Shown here: piece after piece, positions 1-64,000 of the stretch
Position numbering within the stretch: the first letter of the stretch is position 1
Layout: every line of letters starts with the position of its first letter
DNA from: Promethearchaeota archaeon
GTDB lineage: Archaea; Asgardarchaeota; Lokiarchaeia; Sigyniarchaeales; SOKP01
DNA: 64,000 nt
Direction of reading: 5' to 3'
NCBI GenBank assembly: GCA_016839555.1
Contig: JAEOUA010000006.1
Location: 256,001 to 320,000 of the forward strand
Translations under genes and position numbers: made by a program
Notes under the pieces: model-generated
Database searches by the model: none
The model's input: only the letters and a program-made list of their open reading frames with translations
Told to the model about the DNA's origin: nothing

Positions 1-366
1 CACCCCGATTGTGTCACTATAATCGAAATATTTAGCTTGAGGTAAACGCCCGTGTTCATCACGTTTAATTTTAATTTGTTCTGCTGGATAAAAGATGGCA
101 TTCTTTAAACATTTTTGTTTTTTTAGGTTTTTAATAAACACAGATTCCACTTTTCCGGGTAAAATCGTGTCAATCCATAGCACCATTCCATATAATATAT
201 TTCCATCAGGTACTTCAATAAGCCTATCTCCGCACTGGATGGATTCTAATAGTATAAAATCCCTCATAATAGTAACTTTTAACCCAAAAGATAATCCAAT
301 ATATCTAGAGCCATCTAAATAATCCGATATGTTTTTAAAGAAACATAAATATGAAAGCCTTTTCAT
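1..366 (-). CDS. Hypothetical protein, truncated by the window edge (MKRLSYLCFF...DEHGRLPQAKYFDYSDTIGV)
   Basis: Manual translation: open frame from ATG at 366 to position 1 with no stop; not in the ORF track; no family recognised. Confidence 0.55.
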   Translation of the reverse strand, partial: MKRLSYLCFFKNISDYLDGSRYIGLSFGLKVTIMRDFILLESIQCGDRLIEVPDGNILYGMVLWIDTILPGKVESVFIKNLKKQKCLKNAIFYPAEQIKIKRDEHGRLPQAKYFDYSDTIGV

Positions 367-688
367 ATATTCATATATATAAAAACCCATTTATATATAA
401 AGGCTGAGGGATCATATTTAAGTAAAAAAAAGAGAAGAAGAGAGTTTAAATCCGAATCTTTTTTGAAGAAAAAGTTTATATTAAACTTATTTTTAATTAT
501 TTTTAGTTTAATAGAGGGCGAAATCCAATGTTGGATTCGGATTCATCACTTCCTCAGCTTTAATTTATTAATATTAACATATATTTATATAATTTTATTT
601 TATTTTATATATGTTCTACCATCACGAACAAATAAAAATCTATATATCATTTAGATTAATTATATAGTTAACATTTTGGATTATAATT

Positions 689-814
689 ATGAAAAAAAGA
701 TGCAAAAAATGTGGGATGATACGTGCTTTGAAAGACTTAGTTCATTTAGCTGACAATACCTATCTCTGTTTTTCATGTTGGAACAAACAAAATAAAGCTG
801 AAGACGAGAAATAG
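689..814 (+). CDS. 41-aa zinc-finger micro-protein
   Basis: Manual translation MKKRCKKCGMIRALKDLVHLADNTYLCFSCWNKQNKAEDEK*, two CxxC motifs; below the ORF-track cutoff. Confidence 0.7.
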   Translation: MKKRCKKCGMIRALKDLVHLADNTYLCFSCWNKQNKAEDEK

Positions 815-909
815 ATTGATATATCTCTTTATTATGGCAAAATATAAGTATATAAATGAACTTAAAGAAAACTTTTTGAAATGGGAAAGCTGTTATTTGA
901 GTTTACATT

Positions 910-1128
910 TTAATAGTCAAGAAGATATGTGTATTTTGGTAAATCAAACGGTTCAATTATAATTTTCTCTTGAGAAGCCTTTTCATCTGGAAGAGGTAGA
1001 GGTATTTTAATGACTAATTTCTCATTTTTAAGATAGATATTATCATAAAATATTTCTGTTTTTTTATCCAAGTCAATAAATTTACTTATGTTAATATCCT
1101 CTTTCTTTAAAGGTTCTAGGAAAGCCAC
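910..1128 (-). CDS. Small hypothetical protein (72 aa), paralog of 52700..52876
   Basis: GGAGG upstream of GTG; clear similarity to a second micro-ORF in this window. Confidence 0.7.
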   Translation of the reverse strand: MAFLEPLKKEDINISKFIDLDKKTEIFYDNIYLKNEKLVIKIPLPLPDEKASQEKIIIEPFDLPKYTYLLDY

Positions 1129-1380
1129 CTATTTATTTCCTCCCTCTTTTTCGAGCTTAATTAATTTAGGGAACCGAATCATTACATTTTGACTGTTACT
1201 CGGCCCTTAATAAAGTCTAGCGCATTAAATTTACGCATTGGACTTGATTTCAAATAGATTTTGGAATAAATTTAAAATCCACATATTATATGAATACTTT
1301 AATATTTAAATTTAACCCGAATATTTTATATTTTTAAATGAAATTATTAATAAGTTTTGAAATTTTTATAGGTATAAGAT

Positions 1381-3357
1381 ATGGATAAAGGTTATTTTGG
1401 TAAGATTTTATGGATAAATCTCTCTCAGGGAGAGATAGAGTTCAAAGACATAAATATTTCCGATGAAACATATCGTCAATATATTGGGGGTTATGGATTA
1501 GGTTGTAAAATTTTATTTGAGCATATGAAGCCCAAAATTGATCCATTTAGTGAGAATTCTTTATTAGGATTTTTTCCAGGATTATTAACTGGTACAATGG
1601 CTTCATTAACCGGAAGGTATATGGTAGTGGGAAAATCTCCATTAACAGGATCCTGGGGTGATGCAAACAGTGGGGGAACCTTTGGTCCTGAGATTAAGAA
1701 ATGCGGCTATGATGGAATTATTATAGAAGGGAAAGCAGATACTCCGAAATATGTTTCAATAATAGAAGGACAGAAAGAGATTATAGATGCTTCTGAAATT
1801 TGGGGCTCAAATATTGTCACGGCAGAAGAGAGGCTACAAGAAAAGCATGGGAAATATATCAAAACAGCAGGAATAGGACAGGCAGGAGAAAAACTCTCAA
1901 AGATATCTGGAATCGTTAACGATCGAGGGCGAATAGCAGCCCGATGTGGTCTAGGCGCGATAATGGGATCGAAAAACCTTAAAGCGTTAATCTTAAAAGG
2001 ATCTGAAAAAATCCCGATATATGACAAGAAAAGACTTATAGATTTAACAAAAGAATATAATAAGGTGGTAGGCCAAGAAGAACCGGGATTCTTTTCTAAA
2101 TTAATCTTAAATATTATACCAAACATGGGAAAATTATTGCGTCGATTAGGTGTAAATATGGCTGGATCGGGAGGATTAGTAAGGACTATTTATCATAATT
2201 TTGGGACCTCCCTTGCTAATACTTTGAGTGCTGAAATAGGAGACTCACCAGTGAAGAATTGGGGGGGAATAGGTCAGTATGATTTTCCCATGGAAAAATC
2301 CAAAGCAATCTCAGCAAATGAAATTATAGAATACAAATTAAAGGAGTATGGGTGTTTTAGTTGTCCAATACAATGCGGGGGGATTTGTAAGGTTCCCGAG
2401 CTTGATCTTGAGGAGACACATCAGCCAGAATATGAGACTTGTGCTGCTTTTGGAACGATGCTTCTTAATAATGATTTAATGTCATTATTTAAGATAAATG
2501 AGATGTGTAATCGAGCGGGATTAGATACTATTTCTACGGGCACTACTGTTGCATTTGCAATTGAATGTTTTGAGAATGGAATATTAAATTTGGAAGATAC
2601 TGATGGCTTAGATTTAAGCTGGGGAAATTCAGAAGCCATTGTAGCCATAGTAAAAAAAATTATAGATAGAGAGGGTATCGGGGATCTTTTAGCGGATGGG
2701 GTGAAAATTGCTGCTCAAAAGATTGGGAAAGGAAGTGAGAAATATGCTATAGAATCAATGGGTCAAGAAATTGCAATGCACAACCCCAGATTGTTAAACT
2801 CATTAGCGTTTTCATATGCATACGATCCCACTCCGGGACGACATACGACAGCAAGCATTGACTATCTTGAGATGGCTAAAATTGATAAGAATAAATATAT
2901 TGAGGGTTTTTCTTACCCGAAAGGGTGGAAGAAAGAAGATAAAAAGAAAGTTAAAGCACAAAAGCTGACTACAGAACTCCATCAAATTATAAGTTGTGCC
3001 GGATTATGCCAATTTACGAGCTTCTTTGGAAAATATCCCTTGGTAGAATTTATTAATGCATATACTGGCTGGGATATTAGCTTGGAAGAATTACTTAGGA
3101 GTGGATATAGGATCCAGACTCTTCGCCAAGCTTTCGCAGTAAGAGAGGGAATAAATTTTGGGGAGAATGAATTACCAGGGAGGGTAACTGGACATCCTCC
3201 CGATGAGAGGGGTCCTACGAAAGGGATTTCTGTTGAATATAAGCAATTTTATCGTGATTATTGCAAGGAAATGGGATGGAATGAGGAAAATGGATATCCT
3301 CTTAAAGAAACCCTTAATAAATTAGATTTAGAATTTGCTATAAAGGATCTCTACTGA
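1381..3357 (+). CDS. aor: Aldehyde:ferredoxin oxidoreductase family (tungstopterin)
   Basis: KSPLTG, DANSGG, AARCGLGAIMGSKNLKA, CFSCPIQC, EYET, GLDTISTG motifs. Confidence 0.93.
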   Translation: MDKGYFGKILWINLSQGEIEFKDINISDETYRQYIGGYGLGCKILFEHMKPKIDPFSENSLLGFFPGLLTGTMASLTGRYMVVGKSPLTGSWGDANSGGTFGPEIKKCGYDGIIIEGKADTPKYVSIIEGQKEIIDASEIWGSNIVTAEERLQEKHGKYIKTAGIGQAGEKLSKISGIVNDRGRIAARCGLGAIMGSKNLKALILKGSEKIPIYDKKRLIDLTKEYNKVVGQEEPGFFSKLILNIIPNMGKLLRRLGVNMAGSGGLVRTIYHNFGTSLANTLSAEIGDSPVKNWGGIGQYDFPMEKSKAISANEIIEYKLKEYGCFSCPIQCGGICKVPELDLEETHQPEYETCAAFGTMLLNNDLMSLFKINEMCNRAGLDTISTGTTVAFAIECFENGILNLEDTDGLDLSWGNSEAIVAIVKKIIDREGIGDLLADGVKIAAQKIGKGSEKYAIESMGQEIAMHNPRLLNSLAFSYAYDPTPGRHTTASIDYLEMAKIDKNKYIEGFSYPKGWKKEDKKKVKAQKLTTELHQIISCAGLCQFTSFFGKYPLVEFINAYTGWDISLEELLRSGYRIQTLRQAFAVREGINFGENELPGRVTGHPPDERGPTKGISVEYKQFYRDYCKEMGWNEENGYPLKETLNKLDLEFAIKDLY

Positions 3358-3412
3358 AATTTTCTTTTGTTTTATAAAATTTTATCAATCAGAAATCAGA
3401 AGAATAAATAGG

Positions 3413-3850
3413 ATGACTAAAAGAGAATTAGATCAATTTATAAAAAATTTAAATAAAAATAAATTAAAATCAGCAAGAAGATTCTCTGCTATTTCGGAAG
3501 TTCGAAATAAAGAGAGATTTCGGTTAAAAGTAAAAAATATATATATCCTTAAAGATATCCTTAAAGATACATATTTAATGGTTGTAAAGAACTATAAAAA
3601 AGACCCGAAATATAGATATTTCCTCGCCCACTCCTTAGCGTCTGTGAGTTCCGATTTGCTGGTTTATTTAGCTAAGGATTTTGCGGTAGAGCATGACCTT
3701 AAATTAATCCAATACAGTTTATATCCAAAACTTTTACGTTTGAACTTATTAAGTCTAAAAGAAATAATAGATATTGAAAATTACTCCAATATACTCACTC
3801 TTTTTAAGGAGTTTGACGATATCTTTAAAAAGAGATTAAAAAATATATAA
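3413..3850 (+). CDS. Hypothetical protein
   Basis: 145-aa ORF co-oriented between aor and pyk. Confidence 0.65.
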   Translation: MTKRELDQFIKNLNKNKLKSARRFSAISEVRNKERFRLKVKNIYILKDILKDTYLMVVKNYKKDPKYRYFLAHSLASVSSDLLVYLAKDFAVEHDLKLIQYSLYPKLLRLNLLSLKEIIDIENYSNILTLFKEFDDIFKKRLKNI

Positions 3851-3949
3851 AAGTTGATAATAAAAAACAAATAATTTTTAATGAATCTCTTTCAATAATT
3901 ATATTAACAAAATTATAAAGATTTTAAGAAATAGTTCGAGACCGATATT

Positions 3950-5410
3950 ATGTCTTTTCGTGAAAATACTATAAAAATAATTGCAACCTTAGGACCTGTG
4001 AGTGAAAACGAAGACACAATTAAAGATTTAATTAAAGCAGGAGTTGATATTTTTAGATTAAACTTTTCCCATGGTACTTATGAAGAAAAGGAAACTATTA
4101 TAAAAAAAATTAGAAAAATTAATAATAATGTTGCTATTATAGCTGATATTCAAGGCCCAAAAATTAGGGTGGGGAATTTTAAGAACGATGAATCCTTTCA
4201 TTTAACTACAGGAGAAGAGATTAAAATCTATGAAAAAGATATTTTAGGAGATAAAGGGCAATTTTCTATTCCTTTAGAAGGATTCTTGAATTCTATAGAT
4301 CAAGGAGATGTATTTTTCGTAAACGATGGAATAATTAAAATCAAGGTTAAAGAAAAAAAAGAAGAATATTTGATTGGAGAAATCCTAACAGGAGGAAATA
4401 TAAGTAGCAATAAAGGTGTAAATATTCCTTCTGGGGAATTAAAGCAGAAAGTTCCCACAGAAAAGGACATCAAAGATCTAGAATTCATTGCTACATTAAA
4501 TGTGGAATATGTTGCTATCTCATTTGTTTCAGGAGGAGATGACGTATTACGAGTTAAAAAACTTCTTGAAAATCAAGGGAATACTGATATTAAACTTATT
4601 TCTAAGATTGAACGTAGCGCAGCATTAGATAATTTTGATCAAATCCTCGAGGTATCTGATGCTATCATGGTGGCTCGAGGTGATTTAGGAGTAGAAATTT
4701 CGCCCGATCAAGTCCCACTAAAGCAAAAAGAATTAATTTATAGGTGTAATAGGGAGGGAAAACCAGTTATTGTTGCTACTCAAATGTTGGAGTCCATGAC
4801 TAACTCTCCCATACCTACTCGAGCAGAGGCTGCTGATGTGTTTAATGCCGTACTGGACGGTACAGATGCTGTAATGCTTTCCGGAGAAACTGCCATAGGA
4901 AAATATCCTATAAATGCGGTGCTTTTTATGAATCGTATTGCATATACCGCTAATGAAAACATGCCCATGAGGATCCCGGATGAATATGATTCTGATAGAT
5001 TAACCCATACTCAGACTTTGGGACATGCGATTCATTCATTAGCAAAAGAAATGCAAGAACTTAATTTTCGTGGCAAGATTCTTGTTATTACTCGTGGTGG
5101 TTATGGCGCTCGCATGATCTCTAAATATAGACCTCATTTACCCATCATAGCAATAACACCTTTTAAAAAAACTGCTCGAGAATTAAATCTTGTATATGGA
5201 GTCCAACCATATCATATTGCAAATATCGATTTCTTTCAAATGGACGCAGAAAGTATTATTACACATTCGGTAAGATATGCTGTCAATATAGGAGCGGTAG
5301 ACGAGAATGAACATGTCATTATTTTATTGGTATCGAGGAAATATGAGGAAAGGGGAAACCTCGTTGGGCTTTATTATGTTGGAGAAATCTTAGAAAAATC
5401 CAATAAATAA
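3950..5410 (+). CDS. pyk: Pyruvate kinase
   Basis: IATLGP, RLNFSHG, KIE, MVARGDLG, ATQMLESM, PTRAE, MLSGETA. Confidence 0.97.
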   Translation: MSFRENTIKIIATLGPVSENEDTIKDLIKAGVDIFRLNFSHGTYEEKETIIKKIRKINNNVAIIADIQGPKIRVGNFKNDESFHLTTGEEIKIYEKDILGDKGQFSIPLEGFLNSIDQGDVFFVNDGIIKIKVKEKKEEYLIGEILTGGNISSNKGVNIPSGELKQKVPTEKDIKDLEFIATLNVEYVAISFVSGGDDVLRVKKLLENQGNTDIKLISKIERSAALDNFDQILEVSDAIMVARGDLGVEISPDQVPLKQKELIYRCNREGKPVIVATQMLESMTNSPIPTRAEAADVFNAVLDGTDAVMLSGETAIGKYPINAVLFMNRIAYTANENMPMRIPDEYDSDRLTHTQTLGHAIHSLAKEMQELNFRGKILVITRGGYGARMISKYRPHLPIIAITPFKKTARELNLVYGVQPYHIANIDFFQMDAESIITHSVRYAVNIGAVDENEHVIILLVSRKYEERGNLVGLYYVGEILEKSNK

Positions 5411-5533
5411 GAATAGAATAAATTAATAGAACAAAGCTATTCTTTTTTATTAAAGGTCGACAAATTTGTAGGCATAAAAGATAAAGATACAACCCTATAG
5501 TTATAATTAGATTAAAAAAAGAAAAAAAATTAA

Positions 5534-6433
5534 TTATTCATTTCCAGATATAAAAATATTTCCAGTGATAATAGCGCACAAGAATTCATAATTGTGTTCT
5601 GCCGGATGATTTGACGATCTATATTCATTTGTAATTCCTGAAACAGCATAATTTAAGAATTCGGCACTTACATTATTACTTGTATCAGAATACTCTATAA
5701 ATATATTCCCTGTAACTATTCCTATGATTCCATCTACATTCGAATTCATAGCTTCATGTTGATTAATACTAAAAAAGATATTCCCGGTTATTCCGTAAAT
5801 ATCGAAATTACAATCATATTGATATGTAGAATTAAGGGATGAGACACTTATTAGTCCATTTATTACTCCAATAGACACATCTCCACCCAGAATTGCATTG
5901 GTAAGATCAGCTTTAATATTTCCTGTGGTACTGAAGAGTCGTAAATTATTAATTTCATTATTTCCAGGAAAGGAAGTAAAAATATTTCCACTCACCGTTG
6001 ACAATTGCACCGTTCCTAAAGAAACATTTTCTGGGACGTTCAGTAATATCGAGCCGTTATTGATAAAAATATTCAGATTATATTTTATATCCGTACGTAA
6101 TTGAACTTTAAGAATTTCTGTTTTTTCAGGAATAAGTATTGTTGATTGATTTTGAGTTTGATAGCTAAATTGAGGGATTCCGATCATATTTTCATAGCCT
6201 AATTGTACAATAAGCTTTTCCTCCATTGGCGTGCTATTATAGCCAACAATCACATCACAAACTCCCACGTCAATCAAAAGATCTTCGTAAGATCCCTGTG
6301 TTTTTGAATAAATATAATTTTGCGAGGGCTCCGAATTTGCTATTGCAGCATACACAAAATAGGATGACACCAAAATACCAGTCGTGATTAATGCCGCAAC
6401 GATTAATATTGGGATTGCTATTTTTTTTTTCAT
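5534..6433 (-). CDS. Membrane-anchored beta-strand repeat protein (DUF4097/adhesin-like)
   Basis: N-terminal TM helix; repeated (S/T)GNI units. Confidence 0.65.
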   Translation of the reverse strand: MKKKIAIPILIVAALITTGILVSSYFVYAAIANSEPSQNYIYSKTQGSYEDLLIDVGVCDVIVGYNSTPMEEKLIVQLGYENMIGIPQFSYQTQNQSTILIPEKTEILKVQLRTDIKYNLNIFINNGSILLNVPENVSLGTVQLSTVSGNIFTSFPGNNEINNLRLFSTTGNIKADLTNAILGGDVSIGVINGLISVSSLNSTYQYDCNFDIYGITGNIFFSINQHEAMNSNVDGIIGIVTGNIFIEYSDTSNNVSAEFLNYAVSGITNEYRSSNHPAEHNYEFLCAIITGNIFISGNE

Positions 6434-6759
6434 TTTTTTTTAGATTTCGAATAAGTAATTTACTTATGTTGAAGATATCTGATTTTATTTTTAAATTAAA
6501 TTTAAGCCAATCTTTGTCAATTGGTGCATTTTAATTTTTTGGTAAAACCACCATAAAAAAAAAAGATTTAATGATTTTCTTTAAAAAAAGTCATTTATTT
6601 CCTATAAGAAATTCTTTCGATCATTTTTTATAGCATAATTAACCATTAAGATATACTTATAGATTCAGAACATAATATTTAAATAGTTGAAATTATTTTG
6701 TAATAATAAGGATGATGTAAAGAATCGATTTACATCAAAACCTTTACAAAAAAAAACGA

Positions 6760-7422
6760 TTGATAAAAATGGTATTTGGAAACAAATTCGATAAAATATT
6801 CGATCCTCAAAAAAATTTACGTTCAAATGACCGAAAGAATAGCATAACATTAGAAGAATTAGAAAAGCTTAAAGAAAACGCGAAAAAATATATTTCTTGT
6901 AAAAATAAAAATGAAGAATTAACCCGAAAAAATAAGGAATTAGAGGAAAAAATTAAAGTTCTGTCAGAAAAAGTCGACGAATTAAAAGATAAAAACGAAA
7001 ATTATTTACAGCGATTGCAAAGACTTCAAGCTGATTTCGAAAATTATAGAAAACGCATAGATCGAGATAATGCTAATCACAAACGATATGCAACAGAGAG
7101 GATTCTTAAAAAGTTAATTAATCATTATGATGATTTGAAAAGGGCAAAGAAAGTAATTAATGCTCTTAAGGTCGAAGATTCGGTGAAGAAAGGATTTGAA
7201 ATGATTACTAAGAATTTTAAAAAGTTATTAGAGGAAGAAGGAGTAAAAGCTATGAAGTGCGAAGGTGAAAAATTTGATCCGTATAAACATGATGCAATGA
7301 TGGTAATGCAAAACGAAAGTGTTCCAGAAAATACAGTACTTGAAGAATTAGAAAAGGGATATTATTTTGATAAAGAGGTCTTACGACCAGCAAAAGTAGT
7401 GGTTTCCAAAAAATCATGTTAA
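6760..7422 (+). CDS. grpE: Nucleotide exchange factor GrpE
   Basis: RLQADFENYRKR, FDPYKHDA, GY...VLRPAKVVV. Confidence 0.96.
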   Translation: MIKMVFGNKFDKIFDPQKNLRSNDRKNSITLEELEKLKENAKKYISCKNKNEELTRKNKELEEKIKVLSEKVDELKDKNENYLQRLQRLQADFENYRKRIDRDNANHKRYATERILKKLINHYDDLKRAKKVINALKVEDSVKKGFEMITKNFKKLLEEEGVKAMKCEGEKFDPYKHDAMMVMQNESVPENTVLEELEKGYYFDKEVLRPAKVVVSKKSC

Positions 7423-7511
7423 TTTAATTATTTAAATTAAAAATAAAGTAGAAAAACCAAAATATAAAAATTTATAAATAAAAATTAAAAAACTATAAGG
7501 AGTGAAAAATT

Positions 7512-9422
7512 ATGGGAAAAATTATTGGTATTGACTTAGGAACTTCTAACTCTGCAGCCGCTGTATTAAGCGGAGGGAGTCCAGAGATTATTCCTAGTAA
7601 AGAAGGAGTAACATTATACGGAAAAGCGTTTCCATCGGTAGTTGCATTCACCAAGGATGGACAAAGAATAGTTGGAGAACCTGCAAGACGACAAGCGATA
7701 TCTAATCCAGAGAGAACAATTACTGGTATTAAAAGGAAGATGGGAACTTCTTATACTGTAGAGATTGACGGTAAAGACTATACACCACAGGAAATTTCAG
7801 CAATGATCTTACGAAAAATAAAAGAAGACGCAAGCGATTATTTGGGAGAAGAAGTAACTGACGTGATTATCACCGTTCCTGCGTATTTTAATGATAATCA
7901 AAGACAAGCAACCAAGGATGCAGGTAAAATTGCGGGATTTAATGTTCGAAGATTAATCAATGAGCCTACTGCTGCTGCGGTGGCATTTGGATTAGATAAG
8001 AAAGGACAACACCTTAACATCGCAGTATTAGACTTAGGAGGTGGTACATTCGATGTTACCATTATGGAAATGGACGATCGAGTCTTTGAAGTTATTTCTA
8101 CTGCAGGCGACACTCAATTGGGAGGTCGCGATATGGATGATTTGTTAGTGGATTACATTGTCGAGGACTTTAAGAAACAGGAAGGAATCGATTTAAAAGA
8201 AGATAAGATGGCTTTACAGAGAGTTAAAGAAGCCGCAGAAAAAGCTAAAATCGAGCTCTCAACAGTTTTAAAGACCGAGATTAACTTACCATACATAACT
8301 GCTACAAATACTGGACCAAAACATCTCACTATGGAAATTACAAGAGCGAAGTTAGAGCAATTAATCCAACCAGTTTTAAAAAGATTGGAAGGACCAATTA
8401 AGAAAGCAATAAGAGATGCGGGGATGAAGAGTGAAGAAATTGATAAGGTGATCCTTGTTGGCGGACCGACTAGAATGCCTTCTGTACAAGAAAAATTCAA
8501 GGAATTTTTAGGTACAAAACCGGAGGGAGGAATTGATCCGATGGAATGTGTCGCGATGGGAGCTGCTATTCAAGGAGGAGTGCTTACCGGCGAAGTTAAA
8601 GACTTACTTCTATTAGATGTGACACCTTTATCTTTAGGAGTAGAAACCCTTGGTGGCGTATTTACGAAATTGATTGATCGAAACACCACAATTCCAACGC
8701 AAGCGACTGAAACATTTACTACAGCTGCCGACAATCAAACAGCAGTCGAAATCAATGTATTACAAGGAGAACGTCCACAAGCGAAAGATAATATTTCTTT
8801 AGGAAAATTTCATTTAACGGGAATTCCACCTGCTCCACGAGGAATACCACAAATTAAAGTGAGTTTTGATATAGATGCTGATGGGATATTGAATGTGACT
8901 GCTCAGGATAAAGCGACTGGTAAATCTCAATCTATTACCATTACTGCCTCTACTAAGATGAATGATGACGAGATTGAGCAAAAAGTCAGAGAAGCAGAGC
9001 GATATGCTGAAGAAGATAAAAAATTCAAAGAACTTGTTGAAACGAGAAATATGGGTGAATCTTTAGTTTATCAAGCGGAGAAAATCCTAAAAGAAAATGC
9101 GGGACTTGTTGGGGATCTCAAAGATAGCATTGAGAAAAAGATTGAAAATCTTAAGGATGTTTTGCAATCTGACAGTAAGCAAAAGATTCAGAGCGCGATT
9201 GACGAATTACAGAAAGCTTTACATGAAGTCTCTTCGAGGATGTATGGTCAAGGTCAGCAACCAGGACAATCATATCAAGGCGCACCTCCTGGAGGAATGG
9301 GAGGAACTCCAGGATCTACCTATAATACTGGAGGATCAAAAAAAACTCAGGACGAGATAGAAGAAGAGAAGTATAGAAGAGCCACAGGTCAAGACGACGT
9401 CGTAGACGCCGATTATGAGTAG
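7512..9422 (+). CDS. dnaK: Chaperone DnaK (Hsp70)
   Basis: [44 protein letters not shown]. Confidence 0.99.
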
Positions 9423-9527
9423 AAATAAAAATTTTTTTTATTTTTTTTCAATTTTTTTTTGATTATTAATATCAAGATTATTATCTAACGATTATTATTA
9501 TCATTATAAGTAAGAGAGTTCAAATTT

Positions 9528-10562
9528 ATGCCAAAAAAAGATTATTATAAAGTATTAGGAGTCGATAAGAGTGCTTCCAAGGATGAGATAAAGCGAGCAT
9601 TCCGTAAAAAGGCACGAAAATATCATCCAGATGTTAATCCAGATGAACCACGATCGGGAGAAAAATTCAAGGAGATTAATGAGGCATATAGAATATTAAG
9701 CGATGATGAAAAAAGAGAAATGTATGATAAATTTGGTGTTGTAGAGGGCGAAATGCCTTCTCAAGATCAGTGGGGAGGATTTGGTGATACTGGTGAGGGA
9801 GGCGGAAGAGTGTATCGAACTCCTGATGGGAGAACAGTATATTATTCCACCTCTGGGTCTCCAGGAGGAGGATTTGATTTCAGCGATATTTTCGGAGGTG
9901 GAAGAGGTGGTGGAATAGGCGGAGGCTTCGATTTCTTCAGTGATTTAAAAGACATCTTCGATGTGTTTGGTGGAGGATCCAGAGGAGGAAGGAGAACTTC
10001 AGGGCAGCGCTATACCTCCCGAACGACTATGCCACGGGAAGGCGAGGATCTTAAATATGATATGTCGATAGATTTTATGGAAGCATATTATGGAGGAAAG
10101 AAAAGAATTCAATATCGAAATCCCACCACTGGGACAACTGAAACGCTAACAGTTAAGATTCCGCGAGGAATTATGGAAGGACAAAAATTACGATTAAAAG
10201 GCAAGGGAATGCCAGGAAGTGATGGAGGAAAGGCGGGAGATTTATATATAAATATTCATATCAACGACCATCCCGTTTTTGAAAGAAGAGGTGATGATAT
10301 TTATATAACTGAAGAAATTCCCTTTACCACCGCAGTTCTTGGAGGTAAAGTTTCCGTGCAGGGAATTGATAGAAGCTTAAATGTAACCGTTCCTGCGGGA
10401 ACAGAAGACTCCACCACATTACGCCTAAAAAACCAAGGATTTCCAAAAGTTAATTCGAACGAAAGGGGAAATTTAATGGTAAAAATTAAAATTAAAGTGC
10501 CCAGTAAATTAAATAAAAAACAAAAAGAGTTATTAAGACAATTAAAAGAAACTGGGTTATAG
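9528..10562 (+). CDS. dnaJ: DnaJ class B (CbpA-like, no zinc finger)
   Basis: J-domain with HPD, G/F-rich linker, C-terminal domains, no CxxCxGxG repeats. Confidence 0.93.
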
Positions 10563-10578
10563 ATGAGGTGAATAAAGT

Positions 10579-13191
10579 ATGTTAAAATTTGATAAATTAA
10601 CAATTAAGGGGCAAGAAGCGCTTGTTTCTGCCCAATCATTAGCAGAGAATAACAATCATCAAAGAATTGAGCCGGTTCATATATTAATTTCATTAATAGA
10701 ACAACAAGATGGTATTACTCGGCCTTTATTGCAAAAATTAGGGATTAACATTGACCATCTTTTAGATGATTTAAACCTTGAATTGGAAAGATTACCTAAA
10801 GTGACGGGTCCAGGAGCCGGTCAATTAGCTATATCTTCACAAACTAAAAAAATGTTTGACGCGGCCTGGGAAGAAGCAGAAAAAATGAGAGACGAATATC
10901 TAAGTACCGAGCATCTTTTAATCGCAATGGCCTCCATTGAGTCATTATCCATCTATTCTATCATGAAAAACTTCGGAATTTCAAGAGATAGAATTTTACA
11001 AGCTTTAAAAGCTGTACGCGGCAGTAAGCGTATTATAGACCAGAATCCAGAAGCAAAATACCGTGCAATTGATAAATATAGTAGAAATCTTACCCATTTA
11101 GCACAGAGAGGGAAAATTGACCCCGTCATCGGGCGCGATCGGGAAATCAGACGATTAATGCATATTTTATGCCGGCGAACCAAAAATAATCCGGTACTCA
11201 TTGGTGAAGCGGGTGTGGGAAAGACGGCCATTGTAGAGGGTCTTGCTCAGAGAATTGCCAATGAAGATGTACCAGAATCACTTAAAGATAAGCAAATTAT
11301 TGCATTAGATCTAGCAGCAATGGTAGCTGGAGCAAAATATAGAGGAGAATTCGAGGATCGCTTAAAGGCCTTCTTAAAAGAAGTAGAAGAAGGAGCGGGA
11401 AAATATATTTTGTTTATTGATGAACTTCACACACTTGTTGGAGCAGGAGCAGCTGAAGGTGCGATTGATGCATCCAATATGTTGAAGCCGGCACTAGCAA
11501 GAGGAGAACTACGAGCTATAGGTGCTACAACTTTAGATGAATATCGAAAATATATTGAAAAAGATGCGGCATTAACCAGACGATTTCAAACGGTTTATGT
11601 AGAGGAACCTTCAGTAGAAGACACCATCGCGATTTTGAGAGGATTAAAAGAGAGATACGAAGTCCATCACGGCGTTCGGATATCCGATTCTGCTTTAATC
11701 TCGGCAGCAAAGCTTTCTGATAGATATATCTCAGATCGATTCTTGCCTGATAAAGCAATCGATTTGATGGATGAAGCAGCTTCACGATTACGCATAGAAA
11801 TTGATAGTATGCCCACGGAAATAGATGAGATCGATAGAAAAATCATTCAACTTGAAATTCAAAAAGAAGCATTGAAAAAAGAAACCGGAGAGGCTGCAGA
11901 AGAAAGAAAAAAGCGAATCAATGAAGAATTAGAAAATCTAAAGGAAAAAAGTGAACAACTAAAACTACGTTGGAAAAATGAGAAAAAAATAATTTCTCGA
12001 ATTAGTGAGATCAAAAAGGAAATGGAGCAAACAAAATTACAAGCCGAAAAGGCTGAAAAAAGAGGAGAATTAGAAAAAGCTGCTGAATTGACCTATGGAG
12101 TGTTAAATGATTTGAAAAAAGAATTAGAAAAGAATCAAAAAGAATTAGAAGCGATACAAGAAGAATCTCCTATGCTTAAGGAGGAGGTAGGTGAGGAGGA
12201 TATAGCTGAAGTTGTTTCTTCTTGGACGGGTATTCCTGTATCTAAAATGTTGGAAAGCGAAAGAGAAAAGTTAATAAAGATGGAAGATCGATTAAAAAAG
12301 AGAGTTGTGGGACAAGATCAAGCATTACGAACAGTATCCAATGCGATTCGCCGTTCAAGAGCCGGGATTCAAGATCCAAACAGACCAATTGGAGTATTTA
12401 TATTTTTGGGGCCTACAGGGGTGGGAAAAACGGAAACGGCAAAAGCCTTAGCGGAATTCTTATTTGATGATGAGGATGCAATGGTTCGAATTGATATGTC
12501 GGAATTTATGGAAAAGCATAGTGTTGCTCGATTAATTGGGGCGCCTCCTGGATATGTGGGTTTTGAGCAGGGAGGCTACTTAACAGAAGCGATACGTAGA
12601 CGACCCTATTCAGTTATATTATTTGATGAAATTGAAAAAGCCCATCCGGAAGTGTTTAATATTCTTCTACAAATTATGGACGATGGCAGGCTTACAGATG
12701 GTCATGGTAGAACGGTGGACTTTAAAAATACCATTCTTATAATGACTAGCAATATTGGAAGTGAATATATTCTAGAGACTCAAGAAAGAAATGAAGAAAT
12801 TGATAGAGATTTAATTTTAAAAACAATGCGAAGACATTTCAAACCTGAGTTTTTAAATAGAGTTGATGATATTATCATCTATAATTTCTTAACAAAAGAC
12901 AATATTAAAGATATCGTTGAGATACAAATAAACCATCTCAATAACACATTAGCGGACCATAAGATTCAAATTAAATTAACTGAAGATGCCAAGGAATTAC
13001 TCGCGAAAAAGGGATTTGATCCTGAATATGGTGCCCGACCATTAAAAAGAACTATACAAAAACTAATTCAAGACCCATTATCGCTAAAAATATTAGAAGG
13101 AAAGTTCATGGAAGGCGACGTAATTGAAATTGATGTAAACAGTCATAATGAATTAGAATTTGAAAAAATTTATAGTAAGAATTTAATATAA
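10579..13191 (+). CDS. clpB: ATP-dependent disaggregase ClpB
   Basis: Two AAA+ modules ([16 protein letters not shown]), long M-domain coiled coil, [15 protein letters not shown]. Confidence 0.98.
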
Positions 13192-13226
13192 GTATTGTAT
13201 ATATTATTATGGGGTTGGTATGAGTT

Positions 13227-14126
13227 TTGGAAATAAAAATTGAAAAGAATAATATCGCTGGCACATGTCCCGAATGTGGTGGGGAGATTATTTCTTTAGA
13301 GGAGAAAAAAGAGCTCGTATGCAGCAACTGTGGGCTTGTTATCAGTGAGAGAGGTATGGATTATGCTCATAGTGGAAAACGGGCTTATACTGAAAGTGAA
13401 AAAAATTCCAGAAAGCGAACAGGCTCCCCTATCTCAAATCTCATACCAGATATGGAATTAACCACTATAATTGATAAAAAGAATATTCAAAATCCGGATC
13501 TGAAGAGGGCAGCTAAATGGGACACCAGGATGCCCTGGAAAAAGCGCAATCTCTTAATAGCTACCACTGAATTGAAGCGTATAAGTAGCAATCTTAATTT
13601 ACCTCATCATGTAAAAGAGGAAGCTATTCAACTCTATAAAAAAGCATTTAAAAAGAAATTATTGCGTGGAAGGTCTATTAATGCTATGGTAGCCGCTTCT
13701 TTATATTTTTCTTGCAGGAAAAAAAGAATTCCACGAACCCTTCAGGAGATTTTAGATCAGACATCAGAGAGCGGAAAAGATGTGAGGAGAGCTTATAAAG
13801 CGCTTATTAGAGAATTAAAATTGAAAGCACCGCTGACAGATCCCAGTACTTTAATACCCCGATATATTGCAAATTTAAATTTACCTATTGAAATAGAACG
13901 ATTAGCTATTCAAATTGTAAAAGATTTTCGCAGAATATATCCTACCAGTGGTAAAGATCCTAAGGGAATCTGTGCAGGAGCCATATATTTTGCCTGTCGG
14001 AAAAAGAATATTAATATTACTCAAAAAGAATTAGCAGATACGGTGGGAGTCACAGAAGTAACTCTTCGCTCTAGATATAAAGAAATGAGAAATCTTTCCA
14101 ATATTGCAATTGAAAAAGCACATTAA
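13227..14126 (+). CDS. tfb: Transcription initiation factor IIB paralog
   Basis: Zn ribbon CPECGG...CSNCGLV, RGRS, GKDP, VTEVTLRSRYKE cyclin repeats. Confidence 0.95.
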   Translation: MEIKIEKNNIAGTCPECGGEIISLEEKKELVCSNCGLVISERGMDYAHSGKRAYTESEKNSRKRTGSPISNLIPDMELTTIIDKKNIQNPDLKRAAKWDTRMPWKKRNLLIATTELKRISSNLNLPHHVKEEAIQLYKKAFKKKLLRGRSINAMVAASLYFSCRKKRIPRTLQEILDQTSESGKDVRRAYKALIRELKLKAPLTDPSTLIPRYIANLNLPIEIERLAIQIVKDFRRIYPTSGKDPKGICAGAIYFACRKKNINITQKELADTVGVTEVTLRSRYKEMRNLSNIAIEKAH

Positions 14127-14144
14127 TACAATTAAAATATTTTT

Positions 14145-14840
14145 TTATGAAATATCTGCTCGATCGAATAGTCTTCTTTTCAATTTTAACAAATTTGTGT
14201 CTTCATTATAATCTATTAAATCGATATTAGCTAATTCATGAATTGCTCGTAAAACCATAGCGCCAGAAATTCCTGTGGTTTTCTTTATTTCATCTCTCGT
14301 CATTTCTTCTTTTTCTCCATGGAGAGTCATTAAAATCCTAAAGTGAGGTTGTCCCTGCCATATTTCCTGTAATAAAACGTTATATATAGACAGCAATGCT
14401 TTGATTTTATTAATGTTAAACTCTTCTTCTTCTTTATCAACAACAATTTTAGAAAGATTTTTTAGTTCTTCCTTGAGGGATTCATATTCTTTAAGTAATT
14501 TTTTTTGTTCCGTAGTTAAATCACCAATTTTTTGATCTCGTTCTTGCTTCTCTCTCTCCAATTTTTTTGTCTCTTCTTCCAATTGTGTTTTATCTTGTTC
14601 TAACTTTATTTTATCATCTTCTAATGCATGTTTTTCTCTCTCTAATTTTTTTGTTTCTTGTTCTAATTGCTGTTTTTCTTTTTCTAAGAGTGCCTTTTCA
14701 TTACTTAATTGTTCCTTATCTTCTTCTAATTGGTTTAATTCTTCTTTAGCTTTTTGAAGAGAAACTTTTATATCCTCAATAGCGTTTAAAGTGTTATTTA
14801 TGACTTTGATAGTATTTTTTTCTTCCGTCATTGTATTCAC
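14145..14840 (-). CDS. Coiled-coil protein with C-terminal winged-helix domain
   Basis: Heptad repeats (LEQETKKLEREK / LEEETKKLEREK); C-terminal MTRDEIKKTTGISGAMVLRAIHEL; start may be ATG 14831. Confidence 0.75.
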   Translation of the reverse strand: MNTMTEEKNTIKVINNTLNAIEDIKVSLQKAKEELNQLEEDKEQLSNEKALLEKEKQQLEQETKKLEREKHALEDDKIKLEQDKTQLEEETKKLEREKQERDQKIGDLTTEQKKLLKEYESLKEELKNLSKIVVDKEEEEFNINKIKALLSIYNVLLQEIWQGQPHFRILMTLHGEKEEMTRDEIKKTTGISGAMVLRAIHELANIDLIDYNEDTNLLKLKRRLFDRADIS

Positions 14841-15141
14841 ATGATAATTAATACTCTATTTATATATAAAAATGAGTATTATAATATGCTATTAAACTCA
14901 ATATATCTATGAATAATTATTTCAGTAATTCTAAATGTTTAAAGAGGGATTAGTCTAATCTAAATAATCTATAGAAATTAATTCTCAAATAAATCCTAAT
15001 TTCTATATTTTTTTAGAATTTATATCTTATTTAAAAAATTTTTAAATAATTACAAAAATATATTTTATTAAGTTTTAAAGAACAATCTAATGAAAAGAAC
15101 ATAATTTACAAAAAAAATATTGACTTTAGCAGTGAAATAAA

Positions 15142-17799
15142 ATGAGTAAAGTAGATAATCTAAATAAATTAAATCAACCTTGGACAAGATCTAAAGAAGA
15201 AATCTCAGAACTCTTAAAGGTGGATCCTTCTAGGGGCCTAACAGACATAGAAGCGAAAAAGCGATTGGAAACCTTTGGTCCCAACCAACTTGAAGAGGAG
15301 AGAAAGGTGAGTTTTCTAAAAGTATTGGTTCATGAAATATTTGAACCAATGATACTTCTTTTATTTGGAGTAGGGATTCTTTACACGTTATTCGGTATAT
15401 TCTTTAAGACGGGAGATATTTATGATGCGATTACAATTTTTGTTATCATTGCAGTTCTGGTATTTGTAGAAATCTATAATGAATATCGTGCTAAAAAAAC
15501 TATAGCATCATTAAAAAAATTAGCAGAACCGGAAGTTAACGTCCTCCGAGATAATAGCATTAAAACTATTAAAACCGAAGAATTAATTCCTGGAGATATT
15601 ATTTATTTGAATGTGGGAAAAAAAGTCCCTGCAGATGTAAGATTATTAGAAGCATATGGTTTGCAAATAGATGAATCTCCCCTTACAGGAGAATCTACTC
15701 CGGTAACTAAACAGGTAGATGATGTTTTGAAAGATGATACAGATCTAATGGAAAGAAATAATATGGCATTTGCTGGAACTACGGCGGTTAAGGGAAAGGG
15801 AAAGGGACTCATTGTGGCAACAGCGATGGATACAGAATTAGGAAAAATTGCAGGATTGACAAAAACAATAAAAGAACCAAAAACGCCATTACAGCTCGCT
15901 ATGAAACAATTATCATTGTGGCTTGTAGGGGTTGCATTATTTTTTGCAATTTTAATCCCGGTGATAGGGATCATTCGTAATCCATCAGAATGGTATGAAA
16001 TGGTTTTAACAGGATTAAGTCTTTCTTTTGCCACGATTCCAGAAGAATTGCCGATTATTATCACAATTGTGTTAGCATTAGGATCTTATGCTCTAACTAA
16101 GAATAATGCATTAGTAAAATATTTGAGGACTGCTGAAACTTTGGGAAGTGTAACGGTAATTGCAACTGATAAAACGGGCACTTTAACTAAAAATGAGATG
16201 AAACTGAGTCAGATTTATTCTGATAATGAAATAGTTCAATTAAATGGTAAAAGTTTATCTGAAGGGCAAAAAAAAATATTAGAAATTGGAGCATTGGTAA
16301 ATGACGTATTAATTGATATACAAGAGGGGAAATATTCCTATAAAGGGGATCCTATGGAAATTGCACTAATTAAAGCGGCTAAGGAAGCTCAATTGTCCTA
16401 TTCAGACCTCATTAAAAAATATGAACTGAAACGGGAGTTTACTTTTGATAATAAACGAATGATGATGTCACAAATATATAAAATGAACGGTAATTATACA
16501 TTATTTTTAAAGGGTGCCACTGAAGAAATTCTTACCAGAGCAAATCAAATCTTCTCTAATGGATCGTTAAAACAATTAAATAACGAGATTAAGGAGCAAA
16601 TATTAGAAAAAGTTGAAACCATGGCAGGAGAAGGCTTACGAGTATTAGGTTTTGCCTATAAAGAACTAGAAAATTCAGAACTCTCTCAAGAAGAAGCGGA
16701 GCAAGATCTGATATTTGTGGGTATTGGAGGATTTATAGATCCTCCCAGAGAAGAAGTAAAAGATGCCATTGAAGCATGTAGGAATGCAGGTATTAAAGTT
16801 AAAATGATAACAGGAGATTATGAGAAAACAGCACGAATAATAGCTGATCAACTAGGTATCGAGGTGAAAAACGTGCGTCTCGGAAAGGAGATAGACGCAA
16901 TGGGTGAAGAACTCTTAAAAAACGAAGTTAATCAAGTAAACGTGTTTGCCAGAACAACTCCCGAGCATAAATTAAAGATTGTAACTGCTCTAAAAGAAAA
17001 TAATGAGCGAGTAGCTGTTACTGGTGATGGAATTAATGATGCTCCAGCTCTTAAGAAAGCAGATATTGGTGTGGCAATGGGAGTGAGTGGTACCGATGTA
17101 GCGAGAGAATCTGCCGACATGGTACTATTAGATGATAATTTTGCGACTATCACTCTCGCAGTAAAACAAGGAAGAAAATTATACGATAATTTGCGGAAAG
17201 GAGTAAGATATTATCTTTCAGTCAAAATGGCCTTAATATTTATATTTCTCTTACCTATAATTTTTGGAGTTCAATTACCCTTTGCACCGATTCAAATCAT
17301 TTTATTAGAATTATTTATGGATTTAGCTGCTTCAGCGACCTTCGTTGTTGAACCGAGCGAAACTGATGTGATGAAGTTACCTCCCCGGGATCCTGAAGTG
17401 AAATTTATGGATAGGGAGATGAATTTAGGAATACTTATGGGAGGGTTAAGTTTGATTGGAGCTGTATTGATTATCTATTTCGCATCTCTTCCTATAGTTG
17501 ATGAAGAAACTGCAAGAACAATCGCCTTTGCTACTTGGATGGTAAGTCATGTATTTTTAGCCTTTAATATGAGAACCATGAGAGATCCCTTGATAAAAGT
17601 AGGGTTTTTCTCTAATAAATTCATGATCCTTTGGGCAATTGGAGCAATTGGAGTTACTATTCTATTTATCTACGTTCCCGTTTTACAAGATCTATTGCTT
17701 GTTACAGAAATTGATCCAATTATTTGGCTTGGCATATTCGGAATTTCGATCGCATTCAGTTTTTGGATGGAAATAGTTAAAATATTATTAAAAAAATAA
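15142..17799 (+). CDS. Cation-transporting P-type ATPase (type II, Ca2+-like)
   Basis: TGES, PEEL, DKTGTLT, DPPR, MITGD, GDGIND. Confidence 0.95.
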   Translation: MSKVDNLNKLNQPWTRSKEEISELLKVDPSRGLTDIEAKKRLETFGPNQLEEERKVSFLKVLVHEIFEPMILLLFGVGILYTLFGIFFKTGDIYDAITIFVIIAVLVFVEIYNEYRAKKTIASLKKLAEPEVNVLRDNSIKTIKTEELIPGDIIYLNVGKKVPADVRLLEAYGLQIDESPLTGESTPVTKQVDDVLKDDTDLMERNNMAFAGTTAVKGKGKGLIVATAMDTELGKIAGLTKTIKEPKTPLQLAMKQLSLWLVGVALFFAILIPVIGIIRNPSEWYEMVLTGLSLSFATIPEELPIIITIVLALGSYALTKNNALVKYLRTAETLGSVTVIATDKTGTLTKNEMKLSQIYSDNEIVQLNGKSLSEGQKKILEIGALVNDVLIDIQEGKYSYKGDPMEIALIKAAKEAQLSYSDLIKKYELKREFTFDNKRMMMSQIYKMNGNYTLFLKGATEEILTRANQIFSNGSLKQLNNEIKEQILEKVETMAGEGLRVLGFAYKELENSELSQEEAEQDLIFVGIGGFIDPPREEVKDAIEACRNAGIKVKMITGDYEKTARIIADQLGIEVKNVRLGKEIDAMGEELLKNEVNQVNVFARTTPEHKLKIVTALKENNERVAVTGDGINDAPALKKADIGVAMGVSGTDVARESADMVLLDDNFATITLAVKQGRKLYDNLRKGVRYYLSVKMALIFIFLLPIIFGVQLPFAPIQIILLELFMDLAASATFVVEPSETDVMKLPPRDPEVKFMDREMNLGILMGGLSLIGAVLIIYFASLPIVDEETARTIAFATWMVSHVFLAFNMRTMRDPLIKVGFFSNKFMILWAIGAIGVTILFIYVPVLQDLLLVTEIDPIIWLGIFGISIAFSFWMEIVKILLKK

Positions 17800-17973
17800 A
17801 TTTTTAATTTTTTTTTTCTTTTTTTAAAAATAATCAAAAAATCTTTTCTCGGACTGTCTTTTTTAAGATTTAAGTGATTCTTGTGAATTATCTATAACTT
17901 ATATTATAAATCTTTTTAAACATCACTAATTTTAATAATATTAAAAATTAATGCTTGAAAAGCTGCAAAACTA

Positions 17974-18231
17974 GTGTCCATGTCTGAGGCAACATTTTTC
18001 TTATTTATTGCGGGTGCAAATGCATTAATATCTAAGAAAGCATTGAAGAATATTAAAAATAAATTCAAGGAGAAGCATTATTCTCTAATGGTTGTTGATA
18101 TTTTAGAAAATCCTCATGTTGCGGAATCAGTCGGAATTGTGGCGACTCCCTTATTAATGAGGACTTCCCCTGAACCCGTAAGAAGGTTTATAGGGGACTT
18201 TACTAATTCTGAACAAGATTTATTCATTTAA
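17974..18231 (+). CDS. kaiB: KaiB family protein
   Basis: LFIAG...SKKALKN, VVDILENPHVAE, ATPLL, PEPVRRFIGD match the KaiB pattern; directly upstream of kaiC; start may be ATG 17980. Confidence 0.9.
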   Translation: MSMSEATFFLFIAGANALISKKALKNIKNKFKEKHYSLMVVDILENPHVAESVGIVATPLLMRTSPEPVRRFIGDFTNSEQDLFI

Positions 18232-18260
18232 ATTTTTACTTAAGCTCAATTGGTCTATTC

Positions 18261-19724
18261 ATGAAAAATATAGAAAAGATACCTAGTGGTATTGAAGGAT
18301 TTGATATCATTTCTATGGGGGGGATTCCTAAAAACAAAATGACCTTAATTTCTGGTACACCAGGGAGTGGTAAAACAATTTTTTGCACGCAATTTCTTGT
18401 TGGGGGAATTATCACTTCTAATGAGCCAGCTGTGTTTGTAACTTTTGAAGAATCTCCAGAGGATATCATAATTAATATGGAGCATTTCGGCTGGGATATT
18501 CAACACTATTTAGATGCTAGTCTCTGGAAATTTGTAGATGTTTCACCTCGAATAGATGAAGATTTTTTGATTAGGGGAAATTATGACCTCAGCGGCCTGA
18601 TAGTTCGAATTAAATCCGCAGTGGAAAAGATAAGAGCAAAACGAGTGGTTTTGGACTCTATAAGTGTTCTTTTTAATAAATATCCCGACACAGATATCAT
18701 AAGAAAGGAAATAATAAGGCTTAAATCTTTATTAAAATCTTTATATGTAACTTCGCTAATAACTTCGGAACGCTACGAAGAACTTGGAGGTGGAAGTTCT
18801 CATTATGATGTTCTTGATTTTGTCAGCGATAATGTGATTATCTTCAAAAATTCGATGTTTGAAGAATATCGCCGGCGAACGATCGAGATTATGAAATATC
18901 GGGGTGCCGCCCATAAAAAAGGACAACACTCGTTTACCATCAAAAATAATAAAGGAATAATAGTTATTTCTTTTGAAAGGAATCCTAATAAAAAAAAGCT
19001 TGAGCGAAAAAGGAAATCAACTGGAATAAAAACTTTAGACGAGATCACGGGTGGTGGATTTTTCGAAGGATCATCCGTTCTTGTTTCAGGTCAGACAGGC
19101 ACTGGAAAAACCCTTTTAGCGCTTTCAATGCTTGATGGGGCACTCCAACATGGAGAAAAATGCATATTGTTCAATTATGAAGAAAGTCGCGAACAAATCC
19201 TCCAGAAAGCTCGTACTTGGGACATAGATTTAATAGATGCTGAAAAAAATGGAAATCTTAAAATAATATGCATATATCCAGAATCACAAGGAATCGAGGA
19301 TCTTATTGTAGATATGAAATCGATAATACAAACTTTTAAACCAGAACGAATATTTATCGACAGTATTTCTGCTTTAGAACGTATTACCACCAAGCTTACG
19401 TTTAGACAATCGCTTATTAATCTCTTTCTCCTTGCGAAAGAAGAAAATATAATTGCAGTTTTTACCACTACGGCTCCCACTTTTTCTGGACCCTTTTTAG
19501 AGACAAAAAAACATGTTACTACCCTTTCTGATGCGATTCTCTTGCTAAGATATTTTGAGCGAGAAGGAGAAATGATTCGCGGCATCGCTATCATGAAAAT
19601 GAGAGATTCTGTCCATTCAAAGCGATTTTTAGAATATTCTATCGATAATAAAGGCTTTCATATCCTTTCGCCTATAGAGGATAATGCAGGAATATGTGAT
19701 TTTTTTAGAATAGAAAAAATGTAA
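18261..19724 (+). CDS. kaiC: KaiC double-domain ATPase/autokinase
   Basis: CI: GTPGSGKT, FEES, KYRG; CII: GQTGTGKT, YEES, KMRD; HVTTLSD at the phosphosite position. Confidence 0.93.
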   Translation: MKNIEKIPSGIEGFDIISMGGIPKNKMTLISGTPGSGKTIFCTQFLVGGIITSNEPAVFVTFEESPEDIIINMEHFGWDIQHYLDASLWKFVDVSPRIDEDFLIRGNYDLSGLIVRIKSAVEKIRAKRVVLDSISVLFNKYPDTDIIRKEIIRLKSLLKSLYVTSLITSERYEELGGGSSHYDVLDFVSDNVIIFKNSMFEEYRRRTIEIMKYRGAAHKKGQHSFTIKNNKGIIVISFERNPNKKKLERKRKSTGIKTLDEITGGGFFEGSSVLVSGQTGTGKTLLALSMLDGALQHGEKCILFNYEESREQILQKARTWDIDLIDAEKNGNLKIICIYPESQGIEDLIVDMKSIIQTFKPERIFIDSISALERITTKLTFRQSLINLFLLAKEENIIAVFTTTAPTFSGPFLETKKHVTTLSDAILLLRYFEREGEMIRGIAIMKMRDSVHSKRFLEYSIDNKGFHILSPIEDNAGICDFFRIEKM

Positions 19725-19792
19725 ATTATTCAATATTAGAGATAATAACAAACATAATAAAATAGTAAAAGAAAAAAAAAATAAAGTATAAA

Positions 19793-20398
19793 TTACCAAA
19801 TTTCGAATTTCTCATCAAGTTTGCCCTTAAATACTATTAAATATGGTATCAGTAAGTCCCATATGGATTGCAGGATATTAAAGACAAATGCAAATAAAAT
19901 CCATCCACCAATCCCCTCCATTGATCCAGTAATATATGGGTAAACAATAATATTTAATGGAATCATAATCCCTAATCTTAAGAGAATTGAAAGAACTCCT
20001 ACTATTGCGTATTTTTTAGGATTTTTTAGTTTTTCACTGCCATATCCATCCTTTTTATAAAGTTTTAGAATAATAGTGGGTCCAATAATCATGGGAATGG
20101 TAGCTGCGAATTTTAAGAAGGGTCCTAATGGTGCGAAAGGATCAAATGGCATTAATCCTAACATACCAATTATAGAGCATAAAATTCCTGCTAATGGTCC
20201 AAATAACTGAAAACATAATACCCATATTATTGAAACTGGATCAAAATATGCAAATCCTAAGGGATGTCGAGGTATAAACGCAGCTATAAAAGAAATAGCT
20301 ATTGATAATCCTCCGAATATTGCAGCCCCAACTATTTTCAAAGTTAATTGAGACTTAGCGCTCCTTACAGTTTCTATTTCTTGTGTTTCTTCACTCAA
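19793..20398 (-). CDS. ECF transporter S-component-like membrane protein
   Basis: About 6 TM segments, FDPVSI...LFGP motif. Confidence 0.7.
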   Translation of the reverse strand: MSEETQEIETVRSAKSQLTLKIVGAAIFGGLSIAISFIAAFIPRHPLGFAYFDPVSIIWVLCFQLFGPLAGILCSIIGMLGLMPFDPFAPLGPFLKFAATIPMIIGPTIILKLYKKDGYGSEKLKNPKKYAIVGVLSILLRLGIMIPLNIIVYPYITGSMEGIGGWILFAFVFNILQSIWDLLIPYLIVFKGKLDEKFEIW

Positions 20399-20661
20399 TT
20401 TTTTTCACGTATAATTTTATATGAGATAATAATTTACCTTTTTTAAACATTTTTAGGTAGACTTAATTTATTATTAGCGACTTGTAAACATTTGAGTTCC
20501 TAAACATTAAAGGATATAATAATTTTTGGTTTAGAAATATTTCTTACTTTGCTAATATGAATAATATAAAGTTTGATTCGAGTTTTGAAGGTTTTAAATC
20601 ATAAATCTTCGCTATCCATTTATGAGTAGGATATTAAAAAGGAAGAAAAATAAAGAGTGAA

Positions 20662-21561
20662 TTAGATATTATATATATTTGCAGCGTTTTCTCCTAGGAT
20701 CATCTCTTTTTCTTCTTTATTTAACTCCGGCAATCCCATTAATTTCAAAGGAGGAGGCAATTTTAATTTTTTAATCCCCTCTACCCACTCCTTTAATGAG
20801 ACTATTGGCGTAAATAATGGCCAATCTGAACCAAATAGCACTTTTTTAATCCCACATCCTAATTTTGCTTGTGCAAGAGTTTGCATCAGAGCCACAGGAG
20901 CAAACTTGAATTGTCCCTCCCAACCTGAAATATCAAAATAAATGTTAAAATTTTTTGTGGCTACGGAAAGTGCTTCACTTATCCAAGGATTTCCTACATG
21001 AGCCATTATTATTTTAAGATCTGGAAAGTCTATCGCAACTTTATCGAGGTTAACGGGATGACAATATTTTAAATAAGTTCCAGGAGGGGGTGCTCCGGTA
21101 TGACACAAAATAATTGCTCCAAGTTCTTGCGCACGTTCATAGAATGGATAATAGGAATAATCATCGGGAAAAAAACCTGTTTGAGGCCATAATTTTACAC
21201 CTCTCATACCTAATTCATTCATACATCTATCAAGCTCTTGAATACCTTCTTTGCCTCTTCTAGGATCAATCCCTGCCAAACCTATCAACCTATCTGGATA
21301 TTCTTGTATAAGATTTGCCACATAATCATTATATCCCTTATATGGAACTTTACCTCTAAAAAGAAATCCATAGTCTATTCCAACGATCACAGTTTTATCT
21401 ATTCCTGCTTCATCCATTTCTCGAATCAATCGCTCCACGGTAGCATTAAATAATTGAGAAGGATCAAAATCTTTTCGAGCGCATATATCTAATATGATTT
21501 TCCTTAATTCTTCTGACATTAATTCTTCTTCCCAAATATGACAATGAGCATCTATTATCAA
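20662..21561 (-). CDS. Amidohydrolase family 2 protein
   Basis: IDAHCH, HTG, AHVG, FGSDWP. Confidence 0.9.
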   Translation of the reverse strand: MIIDAHCHIWEEELMSEELRKIILDICARKDFDPSQLFNATVERLIREMDEAGIDKTVIVGIDYGFLFRGKVPYKGYNDYVANLIQEYPDRLIGLAGIDPRRGKEGIQELDRCMNELGMRGVKLWPQTGFFPDDYSYYPFYERAQELGAIILCHTGAPPPGTYLKYCHPVNLDKVAIDFPDLKIIMAHVGNPWISEALSVATKNFNIYFDISGWEGQFKFAPVALMQTLAQAKLGCGIKKVLFGSDWPLFTPIVSLKEWVEGIKKLKLPPPLKLMGLPELNKEEKEMILGENAANIYNI

Positions 21562-21751
21562 TATTCATCACCTAATTTATTAGGAATAATATATTGGATT
21601 AAAAGTATGCTATGAAATTAAATATTTAAACTTTCTTTATTATTTTTTAGATTTTGATGTTAAAAATCTTGACTCATAAATCTTAACTATTCATTTTAAA
21701 TGAATAGATTAAAAAAAAATAAAATAAAACTAATAAATTATTATCTAAACT

Positions 21752-22144
21752 ATGATTTTAAAAATCAATACAATAGATCAACTTGAGGATAATATCTCAA
21801 ATCATCTTGTCGCCGTGATTTTTTTTATAGAACAGGATTCTGATATGTGCAATGAATTGCTGGGAAGGATAAAGTTGGAATTGCTTCCTTATATAAAAGA
21901 GATAGATGGAGTATCCTTAATGAAAATTTCATTAGATTGCGAGATTGATTTTTTTGACCATTTTAATATTAATGAAATACCAAGTACTCTCATTTTTTAT
22001 AAGGGAAAACAAGTCTTATTTTTCGAGCAAGATAAGGAAGGAATTATGTATAAGACCGATAGATTTATTGGAAATGATCCAGACCTTCCGAATAAATTAT
22101 TTCGCTTTATCTTACATCTTTATAAGCGATTTGATAAGGAATAG
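21752..22144 (+). CDS. Thioredoxin-fold protein lacking CxxC
   Basis: VIFF...SDMC, FNINEIPSTLIFYKGK (cis-Pro loop). Confidence 0.65.
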   Translation: MILKINTIDQLEDNISNHLVAVIFFIEQDSDMCNELLGRIKLELLPYIKEIDGVSLMKISLDCEIDFFDHFNINEIPSTLIFYKGKQVLFFEQDKEGIMYKTDRFIGNDPDLPNKLFRFILHLYKRFDKE

Positions 22145-22181
22145 TTTTATAAATTTAAGGATTTAGGAAAGGATTAATAAT

Positions 22182-22907
22182 CTATCCCATTATTCCATGT
22201 GCAATACCCGCAGATAGAAGATTTCCACGATATTGTACTAATAAGCCAAAAATAATGCCAAAAATAAAACGAAATCCGATTAAAAATATAATGTTTACCC
22301 ATGAATTATTAATATCAATTCCAAAATGAGTTATAGAGAACAAAAGAGCTTGGATAAAGAGAGCAAACCACTTCCCTTTTTTTTCAGTGAGTAATCTCTG
22401 CAAAAAACCACGAAAAAGAGTTTCTTCTGGAAATGATGCAATTAAAAATCCAAAAAATAATCCTAATAAGAAATTAATTAAAATTTGACCCATATTTAAT
22501 TCGGCATCCGTTGTATCTGGTAATGATAATCCTAATAACTGTGCAATAAATGAAAAAAAACCTGAAATAATAAATAAAGCAATAATAGCTAAAAAAGCCC
22601 ACCCAATATCTCCTAAAACTTTACCTTTTTTAAACCAAAGCTCTTTTAAATTGATTTTTAAAATAAATTTAAATCCAAAACCAACTAATAGAACAGATCC
22701 TAAAAGAAAACTTATTATAAGAAAGAAAATAAATTCGAATGTAAGGTGATATTCATAATTAAAAAAAATGATCCAAATCTGAGCTATTATGAATCTTAAT
22801 ACAATAAAAATAATAAGAATTATAATTCCTTTTATAATCTGAGATTTTGTTAATTCTTTTTCTTTTTTTTCAGGTTCACCATTTTTTTCTTTAAACATAT
22901 CTTCCAA
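22182..22907 (-). CDS. CPBP/Abi family intramembrane metalloprotease
   Basis: EETLFRG, FSITH, AH motifs; multiple TM segments. Confidence 0.9.
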   Translation of the reverse strand: MEDMFKEKNGEPEKKEKELTKSQIIKGIIILIIFIVLRFIIAQIWIIFFNYEYHLTFEFIFFLIISFLLGSVLLVGFGFKFILKINLKELWFKKGKVLGDIGWAFLAIIALFIISGFFSFIAQLLGLSLPDTTDAELNMGQILINFLLGLFFGFLIASFPEETLFRGFLQRLLTEKKGKWFALFIQALLFSITHFGIDINNSWVNIIFLIGFRFIFGIIFGLLVQYRGNLLSAGIAHGIMG

Positions 22908-23271
22908 TTTTCTATACTAATAACTTTTCTTAGTTTAATGAAATTTATACTATTTTATTTTTTGTATTTTTAAATACTGTTAGATTTAAAAATTTAACGT
23001 GTAATCGAAAGGAGATATCATACTTTATTTAAGGCAGGGATAAAATTCGCTGAGTATTTCTTATCTAAAATATCCTAAATTATCCTTTTGAATCATTCGA
23101 ATATCATAAATAGAGTATAATATTTTTTAAAAGAAAAAAAAGTTAAAAATGAAAATGCGATTACTATATGGAAATAATCTTAATGTTTTATTAATATATA
23201 TTTAAATATTAATTATGGTTTTAGATTTACAGAATTAAACTATTTTTAATTATTTTTTAAACTATAAAAAA

Positions 23272-24120
23272 ATGAAGGATTCAGCGAAAGTTTTAATAGC
23301 TGGGCTCGATTATGCTGGTAAAACTTCTATTATGATCGCATTGAATGAACAGAAGGATTATATAGATAAGGTTCTAAATCTTGCAACAACCATCCGTGTC
23401 GACCATATAGAAATTAAGTTTCTTGGAGGATCTGTGATTTTCTGGGATATGGGGGGGCAAAAAGAATATAGAGAGTTATATAAAAAACGAAAAGAATTTT
23501 ATTTTGGGGATGCTGATATTTTAATTTATGCCATTGATATACAAGATGCTGAACGTTTTTCAGAGTCTCTAGATTATTTAGATACTATTTTTAATTATTT
23601 TCGTGAGGATGGAGAAATAATTCCTATAGTCGTTACCTTTCACAAATCAGATCCAGAAGTAATAGAAAATCCAGAAATAAAAAGAAATGTGGATGAATTA
23701 ACCGAGAAAATTAAGAAAAATTATCCAGATTTCGAGATTCTTTTCCAACAAACCTCCATTTATGATATTGTATCAATTATTAAGATGATTTCCTACGGAT
23801 TGGCTGTATTAAATGAGGACTTCTTTGAGTTATACAATTTACTTGAAGAATATTCAATGAATTTAGATTGTATAGGGTTATTTTTGCTTGATAGAAATGG
23901 AATGATAATTTGTAAGTATTTTAAGAATCAAATTGAGGAAGAAATTTATTCTAGATTAGAAAAATCTCTAAAACAACATATTTATGAACTTAAGGATAAG
24001 AAAGAAAAAGGAGAAGCGATTGAGCGTAAGATTTTTGAGGATGAAAATGAGATACGCTCTTATCTCCATCCCATAAAATATCGGGAAGAGGAATATTATG
24101 TATCAATTCTTCTTGATTAA
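23272..24120 (+). CDS. Arf/Rag-like small GTPase with C-terminal roadblock/longin-like domain
   Basis: GLDYAGKTS, WDMGGQ, HKSD; C-terminal LFLLDRNGMII. Confidence 0.88.
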   Translation: MKDSAKVLIAGLDYAGKTSIMIALNEQKDYIDKVLNLATTIRVDHIEIKFLGGSVIFWDMGGQKEYRELYKKRKEFYFGDADILIYAIDIQDAERFSESLDYLDTIFNYFREDGEIIPIVVTFHKSDPEVIENPEIKRNVDELTEKIKKNYPDFEILFQQTSIYDIVSIIKMISYGLAVLNEDFFELYNLLEEYSMNLDCIGLFLLDRNGMIICKYFKNQIEEEIYSRLEKSLKQHIYELKDKKEKGEAIERKIFEDENEIRSYLHPIKYREEEYYVSILLD

Positions 24121-24198
24121 GATAATAATATTAAGATCAATTAGAGTCTAATAGGGAGGATAATATAAAAAAGGATACACATAAAAGATTGTTTTATT

Positions 24199-25563
24199 TT
24201 ATTTCAACAGATTTTTTTCAACAGACGCAAGCTCTAAAAATTCACTAATTTCTTTTAATTTTCTTCTAGAAGTAGAGCTTAGATATTTTAAAAAAGGAAT
24301 TAAATCTCGAAATGCTTCATTCTGAGAAATAGGGTAATGTTCTTGAATCTTTTCTATTAATCCTTTTTCAGCATTATTTAGAGACATATAATAAGAGGAA
24401 ATATATCTTGGAAAGCGGATGGGGCGATATTTTTTAGAAGAACTACTTTTCGCTGCAAGTGCTACTCCCCCCGCAAAAAGATCAAAGAAATAAGGCAATA
24501 AGGACCATTCCATATTTTTTCTAATCCGTCCAAAAATAACATCTGCTTTGGAAAGGCGCTCATAGGCAGTTGCTAATTCCGATTTAGAATAGATAAATGA
24601 AGGAATATTTTCATTCACCCATTTATAGAGGAAATTATAATCAACATCTGATTTATCCGTCAACTTGCGCGCTTCATTTAAAGAAGAAACTTTTTGAAAT
24701 AAGTCGCGAAGGAGTCCAAAGATTTCTTCTGTGGTATCCCTATGGAGATTATAGATCATCTCCTCCGTAATTTCTTCACTCTTATCGGAGATAAGGCTAA
24801 TTGCCTGAAGATCATTAATAACTCCCCTTAAATCTCCTCCATTTTTCTCAATTATTAAATCTATTTCTTCTTTAGAAATATTGGTGATTTTCTCTTTTTT
24901 AATAATGTTTTCAACGATATTGATGATTTTATTTTTAGATAGAGGATGAACTTCATATTTTGGAATAGTATTATAGACCGTGCTAAGAGTTGATTTATAT
25001 TCATTTGCACACATAATAATTGGAAATTGAGTAGTTTTAATCAAATCCATAATGGCGGGTATCGCCCCTCTATCTTGTGTGCCGTAGATTCCATCCACTT
25101 CATCAATTAGAATTAGCTTTTTCTTTTTTTCTGTGATAAAGTCCATTATTCCCCTCGATTTCGAGGTTTCTTTCAACCCTGCTTCTATTGCGTCTTTAGT
25201 TCTGGTATCAGAAGCATTGGTTTCAATCACTTCCATATTTAGATCATTAGCAAGAGCATAGACAATAGAGGTTTTTCCAATCCCTGGTTGTCCTTCTAAT
25301 AATACAGCTGCCTTTTCTGGTGGAAGGGTTTGTTCCTCTTTTTGCTCTTTTTCGCTCGCAGTCCTATTATCTGCTCTGATTTGACGGTTTTTTTCGTTGA
25401 GTTCTGCTTTTTGTTTAAAAAAATTCTTGATAAACTCTTTTAAGTCTTCTGCTAAATCTACTTTTTTTCGATTTAATTTTGCAGTAGGTAAAGCCATTTC
25501 TTTTAAACTTTTTGGCCTATATTTCTCTACCCACGGGGTTTCCGATGTTTTTTCCTCACTCAT
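24199..25563 (-). CDS. rfcL: Replication factor C large subunit
   Basis: PWVEKYRP, GQPGIGKT, NASDTR, DEVDG, GDLR. Confidence 0.93.
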   Translation of the reverse strand: MSEEKTSETPWVEKYRPKSLKEMALPTAKLNRKKVDLAEDLKEFIKNFFKQKAELNEKNRQIRADNRTASEKEQKEEQTLPPEKAAVLLEGQPGIGKTSIVYALANDLNMEVIETNASDTRTKDAIEAGLKETSKSRGIMDFITEKKKKLILIDEVDGIYGTQDRGAIPAIMDLIKTTQFPIIMCANEYKSTLSTVYNTIPKYEVHPLSKNKIINIVENIIKKEKITNISKEEIDLIIEKNGGDLRGVINDLQAISLISDKSEEITEEMIYNLHRDTTEEIFGLLRDLFQKVSSLNEARKLTDKSDVDYNFLYKWVNENIPSFIYSKSELATAYERLSKADVIFGRIRKNMEWSLLPYFFDLFAGGVALAAKSSSSKKYRPIRFPRYISSYYMSLNNAEKGLIEKIQEHYPISQNEAFRDLIPFLKYLSSTSRRKLKEISEFLELASVEKNLLK

Positions 25564-25588
25564 TTATATCATCTCTCTTATATATTAT

Positions 25589-26635
25589 TTACATATTTTG
25601 CGCGAATGAGTTTAATCTTGTCAATAAATAGGAAATCTGAATATCATCGTCCCGCCCATCTATAGCACGAAAATCTGCCTCCGCAATCATATTCATTAAT
25701 TTTATTTTCGCATATTTTGAAAGTGGAAAGGTATTTAATACCTCCATGAATTCAATAAAAAAATCTTGCACACTATATTTATAATTAGATAATAATTCTC
25801 TAAAGTTTTCTCTGATTTCTGAAAAATCTCCTGTAAGGCTTTTCACCAAAAGATCCTTAATTTCTTGGTTTTGATATTTTTTTAAGATATTATATAATTT
25901 AGTTAAGTCAATAATATTTCCAGTAACACTACATATTTGTAAGAGGTCTATTGCTTTCGCAATTTTTCCTTCAGAAATTTGATAAAGATAATCAATTACT
26001 CCATTTTCTAATTGAAGAGACTCTTGATTTACAATATCTTGAATTAATGTTTTAAAATCTTCATATTTTATTTGAGGAATTAAAAATAATTGACACCTGG
26101 ATACAATAGGATCTATAATACCTGAAATCTTGGTGGTAATTAATATCATTCTACAATTTGAACCGTAGATTTCCATCAACCTTCTGAAACCTTGCTGGTT
26201 TGATTCTAAAGCTTCGAAATTCTTTACTACAAGGATTTTATAAGGCACATCCCCAATCGCTTTTAATTGAACAAATGGTTTGACTTTCACTTGTAAAAAC
26301 GCAGGAGTTGTGATTCGCCTTCCTGCCATACTGCCTATTTTACTAGTGGAAATATATGCTTCTGAACGGGCTTGGTCCCTTTCTTCAGAGCTGAGAGGTT
26401 CATCAGCATATACTAATTTGAAGTTTGCATCATAAAATCTACCTAAGAATTCTCTTGCGAATAATTGCGCAATAAGAGTCTTTCCAATTGCTTCTGACCC
26501 GACAAATAATAAATGTGGAAAATTCCTTTTTTTAATAACCTCTTTTAGCCTGGCAATTATTTCCAATCTTCCACATATCTCATCTAACTTTTTTGGGAGA
26601 TATTTAAAACGCCATATAGGAATTTTATTTGACAT
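25589..26635 (-). CDS. Divergent RFC small subunit with degenerate ATPase motifs
   Basis: WRFKYLP, GSEAIGKT, Walker B replaced by VVKNFE, intact SRC arginine finger, collar domain. Confidence 0.85.
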   Translation of the reverse strand: MSNKIPIWRFKYLPKKLDEICGRLEIIARLKEVIKKRNFPHLLFVGSEAIGKTLIAQLFAREFLGRFYDANFKLVYADEPLSSEERDQARSEAYISTSKIGSMAGRRITTPAFLQVKVKPFVQLKAIGDVPYKILVVKNFEALESNQQGFRRLMEIYGSNCRMILITTKISGIIDPIVSRCQLFLIPQIKYEDFKTLIQDIVNQESLQLENGVIDYLYQISEGKIAKAIDLLQICSVTGNIIDLTKLYNILKKYQNQEIKDLLVKSLTGDFSEIRENFRELLSNYKYSVQDFFIEFMEVLNTFPLSKYAKIKLMNMIAEADFRAIDGRDDDIQISYLLTRLNSFAQNM

Positions 26636-26707
26636 TTTTAAGTTTTTTGGCTTTCTTATTTCTTACAAATATTTTAATTAATTAACTGAAAGAGTAAATT
26701 TTTTATG

Positions 26708-27685
26708 CTAGGGGTTAATTAGTTCCGCTAATAAAGCGGTAAGCTGAATTCTCTCATCCGCTCCTTGCGATATCCGAAAATCAACTTTTCCAAAACACTT
26801 TAGTAATTGGAAATAATAGAAATTTTTCTGATTTCCTAAATCAGGAACAACTTTCATCAACTGGCGAATAAAATTACGAGAATCTAAAAAATCAATCGAA
26901 TAAAGCAATTCTCTTGCAGTTTTAAAATTTTTTTCCTCAATACTTCTTTTTAATTGATCTAAAAGGGATTGTTCGACGAATCCCGATATTTTTAGAAGTT
27001 CATTAATGTCTAAATCTTCTAATAACTCGAGCGCGACCGCCATTTGCAAGGCATTAATTGCTTTTCGTAAATCACCAGCAGAAATAAAATATAACGCCTC
27101 AAAAAATTCTTTTTCTTTTGCCTTTGGAATAGTTATATTTTCTTTCTTTAATATCAATTTTAATCTCTCAATAATTTTTTCTTTCGGGAGGTTAACAAAT
27201 CTAAAAACAGCACAGCGAGATATAATTGGATCTATTATTTCATTAATATAATTACACATAAGGATAAATTTTACATTATTCGGCGCACTCTCAATTATTC
27301 TTCTTAATGTTTGCTGAACGGTTTTTGGAATATTATCCGCTTCATCTAAAATGACCATTTTTAATTCATTTTCGGTCAAAATCATATTCTGAGAGACAAA
27401 ATCCTTCAATTTCTCTCTGACAAACTTCATTCTAACCGTATCAGAGGCATTTAATTCCATTACATTTCTATAATATTTTTCCCCCCTCAACAGTTTATTG
27501 GCAATTATTAACGCACAAGAAGTTTTACCCGTACCCGCTGGCCCAGCGAAGATCATATGAGGCATGTCGAATTTCTTAGATACAAATTTTTTCAAATTAT
27601 TGATAGCAATATTCTGGCTGACAATCTCCTCGAAATCCTTTGGACGGTATTTTTCGACCCACGGTGTTTCTAAATCTATTGCCAT
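26708..27685 (-). CDS. rfcS: Replication factor C small subunit
   Basis: PWVEKYRP, GPAGTGKT, ELNASD, LDEAD, SRC, GDLRKAIN. Confidence 0.95.
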   Translation of the reverse strand: MAIDLETPWVEKYRPKDFEEIVSQNIAINNLKKFVSKKFDMPHMIFAGPAGTGKTSCALIIANKLLRGEKYYRNVMELNASDTVRMKFVREKLKDFVSQNMILTENELKMVILDEADNIPKTVQQTLRRIIESAPNNVKFILMCNYINEIIDPIISRCAVFRFVNLPKEKIIERLKLILKKENITIPKAKEKEFFEALYFISAGDLRKAINALQMAVALELLEDLDINELLKISGFVEQSLLDQLKRSIEEKNFKTARELLYSIDFLDSRNFIRQLMKVVPDLGNQKNFYYFQLLKCFGKVDFRISQGADERIQLTALLAELINP

Positions 27686-27717
27686 TTTATTGTTCGTATT
27701 TTTATTTAATTATGGGG

Positions 27718-28188
27718 CTAGTCTTTTTCGAGATTTAACTCAAGAACTTCATATTTCTTCTTAAAATTCATTTGTTTATAGAGTTTCGCGGCTTTTCTCG
27801 CCTCATCTTCTCTTAAATTAACCTTTACTTTTTCGACCTTTATTTTTTTTAAGTGTTCTAAAGCCTGTTTGAGAAGAGTATATCCTATTCCTTTTTGCCT
27901 ATATTCTTCCTTTAAGTAAAATTGTTTTATATAACCCTCAGATTTCCCGAACGGATCAATACGTAGCTCAGCAATTATCATTCCAACTACCTCATCATTT
28001 GCTTCATCAGTCGCAATAATAATACCATGTCTCTGTAAAGGATCGAATAAGCGCCTACGTATACCCCAATCAAACCGCTTTGGTTCAAACTCTTCATTTA
28101 AACTCTCTACTAATAAACGGGTTAATTCCTCGAGAGCATCAATTTGTTCTGGAGACGCCACTTCTATTTTTATATTTTCATTAGTCAT
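27718..28188 (-). CDS. GNAT family N-acetyltransferase
   Basis: YRQKGIG acetyl-CoA motif, AAKLYKQMNF. Confidence 0.88.
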   Translation of the reverse strand: MTNENIKIEVASPEQIDALEELTRLLVESLNEEFEPKRFDWGIRRRLFDPLQRHGIIIATDEANDEVVGMIIAELRIDPFGKSEGYIKQFYLKEEYRQKGIGYTLLKQALEHLKKIKVEKVKVNLREDEARKAAKLYKQMNFKKKYEVLELNLEKD

Positions 28189-28490
28189 ACTCGTTCATGA
28201 AAAAATGTAATCTTTATTTTATCATTTATGAAAGTTATTATGAAATTTAAATCTTCTTTAAATCTACTTGAATAAATATTAAGGTTTTTGATCATTTTTT
28301 TAATTTTCTAATAATCTTTTGATAATTTATTTTACTGATAACAGCATTGCTTGTTAATTCCTCGATTATACACTATTTCAATAAAGAAAATTGAGGAAAA
28401 GAATAGAAATAGGAGATACTTTATTGAGGTTCTTATTAACATCTAGTAATCAAAAAAGTATGGGGATTAATAATATTATACATCACGCCC

Positions 28491-28772
28491 TTAACGTGCC
28501 GATACTCCGTCCCATGCCTTCACTTCGGGATCCACATGTCCACAAGAAGGACACTTTTTTGAAACCTCCCACGCTTCTAATGCGGGATGAACCCGTGTAT
28601 ATAAATTTCCGCAGTTTTCACATACAAGGAATTTTGCTCCGCATCCTTCACACATTTTTAAAGTTCCACGTTCAACAAATCTAAAAGTTCTTTTCATCCA
28701 CTCATCATTCACGATTCTGAATATGGTCCCTCCGCATTCCGAACAACTTTTTCCATTCCAACCTTCTGCCAT
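28491..28772 (-). CDS. Double zinc-ribbon protein
   Basis: Four CxxC motifs (CSEC, CEGC, CENC, CPSC). Confidence 0.8.
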   Translation of the reverse strand: MAEGWNGKSCSECGGTIFRIVNDEWMKRTFRFVERGTLKMCEGCGAKFLVCENCGNLYTRVHPALEAWEVSKKCPSCGHVDPEVKAWDGVSAR

Positions 28773-28961
28773 TTCTACATCAACCCAAGGAAATTTTCAA
28801 ACTTTTACTATTAATGTTTAATATAGTTATAATAATTTTCTAAGAATTTATAATTTACTTAAAATATTTAAATTAAATTTATGATATATCTTTTTCGTCA
28901 TTAAATTTCATTTAACTCATCATAAAAGTAATTTTTCCAGAAAAAAACAAAAACTAATATT

Positions 28962-29282
28962 CTACATTTTTAATTTTTTAGATTTTTTCGTTTTTCGGTC
29001 TGGATTGACTTCCTCTAATTCCTTTATTAAGCGCACCACTTTATCATCCGTTAATGCTTCACTAAATTTAACCAGCATTTCGAAATCGCTAACGAATAGC
29101 CCCTTTTTTTTCATAGGCGTTCCATCTTGCTTGAGAGGATTGATCTCTAAAAATAACATCGCTGGTCTTGTTTTAGTTTCTGGCACTTTCACTACATATA
29201 CTCCAGGTATGGGAGTCTCCATTTTCCCCCATTCTTTAGCATTTGCTAGATGATCATTCAATTGTGCTTGAATATCTGCCAT
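28962..29282 (-). CDS. Hypothetical protein, possibly PC4-like
   Basis: GAGTGA SD; LEINP..DGTPMKKKGLFV followed by a helix; basic tail. Confidence 0.7.
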   Translation of the reverse strand: MADIQAQLNDHLANAKEWGKMETPIPGVYVVKVPETKTRPAMLFLEINPLKQDGTPMKKKGLFVSDFEMLVKFSEALTDDKVVRLIKELEEVNPDRKTKKSKKLKM

Positions 29283-29590
29283 ATTTTAATCACTCTTAAT
29301 TTTTATTCTTTAAATCTAAATTATATTGTGTTACACAATACATGTATGCATATATAAATAATCCTATTATAATTTTTTTATGCATTAAAATTAGATCTAA
29401 AGGAGCTCTAAATGCGATTCTTTATCATTAATTACCAGTTCTAAGAAATCTTATATTTTATTCATATATTCTTATTATATTGACCCTCTTAGCGATTCGT
29501 CGGGCTTCTATGGGCTCATTTCCACTGAATACTTAAATATCACGGAGAGATATATTAGTATATTAAAAAAAAATAAGTAGGTGCAAAAGC

Positions 29591-29815
29591 ATGAAATTAA
29601 TTTCAGTTAATTTACCTGAATCCTATTTAGAAGTGTTAGAGATTTTAGTTTCGGAAGGAAAATTTCCAAATCGCTCGGAGGCAATTCGTATGGGTATTAG
29701 AGACTTAATTAAAACCGAATATTTAATTGATGAGAAAATCAAAACAAAATACGAAACAAAAGTTGAGAACACTCTAACTATGAAGGAGGAAGTAAACGAA
29801 AAATTAATAGCATAA
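29591..29815 (+). CDS. Ribbon-helix-helix regulator, CdrS-like
   Basis: ISVNLP...LV..GKFPNRSEAIR..IRDLI matches archaeal CdrS-type RHH proteins. Confidence 0.85.
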   Translation: MKLISVNLPESYLEVLEILVSEGKFPNRSEAIRMGIRDLIKTEYLIDEKIKTKYETKVENTLTMKEEVNEKLIA

Positions 29816-29855
29816 AGTATTATTTTTTATTTTTTTATCTTTTTAATTAGAATTC

Positions 29856-30251
29856 TTAAAATTCTAATTCTCCTAAGTGTTTATTTAAAAAATCATCGCA
29901 TATTTTTCCGCCATCCCCTTTCAGGATCCATCCTTCTTCTTTTTTTTCTATGAGATTCAATTTTTCAATGTTTTCAAGCATTTGTTTTACTTTTTCTTCA
30001 GATTGTTTAATATTAAAATCTGCCCTTAGGCAAAAGAGAATATCATCAATAGAAACTGGTTTAGCTAATTCATCTTCCATAACTCCGATTGCTGCAATTA
30101 TTTCCTCCTCATCTTCCATTGCTTCATCGATTTCCTCAGAAACCTCTTCTAATAACCATGGATATTCTTCGAGCATTTGTTTAATTTTTTTCTGATCTCC
30201 ACTTTTGAAAATCTCATCAAAATCTTCCCGTATCTTCTTTTTTTTAAACAT
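29856..30251 (-). CDS. Hypothetical protein (possible C-terminal wHTH)
   Basis: 131-aa acidic ORF, LNLIEKKEEGWIL..GGKIC. Confidence 0.65.
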   Translation of the reverse strand: MFKKKKIREDFDEIFKSGDQKKIKQMLEEYPWLLEEVSEEIDEAMEDEEEIIAAIGVMEDELAKPVSIDDILFCLRADFNIKQSEEKVKQMLENIEKLNLIEKKEEGWILKGDGGKICDDFLNKHLGELEF

Positions 30252-30470
30252 CTCTATACATCTTCCTTACACTTAGTTACACATAGTCAATAAGATAATT
30301 GATATTTATAATTTTTACTTATTAACTTATGTTTTTGATATGTATAAATATCTCAAATTATAATTAATATTTTTCAATTAATTCGCTTTACACACGAAAA
30401 AAAGAGTTATGATAAATTATAAAGATTTAGAATTAAATAAAAATAATTTTCCAGTTATTATTAACTATAT

Positions 30471-30917
30471 CTATTCATTTTTTAATTTATAGGTGGTGTC
30501 ACAGCGGGCATCTCCATCTGCAACACTGCGATATATTGTTAATTTAATTTTATCGCTTACTGCTGTACGGAAATATTCATAATCAATTTCCATTGCAGCT
30601 TCGCATAATTCCCTCGAAGTATTTTCCAAACCAAAGGGACATTTAGTACCTTGAATTCGAAATTTTTCATCGGAAAGAAACATTACTTTCACATTATTCG
30701 GATCATAACTTTGTGAAAATGCTTTTGCAACCGTTGAGAGCTTGTTATTAGACAATTTATTTTTTATTTTTAGTCCTAGAGCACGACCTTGCTTACCACA
30801 TATTTCTTTGATAATGGGTAATGCCTCTTTTCCAAATTTTTCATAAAATGCCTTCATTAACATTCCTTGAGCTTCAATTGGATTTTTTGGTAAATTTTCA
30901 TTATTTTTCTGTTTCAT
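30471..30917 (-). CDS. ATC-hydrolase/V4R-like ligand-binding protein
   Basis: KCPF, ELC..AMEID, GDARC three-Cys pattern. Confidence 0.7.
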   Translation of the reverse strand: MKQKNNENLPKNPIEAQGMLMKAFYEKFGKEALPIIKEICGKQGRALGLKIKNKLSNNKLSTVAKAFSQSYDPNNVKVMFLSDEKFRIQGTKCPFGLENTSRELCEAAMEIDYEYFRTAVSDKIKLTIYRSVADGDARCDTTYKLKNE

Positions 30918-31041
30918 AGTTTATCATATATCCTTAAAAAGATAATTATATCCAGCTTCTTAATATATGTAATTATCAGTAGAAGATATTTCTACATTAA
31001 AAATGAATAAAGAGCAAAATAAATGAGAAAAAATAACTAAG

Positions 31042-31761
31042 TTATTTAGTTCCACTTAAGAATTGTGCTATTTCATCTTTAGTGGCAACCGTGAATTTTT
31101 TATCTTCGATCTTAATATAGACAAGGCGAGTGTTTTCTTTTGTTGCTTCTTCATCAGTTGCGGATTTTAATGCATCTAAGGTTAAATGCACCAAATCGTT
31201 AAATCCCAGGCTTTCGCTATAATTTTCACGTAAATATTCTCGTGCAGCGGCTTCACCATTACCCATCGCATACGCTTTAAATGAACGATAAATTCCGCTA
31301 GGAGAAACCGTATAGATTTGAGTGCCCATGGAATCAATACCAATGAAAAATAATGCGCAACCCCAGGGTCTAATTCCTCCATATTGGGTATATTGTTGAA
31401 TGACATCCGCCACATCTTTCACCAGCATACTTAAACGGACAGGCTCATCATATGTTAATCGATATGTTTGCGCTTGGACTCGAGTATAGCCAATAAGAGT
31501 GCGAGAATCAGCGTGAAGGCCCGAAATTGCTACGCCTATATGTTCATCTATTTGAAATATTTTGTCTATTTCATCACCATCCATCAATGGTGAAGCAATT
31601 TTAATTTGAGCTGCTAAGCATACCGCATTCTTGGATTTTGCTGCTACCGCCAGAGTTCCTCGTCGAACAGCTTCTAATGCATACTCTACTTGATATAACC
31701 GACCTTCTGGGCTAAATACCGTTAATGCCCTGTCATATTTAAGTTGACCTCCACCAAACAT
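31042..31761 (-). CDS. psmA: Proteasome alpha subunit
   Basis: YDRALTVFSPEGRLYQVEYA, YTQYGGIRPWG. Confidence 0.96.
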   Translation of the reverse strand: MFGGGQLKYDRALTVFSPEGRLYQVEYALEAVRRGTLAVAAKSKNAVCLAAQIKIASPLMDGDEIDKIFQIDEHIGVAISGLHADSRTLIGYTRVQAQTYRLTYDEPVRLSMLVKDVADVIQQYTQYGGIRPWGCALFFIGIDSMGTQIYTVSPSGIYRSFKAYAMGNGEAAAREYLRENYSESLGFNDLVHLTLDALKSATDEEATKENTRLVYIKIEDKKFTVATKDEIAQFLSGTK

Positions 31762-31960
31762 TATTTAGTCACGTTAAGGTAATTTTTATTTTATAATTAC
31801 TATGAAAAATGATATGTTTAATTTTAATTTTTAGATTTTCATTTATTAGTGAGTATCTATTCCTTTTAAATTAAGATTCACATACATTTATATATTGATT
31901 TTTGCTCACTATTATTATCCCACTTGAGCTAAATAAACCACTTTTTAGAGAAAGAACAAT

Positions 31961-32509
31961 TTAAATCTTACCTAAGCTTTTTAAGATACCTCTTGTAATC
32001 TCTTTAAAGATTTTTTCCACGTTTCTCCCGTCTTTTGCGCTAGTTTCATAATAAGAGAGTGAGCCTAATTCTTCTTTAAAAGCCTCTCCTTCTTGTTTGG
32101 ATACTTCTCGCTCCCCATTCTCAGCTAAGTCCAGCTTATTTCCTACTAAAACGCTTGTTTTTTCTCCGATTACTTTTTGAACTTCATTTTGCCAATTGGT
32201 TAGATTTTCAAAGGAGCTTCTTCGAGTTAAATCATGGACATAAATCAAACCAGTGGCACCACGATAAAAAGGAGGACGTACAAATGAGAAGTGTTTTTGA
32301 CCTGCTAAGTCCCACAATTGGAGTTTAATCTCGTAATTAGGATAATCCTTAAGCCTGACAGTTTTAGTTGAGAAGTTAGAACCAATAGTCATTATATAAT
32401 TGTCTTTGAACTTATTTTCACAATAACGCAAAACGAGCGATGTCTTCCCAACTCCACCATCTCCTAGAAGACATACTTTATATATGAAGCTTTTCTTCTC
32501 AGTGCTAAT
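31961..32509 (-). CDS. Rab-like small GTPase (182 aa; proposed ATT start at 32509)
   Basis: G1 GDGGVGKT lies upstream of the ORF-track start; TIGSNF, WDLAGQ, GNKLD, ETSAK; in-frame TAG immediately before the ATT. Confidence 0.9.
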   Translation of the reverse strand: MSTEKKSFIYKVCLLGDGGVGKTSLVLRYCENKFKDNYIMTIGSNFSTKTVRLKDYPNYEIKLQLWDLAGQKHFSFVRPPFYRGATGLIYVHDLTRRSSFENLTNWQNEVQKVIGEKTSVLVGNKLDLAENGEREVSKQEGEAFKEELGSLSYYETSAKDGRNVEKIFKEITRGILKSLGKI

Positions 32510-32515
32510 CTATAT

Positions 32516-32520
32516 TCACC
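32516..32520 (-). promoter_or_regulatory. Shine-Dalgarno GGTGA, 6 nt upstream of ATT
   Basis: Same motif and spacing as at canonical starts in the window (e.g. 21561 TTG). Confidence 0.7.
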
Positions 32521-32865
32521 TTTTTGAATATACTTTACTCTCAGTTAAATTTTGAAACGTATAATTTGTAAAAGTGGGGAATTATGATATTTCTTAAGAA
32601 AATATATTTCTTATACACTATAATAATAATTCCTAAATTAAAATTTTTTTTTTTTACCTTAAAAAGATATTTATAACAAATCAGTTGGATCTTTTCAAAT
32701 CCAATATTAATTCCTTTTTAATAGAATTTTATATTAAATGCATCAGATAGAAAAATAAGTAAAGATAGAATCTTTTTACTTTAAAAAAATAATATTAATA
32801 ATAGCTACTTCATAAAAATTAATTAAACACAGTTTAGTCATTCTATTGAAATAGAGTAAGGAATT

Positions 32866-33633
32866 GTGATTCCTATGATAAATCTTGAGAAAAAAATAGA
32901 ACAATTTGCTCAGGTAATACAAGAGGCAGATAATATTGTAGCGTTAACGGGCGCAGGGATGAGTACTGAGTCTGGAATTCCCGATTTTCGCTCTCCTGGC
33001 ACTGGTTTATGGATCAAGGTGGATCCTGACGAAATCGCCAGTATTCATTCATTTGTTGCAAATCCCGGCAGAAATATAAGCTTTTTATTAGATTTGGGAA
33101 TGAAAATTTTCAGAGCGAAACCTAACAAAGGCCATAAGGCACTTACCAAACTTCAAAAAATGGGGAAACTTAAGGGTGTAATGACACAAAACATAGATGG
33201 CTTACATCAGCGAGCCCATACTGAAAATGTTATTGAATTACATGGGACTGCAAATGAGGCAAAATGTATGCGATGTAATGAAGTTTACCCAATAACGGAA
33301 TTTGTAAATCAATTCTTAGCGGGAGAAACTCAACCTTCGTGTAAAAAATGTAATGGCTTGTTAAAGCCCAATGCGATATTCTTTGGAGAACCATTAGAAA
33401 ATGAGGTCCTTCGTAAAGCAGATGAGTTGGTCGGCAATTGTGATTTATTAATTGTGTTAGGTTCTTCCTTATTGGTGTATCCAGTTGCGTTTTATCCTCA
33501 GCGAGCAATCGCCTGTGGAGCTAAATTAGGGATCATTAATATACAAGAAACTCCAATGGATCTGCAAGCAGATATAGTAATTCAAGAGAAAATTGGGGAA
33601 GTACTCCCAAAAATAGTTGATCTTGTGGAATAG
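32866..33633 (+). CDS. cobB: NAD-dependent protein deacylase, Sir2 family
   Basis: GAGMSTESGIPDFR, QNIDGLH, HG, two CxxC, GSSL. Confidence 0.95.
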   Translation: MIPMINLEKKIEQFAQVIQEADNIVALTGAGMSTESGIPDFRSPGTGLWIKVDPDEIASIHSFVANPGRNISFLLDLGMKIFRAKPNKGHKALTKLQKMGKLKGVMTQNIDGLHQRAHTENVIELHGTANEAKCMRCNEVYPITEFVNQFLAGETQPSCKKCNGLLKPNAIFFGEPLENEVLRKADELVGNCDLLIVLGSSLLVYPVAFYPQRAIACGAKLGIINIQETPMDLQADIVIQEKIGEVLPKIVDLVE

Positions 33634-33723
33634 ATAAATAAAAAAAAGTTGATCAAAAACTTATAAAATATAAATGCATAAAAACATTTATGAATATAAT
33701 AAGTGTAAAAAGTGAGATAGTAT

Positions 33724-34266
33724 ATGCTTAGTGAAAAATTACAATTAGATGATATTGATAAAAAAATTATCTCTTTAGTACAGGATAATCCCGAGTTAAC
33801 ACATACAGAAATCGCCGAGAAAGTGAACCGTTCGCAACCCACAATTGGTATGAGAATTAAGAAGCTAGAACAGAGTGGTATTCTACACTTTCAACCGGGA
33901 ATAAATTTCAAAAACGTGAATATTTATTTGGCAACAGTTGAAATTAAGACCAGAAACCCGGAAGAGATTATGGAAATGGCCCGATATTGTCCTTTTATGC
34001 TTAATGCGTTTAGGTTGAGCGGCGAGCATAATATATGTATTCTTCTTGCTAGTTCCCAGCTTGAAAAACTCGATAATATCATAAATTACCATTTCAGGAA
34101 TAAAGAAGACGTACAGAGTGTATCTATGGAAATCGTTACTGAAATTGCAAAAGATTTTGTACTTCCCATTGATTTTGACTTAGAAAATCATGATCCTACG
34201 CTTGAAGATGGCTGCGGTCCGATGTGCAAGTGGAAAAAGGCACAGAAGAATAAATCCAAAAAATAA
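33724..34266 (+). CDS. Lrp/AsnC family transcriptional regulator
   Basis: DDIDKKII, HTEIAEKVNRSQPTIGMRIKKLE, RAM domain SGEHN. Confidence 0.92.
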   Translation: MLSEKLQLDDIDKKIISLVQDNPELTHTEIAEKVNRSQPTIGMRIKKLEQSGILHFQPGINFKNVNIYLATVEIKTRNPEEIMEMARYCPFMLNAFRLSGEHNICILLASSQLEKLDNIINYHFRNKEDVQSVSMEIVTEIAKDFVLPIDFDLENHDPTLEDGCGPMCKWKKAQKNKSKK

Positions 34267-34486
34267 TTATCTTTTCAAAATTTAGTTTGAAAAGCACTGC
34301 TTTTCTTTATTTAAATTATTAATAAATTTGAAAATAAGAGATAATTCAATTTTTAAATTCTAGCATAAGCTCATATATTGAATATCTTTTTTTAAGAAAA
34401 AGAAATATAAGAAGAGTATAAAATAAAAAAAAGTGAAAGACATTTTATTTCAAGAAATCTTGAATATAATCTTAATTAATTTCAAA

Positions 34487-36190
34487 TTAATTATAGATAA
34501 ATCTCTTTCTTTTATTTAGATATAAAATCGCAATAATTGTGCTCACTGCTATTGGTAAGATGATCAGTGGAGGATATACTGGAATTTGCTCTCCTTCAGG
34601 TGAAGGTAAAAATAATAATGCTAATGGCATCTGTAGAGTTAGTGCAGACTCTCCAAAAATCAAGTAAGATTGACCAGCATCTACACCTGCAATATTATCA
34701 TCTCTATATGCTCCAATTAGTAAATCATCATAACCATCCCCATTCACATCACCCGCTCCTGCTAATGTCTGTCCCGAATAGTCATATGAAGTCTCACCTA
34801 TAAAAGAAGCACCAGCATTTTCTAAGTTCACATCCATTAACCATCCCGTCTTTTGTCCAAAAATCAAATAGGTTTTCCCTATATCAACATCTGAACTGTG
34901 ATTATATCTATATGCTCCTATGAGAAAATCTCCATACCCATCACCATCCACATCGCCAGCTCCTGCGACGGCATTTCCTGAATAATCTCCTTCATCCTCT
35001 CCTATGAAAGAGGCATTTGCTTGCGAACAGTTCATCCCCGATGACCAACTATTTGTATCGTTACCAAAGAAAAGATATGTCTTTCCTTCCTTATCAATAC
35101 TTGCCTCATATTGAGGAGCGCCTATGATAAAATCATCATAGTTATCCCCATTCACATCTCCCACACCTGCCACAGCATACCCAGACCTTATACTAAAAAT
35201 TTCACCTTCAAAAGAAGCATTTGCTTCCGAACAACTCATTCCAGTTGACCATATTGTTTCATTAGTGCCAAAAAAAAGATATGTTTTACCTGCTGCGCTA
35301 CCCCCATCATCATTTTCAGGAGCTCCGATGAGAAAATCATCATATCCATCTCTGTTTATATCACCAGCTCCTGCTATTGAATGTCCCGAGACATCGCCTG
35401 CTGCTTCACCTATAAAAGAAGCGTTTGCTTCCGAACAACTTATCCCCGATGACCAACTATTTGTATCGTTACCAAAGAAAAGATATGTTTTTCCCGCATT
35501 ATTAGTACTAGCATTATAAGCGCCTATAAGGAAATCATCATATCCATCCCCATTCACATCCCCTGCTCCCGCCACGGATGATCCCGCATGATCACCATTT
35601 GCTTCTCCTAAGAACGATGCATTTGCATTTGCTAGATTAATATCTTTTCCCCAGCCATAATCTCGCCCGAATATTAAATATACTTTTCCTGGTTTGTTGA
35701 AGTCATCTCCTCCAGAAGCTCCTATAAGAAAGTCATCATATCCATCTTTATTTACATCACCCGCTCCTGCCACCGCACATCCAGCATAATCATCTTCACT
35801 CTCTCCTATAAAGGATGCATTTGCTTTGGAACAGCTCATTCCTGTTGACCAACTATTTGTATTATTTCCGAAAAATAGATAGACTTTTCCTTCATTTCCA
35901 CTACTTACATTATATTGAGAAGCTCCTATAAGAAAATCATCGATGTTGTCTCCATTCACATCTCCAATACCTGCTAAAGAAACGCCAGCTAAGTCATACT
36001 CATTTTCACCAATGAAAGAAGCATCGGCATTTGCCAGATACGTATTTATTTGCAATGCTGAGATATTTATTTCTTTTCTCGTATTTATAAATAATTCAGG
36101 ATTAGTCTGGTTTTCGATAAAGCTTCCTATACTAACAAGACCTGCTAATATGAGTATTAAAATTAATCCTGTTAAGTTTTTCATTTTCAT
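34487..36190 (-). CDS. Surface protein with seven FG-GAP (integrin-alpha-like) repeats and Loki-CTERM-like anchor
   Basis: 7 x GD(V/I)N/DxDxxxD(F/L)(L/I)IGA repeats; N-terminal hydrophobic segment; C-terminal IPVY-TM-KRKR. Confidence 0.9.
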   Translation of the reverse strand: MKMKNLTGLILILILAGLVSIGSFIENQTNPELFINTRKEINISALQINTYLANADASFIGENEYDLAGVSLAGIGDVNGDNIDDFLIGASQYNVSSGNEGKVYLFFGNNTNSWSTGMSCSKANASFIGESEDDYAGCAVAGAGDVNKDGYDDFLIGASGGDDFNKPGKVYLIFGRDYGWGKDINLANANASFLGEANGDHAGSSVAGAGDVNGDGYDDFLIGAYNASTNNAGKTYLFFGNDTNSWSSGISCSEANASFIGEAAGDVSGHSIAGAGDINRDGYDDFLIGAPENDDGGSAAGKTYLFFGTNETIWSTGMSCSEANASFEGEIFSIRSGYAVAGVGDVNGDNYDDFIIGAPQYEASIDKEGKTYLFFGNDTNSWSSGMNCSQANASFIGEDEGDYSGNAVAGAGDVDGDGYGDFLIGAYRYNHSSDVDIGKTYLIFGQKTGWLMDVNLENAGASFIGETSYDYSGQTLAGAGDVNGDGYDDLLIGAYRDDNIAGVDAGQSYLIFGESALTLQMPLALLFLPSPEGEQIPVYPPLIILPIAVSTIIAILYLNKRKRFIYN

Positions 36191-36453
36191 TATTTAAATA
36201 ATTGTTTTAATTTTATATTTTAAAATTATAAAGAATTATTATAAAATCAAATAAAAGTTTGACTCTTTTATGAAATTCTATTCAAAAAGCTTTTATTAAT
36301 AGTTTAGATTAATTCTCATTTTTAATGAAATTTTTGAATTTAGAAAAGTTTAAAGAAAAAATTAAACTGGGTAAATAATTACAATCTTTCTAAAAATATA
36401 TAAAAATTATTTATATCACAGAATTTTGTTAAGAAAAACAAATATAAAAATAT

Positions 36454-37059
36454 TTAACTTTCTGGTCCTGGCTCTGATTCGGATTCTGGTTCTTCTTCTG
36501 TATCTATTTCGTCGAATTTAAACTTAGGCATATCGGTTTTCAAGTGGCAATTAGGTCCACAATATCTTCCATCAAAATTCTCAATTTGGAAGTCTACTGG
36601 CATAATAAAATCGTGAATACTCTCGATAAGAATATTTGTTTTTACAGAAAGCACATTCGGATCTCGTCGAAAGCATAAATCTACTAATTTTTCAATAGTT
36701 TGAAGATCGGTTGCTGCGATAAAACAGAGAAGATTATAATCGCCAGAGATTTTAAATGCATGGTTAATAAAGGGACAATCTTTTATTTTTTCGACAATAT
36801 CTTCTACGTCCTTAGTGGATGCATATACTATTGCGGTTTTTATGTCCACTTTTTTAATATTAAATCCAACTTGCTTTTTTAAAAGATGTTTTCTCTCTAA
36901 TTTAATGATTCGAGCGCCTACCGCGGGCTGGCTCTTATCTATTTCTTCAGCAATTTTGCTGTGGGTAATATCGGGATTTTCTTCAATTAATTCGATGATT
37001 TTTTTATCATCTTCATCGATACCTAACAATTGATTGAAAGTTTTTTTTTTCATATCCAT
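36454..37059 (-). CDS. Lrp/AsnC family transcriptional regulator
   Basis: HSKIAEEIDKSQPAVGARIIKLE, ISGDYN. Confidence 0.92.
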   Translation of the reverse strand: MDMKKKTFNQLLGIDEDDKKIIELIEENPDITHSKIAEEIDKSQPAVGARIIKLERKHLLKKQVGFNIKKVDIKTAIVYASTKDVEDIVEKIKDCPFINHAFKISGDYNLLCFIAATDLQTIEKLVDLCFRRDPNVLSVKTNILIESIHDFIMPVDFQIENFDGRYCGPNCHLKTDMPKFKFDEIDTEEEPESESEPGPES

Positions 37060-37440
37060 TTTACAACAAGTTCTTATAGTTTAATAAAATTACCTATAAT
37101 TTTTAAAAAATTTTGAAATAAAGTTATATTAAAATATTAGCGGTCTTCACATGATTGATTTTAATTTATAAATACTAAATATATAACATATAAAAAAAAA
37201 ACCTAAAAAAGTTTTAGAAATTAATTTGAACCTTTAAAAATAATTGGTAAGGAAAAAAAAATCTCCCTTTTTAATTTTTAACGCTAATTTAGAAGTGTAG
37301 CTAATTGCTTATTAATTGCTGTATTCTTAATTTTTTATGGGAAATAAAGGAAAATAGTAAGAAACAAAATCATAAAATATGAAATCAACTAGTTTTTACC
37401 AGAATAAAACATTAAAAAATAATGGACGTAATATTTTTGA

Positions 37441-37998
37441 TTAACTTTCTTCTTTAACAATTGATTTCATATCAACTAATTTTTCTCCAAATTGTTTAAA
37501 AGAATCCAAATCGATATTGTCATTAAAATAAATAGGAATCACAAAATCATGAATACTTTCCATTAGAATTTCGGTTTCGACTGCGGTTACGTTTGGGTCT
37601 TCTCTAAAATACACATCAACCACGCGTTCTATAGTTTTTAAATCGCTTGCTGAGATAATACAAAGAACGTTGAATTTCCCGGATATTTTAAATGCATAAT
37701 TTATTAATTTCGTACTTTTGATTCTTTCAACAATTCCCTCTACATTTTTCGTTGAGATAAATACAAACGCGGTTTTAACATCCACTTTTTTAACATTAAA
37801 TCCAACTTGCTTTGTAAGAAGATTTTTTCTTTCCAATTTGATGATACGAGCACCCACTGCCGGCTGAGATTTGTCGATAAGTTCCGCGATTTCCCGATGT
37901 GTTATATCTGGATTTTGTTCTATCATTTCAATGATTCTTTTATCATCATCATCAATTTCTAATAATTCATTAAAATTTTTTTCCATAGACATCCCCAC
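37441..37998 (-). CDS. Lrp/AsnC family transcriptional regulator (tandem paralog)
   Basis: HTH nearly identical to 36454..37059 (DKSQPAVGARIIKLERK). Confidence 0.92.
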   Translation of the reverse strand: MGMSMEKNFNELLEIDDDDKRIIEMIEQNPDITHREIAELIDKSQPAVGARIIKLERKNLLTKQVGFNVKKVDVKTAFVFISTKNVEGIVERIKSTKLINYAFKISGKFNVLCIISASDLKTIERVVDVYFREDPNVTAVETEILMESIHDFVIPIYFNDNIDLDSFKQFGEKLVDMKSIVKEES

Positions 37999-38128
37999 TT
38001 AGTTAAAAATCGGTAATCTCTAATATAGTTATTTTTAATAATTAAAAATGAATTTAAACAGAATAGAATTAAAAAATAATATATTTTCCCTTAATTCTTT
38101 TATTTCATAAATTCGTCTATGTCAAATT

Positions 38129-39091
38129 TTAAAGGAGGCTCACAAAAATATTGACGATTATTATAATTATGGTAAAAGCAATGACGCTTAATAAAAAATA
38201 AAGAGGTTTTCCTTTCTCTTTTTCTGGTAGGACTTCTCTTACAATAGTATAAAGAATAACACCTGATATAAATGAGAACAAGATATATAGAATTTCTAAA
38301 TTTATTTGATAAAAAAAATCAAGAAACAAATCAAATCCCATTCCAATTAATACTGCTAAAGCTAATATCAATTTTTTGCTTTTGGTCTCTTCATAATCAA
38401 CTTCAATATCTATATCAGTAAAGATCTTATATCTATTCAATAATCGCTTTGAAATAATTAATCTAAAAAACGCAAAAACATAAAATAAGATTGCAGGGAT
38501 TAAATCAATCAGTATTAGGTTATATAGGATAATTCCAATAAGAAAATGGTAAAAAAAGTCCGTAAAGAAGCGCAAATCTTTAAATTCTTCGTTTAGATGA
38601 TCATGTATTCTTTTTTTTGAATTTGTTATTTCCTCTCTTATTGTTTTTCCTTGAGTATGTAATTCCTTTACCACTCTCGATATATCTCTTAATGCCTCTT
38701 CATCCATTTGTTCGTGAGAGAGTTCATCACTAAAAATATCTTCCATATGATCCTCAACTTCTTCTAAATTCATTTCCATTTCCATTAACTTTCTCACTTT
38801 TTGTTGTGCCTTAGATTCTACTCGCTGAAGAATTAGTTTTTCAGATACATGAATAAAGACAAATCCCACTAATACAAAAAAATATTCAAAAAGCGTAAGA
38901 TGGAGCGGATATTCTGGAAGTCTTACTGAGATCTCGGGAAGAACTATCAAAAAAAAATAGGTCACCGATATCCCAGCAATAATAGAGACAGGAATTCGTG
39001 GTAATTTTTGCCCATAATAATCTATAATAAAAAAGGTAAAACCCAGTAAAAATGCAATAATCATTAAAAAGAACTGTTGGACTGCTAACAT
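38129..39091 (-). CDS. Polytopic membrane protein, ZIP-transporter-like, with a soluble coiled-coil insert
   Basis: AGISVTYFFLIVLPE, YHFLIG, SFISGVILYTIVREVLP. Confidence 0.6.
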   Translation of the reverse strand: MLAVQQFFLMIIAFLLGFTFFIIDYYGQKLPRIPVSIIAGISVTYFFLIVLPEISVRLPEYPLHLTLFEYFFVLVGFVFIHVSEKLILQRVESKAQQKVRKLMEMEMNLEEVEDHMEDIFSDELSHEQMDEEALRDISRVVKELHTQGKTIREEITNSKKRIHDHLNEEFKDLRFFTDFFYHFLIGIILYNLILIDLIPAILFYVFAFFRLIISKRLLNRYKIFTDIDIEVDYEETKSKKLILALAVLIGMGFDLFLDFFYQINLEILYILFSFISGVILYTIVREVLPEKEKGKPLYFLLSVIAFTIIIIIVNIFVSLL

Positions 39092-39278
39092 AATCTATTT
39101 TTTGAAGTGTTTTTTGATTTTAATAGGGTTTTATTCAAAAAATTAATAGGTTTTAAGCTATTAAAAATTTATGAAGTATTTAACATAATCAACTGATAAT
39201 TTAATATTTAATTTTTATCCTTCATTATACTCATTAATAAGATATTGAAATTCTATCTTTTAATTAAGGAAAAAGTCT

Positions 39279-40187
39279 ATGACTCAATTTCTAATAATTA
39301 CATCAACTAAGGATGCTGCTTCGTTAAATATGAGAAATAAGTTTTTAGATTCTCCCCAATACAAATTTGAACATATTTCTGACAAATGGGATAATAATAT
39401 TCTCTATAAATTGACATCATTCACAGATTCAGATGAGGAAAAAGAACAATTTCTACATGATAATGAAATTTTTTTAGGATTAACAAACCAAAGATTAATT
39501 TTTTTAAATAAAGGTAGTTTTAATGAAACAGTAATTGATCCTGATATGATGATTTTTGCGTCTCGTCATGCTTCTAAGACGGGGCGTCCTTCATTTCTGG
39601 TTCATACCACAGGGAATTGGAGCGAAGATATTAGATACGGTGGAAATAAAAAAGAATTATCTGTTGGAAGCGCCTTGATGCTTAAGGCGGGATATCAATC
39701 TTTTTTAAAATATGCGGAAATGGAAGCAGTAAGTGATTTTTCAATAGATATGGAAGTTTCTCATCACGGTCCGACTAATTTAGAAAAACCCTTAATATTT
39801 ATGGAATTAGGAAGTACTCTTAGCGAATGGCAGCATAACAGAGCAGGGATTATTGCTGCTAATGCTATTATTGAGACTACCCTTAGATATAAGCATTTGC
39901 AAAAAGAAGGATCCCAAAAAGTTGGTGTTGGATTTGGAGGGACTCATTATGCCCCTCAGTTTCAGAAGCTTATAAAAAAAGCAGATATCGCAATCTCTTA
40001 TATATGTCCTAAGTATTATATTAGTGAGTTAAATAAGGATTTAATTACCCAGATGCTAAATAAGAATTTGGAAAAAGTGGATTACTTCATTTTAGACTGG
40101 TCTGGTATTAATTCAAGTGATAAAAAGCATTTATTTCCCCTTTTAAAAGAATATGACCTTCCAATTAAAAAAATTAAGGAATTTTAA
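39279..40187 (+). CDS. dtdA: D-aminoacyl-tRNA deacylase (DTD2)
   Basis: SRHAS, VHTTGN, EVSHHGPT, ELGS, GFGGTHY. Confidence 0.93.
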   Translation: MTQFLIITSTKDAASLNMRNKFLDSPQYKFEHISDKWDNNILYKLTSFTDSDEEKEQFLHDNEIFLGLTNQRLIFLNKGSFNETVIDPDMMIFASRHASKTGRPSFLVHTTGNWSEDIRYGGNKKELSVGSALMLKAGYQSFLKYAEMEAVSDFSIDMEVSHHGPTNLEKPLIFMELGSTLSEWQHNRAGIIAANAIIETTLRYKHLQKEGSQKVGVGFGGTHYAPQFQKLIKKADIAISYICPKYYISELNKDLITQMLNKNLEKVDYFILDWSGINSSDKKHLFPLLKEYDLPIKKIKEF

Positions 40188-40206
40188 GAGCTACTAAGAG
40201 AAAGAA

Positions 40207-41094
40207 TTATTTATTACCTTGTGCCACCATTTCAAAATATTTTATTAAATTGGTAAACACGTAATTTGCAGAAGTAAATCCTTGAGTAGATGAATGAGAG
40301 AGTATTTTGCTAAGAAATTCGTGATGGGGAATAATTTGAGATGGAGTTATGTTTAATTCTCTAATATTATAAAAACTTTGCCATAAACTTATAGGCCAGG
40401 TGATTAATTCGGCAAGAGTTTCATTAAATAATTTTTCTCCTTCTGGACTTAATTCTAATGTGGATTCTAATTTATATGAGAATGTCTCATTTTCCTTAAT
40501 TATTGAAATTAGACCATCTTTTTGAATCTCTTCCATGATTGAATGGATTTTTTCTAAAGATAAGGGTGTTTTTTTAAAGATTTTATTCATATTTTTCAAA
40601 ATATCCTCATCCGTTTTTACATTAAATTTTAGTAAGGTATAATTGCGAGCAATAATATTATATTTAAGGGGGATTGTTTCATGATCCATCCTATTATATT
40701 GAATCAGATTCCCTAATATCTCTTTTGCTACAATATATTTAATTCTTAATTGATCTTCTTGGGAATAGCTCTTCTTAAAAATTTTAGAGTTAAAATATTC
40801 ATCGTAAAACGTTTCAAGTAGAGATTTAACAGCATAAAACCCATCAATAAATGCGTTAAAAACTGTTTTCAGAATTTTCAATCGATATTCATTATCTTTC
40901 ATAAACTTCTCTTTTTCAAAGGGAATTTCTCGGATTAGATGGGGTTTAGAATCAATTTGGCTAAAATTCTCCTCCCATTTTTGTCGAAAACGATATCTCT
41001 GGGTCTTTGCGATATGAGAAAGCCTTCCGATTAAATTAATTAAAAGGTCCAAGAATTGTTTTTCTGTAATTTCACTCATGCTACCAACCATCAC
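40207..41094 (-). CDS. Hypothetical protein
   Basis: 295-aa ORF; no motif recognised. Confidence 0.7.
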   Translation of the reverse strand: MMVGSMSEITEKQFLDLLINLIGRLSHIAKTQRYRFRQKWEENFSQIDSKPHLIREIPFEKEKFMKDNEYRLKILKTVFNAFIDGFYAVKSLLETFYDEYFNSKIFKKSYSQEDQLRIKYIVAKEILGNLIQYNRMDHETIPLKYNIIARNYTLLKFNVKTDEDILKNMNKIFKKTPLSLEKIHSIMEEIQKDGLISIIKENETFSYKLESTLELSPEGEKLFNETLAELITWPISLWQSFYNIRELNITPSQIIPHHEFLSKILSHSSTQGFTSANYVFTNLIKYFEMVAQGNK

Positions 41095-41161
41095 TATTAA
41101 ATTAAAAAAGTATTATATTTGATAATTAATAATAAGTATGTCATATATTTTAGTAATTCTA

Positions 41162-42352
41162 TTAAAGAAAAAGATTATGCATAACTTCTAAGACTTTACT
41201 TACTTGGGAATCATTAATTATCAAGGGAGGAAGTATTCTAATTATTGTTAGTCCGGCATTTAATAGGAAAACCTTCATTTCTTGTGCCTTTCTTATAAGA
41301 TCTTTAACTTTAATACGATATTCCACACCAATCATTAATCCTTTCCCTCTGACCTCACGAATTAATCTTTCTTCTTCGGCGAGTTGGTGTAAATTAGAGA
41401 GTATTTTCTTACCTTGCCTTGCGGCATTTTCTACAAGTTTTTCTTCTTTTATTATATCTAATACTGCGTTAGCGGCAGCACAGCCAAGCGGATTACCTCC
41501 GTATGTGGTATTATGTTCGCCAACCAACATTCTCTCAAATAATTCTTCCGATGATATCATTGCACCCATTGGAAACCCTCCTGCTATAGCTTTTGCTAAA
41601 CACATCGCATCAGGAATGATGCCATAATGTTCAAATCCAAACATTTTCCCGGTTCTCCCAAACCCTGTTTGAACTTCATCCACAACCAAAAGGATATCAT
41701 TTTCAGTACATAATTCTCTTAATTCTTTAACAAAGTCATATGGAGCAGGATAAACTCCTGCTTCTCCTTGAACTAATTCTATGAAAATGGCAATAGTATT
41801 TTTGTTAAGTAATTCTTTTACAGATTGTATATCCCCAAAAGATGCAAATTTAACGTTTTGAGTGAGCCAAGGAAGGAATGGTTTCCTATATTTCATATTA
41901 TGGGTCATAGCTAATGATCCTAGCGTACGACCGTGAAATGCACGTTTAAAAGCGATTATTTCTGGTTTTTTTTTATCCCTATTCGCGGCTAATGCTAATT
42001 TTATAGCGGCTTCAACGGCCTCTGTACCGCTATTTGAAAGGAAAGTCTGATTTAATGAGGGAGGTGTGATTTCTGCTAACCTTTTTAGAAGTTTATATCT
42101 CACATCAACTGGATAACTGGGCGAGATCATAACTAATTTTTCAAGCTGCTGTTTTACTGCTTCAATATACTTCGGGTGGCTGTGACCTATGTTGACAACC
42201 GCATGACCCGCCTCACAGTCAATGTATTCATTACCATTCTCATCATAGAGAAGTGCACCCTTTCCTCTTACTATCCTAACGTCTTTTTTTTGAAATAATT
42301 TTGAATGAAAATATTGTTCTGCAGAGATTAAATCAGGAAATTTTTTAGACAT
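41162..42352 (-). CDS. Class III PLP aminotransferase (ArgD/LysJ-like)
   Basis: NSGTEAVE, FHGRT, DEVQTGFGRTG, AKAIAGG, TYGGNP. Confidence 0.92.
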   Translation of the reverse strand: MSKKFPDLISAEQYFHSKLFQKKDVRIVRGKGALLYDENGNEYIDCEAGHAVVNIGHSHPKYIEAVKQQLEKLVMISPSYPVDVRYKLLKRLAEITPPSLNQTFLSNSGTEAVEAAIKLALAANRDKKKPEIIAFKRAFHGRTLGSLAMTHNMKYRKPFLPWLTQNVKFASFGDIQSVKELLNKNTIAIFIELVQGEAGVYPAPYDFVKELRELCTENDILLVVDEVQTGFGRTGKMFGFEHYGIIPDAMCLAKAIAGGFPMGAMISSEELFERMLVGEHNTTYGGNPLGCAAANAVLDIIKEEKLVENAARQGKKILSNLHQLAEEERLIREVRGKGLMIGVEYRIKVKDLIRKAQEMKVFLLNAGLTIIRILPPLIINDSQVSKVLEVMHNLFL

Positions 42353-42598
42353 AATTTAAGTTCTTTAGTTAGTAAATTATTCATAGATATATAGTTAAAA
42401 GTTTTAAATTAATTAATTCTTATGAGTTCATATTGGAGCTCTTTATGATACTATAGATGGTAAATAATAAAATAAAGTAATTAATAAAAAACTCTAAATA
42501 TCAACCAAAGAGTCAAAAAGATATAATTTTTTATGTTTATTGTATTTATTCAACTAAAAAATATAAGTTAATTCAATTTTTAAGGGAGAGAGAAATTT

Positions 42599-42982
42599 AT
42601 GAAATTGGATCATTTTGCTATTTCTTCAAATTCTGAGCAGGAAGCAGAGAATTTTTTTTCAAATCTATTAGGATTGGAAAAAACTAGATCCTTTTCTGTG
42701 CCTGCTGATTTAATGGAACAATTTTTTGGTATTAAAAAAGAGCAGAAAATCTTAAGGTTTGAAGGGAGTGATATTGCTGCAGAGGTGTTTATTAATAAAG
42801 AAAAAAGCAAAAATACTGATATTTTCACACATATTTGCTTAGTTATAGAAAATAGAGATGAATTAATACAAAACGCTAATAAAATGGGATTCCCAGTCAT
42901 AAAAGTCCCTCGAAAGAATGCAGATTCCTATTATTTGTTTTTAAAAGATTCTTTTGGCAATATTTATGAGATAAAAGAATAA
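42599..42982 (+). CDS. VOC/glyoxalase family protein
   Basis: LDHFAI, THICL, FLKDSFGNIYE. Confidence 0.85.
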   Translation: MKLDHFAISSNSEQEAENFFSNLLGLEKTRSFSVPADLMEQFFGIKKEQKILRFEGSDIAAEVFINKEKSKNTDIFTHICLVIENRDELIQNANKMGFPVIKVPRKNADSYYLFLKDSFGNIYEIKE

Positions 42983-43076
42983 GAATATATACGTATATTA
43001 CTATGTTTTTTTTAAAAACCTGTTTCATTACTTCTTAGAAAATATTTTCAAAAAATAGTTTAGAAGGTGAAAATAA

Positions 43077-43886
43077 ATTTCCCACTCGTTTAAATATAAA
43101 ATATTATTAGGTGGGATAAACGATCCAAAGAAATTTCCTATTTTCGCTGATTCTAAATTTGATAAAAATGATTTTTTTAATATTGGTATCTCTTTAAACT
43201 CCTTAGAATGCTACAGTAATTTTGGGGATTTATATTTATTCATTTTTTGGCATATTAACCTTAAAGAAGAGCGATTCAAATTTCTGATACCTTCATTCTT
43301 CGTCGGTTCCAAGGCTGCAATCTTATGTATAGATAAATCGAATTATGATTCTTTAGAACAAGTGAATCATTTCATAAAAATCATTAAAGAAAGAGAGGAG
43401 GATATTTCAATCTTTATTTTGAGCTTTCAATCGAAACAATCTTATAAAGAAGTCTTTGAACAAGATATATTAGATCTAATTGAAAAATACAATATTAGGA
43501 GATATTATTCAAATAAATTTGAAAATGAAAAAGAGAAATTGAACTATATACAAAAAAAGAAATTTTTTACATTTTTAATTAAAGAATTGAGTAGAAATAA
43601 AGAATGGCAAGATCGAAATCTTTCAATTATATTTCCTACAGAGGTAGAAGATTATCAAGAATTTAGAAATTCCTACAATATTTGTCCCATTTGTAAAAAT
43701 AAAAATCATCCTGAAAGTTTAAAAAATTTCTATTTCAGTAAACAACACGACCTAATGATCTTGCGAGATAAATTTTTAAAACTTCAAGAGATATTGAAAG
43801 ATAAGTTAAAAGATTTAAATATAAATCTTGGAATTCCATGCTGTAATTGTTATAAAATACTTCTTGGTAATAAGAAATCTACATAA
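43077..43886 (+). CDS. Rab-like pseudoGTPase fused to a C-terminal Zn finger (269 aa; proposed ATT start)
   Basis: Frame is open 95 codons upstream of the ORF-track start; degenerate Rab motifs; CPIC...CCNC; GGTGA 6 nt before ATT. Confidence 0.75.
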   Translation: MSHSFKYKILLGGINDPKKFPIFADSKFDKNDFFNIGISLNSLECYSNFGDLYLFIFWHINLKEERFKFLIPSFFVGSKAAILCIDKSNYDSLEQVNHFIKIIKEREEDISIFILSFQSKQSYKEVFEQDILDLIEKYNIRRYYSNKFENEKEKLNYIQKKKFFTFLIKELSRNKEWQDRNLSIIFPTEVEDYQEFRNSYNICPICKNKNHPESLKNFYFSKQHDLMILRDKFLKLQEILKDKLKDLNINLGIPCCNCYKILLGNKKST

Positions 43887-43921
43887 ATTTTTCTTATTAA
43901 AAATAATAAACTACTATAAGA

Positions 43922-44341
43922 TCATTTTTTAATTAGTTTAACTCCTTTTTTTAAGATCTTATAATGGTCAAACGCGTATTTTTTTGAGAATAATTCTTCA
44001 ATCGATATAATTTCTAAGGAGGCGGCATCATCTTTTGCGAGAGGTTTTTCTTTTTTAGTTGCCGGCTCGCATAAAAAAGCAATACTTACAGTATGCCCTC
44101 TTGGATCTCTTTCTGGATCGGAATATACTCCAATTAATTCTTTTATCTTTACCTTTATATTAGTTTCTTCTTTTGCTTCGCGTATACATGCTTGTTCAAC
44201 TGTTTCACCAATATCAACGAATCCTCCTGGAAGGGCTAATTGTCCCTGAAAGGGGGGGTTCTTTCTTCTTATAAGAACAATTTTAGAATTATATAAGATC
44301 ACTGCATCTACTGTTAAAAGGGGTGTCTCAGGTTTGCTCAA
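43922..44341 (-). CDS. NUDIX hydrolase (ADP-ribose pyrophosphatase-like)
   Basis: PGGFVDIGETVEQACIREAKEET, RDPRGH, AFDH. Confidence 0.92.
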   Translation of the reverse strand: MSKPETPLLTVDAVILYNSKIVLIRRKNPPFQGQLALPGGFVDIGETVEQACIREAKEETNIKVKIKELIGVYSDPERDPRGHTVSIAFLCEPATKKEKPLAKDDAASLEIISIEELFSKKYAFDHYKILKKGVKLIKK

Positions 44342-44449
44342 AGTAAAAGAATAGCTCGTAATTATTTTTTATAATTATATAATAATAAAAGAACCTAAAA
44401 ATTTAATACTCTATGAAATAATAAAATGAATCTTATAATTTTACTCAAA

Positions 44450-47407
44450 TTATGGTTTTATAACTTTCCTCTTAATATATGCCTTTATCTCCTTAAATTC
44501 TATGTCTTTTCTTCCGATAAATCCTTGCCCATAATAATTAGGACCGCCTCCTTTACCATCAAAATGTGTGACACTGTCCTTAATTAAATTTCCAAGATGT
44601 AATTTCGATTCTTTTTCAATTTTATTTCCCATCATACCCATTATTAGATATCCTTCATCTGTTTGGTTAATTAAGATACTTATTGCGTTTTCTGCTTTTT
44701 TTACGATATTTTGATTAATATTTTTCAGATCCTCTTGGGAAAGAGCATTAAAACTCTCAATTATTAACTTAAAATCGGGAAAAGATTCTGCTTTTGAAAT
44801 AAGCTTATTAATATAATCATCGCTAAGCAATTTTTTCATTCTATCTAATTTTTCTTTACCCTCAACCCATTCATAATAGAATTGTTTAACCTTTTTTAGG
44901 ATATTCTCCTTTTTAATATTTAAAAAGTCAGAAAGCTTAGATAAAATATCTCCTTTAAATTCTTCAGTAGAGTCTAAAAATAAATCTTTTTTATCAACCT
45001 CTCCTGTTGCTAATGCTTTATTTATATTTTTCCATTTTTCGAATAATTCTTTAACTCTTCCTACTATTTGAGATTTATCTACCTTTAAAAAAGATTCAAG
45101 CTTTTCAATAATTTCCTCATTTTTTTTGGCAATTTTCTTGGATGCTTTTCCTGCGGTAAATGTTAATCGTACCACGCCATCTTGAATTTTTTGGGACTTT
45201 AGAATATTTATGTAGCCTGCTTCAGAGGTATTATTCAGATGAGTCCCTCCACAGGCTTCTACTTCTATTCCAGGAATTTCTACAATCCGTATTTCAGTTC
45301 CTGGAACAGCGCCTCCTTGATAAATATTCATACCAAATTTTTGCTCCGCAACTGCTCGTGGCATGAAACTGAGATTCAAATCAATTTGTGCATTTACTAT
45401 TTTATTAGCTTTTTCTTCAATTTCTTCTAACTGTTTATTAGTGATTTGTTCATAATGCGTAATATCTAAATGGGAATTCTTAAGCGTTTTTTTTGCTCCA
45501 GCTTGATTCACATGATGTCCTAATACTTCTCGAGCTGCAGCATTAACGATATGGGTTGCAGTATGATGTTGAGATAATTGTTTTCTCCAATACTCATCCA
45601 CTTTAACAATTACAATATCACCCTCTTTAAAGTTTGGTTTCTCGTCTAGAACATGGATAACATAATTACCTTGTTTAAATGCATCGTTGAATTTTTGCCC
45701 ATTTATAGTTCCTACATCATGTAGCTGACCACCAGAAGTCGGATAAACTACAGATTTGTTTAAAATTACCTTAGAATCAAAAATTTTAAGAACTTTGGCT
45801 TTATTTTCCAATTTCGTGTAGTCATTATAATATAATGATTTTGTTTGAGGAATACCTTCTAAATTTAATTGTATTTCTTTTTCCGTAGTATATTGCTGTT
45901 CTTGTTGCTCATGACGTTGTACTACCAGATTATAAAAATTATCGGGAATTTTTATATTAAGATTATACTTCTTTGCCGCCTCTTTCACCATATCCGGACT
46001 AATTCCATTGGAATCATACATTTCAATTAATGTCTCTGTATCTATCTTGCCTGTTTTTAATTTCTTATCTAATATTTTTGCAGCTTTTTTCTTGGTTTTA
46101 TAATACTTTTCCCGTTCCACATCTAATATTTTTCGTATTTCATCTAAGTTTTCAGAAACTTCTGGAAATAATTCTTTTAATTCTTCCGCATGCCATTCGC
46201 ATACATCCGCCATATCAATAGCCCATCCGAATTTATCAAGAAAACCAATGGCTCGCCGAAAAATTACCCTTAAATTATAGCCTCCTCCTACATTTGAAGG
46301 AAGTTTTCCGTCATGTATAGCAAACAAAAGACTTCGGGCATGTTCTGCAACAGAATAGAGTCCTGTCATGGGCATAATAATATTTCGTAATCTTTCTACT
46401 TCAATATTTAATTCATTTGCAACCCGCTGCCATGCAGCATCCAAATTTTCTACCTCATCGGTATTTAAATACGCAGCATATTTCGAAAATTTATTATATA
46501 ATTCTAAATCTAATTTAATTTTTGTTATTTCTCGGAGTTTAGATAGGACGTAAGGAAATACCGCCTCATACATATTAGGAGTGCCTTGGGAGACCCACGC
46601 AACTCTCTCCTGGCCTAATCCCATATCCAACACTTTTAATTTTAATTCTTGAGGACCTTTTGGAGTTTGCTCAAACATGGTATAGACTTGGTTGAATAAC
46701 TCAACACCTCTACTGAAAAATTCGAGACTACATCCGAATGACCCCCCACCAGCCCATGAATCCTCATGAATAGTGATTTCATCTTTAGATAACCCCACAC
46801 CAATCGTAATAAAATCATGCATATCTAAAAAGAGCTGCCCTTGATCCCACTCTTCGGGGGGAACAAAGGTATGTTGCCCGATCATAACAAAACCTGAAGC
46901 ATGAGAGCCAGTTATACCTACATTTTCCACATCATTGAACCTCAAACAAAATTGTGGAATTAAGAGTTTTTTTGCTGGTGGCTCTTCTTCCCCAGTTATT
47001 ACATAGGGTTGGAATGCCGATATTGAGGCTATTGTGAATTCAGATGTAGGATTCCATCTCGCAACGCAAGGATAACGATTGATTGGAACATAACCTCTGG
47101 GTTCCAGGATTTCTACGATTTTTTTCCATACACCAATATATGATAATTTTTCTTTCGAGGGATTATCAATAACCACTTGAAATCCTCCAGAACACACCGG
47201 ATCACCGCAAAAATTTCTGTCTTTATGTGTGGTCCAAAAAAAAGTGCCGCAATGTTTACATTGTTTTCTCATATAGCCTAAACTCCTTAGTTCTTTCGTT
47301 GGAAAATATTGATCTGGATTTTTAGAGGCAATTTTTTTAAATTTTGTTTTCAATTGCTTATCTGTGCGACTATCTTTGAGTAATTCTATTTCATCTGCAG
47401 AGAGCAT
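44450..47407 (-). CDS. alaS: Alanine--tRNA ligase (archaeal type)
   Basis: N-terminal CKHC, VARW, WAGGG, DMGLGQER, editing HTATH and CGGTH, C-Ala GKGGG. Confidence 0.96.
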   Translation of the reverse strand: MLSADEIELLKDSRTDKQLKTKFKKIASKNPDQYFPTKELRSLGYMRKQCKHCGTFFWTTHKDRNFCGDPVCSGGFQVVIDNPSKEKLSYIGVWKKIVEILEPRGYVPINRYPCVARWNPTSEFTIASISAFQPYVITGEEEPPAKKLLIPQFCLRFNDVENVGITGSHASGFVMIGQHTFVPPEEWDQGQLFLDMHDFITIGVGLSKDEITIHEDSWAGGGSFGCSLEFFSRGVELFNQVYTMFEQTPKGPQELKLKVLDMGLGQERVAWVSQGTPNMYEAVFPYVLSKLREITKIKLDLELYNKFSKYAAYLNTDEVENLDAAWQRVANELNIEVERLRNIIMPMTGLYSVAEHARSLLFAIHDGKLPSNVGGGYNLRVIFRRAIGFLDKFGWAIDMADVCEWHAEELKELFPEVSENLDEIRKILDVEREKYYKTKKKAAKILDKKLKTGKIDTETLIEMYDSNGISPDMVKEAAKKYNLNIKIPDNFYNLVVQRHEQQEQQYTTEKEIQLNLEGIPQTKSLYYNDYTKLENKAKVLKIFDSKVILNKSVVYPTSGGQLHDVGTINGQKFNDAFKQGNYVIHVLDEKPNFKEGDIVIVKVDEYWRKQLSQHHTATHIVNAAAREVLGHHVNQAGAKKTLKNSHLDITHYEQITNKQLEEIEEKANKIVNAQIDLNLSFMPRAVAEQKFGMNIYQGGAVPGTEIRIVEIPGIEVEACGGTHLNNTSEAGYINILKSQKIQDGVVRLTFTAGKASKKIAKKNEEIIEKLESFLKVDKSQIVGRVKELFEKWKNINKALATGEVDKKDLFLDSTEEFKGDILSKLSDFLNIKKENILKKVKQFYYEWVEGKEKLDRMKKLLSDDYINKLISKAESFPDFKLIIESFNALSQEDLKNINQNIVKKAENAISILINQTDEGYLIMGMMGNKIEKESKLHLGNLIKDSVTHFDGKGGGPNYYGQGFIGRKDIEFKEIKAYIKRKVIKP

Positions 47408-47547
47408 TTTTAGTGGATCAATAATACTAGTTTAAATCAATTATTTAATAAAAAAAAGGTATGATTTCCTAAAACTTTTTCTTTAAGTTTTTATTAGAAA
47501 TTTCAAATTATCCAATATTTTCCAAATTTTAGGACTCTTAATCGTTC

Positions 47548-48000
47548 TTAAAGGTCTATAGATTGAAATCGAGAATACCCTTCTTTAACAAAATCATAAT
47601 CCAGAAATTCAATTTTTTCAGGGATTATTTTTAAAATTAAGTCTCGCTTTCCTCGTACTATTCTTTGAGCTTTTTGAAATTCAGCATCTCCTTTCTCAAG
47701 AAAAATTAATCGTTGGGTACCTGTGGCTGTTATTTGCATACCTTGAATCTTTCCCGTGTCTAATGGAGTATAGATTCCGATGCTAATAATCGGATTTTCT
47801 TTAATATTATTGACTTTTCGACCAGGAGATGGTCCCACATAAATATTATAATTAGATGCATTTTTTTCTATATAAAAATCCATAGGAGTTGCTCGGGGAA
47901 TATTATTTTTATCACTTGTACAGAGCACTAGCACCTTTCTTTTGCTAAGAAATTGCCGAATCTCTTGTTCCAATTTTTCTCTTGGCATCTTTTTTTTCAT
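47548..48000 (-). CDS. Pyridoxamine 5'-phosphate oxidase-like (split-barrel) protein
   Basis: VLCT...PRATP, KVNNIKENP. Confidence 0.75.
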   Translation of the reverse strand: MKKKMPREKLEQEIRQFLSKRKVLVLCTSDKNNIPRATPMDFYIEKNASNYNIYVGPSPGRKVNNIKENPIISIGIYTPLDTGKIQGMQITATGTQRLIFLEKGDAEFQKAQRIVRGKRDLILKIIPEKIEFLDYDFVKEGYSRFQSIDL

Positions 48001-48108
48001 ATTGAATCAATGATATAAATGAAAAACAGAATTAAAAGTTCTATAATCTTTGCCAAAAGGAGAGTATTAGAAAAATAAGTTTTATGAGAAAAATGTAGAA
48101 TCAAAATA

Positions 48109-49275
48109 TTACTTCTTTATCATTAAATCATTAAATAATTTATCGTCATTATCCAGAGCTGCTCGGATATAAGGCGAGATAGGACCCCTCCCAAGCGCCA
48201 TTATTCTTATTTTTCGTCCAAATTCAGGATCCATCGCAGCACCTACCTTTAATTGTACTTTAGTAGGGAGTTCATTTGAAATGGATGAAATTATCTTATC
48301 CATTTTAAAGAGTGTCAATTTATGACTCCCTGTGACAGAAATTAGGCAATTATCGACTTGTTGGGTGTCTAATTCCAATAATGGATTATGGATGGCCAAT
48401 TTTGATTTTTTTGTTAAATCTTGTTCATTTCCAAGAGATTCAGTTATTCCAATCAAACCAGAAGGATATTTTTTGTTTTTTTCGAAAATTTTTCTGACAT
48501 CAGCAAAATCTATATTAATGAGCCCACAATTATTAATTAAATTCACCACTTCCCGGATGCTTCGAATTAAGATTTCATCCATTAATTTAAATCCAATCAA
48601 TATTGGAATGTTTGGAGCTATTTTCACCAAATTATTATTGGGTAAAGTAATGATACTATCAGAAAATTTTGCGAGATTTTTGAGACCTCCCATCGCCCTC
48701 CCGCTTCTTTCAATGCCCTCCGAATTAAAAGGAATAGTACAAAAAGAAACAACAATAGACCCCTTATTTTTAGCTTCTCTAGCAATGATAGGTGCTGCGC
48801 CGGTACCTGTGCCCCCGCCTAACCCACATGTTATGAAGGTAATATCAGATTCTAAAGATTGCGCAATTCTTTTTGAATCTTCTTCCGCTGCTTCCGCCCC
48901 GACACAAGGATTATTTCCAGACCCAAGACCGTTACAAGTTTCCTTTCCTATTAATATTTTCTTATCAGAATTAGAATAATATAAATCATGAGCATCTGTA
49001 TTTATATTCAAGGTTTCAGTACCATTCAGCTCCATCTCTTGGAGTCTTGAAACCGTATTATTACCCGAACCCCCTACTCCAATTACTGTGGATTTTATTC
49101 TTAACACATTGAGTAGATCTGCTAAATAATCATCATTATCATAGTTTTGATCCTGAGTATTCAACTGTTTATTAGCTTGAGAAAGCTGTTTAAAACGTGA
49201 TCTCACTGATGAATCAATTTTTAAATGATTTGGAAGTAATTTTATATTATCATCGGGATTAAACATATTAATCAC
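48109..49275 (-). CDS. ftsZ: Cell division protein FtsZ homolog
   Basis: GVGGSGNN, NTDAHDL, GLGGGTGTG, PF..EG, INIDFADV. Confidence 0.92.
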   Translation of the reverse strand: MINMFNPDDNIKLLPNHLKIDSSVRSRFKQLSQANKQLNTQDQNYDNDDYLADLLNVLRIKSTVIGVGGSGNNTVSRLQEMELNGTETLNINTDAHDLYYSNSDKKILIGKETCNGLGSGNNPCVGAEAAEEDSKRIAQSLESDITFITCGLGGGTGTGAAPIIAREAKNKGSIVVSFCTIPFNSEGIERSGRAMGGLKNLAKFSDSIITLPNNNLVKIAPNIPILIGFKLMDEILIRSIREVVNLINNCGLINIDFADVRKIFEKNKKYPSGLIGITESLGNEQDLTKKSKLAIHNPLLELDTQQVDNCLISVTGSHKLTLFKMDKIISSISNELPTKVQLKVGAAMDPEFGRKIRIMALGRGPISPYIRAALDNDDKLFNDLMIKK

Positions 49276-49476
49276 TTTATTTGAAATTTTGAGATATATT
49301 CTATATTACCAGAAAGAATATCCTAATAATATTTTCAAATAATATGCTCATAATATGTTTTAATAATTAGTTAGTTTCTAGGATTTAGTTTTTCTTTGAT
49401 TAATGTTTCGATAGATTTTTAAATATGCGTATCTATTCATTATAATGACTTAAAATACTAAAGGAGAGAAAAATAA

Positions 49477-50112
49477 ATGAATCTTGCTCAAATAAGGGAT
49501 GACTTAGAGGGTGCTTGGTGGCATTATATCCGAGTTAATGATTTTAGTTTCTTGCAAACGATTCCCGATCTGAGCGATTTACAAATGAACGAGGGAGATA
49601 TTTTAATCCATAAGCAGATTAAGGAAGGTGAGCGATTTCCTACCATAAGGTATCATCTAATTAAAAACAAAAAATCATTAATCATAGAAAATGAGGAAGT
49701 AAAAGAAATATTAGCTAATAAATTAGTAGAGTATGTAAAAAAAAATAAATCATTACCCTTTGCGTGTAAGGTGGTAAAATTTTTTAAGAATGGCAACGCT
49801 CAAGTTAATTATTCTCCTACACAATATGATAATTTTGCCCTTAAAATTAACCCGAAAGCACATAAAGTGGAAAATTTGCAAAGCTTTTTTGAGGGATTAA
49901 AAAGCGATCCAAATCCTATAAAGCCAATTAAAACCGAAAAGGAACCACCATTATTTAAAGATCAATGGATTATCAGAAGTTCGGCAGATGAGAATAAAAC
50001 ATATATAGTCACTAAAAATAAAGATGGAAGTTTTTCATGTACCTGCCCTCATCATGTTTTTCGTAAAGCTGAATGTAAGCACATAAAGCAAGTTAAGAAG
50101 TCTCTTTCTTAA
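49477..50112 (+). CDS. SWIM zinc-finger domain protein
   Basis: C-terminal SCTCP...CKH. Confidence 0.8.
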   Translation: MNLAQIRDDLEGAWWHYIRVNDFSFLQTIPDLSDLQMNEGDILIHKQIKEGERFPTIRYHLIKNKKSLIIENEEVKEILANKLVEYVKKNKSLPFACKVVKFFKNGNAQVNYSPTQYDNFALKINPKAHKVENLQSFFEGLKSDPNPIKPIKTEKEPPLFKDQWIIRSSADENKTYIVTKNKDGSFSCTCPHHVFRKAECKHIKQVKKSLS

Positions 50113-50325
50113 AGTGTTTTCATAAATTTTAAGAAAATTTCTCTGATTATAAAAAGTATTTAGATGATTCTTTCGATCTACTTTCTATATTTGTAAGTAT
50201 TGTATTATTTGATTCTTGAATAATCCAATAGCAAAATTTACTTTTTTCAAGTGAAAAGAAGGAGAAAAATACATTTATTAAAGTAGATTTAGATCTAAAT
50301 AATATAACATAATAATATTGAACAT

Positions 50326-50568
50326 ATGGAAACAGAAAACCTTCAGCAAGAGAGCGGAACTATTACAAATGAGCTCATAGAGCCTGGAAAAAATATTAAA
50401 GTGCGTGCAATTATGAGTTGTCCTAACTGTAGTTATAGAAAGAGCTTTAAAAATACATTTCATCGCAGTGACATAGAAACGATGGTGGTAAGTCTTAAAG
50501 TGTTCGATTGGTTAAGTTGCCCCTCTTGTGGGGAAATGCTCAAAATGACTCTAGAATTTGAGATATAA
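50326..50568 (+). CDS. Zinc-ribbon protein
   Basis: CPNC...CPSC. Confidence 0.75.
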   Translation: METENLQQESGTITNELIEPGKNIKVRAIMSCPNCSYRKSFKNTFHRSDIETMVVSLKVFDWLSCPSCGEMLKMTLEFEI

Positions 50569-50724
50569 CTGCTTTTTTTGCTTCTTATTTAATAAACTTC
50601 TAAATTTTCATCTATTTTAATCAAAAATACCCAATATTCAATGAATCTCTAAGTTTTGATAAAAAGAGACAAAAAAAAATATTTTATTAGTTTTTCAAAT
50701 TTTCCCAATCTAATTTATTCAATT

Positions 50725-51108
50725 CTATTTGTAATTTATTGAAAACTCGAGAAAAAGAATTCCAAAGATAAGATCAACGATTGTTAATGAGAATGCTATG
50801 AATTTAATATCACCTAATAAGAGATATATCAAGAAAATAACAAAAACACCAAATTTCTCCACAACATAAATATTGGCGAGTTTCTGATACTTTTCTATAT
50901 TTCTACTGGTTAGATAAAAAAGTAAACCAAAGAGAAAGACAAAAAAGAAAAAAGAATAAGCCCATATAAAGCTAGGAGGCAATGCTGTAATGAATAACGT
51001 AGCAGAATTTGGTGACACAATCAAAACAAGCACAAATACAATACCTATAATGAGATTCCATAAAGCCGCAATTAAAAACAAGTATTTATAATAAGTGTTT
51101 TTTTCCAT
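50725..51108 (-). CDS. 4-TM membrane protein
   Basis: Four hydrophobic segments, EK and DLIFG motifs. Confidence 0.7.
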   Translation of the reverse strand: MEKNTYYKYLFLIAALWNLIIGIVFVLVLIVSPNSATLFITALPPSFIWAYSFFFFVFLFGLLFYLTSRNIEKYQKLANIYVVEKFGVFVIFLIYLLLGDIKFIAFSLTIVDLIFGILFLEFSINYK

Positions 51109-51173
51109 ACATTTTACCTTTTTCTAAATTTTTGTAATAAAGATAAAAATATTACCATGTTATAAAAATTTTT

Positions 51174-52487
51174 TTATTCAAGATCTAATTCTATATTCCC
51201 GTAAGTGCCTCCTCCTCCTGGAGTATATTTTATTTCATTATTTCTAAGTGCCTGAATAACGCTACCGATGCTTTCATTATACTTTTTTATATTCTCTATA
51301 GAATGGTTTAATAGAATTTCATATTCTGTTCCTAACTTCTCTATAATCTTATTATAAGCATTCACAACCGTTTTACTATTTTTAGATTTAATACCTTCTA
51401 TAGAGCGAATGATATCGATTAAAGGAACGGCATTTATATAGGGAGGTCTATGAGGAGGATGTTTCGGTTCTTTATAAGTGGATATATCATCGATACGTTC
51501 GCTTACTCCGAGCTTTATCTTATAATTGTTTCCTGTTTTATCTTTACAGGCAGGGCATATCATTTTTTTTTTGGCAACATCTTTTATATAGGCATTTTTA
51601 GCACTTATAGGATCTTTTTCAAAAAAGATAATAAAATTTTCGGTGATAGAATATTGACTAAAGTTTATTCCAAAACTTTTTGAAGTCTTTTTAAATAAAA
51701 CTCTTCTGCGACATTTGCTACAAAACATGTTATAATATTTACCCAATTTTGGATGGAGCCCCACGTTGAGGCTAATTTTTCTTCCGTCTTTTCTTTTTAA
51801 CGCTAATAAAATTTCTTCAAAGGAGGGGTTTTCAATATAAAATTTATTAAATTCTCTCCCGAGAGAATAAGGTTTTTGCGAATGTGCATCACTATTACTT
51901 AAAAAACTAAAATTTTCCAGAGTCTTTAATCTGTCTGCTAAATCTGTATTAGCAGATAATCCTAATTCGACAAAATCAATTTTATCTACTGCACCTTGAT
52001 AACATTCTTCCATAGTTCTATATCTATTTTGCCGAAAAATTGCCTTAAATGGAGTGAAAGCGTGCGCCGGACCCATTACGCCCCCAATATCAGTTATTAT
52101 ATCTGCTAATTCTGGGGGAGAGAGATTCACCCGTGGTCTTCCTCCCCACTCCCCTAAAATATTTTTTGAATGAGGTTTTAATTTTTCTTGAATTTCTCGT
52201 ACAACTTCGAAATTTGGAAAAAACACTATATGATGGATGTTTTTTTCATCCTCTATTTCGCTCTGAAGTATAAAAAAAATGTCATTATAAGAATACACAC
52301 TATTGTTATTCTTTTCTAAATGATCTTCCATATATTTCAACCATTCCGGTTGGAGGATATCACCTGTACCTAAGATATTTAATCCTTTCTTTTTGCAAGT
52401 TTTTTCCATAGAATCCAAATTTAATGACTGTGAAACCGCTATCGAATGAGGCGAATGGATATGCAAATCAGCATAATAATACTTCAA
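51174..52487 (-). CDS. Endonuclease Q family (PHP domain plus Zn ribbon)
   Basis: ADLHIHS, GTGD, PAHAFTP, ELGLS, NSDAHS, LGKY, CSKC...CPAC, PGGGGTYG. Confidence 0.88.
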   Translation of the reverse strand: MKYYYADLHIHSPHSIAVSQSLNLDSMEKTCKKKGLNILGTGDILQPEWLKYMEDHLEKNNNSVYSYNDIFFILQSEIEDEKNIHHIVFFPNFEVVREIQEKLKPHSKNILGEWGGRPRVNLSPPELADIITDIGGVMGPAHAFTPFKAIFRQNRYRTMEECYQGAVDKIDFVELGLSANTDLADRLKTLENFSFLSNSDAHSQKPYSLGREFNKFYIENPSFEEILLALKRKDGRKISLNVGLHPKLGKYYNMFCSKCRRRVLFKKTSKSFGINFSQYSITENFIIFFEKDPISAKNAYIKDVAKKKMICPACKDKTGNNYKIKLGVSERIDDISTYKEPKHPPHRPPYINAVPLIDIIRSIEGIKSKNSKTVVNAYNKIIEKLGTEYEILLNHSIENIKKYNESIGSVIQALRNNEIKYTPGGGGTYGNIELDLE

Positions 52488-52699
52488 GAGTTTTTTCCAA
52501 TTTCTTAATAATTTATCTTAATAAAGTACATGATTTTATGATTTAATAAATTAATAATTACTAACTTAATAATCACAACTATTAAGATTAAAAGGATTAT
52601 AATAAGTTTTTTTAAAAGAAGCTAAAAAGGGAATAAAAGAATAAGAAATATAATTTTAAGCTTTAAGAACATAAGAATTAGAAAAATATAAAAACAAAA

Positions 52700-52876
52700 T
52701 TAATCATAACTTATCAAATATGTATATTTTGATAAATCAAATTTATCTATTTTAATTGTCTTTCCATTATTTGAATTTAAAGGTATTTTAATTACTATTT
52801 CTCCATCAATATAGAGATTATTGTAAAAAATTTCACTTTTTTTATCAAAATCAATAAATTTATTAACACGCTTCAT
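52700..52876 (-). CDS. 58-aa micro-protein, paralog of 910..1128
   Basis: Manual translation MKRVNKFIDFDKKSEIFYNNLYIDGEIVIKIPLNSNNGKTIKIDKFDLSKYTYLISYD*. Confidence 0.75.
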   Translation of the reverse strand: MKRVNKFIDFDKKSEIFYNNLYIDGEIVIKIPLNSNNGKTIKIDKFDLSKYTYLISYD

Positions 52877-53041
52877 ATATAATTTTTCTATATATATTAA
52901 TAACTTTGCTTATTTCAGCAAAATTACAAATTATTGAAAAAGGTTATTTAAATATAATATATTATATATATAGTCTATATATTCCCGACAAAAAGTATAA
53001 ATATTCTCCAAATAATTCTTTCTACACACCTTTTATCTGAT

Positions 53042-53155
53042 TTACCGTTTTGGTCTTAAAAATTTCTCTCTGTAATAGTCTTTTGAATCATAATCCTCGT
53101 TGAAATCCCTTTGAGTTGTTGTTTTATTATCTAAAAACTCTAGTTTTTTCATCAT
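53042..53155 (-). CDS. Putative 37-aa charged micro-protein
   Basis: Manual translation MMKKLEFLDNKTTTQRDFNEDYDSKDYYREKFLRPKR*. Confidence 0.4.
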   Translation of the reverse strand: MMKKLEFLDNKTTTQRDFNEDYDSKDYYREKFLRPKR

Positions 53156-53354
53156 ATAAAAGAAATCATTTTTTATTTTTATTATTTAAAGATCTCATTC
53201 AAGTTCGTGATAACAGATCAAACTCACATTCTTTAATAATAGACTTCAATTAAACCATCCCTATTAGAAGATGCGACATTTTTCAAAGAGAGAAATATTA
53301 AATATTATGTAGAAAATGTAAAGAAAAATGTAGAATATGAGAATTAGTATTTCA

Positions 53355-53462
53355 CTAATGAAACCAAATTATTTCATTAGATCCTCCTAATATACTAGGA
53401 GAGCAATAAAGAATCTTACCAGGTCAATATCCTGATCCGATTACCTCTATTGCTTTTTTTTT
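53355..53462. ncRNA. Candidate structured RNA (three consecutive hairpins)
   Basis: Inverted repeats 53355-63/53372-80, 53384-89/53396-401, 53402-11/53445-54 with inner AATC/GATT and CAGG/CCTG stems. Confidence 0.4.
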
Positions 53463-53653
53463 CTATAGAGGGTTTTAATATAGCTTTCTAATAATTGCTA
53501 TACTTCTTAATTAGATAATGATATGGTTTGAATTTAAACTTAATGTATATAAAATGTTGTAAATCTATATCCTATATAGGTCTATATAGAATAGAATAAA
53601 TTACCCATGCTTTTAGATTTAGATAAATATATAGGTTTATTATTCAAAAAGTG

Positions 53654-54691
53654 CTATATAATTATCATTTTATCTTGTTGTTGATTTCCGAGCAAAATAC
53701 GATAATAAATTTCCTCATTCTTGAAATTGACTTTTTCGAGCTTGCCTTCAACCATTACAATTTCTTCCTCTTTCGCATGTTCGCAAAATTTTCCCCGAAA
53801 GGAGTTAATCTCTTTAATTTTTTTAATCTCGATATCTTTAGAGAGATCTTTTTCATTTATAATCCTTATTGGATTGATGAGATATGAGCAAGGAGTAAAC
53901 AGCGAATCGGAGGAATTAATGATCTCTGCTTTTAGTTTAATTCTTCCCAAGTTTGTAAACTTGTAATCATAGTAATTCCCTTTCCACTCTTCTGGACTTT
54001 TAAGATATCTAATAAAAAAATCAATTCCTTCATATTTACCTTGATGATTTTTTCTTATTTCACTTTTCATGAAATCATTAAAAGAAATGTCTGCTCCAGC
54101 GGCTCGAAAGCGATAATGTTTTTTATAGTCTTCAAAATTATATTTCCTACACTCGTTTTTATCCTGAAAAATATCTAATAGTTTCTTTTGAAAATTTTTA
54201 GCAACTTCTGTACCATAGATGATGAGATCAATATCAGAATTTACTTTATTTAGACCTACCATATGGGATCCTGTTATTCCAAGAGATCCTTCTGGCAAAT
54301 CTCCTTTTTCAATAAATAAATTACAAAGATTTACTGCTATTATTTCACTTTCATTTAGACTCTTTTTCTCCTTTAAATCTTTAAAATATGCTTGTGGGGT
54401 AAAAATGTGCTCGATATCTTTCCTTTTAACCCCTTGCAATTCCATATCTAATTGTTTAGAATAAAAAAGATATTGTGGGAAATGTTGTTTAAGAAAGGAA
54501 TATCTTTCGGAAATATCATAAATTTTCCGGTAATGAATACCCTTTCTAATTCGATCTCCTTCAGAATCTGGATAGAATCTAATAAAACTAATAATACGAT
54601 CCTTCGGATGAAAAATACCTTTTACATCAAAAAATAAATTGTCTTCTTTTGTTTGAAGATACGCTCCTTCAATGGCTTGGTCAAAACTCAT
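53654..54691 (-). CDS. Predicted archaeal nucleotidyltransferase (COG1665-like)
   Basis: GITGS...SDIDLIIYG Pol-beta motif; VKG..HP; VEGKLE. Confidence 0.8.
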   Translation of the reverse strand: MSFDQAIEGAYLQTKEDNLFFDVKGIFHPKDRIISFIRFYPDSEGDRIRKGIHYRKIYDISERYSFLKQHFPQYLFYSKQLDMELQGVKRKDIEHIFTPQAYFKDLKEKKSLNESEIIAVNLCNLFIEKGDLPEGSLGITGSHMVGLNKVNSDIDLIIYGTEVAKNFQKKLLDIFQDKNECRKYNFEDYKKHYRFRAAGADISFNDFMKSEIRKNHQGKYEGIDFFIRYLKSPEEWKGNYYDYKFTNLGRIKLKAEIINSSDSLFTPCSYLINPIRIINEKDLSKDIEIKKIKEINSFRGKFCEHAKEEEIVMVEGKLEKVNFKNEEIYYRILLGNQQQDKMIII

Positions 54692-54775
54692 TTTTACTCA
54701 AAAAGATATCTATAATAAAAATAAGAGAGAAAAAAAGAAAAGTTCTTTTTTTTTAAAGTTTTTAATAGTTCAATT

Positions 54776-54967
54776 TTATTGTCTGACCATAGTAGCTCCA
54801 CAACTGGGACATTTTGTTTGATAGCATGGAACTCCAACTTGATGTGGAACGGTCTTACCACAGTTAGGACAGACACAATTGCCTCCAGGCCCAGCTGCAT
54901 ATGGGCCTCCACCTCTTCCTCTCCCCCCTCCTCCAGGGGGGCCTCTACCTCCACCTCTTCTACTCAC
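54776..54967 (-). CDS. Small Gly/Arg-rich zinc-binding protein
   Basis: GGAGGTG SD; RGG-rich N-terminus; GPGGNCVCPNCG..H..GVPC...CPSCG. Confidence 0.85.
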   Translation of the reverse strand: MSRRGGGRGPPGGGGRGRGGGPYAAGPGGNCVCPNCGKTVPHQVGVPCYQTKCPSCGATMVRQ

Positions 54968-55079
54968 AATTTACACCTCCATAAATATTTTAATAATTAA
55001 ATTGGTTTTCATAATATGAATAATTATTCATAATTAAAAATGTTTACTTTTTAATTTAAATATTGAGTAAAAATAAAGA

Positions 55080-56036
55080 TTATTTCGCAAAAATTCTTCT
55101 CAGTTCGCCGATCGTGGTACTATGTTCAGCATACACGTCGTGGGGATGGATACTTTCGTAGCTTTCAACCTTGAAATTTATTTGAAAATCGTCATCGAGA
55201 TTTGGGAAATCACGTTCAATGAAAATTTTTGCCATTTGTCTTATGATATCCTCAGCGAATAAGGGTTTAAGATGAGCAGTCCTTATTAATTCCGCTTCTT
55301 CGGGTCGTTTTAATACAGATTGAATCTTGCCAGACATACTATCTTCAATTACATCAATTAATTGGAGAACATCAATTTTGTGATTTTTTAAATCTTTTAT
55401 TTGAAGTTGGATAGTTCCTTTCGCACGTTGGTTATGAGATGCGAAGGGAAGAATATTTAATAATTTTTTAAGATCTTCATCAGAAATGTTGATATCCTTT
55501 CTTGTTTTCAGTACTTCTTCTGTGAATTCTTGGGACATTTCTTTAGCACATGGACAGCAGCTCATTCCCAGTGCTGTGGCGCCAATAAAATAAGTAAAAT
55601 CGATCTCTCCCTCTTTATTTTTATTTGCTCTGGTACAGGAACTAATATCGTACGATTTTTGGATATTTCCGTGAGATTCTTCCCTCACTTGCACAATTAT
55701 TTTACCTTCTAGTTTTACCTCTACTTTTGAGGTATAGGGATGTCTTTTTAATAATTTTCTTGCAATACGGTCTCCTACTAGTTCGATAGTGGGTGTAGGT
55801 TTAAAAATAACTTCATTAATTATTTCTTCTATAGTTTCCGCTGTTCGAGACATATGAATTCCTCGCTGTTGAGCTGGGAGAGAAATTAAAGCTGAAATTT
55901 GGGGATAGAATGAATATTTTTTATTCTCTTGAACGATTTCTACCTTTTTTTCAACATTTATAATACCAACTTTGTCGATTGGCAATTTAAACTCAACAAC
56001 TTCCGAATCTTGAAGATCTTTTTTAAATTGATGTAT
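55080..56036 (-). CDS. mptA: GTP cyclohydrolase IV/FolE2 (proposed ATA start at 56036)
   Basis: RGIHMSR, CCPC, SHNQR, LKRPEE, ESIHPH; conserved D(L/V)Q motif lies upstream of the ORF-track TTG. Confidence 0.92.
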   Translation of the reverse strand: MHQFKKDLQDSEVVEFKLPIDKVGIINVEKKVEIVQENKKYSFYPQISALISLPAQQRGIHMSRTAETIEEIINEVIFKPTPTIELVGDRIARKLLKRHPYTSKVEVKLEGKIIVQVREESHGNIQKSYDISSCTRANKNKEGEIDFTYFIGATALGMSCCPCAKEMSQEFTEEVLKTRKDINISDEDLKKLLNILPFASHNQRAKGTIQLQIKDLKNHKIDVLQLIDVIEDSMSGKIQSVLKRPEEAELIRTAHLKPLFAEDIIRQMAKIFIERDFPNLDDDFQINFKVESYESIHPHDVYAEHSTTIGELRRIFAK

Positions 56037-56205
56037 TTTTCATCACCAATTTCTGATATTAAATCACTATTCTAGACTAGAAAAAGATGTATTAATTTTA
56101 ATATTTCAGATTAATATAAAATGAAATTAATATGATCAATAATTATTGCAAACCAGAATTTTATGAATGGTTTAAAAGAGCCTTTGATTAAAGTAGATAA
56201 GATTT

Positions 56206-57363
56206 ATGCATAAATATACATTTGGACTTATTGGGGATAATTTAGAAATCAAAAAAGATATTAGATTTGATATAAATAATAAAGGAAAAATAGCTAATCT
56301 TACTTATAAAGAATGTAAAAATGAATTAAATCTTAGAGAGGACATAAATAATTTTTTTCTTTTACCAGGATTAATAAATTCTCATGTTCATATAGGAGAT
56401 AGTTTTGCTAAGGAAAGAGGCTATAATATGGAATTAATTGATATGGTATCCCCTCCAAATGGCTTAAAACATATCTTACTTGAAAATATATCACCAGAAA
56501 TTAAAATAAATGGCATTAAACAAGCAGCTTTAGAGATGTTATCTAATGGAATTACATTTTTTATGGATTTTAGAGAAGAAGGGGTAAAGGGCATTACAAT
56601 TTTAAAGGATGCATTAAATGAAAGTCCAATAAAATATCAGGTCTATGGAAGGTTCAATAGCATAGAGGAAATTAAGCAGATATTTCAACAAGCAGATGGT
56701 ATAGGATTATCAAGTTATAAAATTATAAATTTAGGGATAAAAAAGGAATTACAAAATAATAAGGAGATATATAAAAAATTAATAGCATGTCATCATGCGG
56801 AAGAAAGGAGAAAACCAAAATTATTCAAAGAAATATTAAAGGATAAATTAATCCAAATACTTATTCATGGCACCCAATTGTTAGAAAGCGATTTGGAAGA
56901 TTTACAAAATAAAAACATCTCTTTAATTTTGTGTCCAAGATGTAATGGATATTTTGGAGTAGGTTTTCCTCCAATTAGAGAGGTTTTAAAATTAAATATT
57001 CCTGTTTCTATAGGGACAGATAATATAATGATTAATAGCCCTAATTTATTTGAGGAAATAAGATATTTATCTTTAATTTTTAAAGTTCTAAATAGAGGGA
57101 ATAAAAAGCCTACTTTATCAGCTAGAGAATTATTAAAAATGATTACCATAAATGCTGCCAGAAATTTTAGAGTTCAAAATCAAGTAGGGTCAATTCAAGA
57201 AGGGAAAGATGCCGATTTTTTCTTAATTAATTTAAATGATCCCAATTATTATTCATTTACTTTAACTAAGGATATTATCTATCCCTTAATTGTTCAAAGA
57301 ACTCAAACATCAAATATTAAAAAAGTATATATAAAGGGTGAGAAAGTATTTGAGAGAAAATGA
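56206..57363 (+). CDS. Metal-dependent amidohydrolase/deaminase
   Basis: PGLINSHVHIGDS, HHAE, IHG, GTDN. Confidence 0.88.
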   Translation: MHKYTFGLIGDNLEIKKDIRFDINNKGKIANLTYKECKNELNLREDINNFFLLPGLINSHVHIGDSFAKERGYNMELIDMVSPPNGLKHILLENISPEIKINGIKQAALEMLSNGITFFMDFREEGVKGITILKDALNESPIKYQVYGRFNSIEEIKQIFQQADGIGLSSYKIINLGIKKELQNNKEIYKKLIACHHAEERRKPKLFKEILKDKLIQILIHGTQLLESDLEDLQNKNISLILCPRCNGYFGVGFPPIREVLKLNIPVSIGTDNIMINSPNLFEEIRYLSLIFKVLNRGNKKPTLSARELLKMITINAARNFRVQNQVGSIQEGKDADFFLINLNDPNYYSFTLTKDIIYPLIVQRTQTSNIKKVYIKGEKVFERK

Positions 57364-58024
57364 GAAACCTTACATAATATTAAGCGCCGCAATGACAATA
57401 GACGGAAAAATAGCCTCTAAGAGTGGAGATCCAGAGCTTTCGGATGAAGAAGATTGGAAAGAAGTGCACAAATTGAGAACTCAAGTTGATGCAATAATGA
57501 TTGGCAAAAATACAGTTCTTACAGATGACCCTAAGCTTCATATAAAGTATCATCAACATGATGGATATTATAGAATTATTTTAGATAGTAAATTATTAAT
57601 TCCACTTTCGTCAAAAGTAATTACTTTTCAACCAGAATTATATCCCACAATTATTTGTACCACTGAAAATGTTTCCCCACAAAGAATAAAAGAATTCCAA
57701 GAAAAAAATGTAAAAATAATCCAATCAGGAAAGGGAAAGCGTGTCGATATAGTAAAGTTGATGCCAAAACTCTCCAAGTTAGGAATTAAATCGATTCTTT
57801 TAGAAGGGGGAGGTACCATTAATTGGAGCTTTGTTAAGAATAAATTAATTGATGAAGTACGCCTTACGATTGCGCCGTGGATAGTGGGCGGAAAAGAAGC
57901 TGTCAGTTTAGTGGAGGGAAAAGGATTCGAATTCATGAAGCATTCATTAAAATTTGAATTAGTTTCGGTTAAACATCGAGCAAATTATGTTATTCTAAAA
58001 TATAAGAGAAAAAATGACAAATAA
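57338..58024 (+). CDS. arfC: 2,5-diamino-6-(ribosylamino)-4(3H)-pyrimidinone 5'-phosphate reductase
   Basis: AAMTIDGKIA, VHKLR..VDAIMIG.NTVL.DDP, LLEGGG; stand-alone RibD C-terminal domain. Confidence 0.88.
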   Translation: MRKYLRENEKPYIILSAAMTIDGKIASKSGDPELSDEEDWKEVHKLRTQVDAIMIGKNTVLTDDPKLHIKYHQHDGYYRIILDSKLLIPLSSKVITFQPELYPTIICTTENVSPQRIKEFQEKNVKIIQSGKGKRVDIVKLMPKLSKLGIKSILLEGGGTINWSFVKNKLIDEVRLTIAPWIVGGKEAVSLVEGKGFEFMKHSLKFELVSVKHRANYVILKYKRKNDK

Positions 58025-59123
58025 GAGAAAAAAAATAGATTATTTCAAAGATATAACTTTAAAACGACTCAGGGAAGAGGTAAAGGAGATTAAAGAAGCT
58101 CTTCCAGAAGAGAAGAAGAATATTATTACTTATTCCCGAAATTTTACACTTTCGCTATCAAATTATTGTATAAATAATTGTGGGTACTGCTATTATAATT
58201 TTAGGGTTCCTAAATATGGCGCGAATAAAAATGTTATTTTACTTGGCAAAGATGATGTTAAAAAACAAGTCGATGAAGCTATTAAACATAATTGTAAAGA
58301 GGGCTTAGTTATGTCCGGGGAAAAACCTGATGAATTTCCAGAAGTTAGAAAAGAGTTAGAAACTCGAGGCTTTAACAATTATATCGATTATGTCCAAAAT
58401 ATATGTCGCTATTTATTAAAGTTTAAAATCCTTCCTCATACAAATATAGGCTTCTTAACATATAAACAAATGAAACTATTAAAAAACTATAATGCTAGTA
58501 TGGGGTTAATGTTAGAAAGCACCAGCAAGAAACTATTCAATAAGGGAGAAGTACATGAATTTTCACCAGGGAAAACGCCCAAAAGAAGGATAAAACCTTT
58601 AATAAATGCAGGAAAATTAAAAATTTCCTTTACGACAGGATTATTATTAGGTATTGGTGAAAATTTCGAGGATCGAGTTAAGGATTTATATTTGATAAAA
58701 GATATTTATGACAAATATAAACATATTCAAGAAGTTATTCTCCAGAATTTTGAATATAAAAATGGGATATCGTATAATCCGGCTCAACCCATTTCGATGG
58801 AGAAAATGTTGAAAATAACGGGAGTAGCAAAGTTAATATTTAAAAACGATATAGCTATTCAAGTTCCACCAAATCTAATAAAGGGATTTGAAAAAAGCTT
58901 CATCGAAATGGGGATAAATGACTTTGGGGGAATCTCACCATTTTCTCAAGATTTTATAAATCCCGAAAAAGAATGGCCCAAAATCGAGTATTTAAGCGAA
59001 ATATTAAAAAAAAAAAGATATTTCCTCAAAGAAAGGCTTCCAATATATGAGAAATATGTGAATAAGAAAAACTTCTGTCCAAAAAATATTAGAAATATAA
59101 TTAATTCTGATTTTAAATCCTAA
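58014..59123 (+). CDS. cofG: FO synthase subunit CofG (radical SAM)
   Basis: ITYSRN, CINNCGYC, PHTN, SMGLMLE, SPGK.P, QVPPNL, DFGGISP, ERLPIY. Confidence 0.93.
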   Translation: MTNKRKKIDYFKDITLKRLREEVKEIKEALPEEKKNIITYSRNFTLSLSNYCINNCGYCYYNFRVPKYGANKNVILLGKDDVKKQVDEAIKHNCKEGLVMSGEKPDEFPEVRKELETRGFNNYIDYVQNICRYLLKFKILPHTNIGFLTYKQMKLLKNYNASMGLMLESTSKKLFNKGEVHEFSPGKTPKRRIKPLINAGKLKISFTTGLLLGIGENFEDRVKDLYLIKDIYDKYKHIQEVILQNFEYKNGISYNPAQPISMEKMLKITGVAKLIFKNDIAIQVPPNLIKGFEKSFIEMGINDFGGISPFSQDFINPEKEWPKIEYLSEILKKKRYFLKERLPIYEKYVNKKNFCPKNIRNIINSDFKS

Positions 59124-59125
59124 GT

Positions 59126-59569
59126 TCATTCGATTATTTCTAGGGTACCCTCCGTTCCATTAACCCTAACAATGCTACCATTTTTAATTTTTTCTAATTC
59201 CTTGAAATCAATTTGGTCAACTATCGGAAACTGAATTCCAAAGAAAATATCTGCGGCGACTGCGCCCGAGCTCATGAGAGGTTCTCCTCTCTCGCAAACT
59301 ATCGCTTTTGGTCCAATGCCTCTGTGGATCGTTTCAAGCAATACAAATCCTAAAGTAGTTGTCCCGATTGGATAAGGAAATATCAATATTTTGTCTCCCA
59401 CGTCCTTTCTATAAAGTTCATGAGTTCTATCTGCGACTTTAAGCTTTCTACTAAATTGAATCAATGGAAAAGTGAACGCTGCGGAAATACTGAATGGCTG
59501 TGATGTAATTATCGCTTCGCCTTCCGCAATACCTCCACTTAATCCCCTCCCTTTTAGAATCTTATTCAT
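59126..59569 (-). CDS. Aconitase X swivel (small) subunit
   Basis: GIAEGEA, KILIFP..GTT, PKAIV, VNGTEG. Confidence 0.85.
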   Translation of the reverse strand: MNKILKGRGLSGGIAEGEAIITSQPFSISAAFTFPLIQFSRKLKVADRTHELYRKDVGDKILIFPYPIGTTTLGFVLLETIHRGIGPKAIVCERGEPLMSSGAVAADIFFGIQFPIVDQIDFKELEKIKNGSIVRVNGTEGTLEIIE

Positions 59570-60758
59570 TATACCATCCCTCCGTAGCTATTCTGATACA
59601 ATCATCAATATTTCTATAAGTTGCATTACTATAAAAACATGTTTTTGCTGAATTGGTTGTTAATGGTCTTGGCAATGCAGTCAACAGGGGACAAAAGGAT
59701 GTTAAATGGGCTCCTGAGTCTTCCAAGATTCTATTGTAATCAGAATTAATTATTGAGTTCTTTGCCTCTGGATTAGTGCAAATCCAAAAATTTATCCCTT
59801 CACTAATTTTTTTACCTTCTAATTTATTAATTACTTCAATTGCTTCCTTTCTACTCAACTGAGGACACCCAATAGATATATTATTCGGGGACTTATTCCA
59901 CTCCGTGCTATATTTTTCTCGAACCTGCTTAATATCATTCATGGTAATGTCTATAATTTCTTTTGGTTTGTCGTTTTGAAATGCTTGTTCTAAAGTTTTT
60001 CCTTCTGGCGTTTTTCCAATTACATGTATTAAAGCAACAGCACCGGTAGCTGCTGATGCTGCACCTAAGTTTTTTAGATAATCAGATGAGATATTTTCAA
60101 GTCCTTCAATTACAGGTACTTGATTTCCCGCTATTTCACCTATTATCAAGCCAATAGATGTTAAATTAAATAAATCATTTTTATCAATATCAGGAGAAAG
60201 CCGAAAAAGCAATTCTCCTTTCCTATTTTCTGTTATAAGCAATCCATGATAGGAAGTCTTTCCGAGAATCCCACACGCAATATCCACAAGACCACCCTCC
60301 CTATTAGAACGGGCCCCTATTACCGAATTCAAATAAATCACTGCTGAGGACTCAGACCATGCACAATATTCTCTGAATTTAGGTTTATTATCAATAAAAT
60401 ATGGTGTACAAGTAAATCCCCGGATCCCAATTTTATCCAAATCTTCCATCATCTGGTCATGAAGCGTAAACATAGGATATACCACGCTCAATTCTTCGCT
60501 ATAATCCATATCAATTATAGGATCAGCCGTCGTTCTTACTTTTACTTTCAACCCTGATTCTGCAATTTCGTGTAAAACATTTGCCGCCGCATTAACAAAA
60601 TTCAATCCAAAGTTTAATACAGTATGGGCAGATACAATATCAATTAATTTTTCCGCTCCAAAAGAGTCTCCCAATTTCACGATAAGTTTCATTAATTTGG
60701 AAAGCATTTCTCCTTTATTTCCTGAGAGGATATCCTCTTCTTCCTTAGTTAAATACAT
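59562..60758 (-). CDS. Aconitase X catalytic (large) subunit
   Basis: MYLTKEEE, TCTPY, WSESSA, GARSNREGG, TPE, IGCP, TNSAK. Confidence 0.9.
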   Translation of the reverse strand: MYLTKEEEDILSGNKGEMLSKLMKLIVKLGDSFGAEKLIDIVSAHTVLNFGLNFVNAAANVLHEIAESGLKVKVRTTADPIIDMDYSEELSVVYPMFTLHDQMMEDLDKIGIRGFTCTPYFIDNKPKFREYCAWSESSAVIYLNSVIGARSNREGGLVDIACGILGKTSYHGLLITENRKGELLFRLSPDIDKNDLFNLTSIGLIIGEIAGNQVPVIEGLENISSDYLKNLGAASAATGAVALIHVIGKTPEGKTLEQAFQNDKPKEIIDITMNDIKQVREKYSTEWNKSPNNISIGCPQLSRKEAIEVINKLEGKKISEGINFWICTNPEAKNSIINSDYNRILEDSGAHLTSFCPLLTALPRPLTTNSAKTCFYSNATYRNIDDCIRIATEGWYNE

Positions 60759-60944
60759 TTTTTTCCTCTTCGAATTTTTATTAAATCTAAGTATTTAATA
60801 TTTAAATAAAAATGTTGTGGTGGGATGATAGAAAAATAATTTTCACCCAGTTAAAATGAAAAATTTTCTAGAATTAAATTTTAAAAAATTGATTTATTAT
60901 AGTTTTTTAAGCAATTTATAAAGTAGAAAAATAAAAGAGCTTTT

Positions 60945-61074
60945 CTTGAGATTTTCAAACAAATAATTAAAAAAAGAAGGATATAAACTAGAAGAAAGAC
61001 TTCTAATATATGAAAATTACAAAATATAAAGTCTTTTTAGAAAGTATTAAAAAATAATTGATAATATAGATTAG
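60945..61074 (+). pseudogene. Decayed duplicate of the cofG 3' end
   Basis: LEIFKQIIKK(fs)EGYKLEERLLIYENY aligns without gaps to CofG IEYLSEILKKKRYFLKERLPIYEKY; ends just before the cofH ATG. Confidence 0.65.
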
Positions 61075-61076
61075 TA

Positions 61077-62204
61077 ATGATTATTTCTCAATTGAAAGGA
61101 ATTGACCCTGTAATAAAAAAAATTTTAAGAAAAAGTCAGACAAATGAGGAAATCACTCCAGATGAAGCTTTAAAACTACTAAAAGTATCTGGAAGAGAAT
61201 TTTCTGCCTTACAATATGTCGCAAATCAAATTTGTCAAGAAAAAAAAGGGAATGTCGTTACGTTTGTAGTAAATCGAAATATCAATTTTACAAATATTTG
61301 TTCCAAACAGTGTCTCTTTTGTTCTTTTAGTCATCTTGAGAATCATGAAGATGCATTCTTACTAACAATGGAAGATATTAGGAATAAGGCAATTGAGGCA
61401 AAAGAATTGGACTGTACAGAACTATGCATTCAAGGAGGGATAAATCCTAATCTATCTTTTGATTATTATTTAGATATTCTAAAAACTGTAAAAAAGGTTG
61501 ATCCAAATATCCATACTCATGCATTTTCTCCTGAAGAAATCTTTTTTATGTCAAGGCTTTATGATGATTATATTGAAGCTACATTAAAACAACTGAAAAA
61601 AGCAGGATTAGATTCTATCCCTGGTACCGCTGCTGAAATGTTAGTTGATAAAATCCGAAAAATAATATGCCCAAATAAGATTTCTACCGCTCAATGGATT
61701 GAAATTATCACCACATCTCATGAATTGGGTATTCCAACCACCTCCACAATGATGTATGGACATATTGAAGACTTAGAGGATAGAATAACCCATCTTACAA
61801 TTTTGAGAAACATTCAAAAAAATACCTTTGGAATCACTGAATTTGTCCCCTTACCGTTTGTTAAGGGAAATCCTGCTTTATCAAAATTAAAGAAATACCC
61901 TTTAAAACCCAACTATGGTATGAGTGATTTAAAGTTGTTCTGTGTTGCGAGGTTATTTTTAAATAACTATATTGATAATATTCAGACTTCATGGGTTAAA
62001 TTAGGGCCTAAATTGGCCCAAGTTTCCTTAAATTATGGAGTTAATGATTTTTCAGGCACTTTAATGGAAGAAAATATATCCAGAAGTGCTGGAGCAGAAT
62101 TTGGACAATATCTATCTCCGAGTGAAATGAAAACAATTATTAGAAACGCAGGTCGGATTCCTGCGCAACGAGATACTTTATATAATATACTTAGAAAATT
62201 TTAA
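61077..62204 (+). CDS. cofH: FO synthase subunit CofH (radical SAM)
   Basis: VVNRNINFTNIC...CLFC, HAFSPEE, PGTAAE, SWVKLG, DFSGTLMEENISRSAG. Confidence 0.93.
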   Translation: MIISQLKGIDPVIKKILRKSQTNEEITPDEALKLLKVSGREFSALQYVANQICQEKKGNVVTFVVNRNINFTNICSKQCLFCSFSHLENHEDAFLLTMEDIRNKAIEAKELDCTELCIQGGINPNLSFDYYLDILKTVKKVDPNIHTHAFSPEEIFFMSRLYDDYIEATLKQLKKAGLDSIPGTAAEMLVDKIRKIICPNKISTAQWIEIITTSHELGIPTTSTMMYGHIEDLEDRITHLTILRNIQKNTFGITEFVPLPFVKGNPALSKLKKYPLKPNYGMSDLKLFCVARLFLNNYIDNIQTSWVKLGPKLAQVSLNYGVNDFSGTLMEENISRSAGAEFGQYLSPSEMKTIIRNAGRIPAQRDTLYNILRKF

Positions 62205-62298
62205 AATTCTATAATATGTTATTTTTTATTTAATAAATAAAGATTTAATATAAGAAAATCAAATATAATATATATAAAGGAAGAGGTTCAATGCTTTT

Positions 62299-62862
62299 AT
62301 GTTAAAAATTAAAACTCCGCAAGAAATTTTTGGAACGATCATTTATGTGTTAGTTGTAATTGCATGTATTATTACAATCACTGGTATTGTTTGGACGATT
62401 TTAGATATTATAATACCTGTAGGAAAAACATCGCTCTTTTTAAGTTTGAATTTAGGATTTCAAATAGCCATTATTGCTTCAGTTCTTGCAGCACTTTTAT
62501 TTATTATTATCTTATTTTATAGTTTATTTCAAAAAGGGCGTAAGGTAATCATTGAAATGATTTTTAAGAAAAAATTTATCCCAGCGGAATATAAAAACAG
62601 GACTGGGATAAAAATTGCTACAGGAGCAGTTATAATATGTATTTTCGCAGTAATTGTGGGGATTATTTATTCATTAATTTTGGAATTAACAGCAGATACA
62701 TCCTCATCTAAAATTCTTATAAACTTATCGGGAGGAGAAATTGTATTATTTATGGGAATATCTCTCTTTTTCTTGGATGCGTTATTTATATTTTTGATTT
62801 TATTATGGACTAATGGCTATTATTATATCCTCAGATTAGTTACAAATTTAGAAAAACAATAA
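62299..62862 (+). CDS. 4-TM membrane protein
   Basis: Four hydrophobic helices. Confidence 0.7.
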   Translation: MLKIKTPQEIFGTIIYVLVVIACIITITGIVWTILDIIIPVGKTSLFLSLNLGFQIAIIASVLAALLFIIILFYSLFQKGRKVIIEMIFKKKFIPAEYKNRTGIKIATGAVIICIFAVIVGIIYSLILELTADTSSSKILINLSGGEIVLFMGISLFFLDALFIFLILLWTNGYYYILRLVTNLEKQ

Positions 62863-62943
62863 AATTAATTTTTTTCTCTTTTGCACTATTTATAGACCAA
62901 ATTATTATAATAAAAAATAAAAGATGAATTTAAGATATTTTGA

Positions 62944-64000
62944 TTATCCAACAACCTTTCTAAATACCCTCAGAAAGTTATCACCAGCGATTTTTTGTAT
63001 ATCTTCATCAGAATAACCCCGATTTATTAATCCTTCAATTAAATTAGGAAATTTCGCATAATTTTCGAAACCTTTCATTTTGGTTAAGAAACTTGCTTTA
63101 TGTTCGGGACGAAAACCTAATATTTCTATGAATTCACCAATCTTTATTGCCAAATTATCGGGAACAGAAAAACCATAATAATCAGTGCCAATTCCGACGT
63201 AATCAATCCCAACAAGATTTGCAATGTAATCAATATGGTTTAACCAATGGTCTATTGTTATTTCGGCATCATCTCCAATAAAACCCGGTACCGTCAACAC
63301 ACCAATATAACCGCCCTTATCTGCTATATTTTTTATAATTTCATCCGTTTTCCCTCGATCATGTTCATATAGCTCTTTAGCAAAGGTATGAGAGGCTATT
63401 ACTGGATATTCGGACATTTCTATGGCGTCAAGAGTAGTTTGAATGCCGCAATGAGATACATCCACAATTGCTCCTAACTCATTCATTTTCTTTACTACAT
63501 CATTTCCAAATTCAGTTAAACCTCTATCTCTTCTTGCTGTACACCCTGTACCTACGGGATTTTTTGTATTATAAGTTAATTGCATCACTCTGACTCCCTG
63601 CATATAATATAATTTCACTAAATCAATATCTTCTCCAATATGTTGCATACTCTGAAAGTTTAAGATAATAGCTTTTTTTCCTTCTTTCTTTGCAGATATA
63701 ATATCATCAGATTTTAACACTTTCACGAGAAAATCACTTCTATGATCAAAAAGATAGGTCATAAATGAAAAGTTGTGAAAAACTCCTTCAAATGAATAAG
63801 GACTGGAATATAAAGGTCCAACAGTCCAACTCACACAATCAACATTTGATTTTTCCCAAGAATCTTTATAAATTTTATAGTAATCATTATCTAAAACCAC
63901 ATTTTCAGCAAATTTTATAACTATTTTAGGAATGATATCCCATGGATTCACACCCTCGGCAATCATATTATCAGAATACTTCACTAAATCCTCAGTCCAT
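62944..64000 (-). CDS. Membrane dipeptidase family (peptidase M19), 5' end outside the window
   Basis: MQLTYN, GLTEFG, VDVSH, ASH, HIDY, VGIGTD, GDNFLRV; frame stays open to the window edge. Confidence 0.9.
   Translation of the reverse strand, partial: WTEDLVKYSDNMIAEGVNPWDIIPKIVIKFAENVVLDNDYYKIYKDSWEKSNVDCVSWTVGPLYSSPYSFEGVFHNFSFMTYLFDHRSDFLVKVLKSDDIISAKKEGKKAIILNFQSMQHIGEDIDLVKLYYMQGVRVMQLTYNTKNPVGTGCTARRDRGLTEFGNDVVKKMNELGAIVDVSHCGIQTTLDAIEMSEYPVIASHTFAKELYEHDRGKTDEIIKNIADKGGYIGVLTVPGFIGDDAEITIDHWLNHIDYIANLVGIDYVGIGTDYYGFSVPDNLAIKIGEFIEILGFRPEHKASFLTKMKGFENYAKFPNLIEGLINRGYSDEDIQKIAGDNFLRVFRKVVG

Follow-up and report, generated by a model that had tools for sequence, protein, structure and literature searches.

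A KaiA-free kaiB-kaiC pair in a Lokiarchaeial genome, a candidate environment-driven phospho-switch

Does an Asgard archaeon carry a KaiB-KaiC pair of the clock type, and what might such a pair do when KaiA is missing? The question is raised by a window of 64,000 nucleotides from a Promethearchaeota archaeon (contig JAEOUA010000006.1), in which two plus-strand open reading frames, 17974-18231 and 18261-19724, are separated by a gap of 29 nt. KaiA-free KaiBC systems are supposed forerunners of the cyanobacterial clock, and to our knowledge few of them have been studied (Rhodobacter, Rhodopseudomonas, Legionella and Synechocystis KaiC3), almost none being archaeal. A sequence-only reading of the window, which placed both frames at the same coordinates, had proposed a kaiB that precedes a two-domain kaiC by 29 nt, with motifs intact in both rings, as a KaiB-paired operon in a probable Asgard archaeon. 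The frames, the family scores, the alignment and the Asgard neighbors bear this out: the operon is genuine, and the Asgard genome is of Loki type (Table 1).

Table 1. Features of the kaiBC locus, in window positions
Feature	Position	Strand	Remark
AT-rich intergenic region, P-type ATPase gene to kaiB	17800..17979	+	presumed promoter region, left edge of relocated cassette
kaiB	17980..18231	+	83 aa from ATG 17980; alternative GTG 17974 gives 85 aa
kaiC	18261..19724	+	487 aa, double-domain CI + CII
CI Walker A GTPGSGKT, residues 32-39	18354..18377	+	G32/P34/G35/G37/K38 invariant across Asgard KaiCs
CI catalytic glutamates E63-E64 (= E77/E78)	18447..18452	+	alignment
CI B-loop region, residues 99-113, predicted KaiB docking site	18555..18599	+	alignment and predicted complex interface
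CII Walker A GQTGTGKT, residues 277-284	19089..19112	+	alignment
CII catalytic glutamates E307-E308 (= E318/E319)	19179..19184	+	alignment
Phosphosite segment T415...H418-V-T420-T421 (= T426, S431 as Thr, T432)	19503..19523	+	alignment

Gene products and their trimmed C-termini

The kaiC product contains two PF06745 stretches (372.7 bits) and passes the NCBIfam KaiC model NF006799 (544 bits; cut-off 408), while remaining under the strict cyanobacterial equivalog TIGR02655 (467.8 against 546.25 bits). PDB KaiC entries are matched down to 2.4e-150, and identity to KaiC1-type proteins is about 45-48%, much closer than to the KaiC2 type. Column-by-column alignment, with Thermosynechococcus KaiC numbering for the equivalents, placed the Walker A motif, the Walker B Asp, the catalytic Glu pair and the Arg finger in CI as well as CII, with equivalents of R226 and R459 also present, and the catalytic residues are all kept in 6/6 KaiCs of the family. 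The acceptor pair corresponding to S431/T432, where S431 is assigned from the HISTITD of Thermosynechococcus KaiC, reads HVTT (T420, T421) in the window protein, with HIST in relatives. Across the Asgard KaiC set T421 does not vary, and orthologues do not conserve the equivalent of T426. G460D (KMRGS to KMRDS), which is D449 of the window protein and lies beside the CII arginine, is fixed throughout the family clade, and the CI B-loop region has one residue more than in cyanobacterial KaiC. Judged from its sequence, KaiC holds all residues that double-ring ATPase, autokinase and autophosphatase activities would call for.

The protein ends near Synechococcus position 493, with neither an A-loop sequence nor a KaiA-binding tail. 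In cyanobacterial KaiC the A-loop (487-497) keeps the kinase off. The absence of kaiA and of an adjacent histidine kinase, noted earlier for the window, extends further: neither KaiA (PF07688) nor a SasA-like or KaiB-domain kinase turned up across the host genome, which is 92.45% complete and encodes one KaiB and one true KaiC, its remaining PF06745 matches all falling below 26 bits. About 21 HisKA kinases are encoded in this genome, none of them near kaiBC, and the closest one on the contig is some 84 kb away, outside the window. The hallmarks of a KaiABC oscillator, KaiA together with a KaiC bearing an A-loop and KaiA-binding tail, are hence missing, and because KaiC lacks these two elements any activity of it must be independent of KaiA, as the sequence-only reading had supposed.

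KaiB is similarly shortened. ATG 17980 is a likelier start than GTG 17974, since orthologues begin MSE/MSD. The product exceeds the gathering cut-off of Pfam KaiB PF07689 (60.9 bits against 27), matches the fold-switched KaiB 5JWO_B in the PDB (5.9e-14), and does not reach the KaiB equivalog cut-offs (TIGR02654, 51.4 versus 145.3 bits; NF006798, 53.6 versus 110). In the alignment it retains basic surface residues, has no CxxC motif and stops about 10 residues past GDF, without the C-terminal VLxGLDL segment. In canonical KaiB this VLIGLDL segment, the mark of a metamorphic KaiB, forms the final strand of the ground-state fold and includes switch positions G89/D91. Among Asgard orthologues it is likewise missing from G002, G006 and G014, and diverged in G004 and G012. 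The trimming of both proteins, KaiC before the A-loop and KaiB before VLxGLDL, is specific to the clade. An AF2 model of KaiB (pLDDT 83) adopts the beta-alpha-beta-alpha-beta-beta order of a thioredoxin-like topology, with fold-switched KaiB (5JYT/5JWO) and Legionella KaiB (4KUN, TM 0.78-0.81) as best structural matches, a weak argument on the fold since AF2 tends to yield the fold-switched state regardless of truth.

A predicted complex of CI (residues 1-245) with KaiB reached an ipSAE of 0.84, against 0.00 for the best control, on a score whose mark is attained by 58/80 solved complexes and 2/110 mismatched pairs. Contacts agree to at least 96% between runs, the partner pLDDT is at least 84, and the interface is formed by the B-loop. 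The model shows likeness rather than binding, because like complexes are already solved (5JWO) and the prediction may reproduce them.

Distribution and ancestry of the cassette

KaiC of full length occurs in 7/400 Asgard species genomes, all of one class and all with kaiB directly upstream, an arrangement seen in 88/88 loci examined. The six family KaiCs form a single clade (SH-aLRT 100) nested among bacterial KaiB-paired KaiCs. This nesting and the patchy occurrence are congruent with the horizontal acquisition suggested from the sequence alone, and fit an old transfer of kaiBC from bacteria. The donor phylum cannot be named, because the family clade arises from an unresolved polytomy; an exhaustive search of representatives gave the Asgard KaiC of G012 as top match, the next being at 45% and lower. 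Two Asgard acquisitions, of the family clade and of G168, were considered and are unsupported by the AU test, in which keeping all eight Asgard KaiCs together improves the log-likelihood by 19.8 units over the quick free tree (p-AU 0.73), so these KaiCs may share one origin. Composition flags were raised in the tree, and a low-GC amino-acid bias in common may draw the Asgard KaiC rows together.

In basal family members, kaiBC lies among PAS histidine kinases and receivers, a linkage lost in the subclade of the window. The cassette has furthermore moved within the genus, which includes Ca. Lokiarchaeota BC3 / Promethearchaeota: same-genus relatives carry two other genes at the window site. No IS signature was detected at the cassette borders, with only A/T-run inverted repeats flanking kaiBC, and no conserved third gene accompanies the cassette in the loci compared. 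A NikR-like ribbon-helix-helix gene adjoining kaiC in G002 and G006 was rejected as an output, as in G000 this gene adjoins the same neighbor while the kaiBC slot is empty. A promoter and terminator scan gave sigma-70 matches below shuffled expectation, with a bacterial consensus that does not apply to an archaeon. By rough NG86 estimates, kaiC has a dN/dS of about 0.07, with dS saturated, and kaiB one of 0.19-0.34. At the level of the genes, the pair is an intact, selected copy of what in bacteria serves as a phospho-switch.

Two other accounts of this origin were weighed. An assembly or binning artefact, with a piece of bacterial kaiBC fused to an Asgard contig or placed in the same bin as one, might be invoked given the bin contamination estimate of 6.39%, but its probability is negligible: the genes are located mid-contig on 603,911 bp, beside TFB and Rag/Gtr1-like GTPase genes, and their GC and GC3 are like those of the host (GC3 0.275-0.298 versus 0.251 +/- 0.025; total GC of bacterial kaiC, 0.47-0.59). 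Moreover, the P-type ATPase next to the pair shares 72% identity with same-genus orthologues, the order ATPase-kaiB-kaiC-201 aa recurs with identical junctions in the Logan assembly of SRR14699980, and orthologues sharing 68-71% identity are encoded in two further MAGs of the genus and in two JGI metagenomes. Host-like GC3, the ATPase neighbor and the second assembly thereby answer the concern of chimerism or contamination voiced with the initial proposal. It is also extremely improbable that we are dealing with a native archaeal KaiC-like signalling ATPase and a thioredoxin-like partner instead of transferred bacterial genes. KaiC-family ATPases are indeed widespread in archaea, but against clock-type KaiC the window protein reaches 415-504 bits, compared with only 84-110 bits against the single-domain KaiC-like proteins of archaea; its place among bacterial KaiB-paired KaiCs, the faint remaining PF06745 matches of the genome and the lack of CxxC in KaiB all point the same way.

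A predicted KaiA-free switch and its alternatives

We consider it probable that the pair constitutes a KaiA-independent, environment-driven, post-translational KaiB-KaiC phospho-switch of bacterial type, fixed long ago in one Lokiarchaeia family and later trimmed. With ample ATP, the hexamer would autophosphorylate on T420/T421 by default; KaiC3-type proteins, archaeal ones included, autophosphorylate without KaiA (PMC5520375), and in R. sphaeroides an exposed A-loop leads to constitutive kinase activity (PMC10076222). The short KaiB, devoid of the segment building the last ground-state strand, would reside mainly in the thioredoxin-like fold, and the CI B-loop (residues ~99-113) would be its docking site. 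With falling ATP:ADP, bound KaiB would drive KaiC to ATP hydrolysis and dephosphorylation, as in R. sphaeroides, where KaiB at low ATP:ADP raises both ATP consumption and dephosphorylation (PMC10076222). The outcome would be an hourglass or energy-state phospho-switch rather than a free-running clock. It could track diel swings in redox and energy in a surface hypersaline mat, as at the site of a same-genus carrier, G002 (Baja_Loki3), whose source is the uppermost 1 cm of a hypersaline biomat (PMC6737245). Given the lost kinase/receiver linkage, output in the subclade of the window would proceed via unlinked partners.

Several observations count against such a switch. R. sphaeroides KaiC truncated before its coiled coil does phosphorylate but is poor at dephosphorylation (PMC10076222), so the short-tailed window KaiC might be stuck in the phosphorylated state. 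G460D may affect kinase or phosphatase activity, the T426 equivalent is not conserved, and no output partner is linked in the subclade.

That the genes are KaiBC by ancestry only, i.e. a stress- or fitness-response ATPase module in which KaiC would be a phospho-regulated ATPase and KaiB a separate protein of thioredoxin fold, the two having neither a working KaiB-KaiC cycle nor timing, is unlikely. The same has been proposed for kaiBC of Legionella pneumophila, a pair reported to be non-interacting and to confer stress resistance (review, PMC10671191), and this operon can function although neither KaiB-KaiC binding nor timing is detectable (PMC10671191), which likewise weakens the switch reading. 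The KaiB model moreover also fits Legionella KaiB 4KUN (TM 0.78-0.81), the KaiB score is far under the NCBIfam equivalog cut-offs (51-54 bits versus 110-145), and an output kinase is not linked. Against such a module stand the strict kaiB-kaiC adjacency, kept up across two relocations and a protein divergence of about 30%, the preserved basic KaiB surface and B-loop, and a complex model that passes its controls, though like complexes are solved. At the opposite extreme, a self-sustained circadian oscillator like KaiABC, with an unrecognised protein or KaiC tail replacing KaiA, is very improbable. KaiB, both ATPase rings and the phosphosite pair are all present, and cyanobacteria without KaiA are said to show damped oscillation, but a KaiA is missing from a genome of this completeness, KaiC offers no A-loop or tail as target of a KaiA-like activator, the slow fold-switch segment is gone from KaiB, and there is neither a SasA-like second KaiB domain nor a conserved third gene with the cassette.

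Returning to the KaiA-independent phospho-switch, a more far-reaching version of it, rather doubtful in our view, is that KaiC is always kinase-on and KaiB locked in the thioredoxin fold, the two serving Asgard archaea of sunlit hypersaline mats as a diel sensor with a fast response to ATP/ADP or redox. With no A-loop in KaiC and no ground-state strand in KaiB, the cyanobacterial clock's slow steps would then be gone. If true, this would give the archaeal relatives of eukaryotes their first time-of-day device, with a partner not yet recognised.

The initial proposal went too far in two respects. The significance for a lineage related to eukaryotes was overstated: the cassette is confined to few Lokiarchaeial genomes, belongs to the KaiB-paired type of bacteria, and did not turn up in the complete single-contig (cultured-type) genomes of the order that were searched, and for these reasons it has no bearing on eukaryote origins. 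Novelty was overstated as well, considering that relatives are already named KaiB/KaiC in public records. Our literature searches found no paper on KaiB and KaiC in Asgard or Lokiarchaeota, and the Baja_Loki3 genome paper mentions neither Kai nor circadian. We regard the pair as a real, modestly novel KaiA-free KaiBC system. As a natural minimal KaiBC, the Lokiarchaeial clade could separate the parts needed for a phospho-switch from those needed for delay, and a small Asgard group, with at least one member in the top centimeter of a hypersaline mat, is flagged as candidates for diel regulation.

Comparison with known Kai systems

Single-domain archaeal KaiC-like ATPases (PH0186, PH0284, SSO2452; ArlH) have the RecA-like KaiC-family fold in common with the window KaiC, but are built of one domain, pair with no KaiB and lack an S/T-T phosphosite segment; they score 84-110 bits to the window KaiC. 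The KaiABC systems of Synechococcus elongatus PCC 7942 and Thermosynechococcus share catalytic motifs in both rings, the T426/S431/T432 equivalents and the B-loop, as well as the ATPxL, RR and GD core of KaiB; by contrast, the window is without KaiA, A-loop, tail, SasA, KaiB-domain kinase and the KaiB fold-switch segment. Legionella pneumophila KaiBC (4KUN) resembles the window pair in its short KaiB with a stable thioredoxin-like fold (in the window a model, TM ~0.8), its non-photosynthetic host and the lack of KaiA. The Legionella pair is nevertheless reported as non-interacting, whereas a B-loop interface is predicted here with high model confidence, and the window KaiC is nearer KaiC1/KaiC3 in sequence.

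The hourglass of Rhodobacter (Cereibacter) sphaeroides KD131 (PDB 8DBA, 8FWI, 8FWJ) and the system of Rhodopseudomonas palustris are KaiA-free, like the window pair. Because the A-loop is not buried, a constitutive kinase is expected in the hourglass systems as well as in the window KaiC; in R. sphaeroides, KaiB also sits on CI in the thioredoxin-like fold, as predicted for the window, and ATP:ADP is the likely cue in either case. The window KaiC however belongs to a different subgroup (252 bits to 8DB3/8DBA versus 415-504 to KaiC1-like proteins), has 487 rather than ~570 aa and Thr-Thr rather than Ser-Ser, lacks the C-terminal coiled coil and dodecamer, and has no histidine kinase adjoining its locus or within 84 kb.

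KaiB3-KaiC3-type operons, known from cyanobacteria, other bacteria and a number of archaea (Synechocystis sp. PCC 6803 KaiC3; Thermococcus and Pyrococcus homologues), likewise have kaiB directly upstream of a double-domain KaiC of ~490 aa, with Ser/Thr-Thr phosphosites and an A-loop that is poorly conserved or absent (PMC6989803), a likeness in traits. The window departs from this type in a KaiC that ends even earlier, with no A-loop at all and G460D fixed in the clade, in a KaiB of only 83 aa without VLxGLDL, and in having no KaiA3-like gene. As for the window KaiC, KaiA(1)-independent autophosphorylation is expected of KaiC3-type proteins (PMC6989803, PMC5520375).

Identity of the kaiB-kaiC pair and its native contig

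The sequence-only reading of a kaiB gene 29 nt upstream of a full two-domain kaiC is borne out by the positions of the two co-oriented ORFs and by their domain matches. The first ORF matched Pfam KaiB at 60.9 bits (gathering score 27), with the fold-switch-stabilised Thermosynechococcus KaiB 5JWO_B as the top solved structure of its product (5.9e-14), and reached 51-54 bits against the strict NCBI KaiB equivalog models, far under their cut-offs of 110-145. As KaiB orthologues of relatives start with MSE or MSD, the ATG is the likelier start than the GTG. KaiC contains PF06745 twice (372.7 bits) and scores above the NCBIfam NF006799 cut-off (544 bits vs 408) and under the narrower cyanobacterial TIGR02655 cut-off (467.8 vs 546.25 bits). 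Its top PDB match is 8ZN5 (2.4e-150), a reconstructed ancestral KaiC-beta (PMC12081879), followed by Thermosynechococcus and Synechococcus KaiC (~1e-131 to 1e-123) and then Rhodobacter KaiC (~1e-73), with archaeal single-domain KaiC-like proteins in the PDB matched only at ~1e-30 or weaker.

Residues were checked by alignment to Thermosynechococcus KaiC, where the HISTITD motif places the serine at 431. The Walker A motifs of the two rings (GTPGSGKT, GQTGTGKT), the two catalytic Glu pairs and the two Walker B Asp residues are retained, as are the KxRG arginine of CI and the KMRxS arginine of CII, and the earlier description of intact motifs in both rings was therefore correct. T426 is kept as T415, and the phospho-acceptor pair is Thr-Thr (T420, T421), Ser-Thr in relatives. 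The catalytic and phospho-acceptor equipment is complete, which is as far as the alignment itself carries the mechanism; we infer the remainder. KaiC of this family ends at about Synechococcus position 493, lacking the A-loop (487-497) and the KaiA-binding tail, and all six family KaiCs carry Asp at the Gly460 position of KMRGS, where G168, a genome from another family of the class, and the aligned cyanobacterial references have Gly. KaiB of the window's family stops ~10 residues past the GDF/GDL motif; the VLxGLDL segment that it lacks is present in every aligned bacterial KaiB and in both KaiBs of G168.

Coordinates of features in the window and in compared loci
Feature	Location	Strand	Description
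kaiB ORF	window 17974-18231	+	83 aa from ATG 17980; alternative start GTG 17974
kaiC ORF	window 18261-19724	+	487 aa, two KaiC domains
KMRDS, KaiC residues 445-449	window 19593-19607	+	Gly460 position adjoins CII arginine finger
kaiBC site	window 17800-19790		between P-type ATPase and ECF-S-like membrane protein
Coiled-coil protein	window 14145-14840	-	231 aa
ORF	window 21752-22144	+	130 aa
Gtr1/RagA-like GTPase	window 23272-24120	+	282 aa, 3.5 kb 3' of kaiC
Tandem kaiB-kaiC-kaiB-kaiC	L097 (G168:C1:457000-473000) ~6259-9973	-
kaiB, then single-domain KaiC	L099 (G282:C24) 6281-7271	-	243-aa KaiC
kaiB, then single-domain KaiC	L100 (G017:C394) 3129-4116	-	243-aa KaiC

The host genome comprises 3.74 Mb in 12 contigs (92.45% complete, estimated contamination 6.39%; the window is C5:256001-320000). 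No KaiA was found in this 92.45%-complete genome, and the nearest HisKA kinase on the 603,911-bp kaiBC contig, of ~21 in the genome, lies beyond the window, ~84 kb from kaiB, in agreement with the initial report of neither kaiA nor an adjacent histidine kinase. There is one KaiB-domain match genome-wide, and thus no SasA-like kinase, and one true KaiC, the remaining PF06745 matches all scoring <26 bits.

Chimerism, which that reading had wanted checked, is excluded, and the locus is not an assembly or binning artefact. Its neighbours include TFB and the Gtr1/RagA-like GTPase, and the P-type ATPase just 5' of kaiB is 72% identical to orthologues in two same-genus genomes. The GC content of kaiB and kaiC (0.34-0.35) is that of host ORFs (0.33 +/- 0.04), bacterial kaiC genes having 0.47-0.59, and GC3 is likewise host-like (0.28-0.30; host ORFs 0.25 +/- 0.03). 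Moreover, the order ATPase-kaiB-kaiC-201 aa recurs on a 6.8-kb contig in the Logan assembly of SRR14699980.

Distribution, gene neighbourhoods and relocation

KaiC matches at E <= 1e-60 were recovered from nine of 400 species genomes of the phylum, the window genome (G000) counted. Seven encode a full-length double-domain KaiC, namely six of one family (G000, G002, G004, G006, G012 and G014) and G168, while G017 and G282 hold a 243-aa single-domain form; no KaiC match came from those of the order's complete single-contig genomes that were searched. Without exception, kaiB is immediately 5' of kaiC in the Asgard loci and in 80/80 loci taken from the species-genome collection. One orthologue, 68% identical, is found on SHMW01000067 ('Promethearchaeota archaeon isolate BC3'). 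BC3 is Baja_Loki3, a Lokiarchaeota MAG obtained from a salt lagoon, where the uppermost 1 cm of a hypersaline biomat was sampled; its genome paper mentions neither Kai nor circadian (Manoharan et al. 2019; PMC6737245). KaiB has been reported from four archaeal genera only (Schmelling et al. 2017), and our literature search found no paper treating KaiBC in Asgard archaea.

KaiA-free kaiBC operons are usually wired to kinase and receiver neighbours. In G004, G012, G014, G017, G282 and G168 the pair sits amid PAS/GAF-HisKA-HATPase kinases and receiver domains, either stand-alone or fused; none of these adjoin kaiBC in the window subclade. There, in G002, G006 and one JGI metagenome contig, kaiBC has a 244-aa gene on one side and a NikR-like ribbon-helix-helix gene on the other; in G000 these two adjoin each other on contig C11, 45 bp apart with the kaiBC slot empty. 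The ATPase/ECF-S-like site that kaiBC occupies in G000 holds, in the same-genus genomes G002, G004 and G006 (loci L103, L104 and L105), genes for a crotonase-like protein (231-268 aa) and an M20-like peptidase (~420 aa), both replaced by kaiBC in G000. Given the empty slot and the different genes at this site in relatives, kaiB and kaiC have relocated together inside the genus, never separated. No IS-like ends were found flanking the cassette. Rough NG86 estimates of dN/dS, 0.19-0.34 for kaiB and ~0.07 for kaiC (where dS is saturated), point to purifying selection on both.

Both KaiCs of the G168 tandem have an A-loop-like tail and KMRGS, both KaiBs have VLxGLxL, and in BLAST comparisons the surrounding genes group with the PAS/HisKA kinases and receivers found at the other loci; the array looks like an untrimmed state of the cassette. 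The single-domain KaiC of G282 and G017 is CI-like, 47% identical to the window CI, and stops at TAA with no CII ORF seen 3' of it, and the flanking genes again cluster with kinase and receiver genes by BLAST. It could be a KaiC that naturally consists of CI alone and is paired with KaiB, or else the gene is truncated.

The Gtr1/RagA-like small GTPase (Pfam Gtr1_RagA 7.6e-21, Arf 3.1e-17) belongs to the eukaryote-signature proteins typical of Asgard genomes. Homologues occur just 5' of kaiB in G014 and ~3 kb 5' of it in G282, past two kinase/receiver-family genes, a recurrence that may be coincidence. The 231-aa protein is a long charged coiled coil of E/K/Q/L repeats with a short C-terminal globular part and only weak Pfam coiled-coil matches, and the 130-aa ORF had no Pfam match at E <= 0.01.

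Phylogenetic origin

In a quick IQ-TREE run (LG+C20 PMSF, 72 rows, with KaiC2-like long forms as the root), the six family KaiCs grouped in a single long-stemmed clade (SH-aLRT 100), nested in the bacterial KaiB-paired KaiC radiation (Chloroflexota, Gemmatimonadota, Proteobacteria, Cyanobacteria and others). Within it, the window KaiC groups with G002 and G006 (100); G014 is their sister (99), and G004 and G012 branch at the base. Both G168 KaiCs fell elsewhere among bacteria in the free tree; constraining the eight Asgard rows together gave a tree 19.8 log-likelihood units better (p-AU 0.73), so that a single acquisition for the class may apply, with the caveat that shared amino-acid bias, composition having been flagged in the run, could contribute to this result.

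Horizontal acquisition, as proposed from the sequence, gains support from the rarity of kaiBC in Asgard genomes and its nesting among bacterial KaiCs, on which an old bacterial origin is the economical account; the composition is fully host-adapted, so the transfer is not a recent one. No donor phylum could be named from the tree or from an exhaustive search of 1.84 billion cluster representatives, where the best match was the Asgard protein of G012 (50%), the rest being at 45% and lower. The novelty is limited, as kaiB and kaiC of relatives already bear such names in public records ('Circadian clock protein KaiB [Promethearchaeota archaeon]', 'circadian clock protein KaiC [Candidatus Lokiarchaeota archaeon]'); newly described are the within-genus relocation, the kinase-linked basal relatives, the phylum census and the AU result.

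Proposed mechanism and relation to known Kai systems

With no A-loop to bury, KaiC would be expected to autophosphorylate constitutively. Exposure of the A-loop leads to KaiA-free phosphorylation in R. sphaeroides, and truncation of KaiC there at Glu490 leaves phosphorylation normal and dephosphorylation poor (PMC10076222); KaiC3-type proteins, including two archaeal ones, also autophosphorylate without KaiA (PMC5520375). The segment missing from KaiB builds the last strand of the ground-state fold, and in the AF2 model (pLDDT 83) the elements follow each other as beta-alpha-beta-alpha-beta-beta, as they do in the fold-switched state, with 5JYT, 5JWO and Legionella KaiB 4KUN as top structural matches. 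AF2 favours this state for KaiB generally, which makes the fold evidence weak. For KaiC CI (1-245) with KaiB, the predicted complex reached an ipSAE of 0.84 (best control 0.00), a mark attained by 58/80 solved complexes and 2/110 mismatched pairs; model runs shared >=96% of contacts, with partner pLDDT >=84, and the predicted interface is the B-loop, CI residues 99-113. Since the same complex has been solved for cyanobacteria, the model speaks to an interface preserved in sequence rather than to binding. By analogy with Rhodobacter, a drop in ATP:ADP would let KaiB binding raise ATP turnover and favour KaiC dephosphorylation, the outcome being an environment-reset hourglass or an energy-state switch.

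The window thus holds a real, selected, KaiA-free KaiBC in a Lokiarchaeial genome. It differs from the KaiABC oscillator, whose KaiA and A-loop features were tested for and not found, and is therefore not such an oscillator. Rather, the pair is best placed among the KaiA-free KaiBC systems, and probably works like those. It stands apart from the KaiC2/Rhodobacter group; nearest, judged by traits, is the KaiC3-like group, on the basis of S/T-T sites, a weak A-loop and ~45-48% identity to KaiC1.

Follow-up and report, generated by a model that had tools for sequence, protein, structure and literature searches.

Near-cognate start codons behind a Shine-Dalgarno (SD) sequence are known in bacteria, and NCBI translation table 11 lists ATT, ATC, ATA and CTG as alternative initiators. 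The infC gene of Escherichia coli, encoding IF3, has an AUU start and is subject to translational autocontrol (Butler, Springer and Grunberg-Manago 1987, cited in PMC4705826). The eukaryotic factor eIF1 sets how stringently start codons are chosen and autoregulates by means of a start in weak context (Ivanov et al. 2010, cited in PMC6237735 and PMC4705826). Archaeal 30S complexes lacking aIF1 bind AUU mRNA as well as AUG mRNA, whereas complexes with aIF1 bind AUG only (PMC4705826), and non-AUG complexes are destabilised by aIF1 (PMC6237735). In an Asgard archaeon of the Kariarchaeaceae, a 'likely rare ATT start codon' was proposed for AtubA (Sci Adv 2026, PMC13394414). A full-text literature search revealed no systematic report of such starts for Asgard or other archaea, the remark on AtubA being the sole case.

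The starts described here, from the genome of an uncultured Lokiarchaeial archaeon (GenBank assembly GCA_016839555.1), resemble that of infC in that a near-cognate codon positioned by an SD would be read by the normal initiator tRNA, and in that the gene for the factor rejecting such codons is itself AUU-started (IF3 there, aIF1 here). In bacteria, however, isolated genes are concerned, whereas in this archaeal family ATT and ATA make up approximately 19% of strong-SD starts; the machinery here is of the archaeal/eukaryotic type (aIF1, aIF1A, aIF2 and non-formylated Met-tRNAi), and the feedback is one that we infer. The likeness to eukaryotes lies in the factor (aIF1 is the ortholog of eIF1), in the expression of a fidelity factor from a weak start and in a gene set that would rely on relaxed stringency. 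Unlike the eukaryotic examples, the starts depend on SD pairing, without scanning or Kozak context, they are mostly third-position variants (AUU/AUA) and not CUG, GUG or ACG, and they are the sole starts of main ORFs and not those of uORFs or alternative isoforms. The case of AtubA is similar in that the deposited model lacks the first beta-strand and an upstream ATT at a plausible ribosome-binding-site distance gives MSEVVVV; it differs in being a single gene from another Asgard lineage, called rare and presented without genome-wide or comparative analysis. Such starts are not new in principle; the unusual features are how frequent they are, their lineage-wide conservation, the archaeal/eukaryote-type machinery and an ATT-started fidelity factor.

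The window, a stretch of 64,000 nucleotides (positions 256,001 to 320,000 of contig JAEOUA010000006.1), contains three genes in which GGTGA is followed after six nucleotides by ATT or ATA. These encode a Rab-like GTPase, a GTPase-like protein with a degenerate P-loop ('pseudoGTPase') and MptA (Table 1). The letters read as the original prediction had claimed, with in-frame stops 0-2 codons upstream at all three loci; a spacer of 6 necessarily brings the TGA within GGTGA into frame, and a stop of this origin is a matter of geometry and not separate evidence. No ATG, GTG or TTG lies ahead of the conserved N-terminal region of any of the three proteins, the first canonical codons being 26, 95 and 17, respectively. 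The same GTGA-N6 arrangement, as claimed, precedes canonical starts at dnaK, a P-type ATPase gene and two TTG-started genes.

The Rab-like protein has a full-length Ras domain (residues 11-176 correspond to positions 1-161 of the PF00071 profile in the Pfam scan), and its P-loop, GDGGVGKT, is included only with ATT as the start, the first in-frame canonical codon, a TTG, lying past it. MptA, whose enzymatic role is predicted, contains a full-length GCHY-1 domain (residues 7-303 correspond to positions 3-260 of PF02649). The 'pseudoGTPase' has no match in Pfam; its paralogs/orthologs in relatives have GSRGSGKT at the site where it reads LLGGINDPKK.

Table 1 Features of the window and further near-cognate start candidates of the genome. 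Positions are those of the window.
Feature	Position	Strand	Start codon	First canonical codon	Details
SD core GGTGA, Rab-like GTPase gene	32516..32520	-			TGA 32518-32516 in frame with start; spacer atatag
Start, Rab-like GTPase	32507..32509	-	ATT		in-frame TAG 32512-32510; frame TGA ATA TAG ATT
Rab-like small GTPase CDS, 182 aa + stop	31961..32509	-	ATT	26	Pfam Ras PF00071, E = 1.1e-50
SD core GGTGA, degenerate-P-loop GTPase-like gene	43066..43070	+			spacer aaataa
Start, 'pseudoGTPase'	43077..43079	+	ATT		in-frame TGA 43068-43070, TAA 43074-43076; frame TGA AAA TAA ATT
'pseudoGTPase' CDS, 269 aa + stop	43077..43886	+	ATT	95	
SD core GGTGA, mptA	56043..56047	-			spacer tgaaaa
Start, mptA	56034..56036	-	ATA		in-frame TGA TGA 56045-56040; frame TGA TGA AAA ATA
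mptA (GTP cyclohydrolase, GCHY-1 family) CDS, 318 aa + stop	55080..56036	-	ATA	17	Pfam PF02649, E = 7.4e-58
Comparator start, dnaK	7512..7514	+	ATG		GTGA-N6
Comparator start, P-type ATPase	15142..15144	+	ATG		GTGA-N6
Comparator start	20396..20398	-	TTG		GTGA-N6
Comparator start	21559..21561	-	TTG		GGTGA-N6
CbiA/ParA-like			ATT	39	
GPN-loop ATP_bind_1			ATT	45	
GFO_IDH_MocA			ATT	40	
Guanylate_kin-like			ATA	56	
Response_reg			ATA	35	
Response_reg			CTG	27	
Response_reg			ATC	52	
FGGY_N			ATC	23	

The source assembly is metagenome-assembled (3.74 Mb in 12 contigs, 29-30% GC, 92% complete, 6% estimated contamination). Its protein matches put it with Promethearchaeota/Lokiarchaeota MAGs, and approximately 46 Ras-family matches per genome fit an Asgard archaeon. 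As its SD the genome uses a sub-word of GGAGGTGATC, with k-mer enrichment of GTGA 6-7 nt before ATG. The sole 16S copy runs off a contig end, and the anti-SD used was therefore based on what is general in archaea and on this enrichment. Since the SD serves a minority of genes, numbers based on GGTGA only are too small, and the search was therefore widened to RGTGA and then to any contiguous match of at least 5 nt to GGAGGTGATC, termed a strong SD. How far a frame stays open ahead of its first canonical codon, also considered as an indicator, is uninformative alone at 30% GC.

Among long ORFs that lack a canonical start both upstream and at spacers 3-12, ATT follows RGTGA at spacers 5, 6, 7 and 8 in 1, 15, 3 and 1 cases, respectively, and the corresponding counts for ATG are 8, 50, 35 and 8. 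Both codons peak at a spacer of 6, and no spacer peak is found for AAA, AAT, TTT or TTA after RGTGA. With strong SDs, the optimal register contains 151 ATG, 45 TTG, 8 GTG, 39 ATT and 20 ATA, compared with 11 and 8 ATT and 10 and 11 ATA in the shifted control registers; AAT (13 vs 14 and 14) and AAA (12 vs 15 and 21) show no excess. Among the non-canonical codons, ATT and ATA together account for 59/166 in the optimal register and 40/396 in the control registers (Fisher p = 5e-12). The genome-wide count proposed as a check thus reveals a specific ATT/ATA excess, of approximately 47 genes. Initiation at Ile codons had been described as routine: it concerns at least 1% of genes and, among strong-SD starts, approximately 19%, which is recurrent use and not a majority. 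ATC and CTG are used as starts too. The 65 genome-wide candidates include some 12 expected as background, an example being an internal ATA (C1:90293) within an ABC ATPase ORF.

The SD matches of ATT/ATA starts are slightly longer than those of ATG starts (p = 0.016). Residue 2 is Ser in 10/20 ATT starts and in 15/101 ATG starts, against a background of 6.5%, and this enrichment looks like a true N-terminal signature.

The excess is shared within the family. In G013, a member of another genus (0.78 Mb), 51 canonical codons, 8 ATT and 7 ATA occupy the optimal register, with control counts of 4 and 2 for ATT and 2 and 1 for ATA, an excess resembling that of the source genome. By contrast, the closed genome G026 of a sister family (1.19 Mb) has little or no excess (76 canonical, 4 ATT and 5 ATA; controls 3 and 3, 2 and 2). 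Comparison of the pooled family with G026 gives p = 0.015, a value based on one partly sampled sister-family genome and on kin that are not independent. The claim of lineage-wide use therefore holds for this family and not clearly beyond it, the pattern being weak or absent in the sister-family genome sampled. These data support SD-led ATT/ATA starts as a habit of this Lokiarchaeial family, and as a conserved alternative to ATG, TTG and GTG.

Alignments of orthologs bear out the predicted interchange of ATG, ATT and ATA at the start codon of all three window genes, with TTG and CTG added in some. In an alignment drawing on 30 related genomes, the Rab-like orthologs of at least six relatives have ATG-Ser where the source genome reads ATT-AGC. 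ATT-Ser is found in the source genome, G004, G017, G010 and one JGI metagenome contig; GGTGA precedes it in G017 and G010, with a stop 0 or 1 codon upstream, and the JGI contig, whose product is 92% identical, reads GGTGA-acaaag-ATT AGC. For the 'pseudoGTPase', the aligned codon is ATG in four relatives (G002, G008, G017 and G009), TTG in G006, ATT in G004 and CTG in G007. The mptA start is ATA in the source genome, ATG in G005 and G001, and ATT after GGTGA in seven family members, at a distance of 6 nt in five and of 7 nt in G004 and G009; six of these seven have an in-frame stop no more than two codons upstream. The sister-family matches of mptA have ATG (f2 and f4) or, in f3, no clear start. 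As a possible alternative start, the Rab-like gene of G004 and mptA of G017, G012 and G013 have an in-frame GTG or TTG in or near the SD.

Taken as a whole, the ATT and ATA sites are very probably true start sites, positioned by the SD and read by the ordinary initiator Met-tRNA. The 30S subunit would be placed by pairing of the (GGA)GGTGA box of the mRNA with the 16S rRNA 3' end, and the ordinary initiator Met-tRNA (CAU) would then take a near-cognate codon 6 bases (range 5-8) downstream of the box. The codon accepted, ATT or ATA and less often ATC or CTG, is one position off ATG. The protein would begin at this codon, most likely with Met as the first residue, and initiation would presumably be less efficient than at ATG; near-cognate starts of this kind would serve about one fifth of strong-SD genes.

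Translation could instead begin at the first downstream ATG, GTG or TTG, giving shorter proteins, with the upstream frame and the SD being incidental. The public model of a 92%-identical Rab ortholog is of this form, a protein of 143 aa with an internal ATG as its start and without the P-loop, and some candidates have a canonical codon just 2-10 codons downstream, where either start is viable. This reading is nevertheless improbable in view of the domains that it would cut. From the genome-wide candidates 28 were retrieved, and 24 of these, with the three window genes, were scanned against Pfam. In the Ras and GCHY-1 proteins and the eight further proteins of Table 1, the profile is matched from its position 1-4 onwards, beginning at a residue between 2 and 11. 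The first canonical codon is codon 26-56 for the Ras, ATP_bind_1 (GPN), CbiA/ParA, GFO_IDH_MocA, Guanylate_kin and three Response_reg proteins, and the margin is smaller for FGGY_N and GCHY-1. In an ESCRT-III/Snf7 protein, ATA follows GGGTGA-N6, position 7 of the Snf7 profile falls at residue 23 and the first canonical codon is 72; an aIF5A candidate was examined by Pfam and SD alone. In the Ras, GPN, ParA, guanylate-kinase-like, receiver, FGGY and Snf7 proteins the domain start precedes the first canonical codon by 15-50 codons. Downstream starts would cost the Rab-like, GPN, ParA-like and guanylate-kinase-like proteins their P-loops, three receiver domains their phospho-acceptor acidic residues, aIF1 its zinc knuckle and Snf7 approximately 50 residues. 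Across genera, the upstream stretch shows conservation at the protein level and can be aligned with the N-termini of ATG-started proteins, and the SD stands 6 nt from the ATT or ATA and not ahead of the internal codons. The short public Rab model instead bears out the prediction that gene callers truncate such genes.

A second initiator tRNA specialised for AUU and AUA, or an initiator anticodon that is altered or modified, might read these codons cognately, perhaps inserting Ile, and use of ATT and ATA is roughly proportional to Ile codon usage. In the source assembly, ARAGORN, run with and without introns, yields only 28 tRNAs, many of them intron-bearing and none with a CAU anticodon; the Rfam tRNA model gives 25 matches, none of them Met. 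Regular-expression searches of this assembly for the anticodon arm and acceptor stem of an initiator gave nothing resembling a tRNA, and BLAST with the G013 initiator found no match there; a lowered ARAGORN threshold returned approximately 2,700 false calls and was useless. Against a second initiator, G013, which has the same ATT/ATA excess, encodes a conventional initiator tRNA-Met with all archaeal hallmarks, namely the CAU anticodon, A1:U72 and three G:C pairs (GGG/CCC) in the anticodon stem; the gene has an intron. The additional use of ATC and of CTG, which differs from ATG at the first position, fits near-cognate wobble by one tRNA better, ATG, TTG and ATT swap freely among close relatives, and in the absence of aIF1 the archaeal 30S subunit takes AUU with the normal initiator (PMC4705826). 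Judged on a tRNA set recovered in part, a special initiator tRNA is consequently improbable.

It is very improbable that assembly or sequencing errors, or decay into pseudogenes, have destroyed ordinary starts. The idea is most concrete for mptA, where an ATG lies in another frame within GGTGATGAAAAATA, a context with a run of five As, and where deletion of one A, as the original prediction had pointed out, would give ATG AAA ATA; the genome is, moreover, metagenome-assembled with the estimated contamination given above. However, 10/14 mptA orthologs of the family, from separate assemblies, have ATT or ATG without such an A-run at the aligned codon (the remaining four are less clear), and the ATT of the Rab-like gene recurs in three other genera and on the JGI contig. 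The occurrence of ATG, TTG, ATT, ATA or CTG at the aligned codon in independent assemblies rules out assembly indels, including one in the mptA A-run. Assembled Logan contigs, used in place of reads and informative only where they cover a site, show the letters of the window at every start site covered: those of the probable source run span the 43077 and mptA sites without a difference, and a contig of a second sample covers 43077, again without a difference. Contigs of X1 and X2 show 0 differences over the 43077 start and an X1 contig has no indel across the mptA start, which lies outside the coverage of X2 and X4; the runs listed for this DNA include no RNA run. The reading frames are unbroken and match Pfam domains over their full length, and the excess is specific to ATT and ATA at the SD register. 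The mptA indel can thus be set aside.

Recoding, in which an upstream canonical start is followed by stop-codon readthrough or programmed frameshifting (for instance at mptA, where GTG ATG in the -1/+1 frame precedes AAAAA), is most unlikely given two in-frame stops within three codons upstream at all three loci and upstream regions that in orthologs are AT-rich and, except for the SD, unconserved, with no conserved ORF or slippery site, and it leaves unexplained the approximately 47 genes that share only the SD, the spacing of 6 and ATT or ATA.

Initiation by the ordinary Met-tRNA at SD-positioned ATT and ATA codons would extend to the gene for aIF1 itself. In 12/16 family genomes the stretch from the upstream stop to the zinc-knuckle Cys of aIF1 (Pfam SUI1, E = 4e-14) contains no canonical codon, and in 10 of these 12 a conserved ATT (ATC in G010) lies 8-9 nt after (AGGTT)GTGA. 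The source genome, with its ATT at C6:232950 behind the weak SD GAGTGGGA, and G014 have weak SD-like motifs only. In G005, G009, G013 and G017 an in-frame GTG or TTG in or near the SD is a possible alternative start, and in the sister families aIF1 starts with TTG, ATA or ATG. Since aIF1 rejects AUU and its own gene is ATT-started, we infer that the level of aIF1 may set the use of near-cognate codons and limit its own synthesis, which suggests, by analogy, infC-like or eIF1-like feedback. More tentatively, the genes with ATT, ATA, ATC and CTG starts might form a translational 'stringency regulon', in which aIF1, through its suboptimally spaced ATT, would hold its own level by feedback at a permissive set point and changes in aIF1 activity would tune several dozen genes at once (small GTPases, ESCRT-III, receiver domains and aIF5A); we regard this as a possibility with somewhat less than an even chance of being right.

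Gene callers of the Prodigal type admit ATG, GTG and TTG only, and as a result at least 1% of the genes of this family would be truncated or mis-started. The N-terminal motifs lost are often catalytic, including P-loops and the acidic pockets of receiver domains, or, in aIF1, the zinc knuckle. As predicted, the genes affected include those of eukaryotic-signature proteins that Asgard genomes are searched for, clearly the Rab-like GTPase, ESCRT-III/Snf7 and the GPN-loop GTPase, and possibly, at a marginal level, a roadblock protein. The bias falls on inventories of domains, on phylogenies, on predicted structures and on expression constructs, a practical cost shown by AtubA (PMC13394414). A rule for re-annotation would be an SD followed after 5-8 nt by ATT or ATA, without a canonical alternative. 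The family is an archaeal lineage with eukaryote-type factors in which third-position near-cognate starts are frequent and the fidelity factor itself lies behind one, and how the control of start-codon stringency evolved (IF3, aIF1 and eIF1) becomes directly testable.

The gene for aIF1, the start-codon fidelity factor with a SUI1 domain, has no ATG, GTG or TTG upstream of its zinc knuckle and starts at an ATT that is conserved between the genome's own gene and its orthologs (L191-L214). One relative has ATC at this position, and in sister families the start is TTG, ATA or ATG. The spacer from (AGGTT)GTGA to the ATT is 8-9 nt, longer than the genome optimum of 6-7 nt, in 10 of the 12 family genomes whose aIF1 gene lacks a canonical codon at that end.

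Starts led by a Shine-Dalgarno (SD) motif in this genome are not confined to ATT and ATA but include CTG and ATC. Three single-domain response regulators begin with CTG, ATC and ATA, respectively, in the order of the loci tabulated below, and an FGGY kinase begins with ATC. In all four, the Pfam match runs from profile position 1-2 and the first canonical codon lies far downstream. A second proteasome alpha paralog apparently starts with ATT, at GGTGA+8; no canonical codon occurs before codon 10, which already lies within the Proteasome_A_N signature that runs from residue 9.

Genome-wide, a Ser codon directly follows the start in 10 of 20 ATT starts, mostly as ATT TCN or ATT AGC, compared with 15% of ATG starts and a background of 6.5%. 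This excess could be a signature of N-terminal processing or an effect of +4 context.

Neither ARAGORN nor the Rfam tRNA model found a tRNA-Met in the assembly of this genome, from which only 25-28 tRNAs were recovered, about half of them with introns. An initiator tRNA of the family is located in G013, a member of another genus.

Within the window, the order of the genes for a SIR2-family deacetylase, the Rab-like GTPase and a proteasome alpha subunit is shared with an independent JGI metagenome contig (L090). Directly downstream of mptA is a small ORF whose predicted product has a Gly/Arg-rich N-terminal part followed by a zinc-ribbon-like motif, CPNCG...CPSCG.

Coordinates of the genes and regions described (G000, the window's own genome; C, contig)
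Feature	Location	Strand	Remarks
aIF1/SUI1 gene	G000:C6:232950-233246		outside the window
Three response regulators and FGGY kinase	G000:C1:38290, C7:177735, C5:103480, C11:82929	+, +, -, -	SD-led non-canonical starts
Second proteasome alpha paralog	G000:C12:91837	+	
Initiator tRNA	G013:C27:220557-220656	-	intron of ~20 nt after the anticodon
Deacetylase-GTPase-proteasome region	window 31042-33633		
Small ORF	window 54776-54970	-	

The aIF1 proteins of the window's genus and of the related genomes G008 and G017 carry LGAGGT(I/L)RG, that of G014 carries FGSGGT, and the remaining relatives have CASGGTV(R/K). SUI1 profile scores are lowest for the LGAGGT/FGSGGT type (46-53 bits versus 55-70 bits). 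This variant may represent a lineage-specific alteration of the fidelity factor.

Follow-up and report, generated by a model that had tools for sequence, protein, structure and literature searches.

Gene callers report, in a 64,000-nucleotide stretch of a Promethearchaeota contig that we refer to as the window, an open reading frame of 174 residues whose frame stays open for a further 95 codons upstream. This raises the question of whether the annotated frame is a gene, the relic of one, or the larger part of a gene whose beginning has been overlooked, and of what the longer product would be. The stop-to-stop frame 43077-43886 (+), closed by a TAA at 43884-43886, encodes 269 residues. It is one intact 269-codon gene, in agreement with the first-pass annotation, which had extended the 174-residue frame to a 269-residue product. 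Callers report 174 residues because the first ATG, GTG or TTG available to them is the GTG at 43362, the sole such codon among codons 1-110, and database entry P0002 is exactly this shortened product.

43077..43886, + strand: full coding sequence, 269 codons plus TAA stop
43362..43364, + strand: GTG at codon 96, an internal Val codon taken as the start by ORF and gene callers

When the 269-residue product was compared by phmmer with all PDB sequences, residues 23-140 aligned to Plasmodium falciparum Rab6 (E 2.8e-7), the alignment crossing the annotated start GTG 43362 without a break, and Rab and Ran chains by the dozen lay below 1e-3. Judged by such comparisons, the upstream 95 codons exceed chance, and the annotated 174-residue ORF from GTG 43362 is a gene-calling artefact.

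Fold and G motifs of the 269-residue product

The fold was predicted with AlphaFold2 from a 30-sequence family alignment. In the resulting model (mean pLDDT 85.6, pTM 0.79) the G domain runs b1-a1-b2-b3-a2-b4-a3-b5-a4-b6-a5; this small-GTPase order of strands and helices spans residues 1-171, beyond which the chain forms a helical C-terminal domain. Foldseek matched the model to Ran, Rab8, Rab6, Rab11, Rab35 and Ras in the PDB with probability 1.0 and TM-scores by target of 0.6-0.75. The Rab-type fold suspected from the letters alone was thus returned with confidence. A product begun at codon 96 would, according to the model, be without strands b1-b4. In Pfam the window protein stays under the gathering cut-offs for both Ras (PF00071, 17.5 against 21.6) and Roc (PF08477, 20.9 against 27); both families are found in the orthologue P0006. 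Prediction of a homodimer from two copies (alignment A1) gave a score of 0.00, which has no bearing either way.

43077..43571, + strand: Rab/Ras-like G-domain fold without G motifs, residues 1-165 (AlphaFold2, Foldseek, phmmer)
43110..43139, + strand: G1/P-loop remnant, residues 12-21, with the Gly of GK[ST] and the Ser/Thr replaced
43248..43259, + strand: G3 remnant, residues 58-61, with Trp-His for Trp-Asp and without DxxG
43425..43436, + strand: G4 remnant, residues 117-120, in place of [NT]KxD

We then compared the G motifs, using an alignment of the window protein to three canonical Rab-likes that its genome also encodes, together with the family alignments. In the window protein they read as follows.

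G1, canonical GxxxxGK[ST]: lost
G2, canonical switch-I Thr: lost, with Asn at the aligned position
G3, canonical DxxGQ: lost, with Trp-His-Ile-Asn for Trp-Asp-x-x-Gly
G4, canonical [NT]KxD: lost
G5, canonical SAK: lost

The alignment with the same-genome Rab-like proteins bears out that G1, G3 and G4 are destroyed, as had been claimed, and adds that the G2 Thr and G5 are gone too. A G fold has therefore been kept and its nucleotide-binding motifs lost, as expected of a class-i pseudoGTPase, the class without nucleotide binding. The window protein is accordingly predicted, from its sequence, to belong to this class and to neither bind GTP nor switch.

It may be asked whether non-canonical residues still allow the protein to bind GTP, ATP or another ligand, as a class-ii or class-iii pseudoGTPase or by way of a re-purposed pocket, and to switch. 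A Lys is kept at the position of the P-loop Lys in the window protein and its nearest relative, and the members that lack the motifs share a conserved Pro-Phe-Phe-type motif in place of GK[ST], which suggests a pocket region that is constrained and not drifting. The Lys, however, is unconserved in other members of that clade. Moreover, the P-loop Gly and Ser/Thr are lost together with the G3 Asp, a Mg/water ligand, and so are the Asn/Thr-Lys-x-Asp of G4, which confers guanine specificity, and G5. We therefore consider continued nucleotide binding unlikely.

Two groups of known proteins invite comparison with the nucleotide-independent protein that we favor. The Asgard Rab-likes (Thor-Rab, PDB 7EZB; the MK-D1 set of 74; Surkont & Pereira-Leal 2016, PMC4915359; Tran et al. 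2024, PMC10933270) have the Ras-superfamily G fold and the phylum in common with the window protein, which in sequence and fold matches Rab6, Rab8 and Ran best and whose genome also encodes canonical Rab-like paralogues. In contrast to them, it is without all five G motifs, its helix a1 is 3 residues shorter, and it adds a C-terminal extension of roughly 100 residues with a Cys/His domain. The eukaryotic class-i pseudoGTPases CENP-M, p190RhoGAP pG1/pG2 (PMC5593906) and AAGAB psGD (PMC12490416) resemble it in having kept the fold, lost the motifs and been conserved; they are presumed to act through protein-protein contacts, and the same is presumed here. Unlike them, the window protein is archaeal and homologous only at the superfamily level, and P-loop-bearing orthologues are extant at its locus, so that the conversion can be dated on a tree.

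The Cys/His tail

Beyond the G domain lies a small domain rich in conserved cysteines.

43647..43883, + strand: helical Cys/His domain, a putative zinc tail, residues about 191-269 (alignment A2, AlphaFold2)
43683..43709, + strand: first knuckle, Cys-Pro-Ile-Cys and then Asn-His, residues 203-211, with CxxC at 43683-43694
43839..43850, + strand: second knuckle, formed by residues 255-258 (Cys-Cys-x-Cys) where the last helix begins

The CPIC and CCNC motifs noted at the C-terminus by the first-pass annotation are thus present, as CxxC at 43683-43694 and CCxC at 43839-43850, and their cysteines (Cys203, Cys206, Cys255, Cys256 and Cys258) are invariant in 30/30 family members. In the same 30-member alignment His211 never varies and Asn210 is conserved to 90% or more; both reach at least 90% in the 24-sequence alignment of the tail (A2), giving an invariant Cys, Pro, Cys ... 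Gly, Cys, Cys, Cys with a near-invariant Asn-His. About 45 mostly helical residues separate the knuckles, after which Gly-Ile-Pro-Cys-Cys-x-Cys opens an aromatic and basic last helix. The tail therefore holds two conserved pairs of Cys/His ligands, as expected of a zinc finger, and its core is modeled with a pLDDT of about 90. Most likely, on the pattern of conserved residues, it is a structural zinc site.

No described zinc-finger family gave a significant sequence or fold match to the tail in Pfam, Foldseek, VIA or the Atlas. Pfam holds no family for the domain and the Atlas no matching feature; Foldseek against the PDB returned E-values of at least 2.8, and the best Z of the wide VIA search, 4.4, is within noise. 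A shape search of the Atlas gave weak matches to DksA/TraR and HNH, with a TM-score of about 0.35. These failed searches are no proof that the fold is new. As in a treble-clef or zinc-ribbon (the C4 finger of DksA/TraR), a Cys-x2-Cys hairpin knuckle is combined with a Cys pair at a helix N-terminus; the tail differs in the approximately 45 helical residues between its knuckles, an extra invariant Cys and the Asn-His.

Across Asgard archaea the tail is attached almost only to Ras/Roc G domains; apart from the pseudoGTPase, the G domains in front of it are of the Ras, Roc or Arf type, mostly P-loop-bearing and joined to it by longer linkers. Examples of the tail behind other G domains are the 361-residue L013 and L014, from the same genome, and representatives of 350-455 residues; N-termini other than G domains are rare. 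One of the few architectures without a GTPase is P0154 (204 residues), in which the tail stands behind a short CarD/TRCF RID-like match. The domain is also found in Hod-, Hermod- and Thorarchaeota MAGs.

Could the cysteines serve as a lipidation site or membrane anchor, instead of or beside a zinc site, in the manner of the Rab/Ras hypervariable tail? In the family, 6-12 residues separate the Cys-Cys-x-Cys from the C-terminus, a helix of the Tyr/Phe-Lys-Lys type comes after it, and the tail rides almost only on small GTPases, in a group of proteins, the archaeal Rab-likes, that published surveys report to be without C-terminal extensions, cysteines or polybasic tails (PMC4915359; PMC10933270). 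Against an anchor, the cysteines form one invariant group with the distant Cys-x2-Cys and Asn-His, and such joint invariance of Cys pairs far apart in the chain speaks for a metal site, not for a lipidated tail. The AlphaFold2 model also packs the tail cysteines together in a compact domain. The window protein has no prenylatable Cys at its extreme C-terminus, its Cys-Cys-x-Cys being 11 residues from the end, and prenylation machinery of the REP/RabGGTase type has been reported absent in Asgard archaea, where no Rab prenylation machinery is known (PMC10933270). A lipid anchor is therefore rather improbable.

Probable initiation at ATT and conservation of the frame

The sequence around the beginning of the frame has the following features.

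43066..43070, + strand: Shine-Dalgarno-like GGTGA, 6 nt upstream of the ATT, with the same context in a syntenic relative
43074..43076, + strand: in-frame TAA that closes the frame upstream, so that no canonical upstream start is possible
43077..43079, + strand: ATT, the putative initiation codon, in alignment with the starts of 13 relatives (ATG or TTG)

For the comparison of starts, 26 family members were lined up at the codon that precedes the first beta strand by four positions. The codons at this homologous start position include:

ATG: 10 members (of 26)
TTG: 3 members (of 26)
ATT: 6 members, the window gene included (of 26)
ATC: 1 member (of 26)
CTG: 1 member (of 26)

ATT, ATC or CTG thus occupies the position in 8/26 members, the window counted, and each of these carries GGTGA or GGAG 4-8 nt upstream. 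Five of the non-canonical cases, namely four of the ATT genes and the CTG one, are cut off by an in-frame stop from any canonical codon further upstream. The window gene combines a Shine-Dalgarno-like motif at a distance of 5-8 nt, the lack of a canonical alternative and a conserved position. A search of the whole genome for GGTGA followed, after 5-7 nt, by an ATT heading an open frame of at least 100 codons gave 14 occurrences, against 2 in a control with a spacing of 12-14 and 1 in a control with a scrambled motif. The same test yielded 16 for TTG, 30 for ATG and 5 for ATA.

Initiation at AUU has its textbook example in E. coli infC, and NCBI table 11 lists ATT as a start. Like infC, the window gene has an SD-like motif at canonical spacing, an ATT and no alternative canonical start; it differs from infC in that such putative starts recur, both within a single archaeal lineage and among the members of a gene family. 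Taken together, the sequence comparisons indicate that translation most likely starts at ATT 43077. The pseudoGTPase gene would then be hidden from callers because of an ATT start behind GGTGA, and not because of decay. Its description as invisible to normal annotation holds in the window lineage only: elsewhere ATG-start orthologues are called at full length, one of them being labeled 'GTPase SAR1 family protein' by JGI.

Several other genes show related 5' ends. GGTGA-N6-ATT also heads a canonical Rab-like gene at 31961-32509 (-), 11 kb from the pseudoGTPase gene, to which no other observation ties it. This Rab-like GTPase has all G motifs intact, is without a canonical start and begins at ATT 32509; an in-frame TAG is found inside the spacer between the GGTGA and this ATT. 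Genome G009 carries two tandem family members, both with a P-loop (L012:622-1383 (-) and L012:1501-2286 (-)), one of which starts with ATG and the other with an ATT behind TGGTGA, the TGA of the motif being in frame. In genome G007, a P-loop-bearing orthologue (L010:2251-2275 (-)) has a 5' end that reads ATG-TCT-TAA-CTG; the CTG, 8 nt after GGAGGA, is the only codon at the homologous start position, which suggests either CTG initiation or a very recent nonsense change. Eleven family representatives (P0022, P0042, P0046, P0049, P0066, P0069, P0071, P0072, P0076, P0080 and P0097) begin 30-100 profile positions into the G domain; these may be N-terminal truncations from non-canonical starts, or contig ends.

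We used a six-frame search of 40 related genomes to follow the window protein beyond its own contig. Most genera of the same family yielded matches over the full length (query residues about 2-265), with open frames between 256 and 289 codons long. The closest relative, with 80% amino acid identity, was found in three independent metagenome assemblies. Its gene order is the same (aminotransferase, glyoxalase-like, pseudoGTPase gene, NUDIX), its frame is likewise of 269 codons, and its upstream context is identical through GGTGA, TAA and ATT. Between the window gene and this relative, the dN/dS ratio (Nei-Gojobori) is 0.067 over codons 1-95 (dS 0.81) and 0.23 over codons 96-269; consequently, the 'hidden' 95 codons are the more constrained part. 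The G domain of another motif-less pair gave an omega of 0.28 (dS about 1); values of 0.13 for a third motif-less pair and 0.14 for a P-loop-bearing pair are less reliable, their dS being near saturation.

A decaying pseudogene, with codons 1-95 an untranslated relic and either the 174-residue GTG product or nothing being made, would account for several of these observations: no ATG, GTG or TTG precedes codon 96, all G motifs are destroyed, and callers report products of 174 residues in the window and 168 in the closest relative. Decay, however, does not leave a dN/dS of 0.067 over exactly these 95 codons at a dS of 0.81, nor would it spare the N-terminal frames of the 10 motif-less members, from at least 3 genera, in which no stop or frameshift was found. 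The first-pass annotation had named stops or frameshifts in the extension of orthologues as grounds for refutation; instead, all 10 are open, with the dN/dS of 0.07 noted. The internal starts, furthermore, differ between the two closest genomes: GTG 43362 is GTA in the relative, where the caller picked another internal ATG at codon 102, and neither has an SD upstream. As the true start the GTG was rejected, on the upstream dN/dS of 0.067 and the unconserved, SD-less internal starts. A 174-residue product would moreover be without b1-b4, and SD-led ATT codons are seen again elsewhere in the family and the genome. By these comparative measures the gene is retained under purifying selection and is not a decaying pseudogene, a reading that we hold to be highly improbable. 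A true start at the out-of-frame GTG 43067, the frame having been broken by an indel of 1 nt among the A/T/C runs at 43070-43085, has next to no likelihood: the region is homopolymer-rich and in the same-genus orthologue L006 the GTG inside the SD is in frame, but the identical GGTGAAAATAA-ATT arrangement in three independent assemblies of the relative argues against an assembly error, L006 and four further members also have ATT at this codon, and GTG 43067 overlaps the SD itself.

Descent in place and proposed role

In a maximum-likelihood tree, all motif-less members form one clade with support 100/95. This clade (n=10: the window gene, its relative, P0003, P0004, L002-L006 and L008, from genera g1, g3 and g12) arises from within a set of members in which the P-loop and the G3 Asp are preserved and, in most, [NT]KxD as well. 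Glyoxalase-like and NUDIX flanks, often with the aminotransferase and AlaRS, are common to the motif-less members and to the P-loop-bearing L007, L009-L011, L022, L023, L025 and L026, and, since the flanking genes are the same, the two forms are positional orthologues. The P-loop-bearing orthologues share the locus, the length and the Cys/His tail of the window gene at 30-37% identity; GxxxxGK[ST] and the Trp-Asp of G3 are preserved in them, and [NT]KxD in most, in contrast to the window clade, which has none of these. From a single nested clade at a shared locus it follows that a GTPase was converted in place and the motif-less form then retained. The window gene thus descends in place from a P-loop-bearing GTPase that is still present at the locus in sister genera. 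Even the 'intact' orthologues are without the G2 Thr and the G3 Gly-Gln; the ancestor may already have been an atypical switch, in which case the functional change would be smaller than 'switch to scaffold' implies.

The family is small, with 115 representatives at E below 1e-30, and its named genomes are Promethearchaeota MAGs. Across the wider family, represented at 50% identity, the G motifs are degenerate in a mosaic fashion in many lineages and the Cys pattern is almost invariant. One representative, P0011, has lost G1 and G4, its G4 region resembling that of the window clade, and has kept the Trp-Asp of G3; it is a possible evolutionary intermediate.

The gene order around the locus (window 41162-47407; loci L002-L011 and L022-L026) is conserved in at least 10 genera of the family and runs aminotransferase (class III), glyoxalase-like, pseudoGTPase or GTPase gene, NUDIX hydrolase, alanyl-tRNA synthetase. 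A functional link to these neighbors was considered and rejected: the genes are functionally unrelated and the taxa close, and we read the arrangement as inherited gene order, drawing on it for orthology alone.

How might such a protein work? GGTGA, 6 nt upstream, would position the ribosome at the near-cognate ATT 43077. Residues 1-165 would fold as a Rab/Ras-type G domain that neither binds nucleotide nor switches, and the small helical tail would be held together by structural zinc through Cys-x2-Cys (plus Asn-His) and Cys-Cys-x-Cys. The frozen surface of the G fold, in which the interswitch and switch-II region is still conserved, could then bind a partner, and the tail could dock the pseudoGTPase at the site or hub used by the nucleotide-binding members of the family. 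A role as scaffold or nucleotide-independent adaptor is what we infer from this arrangement. As a whole, we find it likely that the locus holds a functional ATT-initiated gene for such an adaptor, composed of a motif-less G fold and a zinc-type tail.

A further-reaching proposal is that the tail is the Asgard counterpart of the hypervariable tail of eukaryotic small GTPases and brings many G domains to one site, where the motif-less orthologue, evolved in place, would be a constitutive, nucleotide-blind occupant acting as a decoy or permanent adaptor. We regard this as doubtful, if conceivable.

Both pseudoGTPases and Asgard Rab-like GTPases are already known; an Asgard pseudoGTPase derived in place and carrying a Cys/His tail was not found published. 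Our literature search returned no account of Asgard pseudoGTPases or of the Cys/His tail, and 'pseudoGTPase' and 'archaea' occurred together only in general reviews.

Interest in Asgard archaea comes from their position as the closest relatives of eukaryotes, and the large sets of small GTPases that they encode are taken as hints of proto-eukaryotic trafficking or signaling. The present locus indicates that catalogues of these GTPases are wrong in both directions: ATT-start members are truncated or missed, and motif-less members that start with ATG are labeled GTPases. Callers limited to ATG, GTG and TTG will truncate ATT-start genes. Since one locus carries the P-loop form in some genera and a retained motif-less form in others, it constitutes a natural experiment suited to matched biochemistry. 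The tail family is an exception to the surveys of archaeal Rab-likes, which makes it a candidate targeting module. Should its kinship in role with the hypervariable tail prove true, both the conversion of a GTPase into a pseudoGTPase and tail-mediated targeting would predate eukaryotes.
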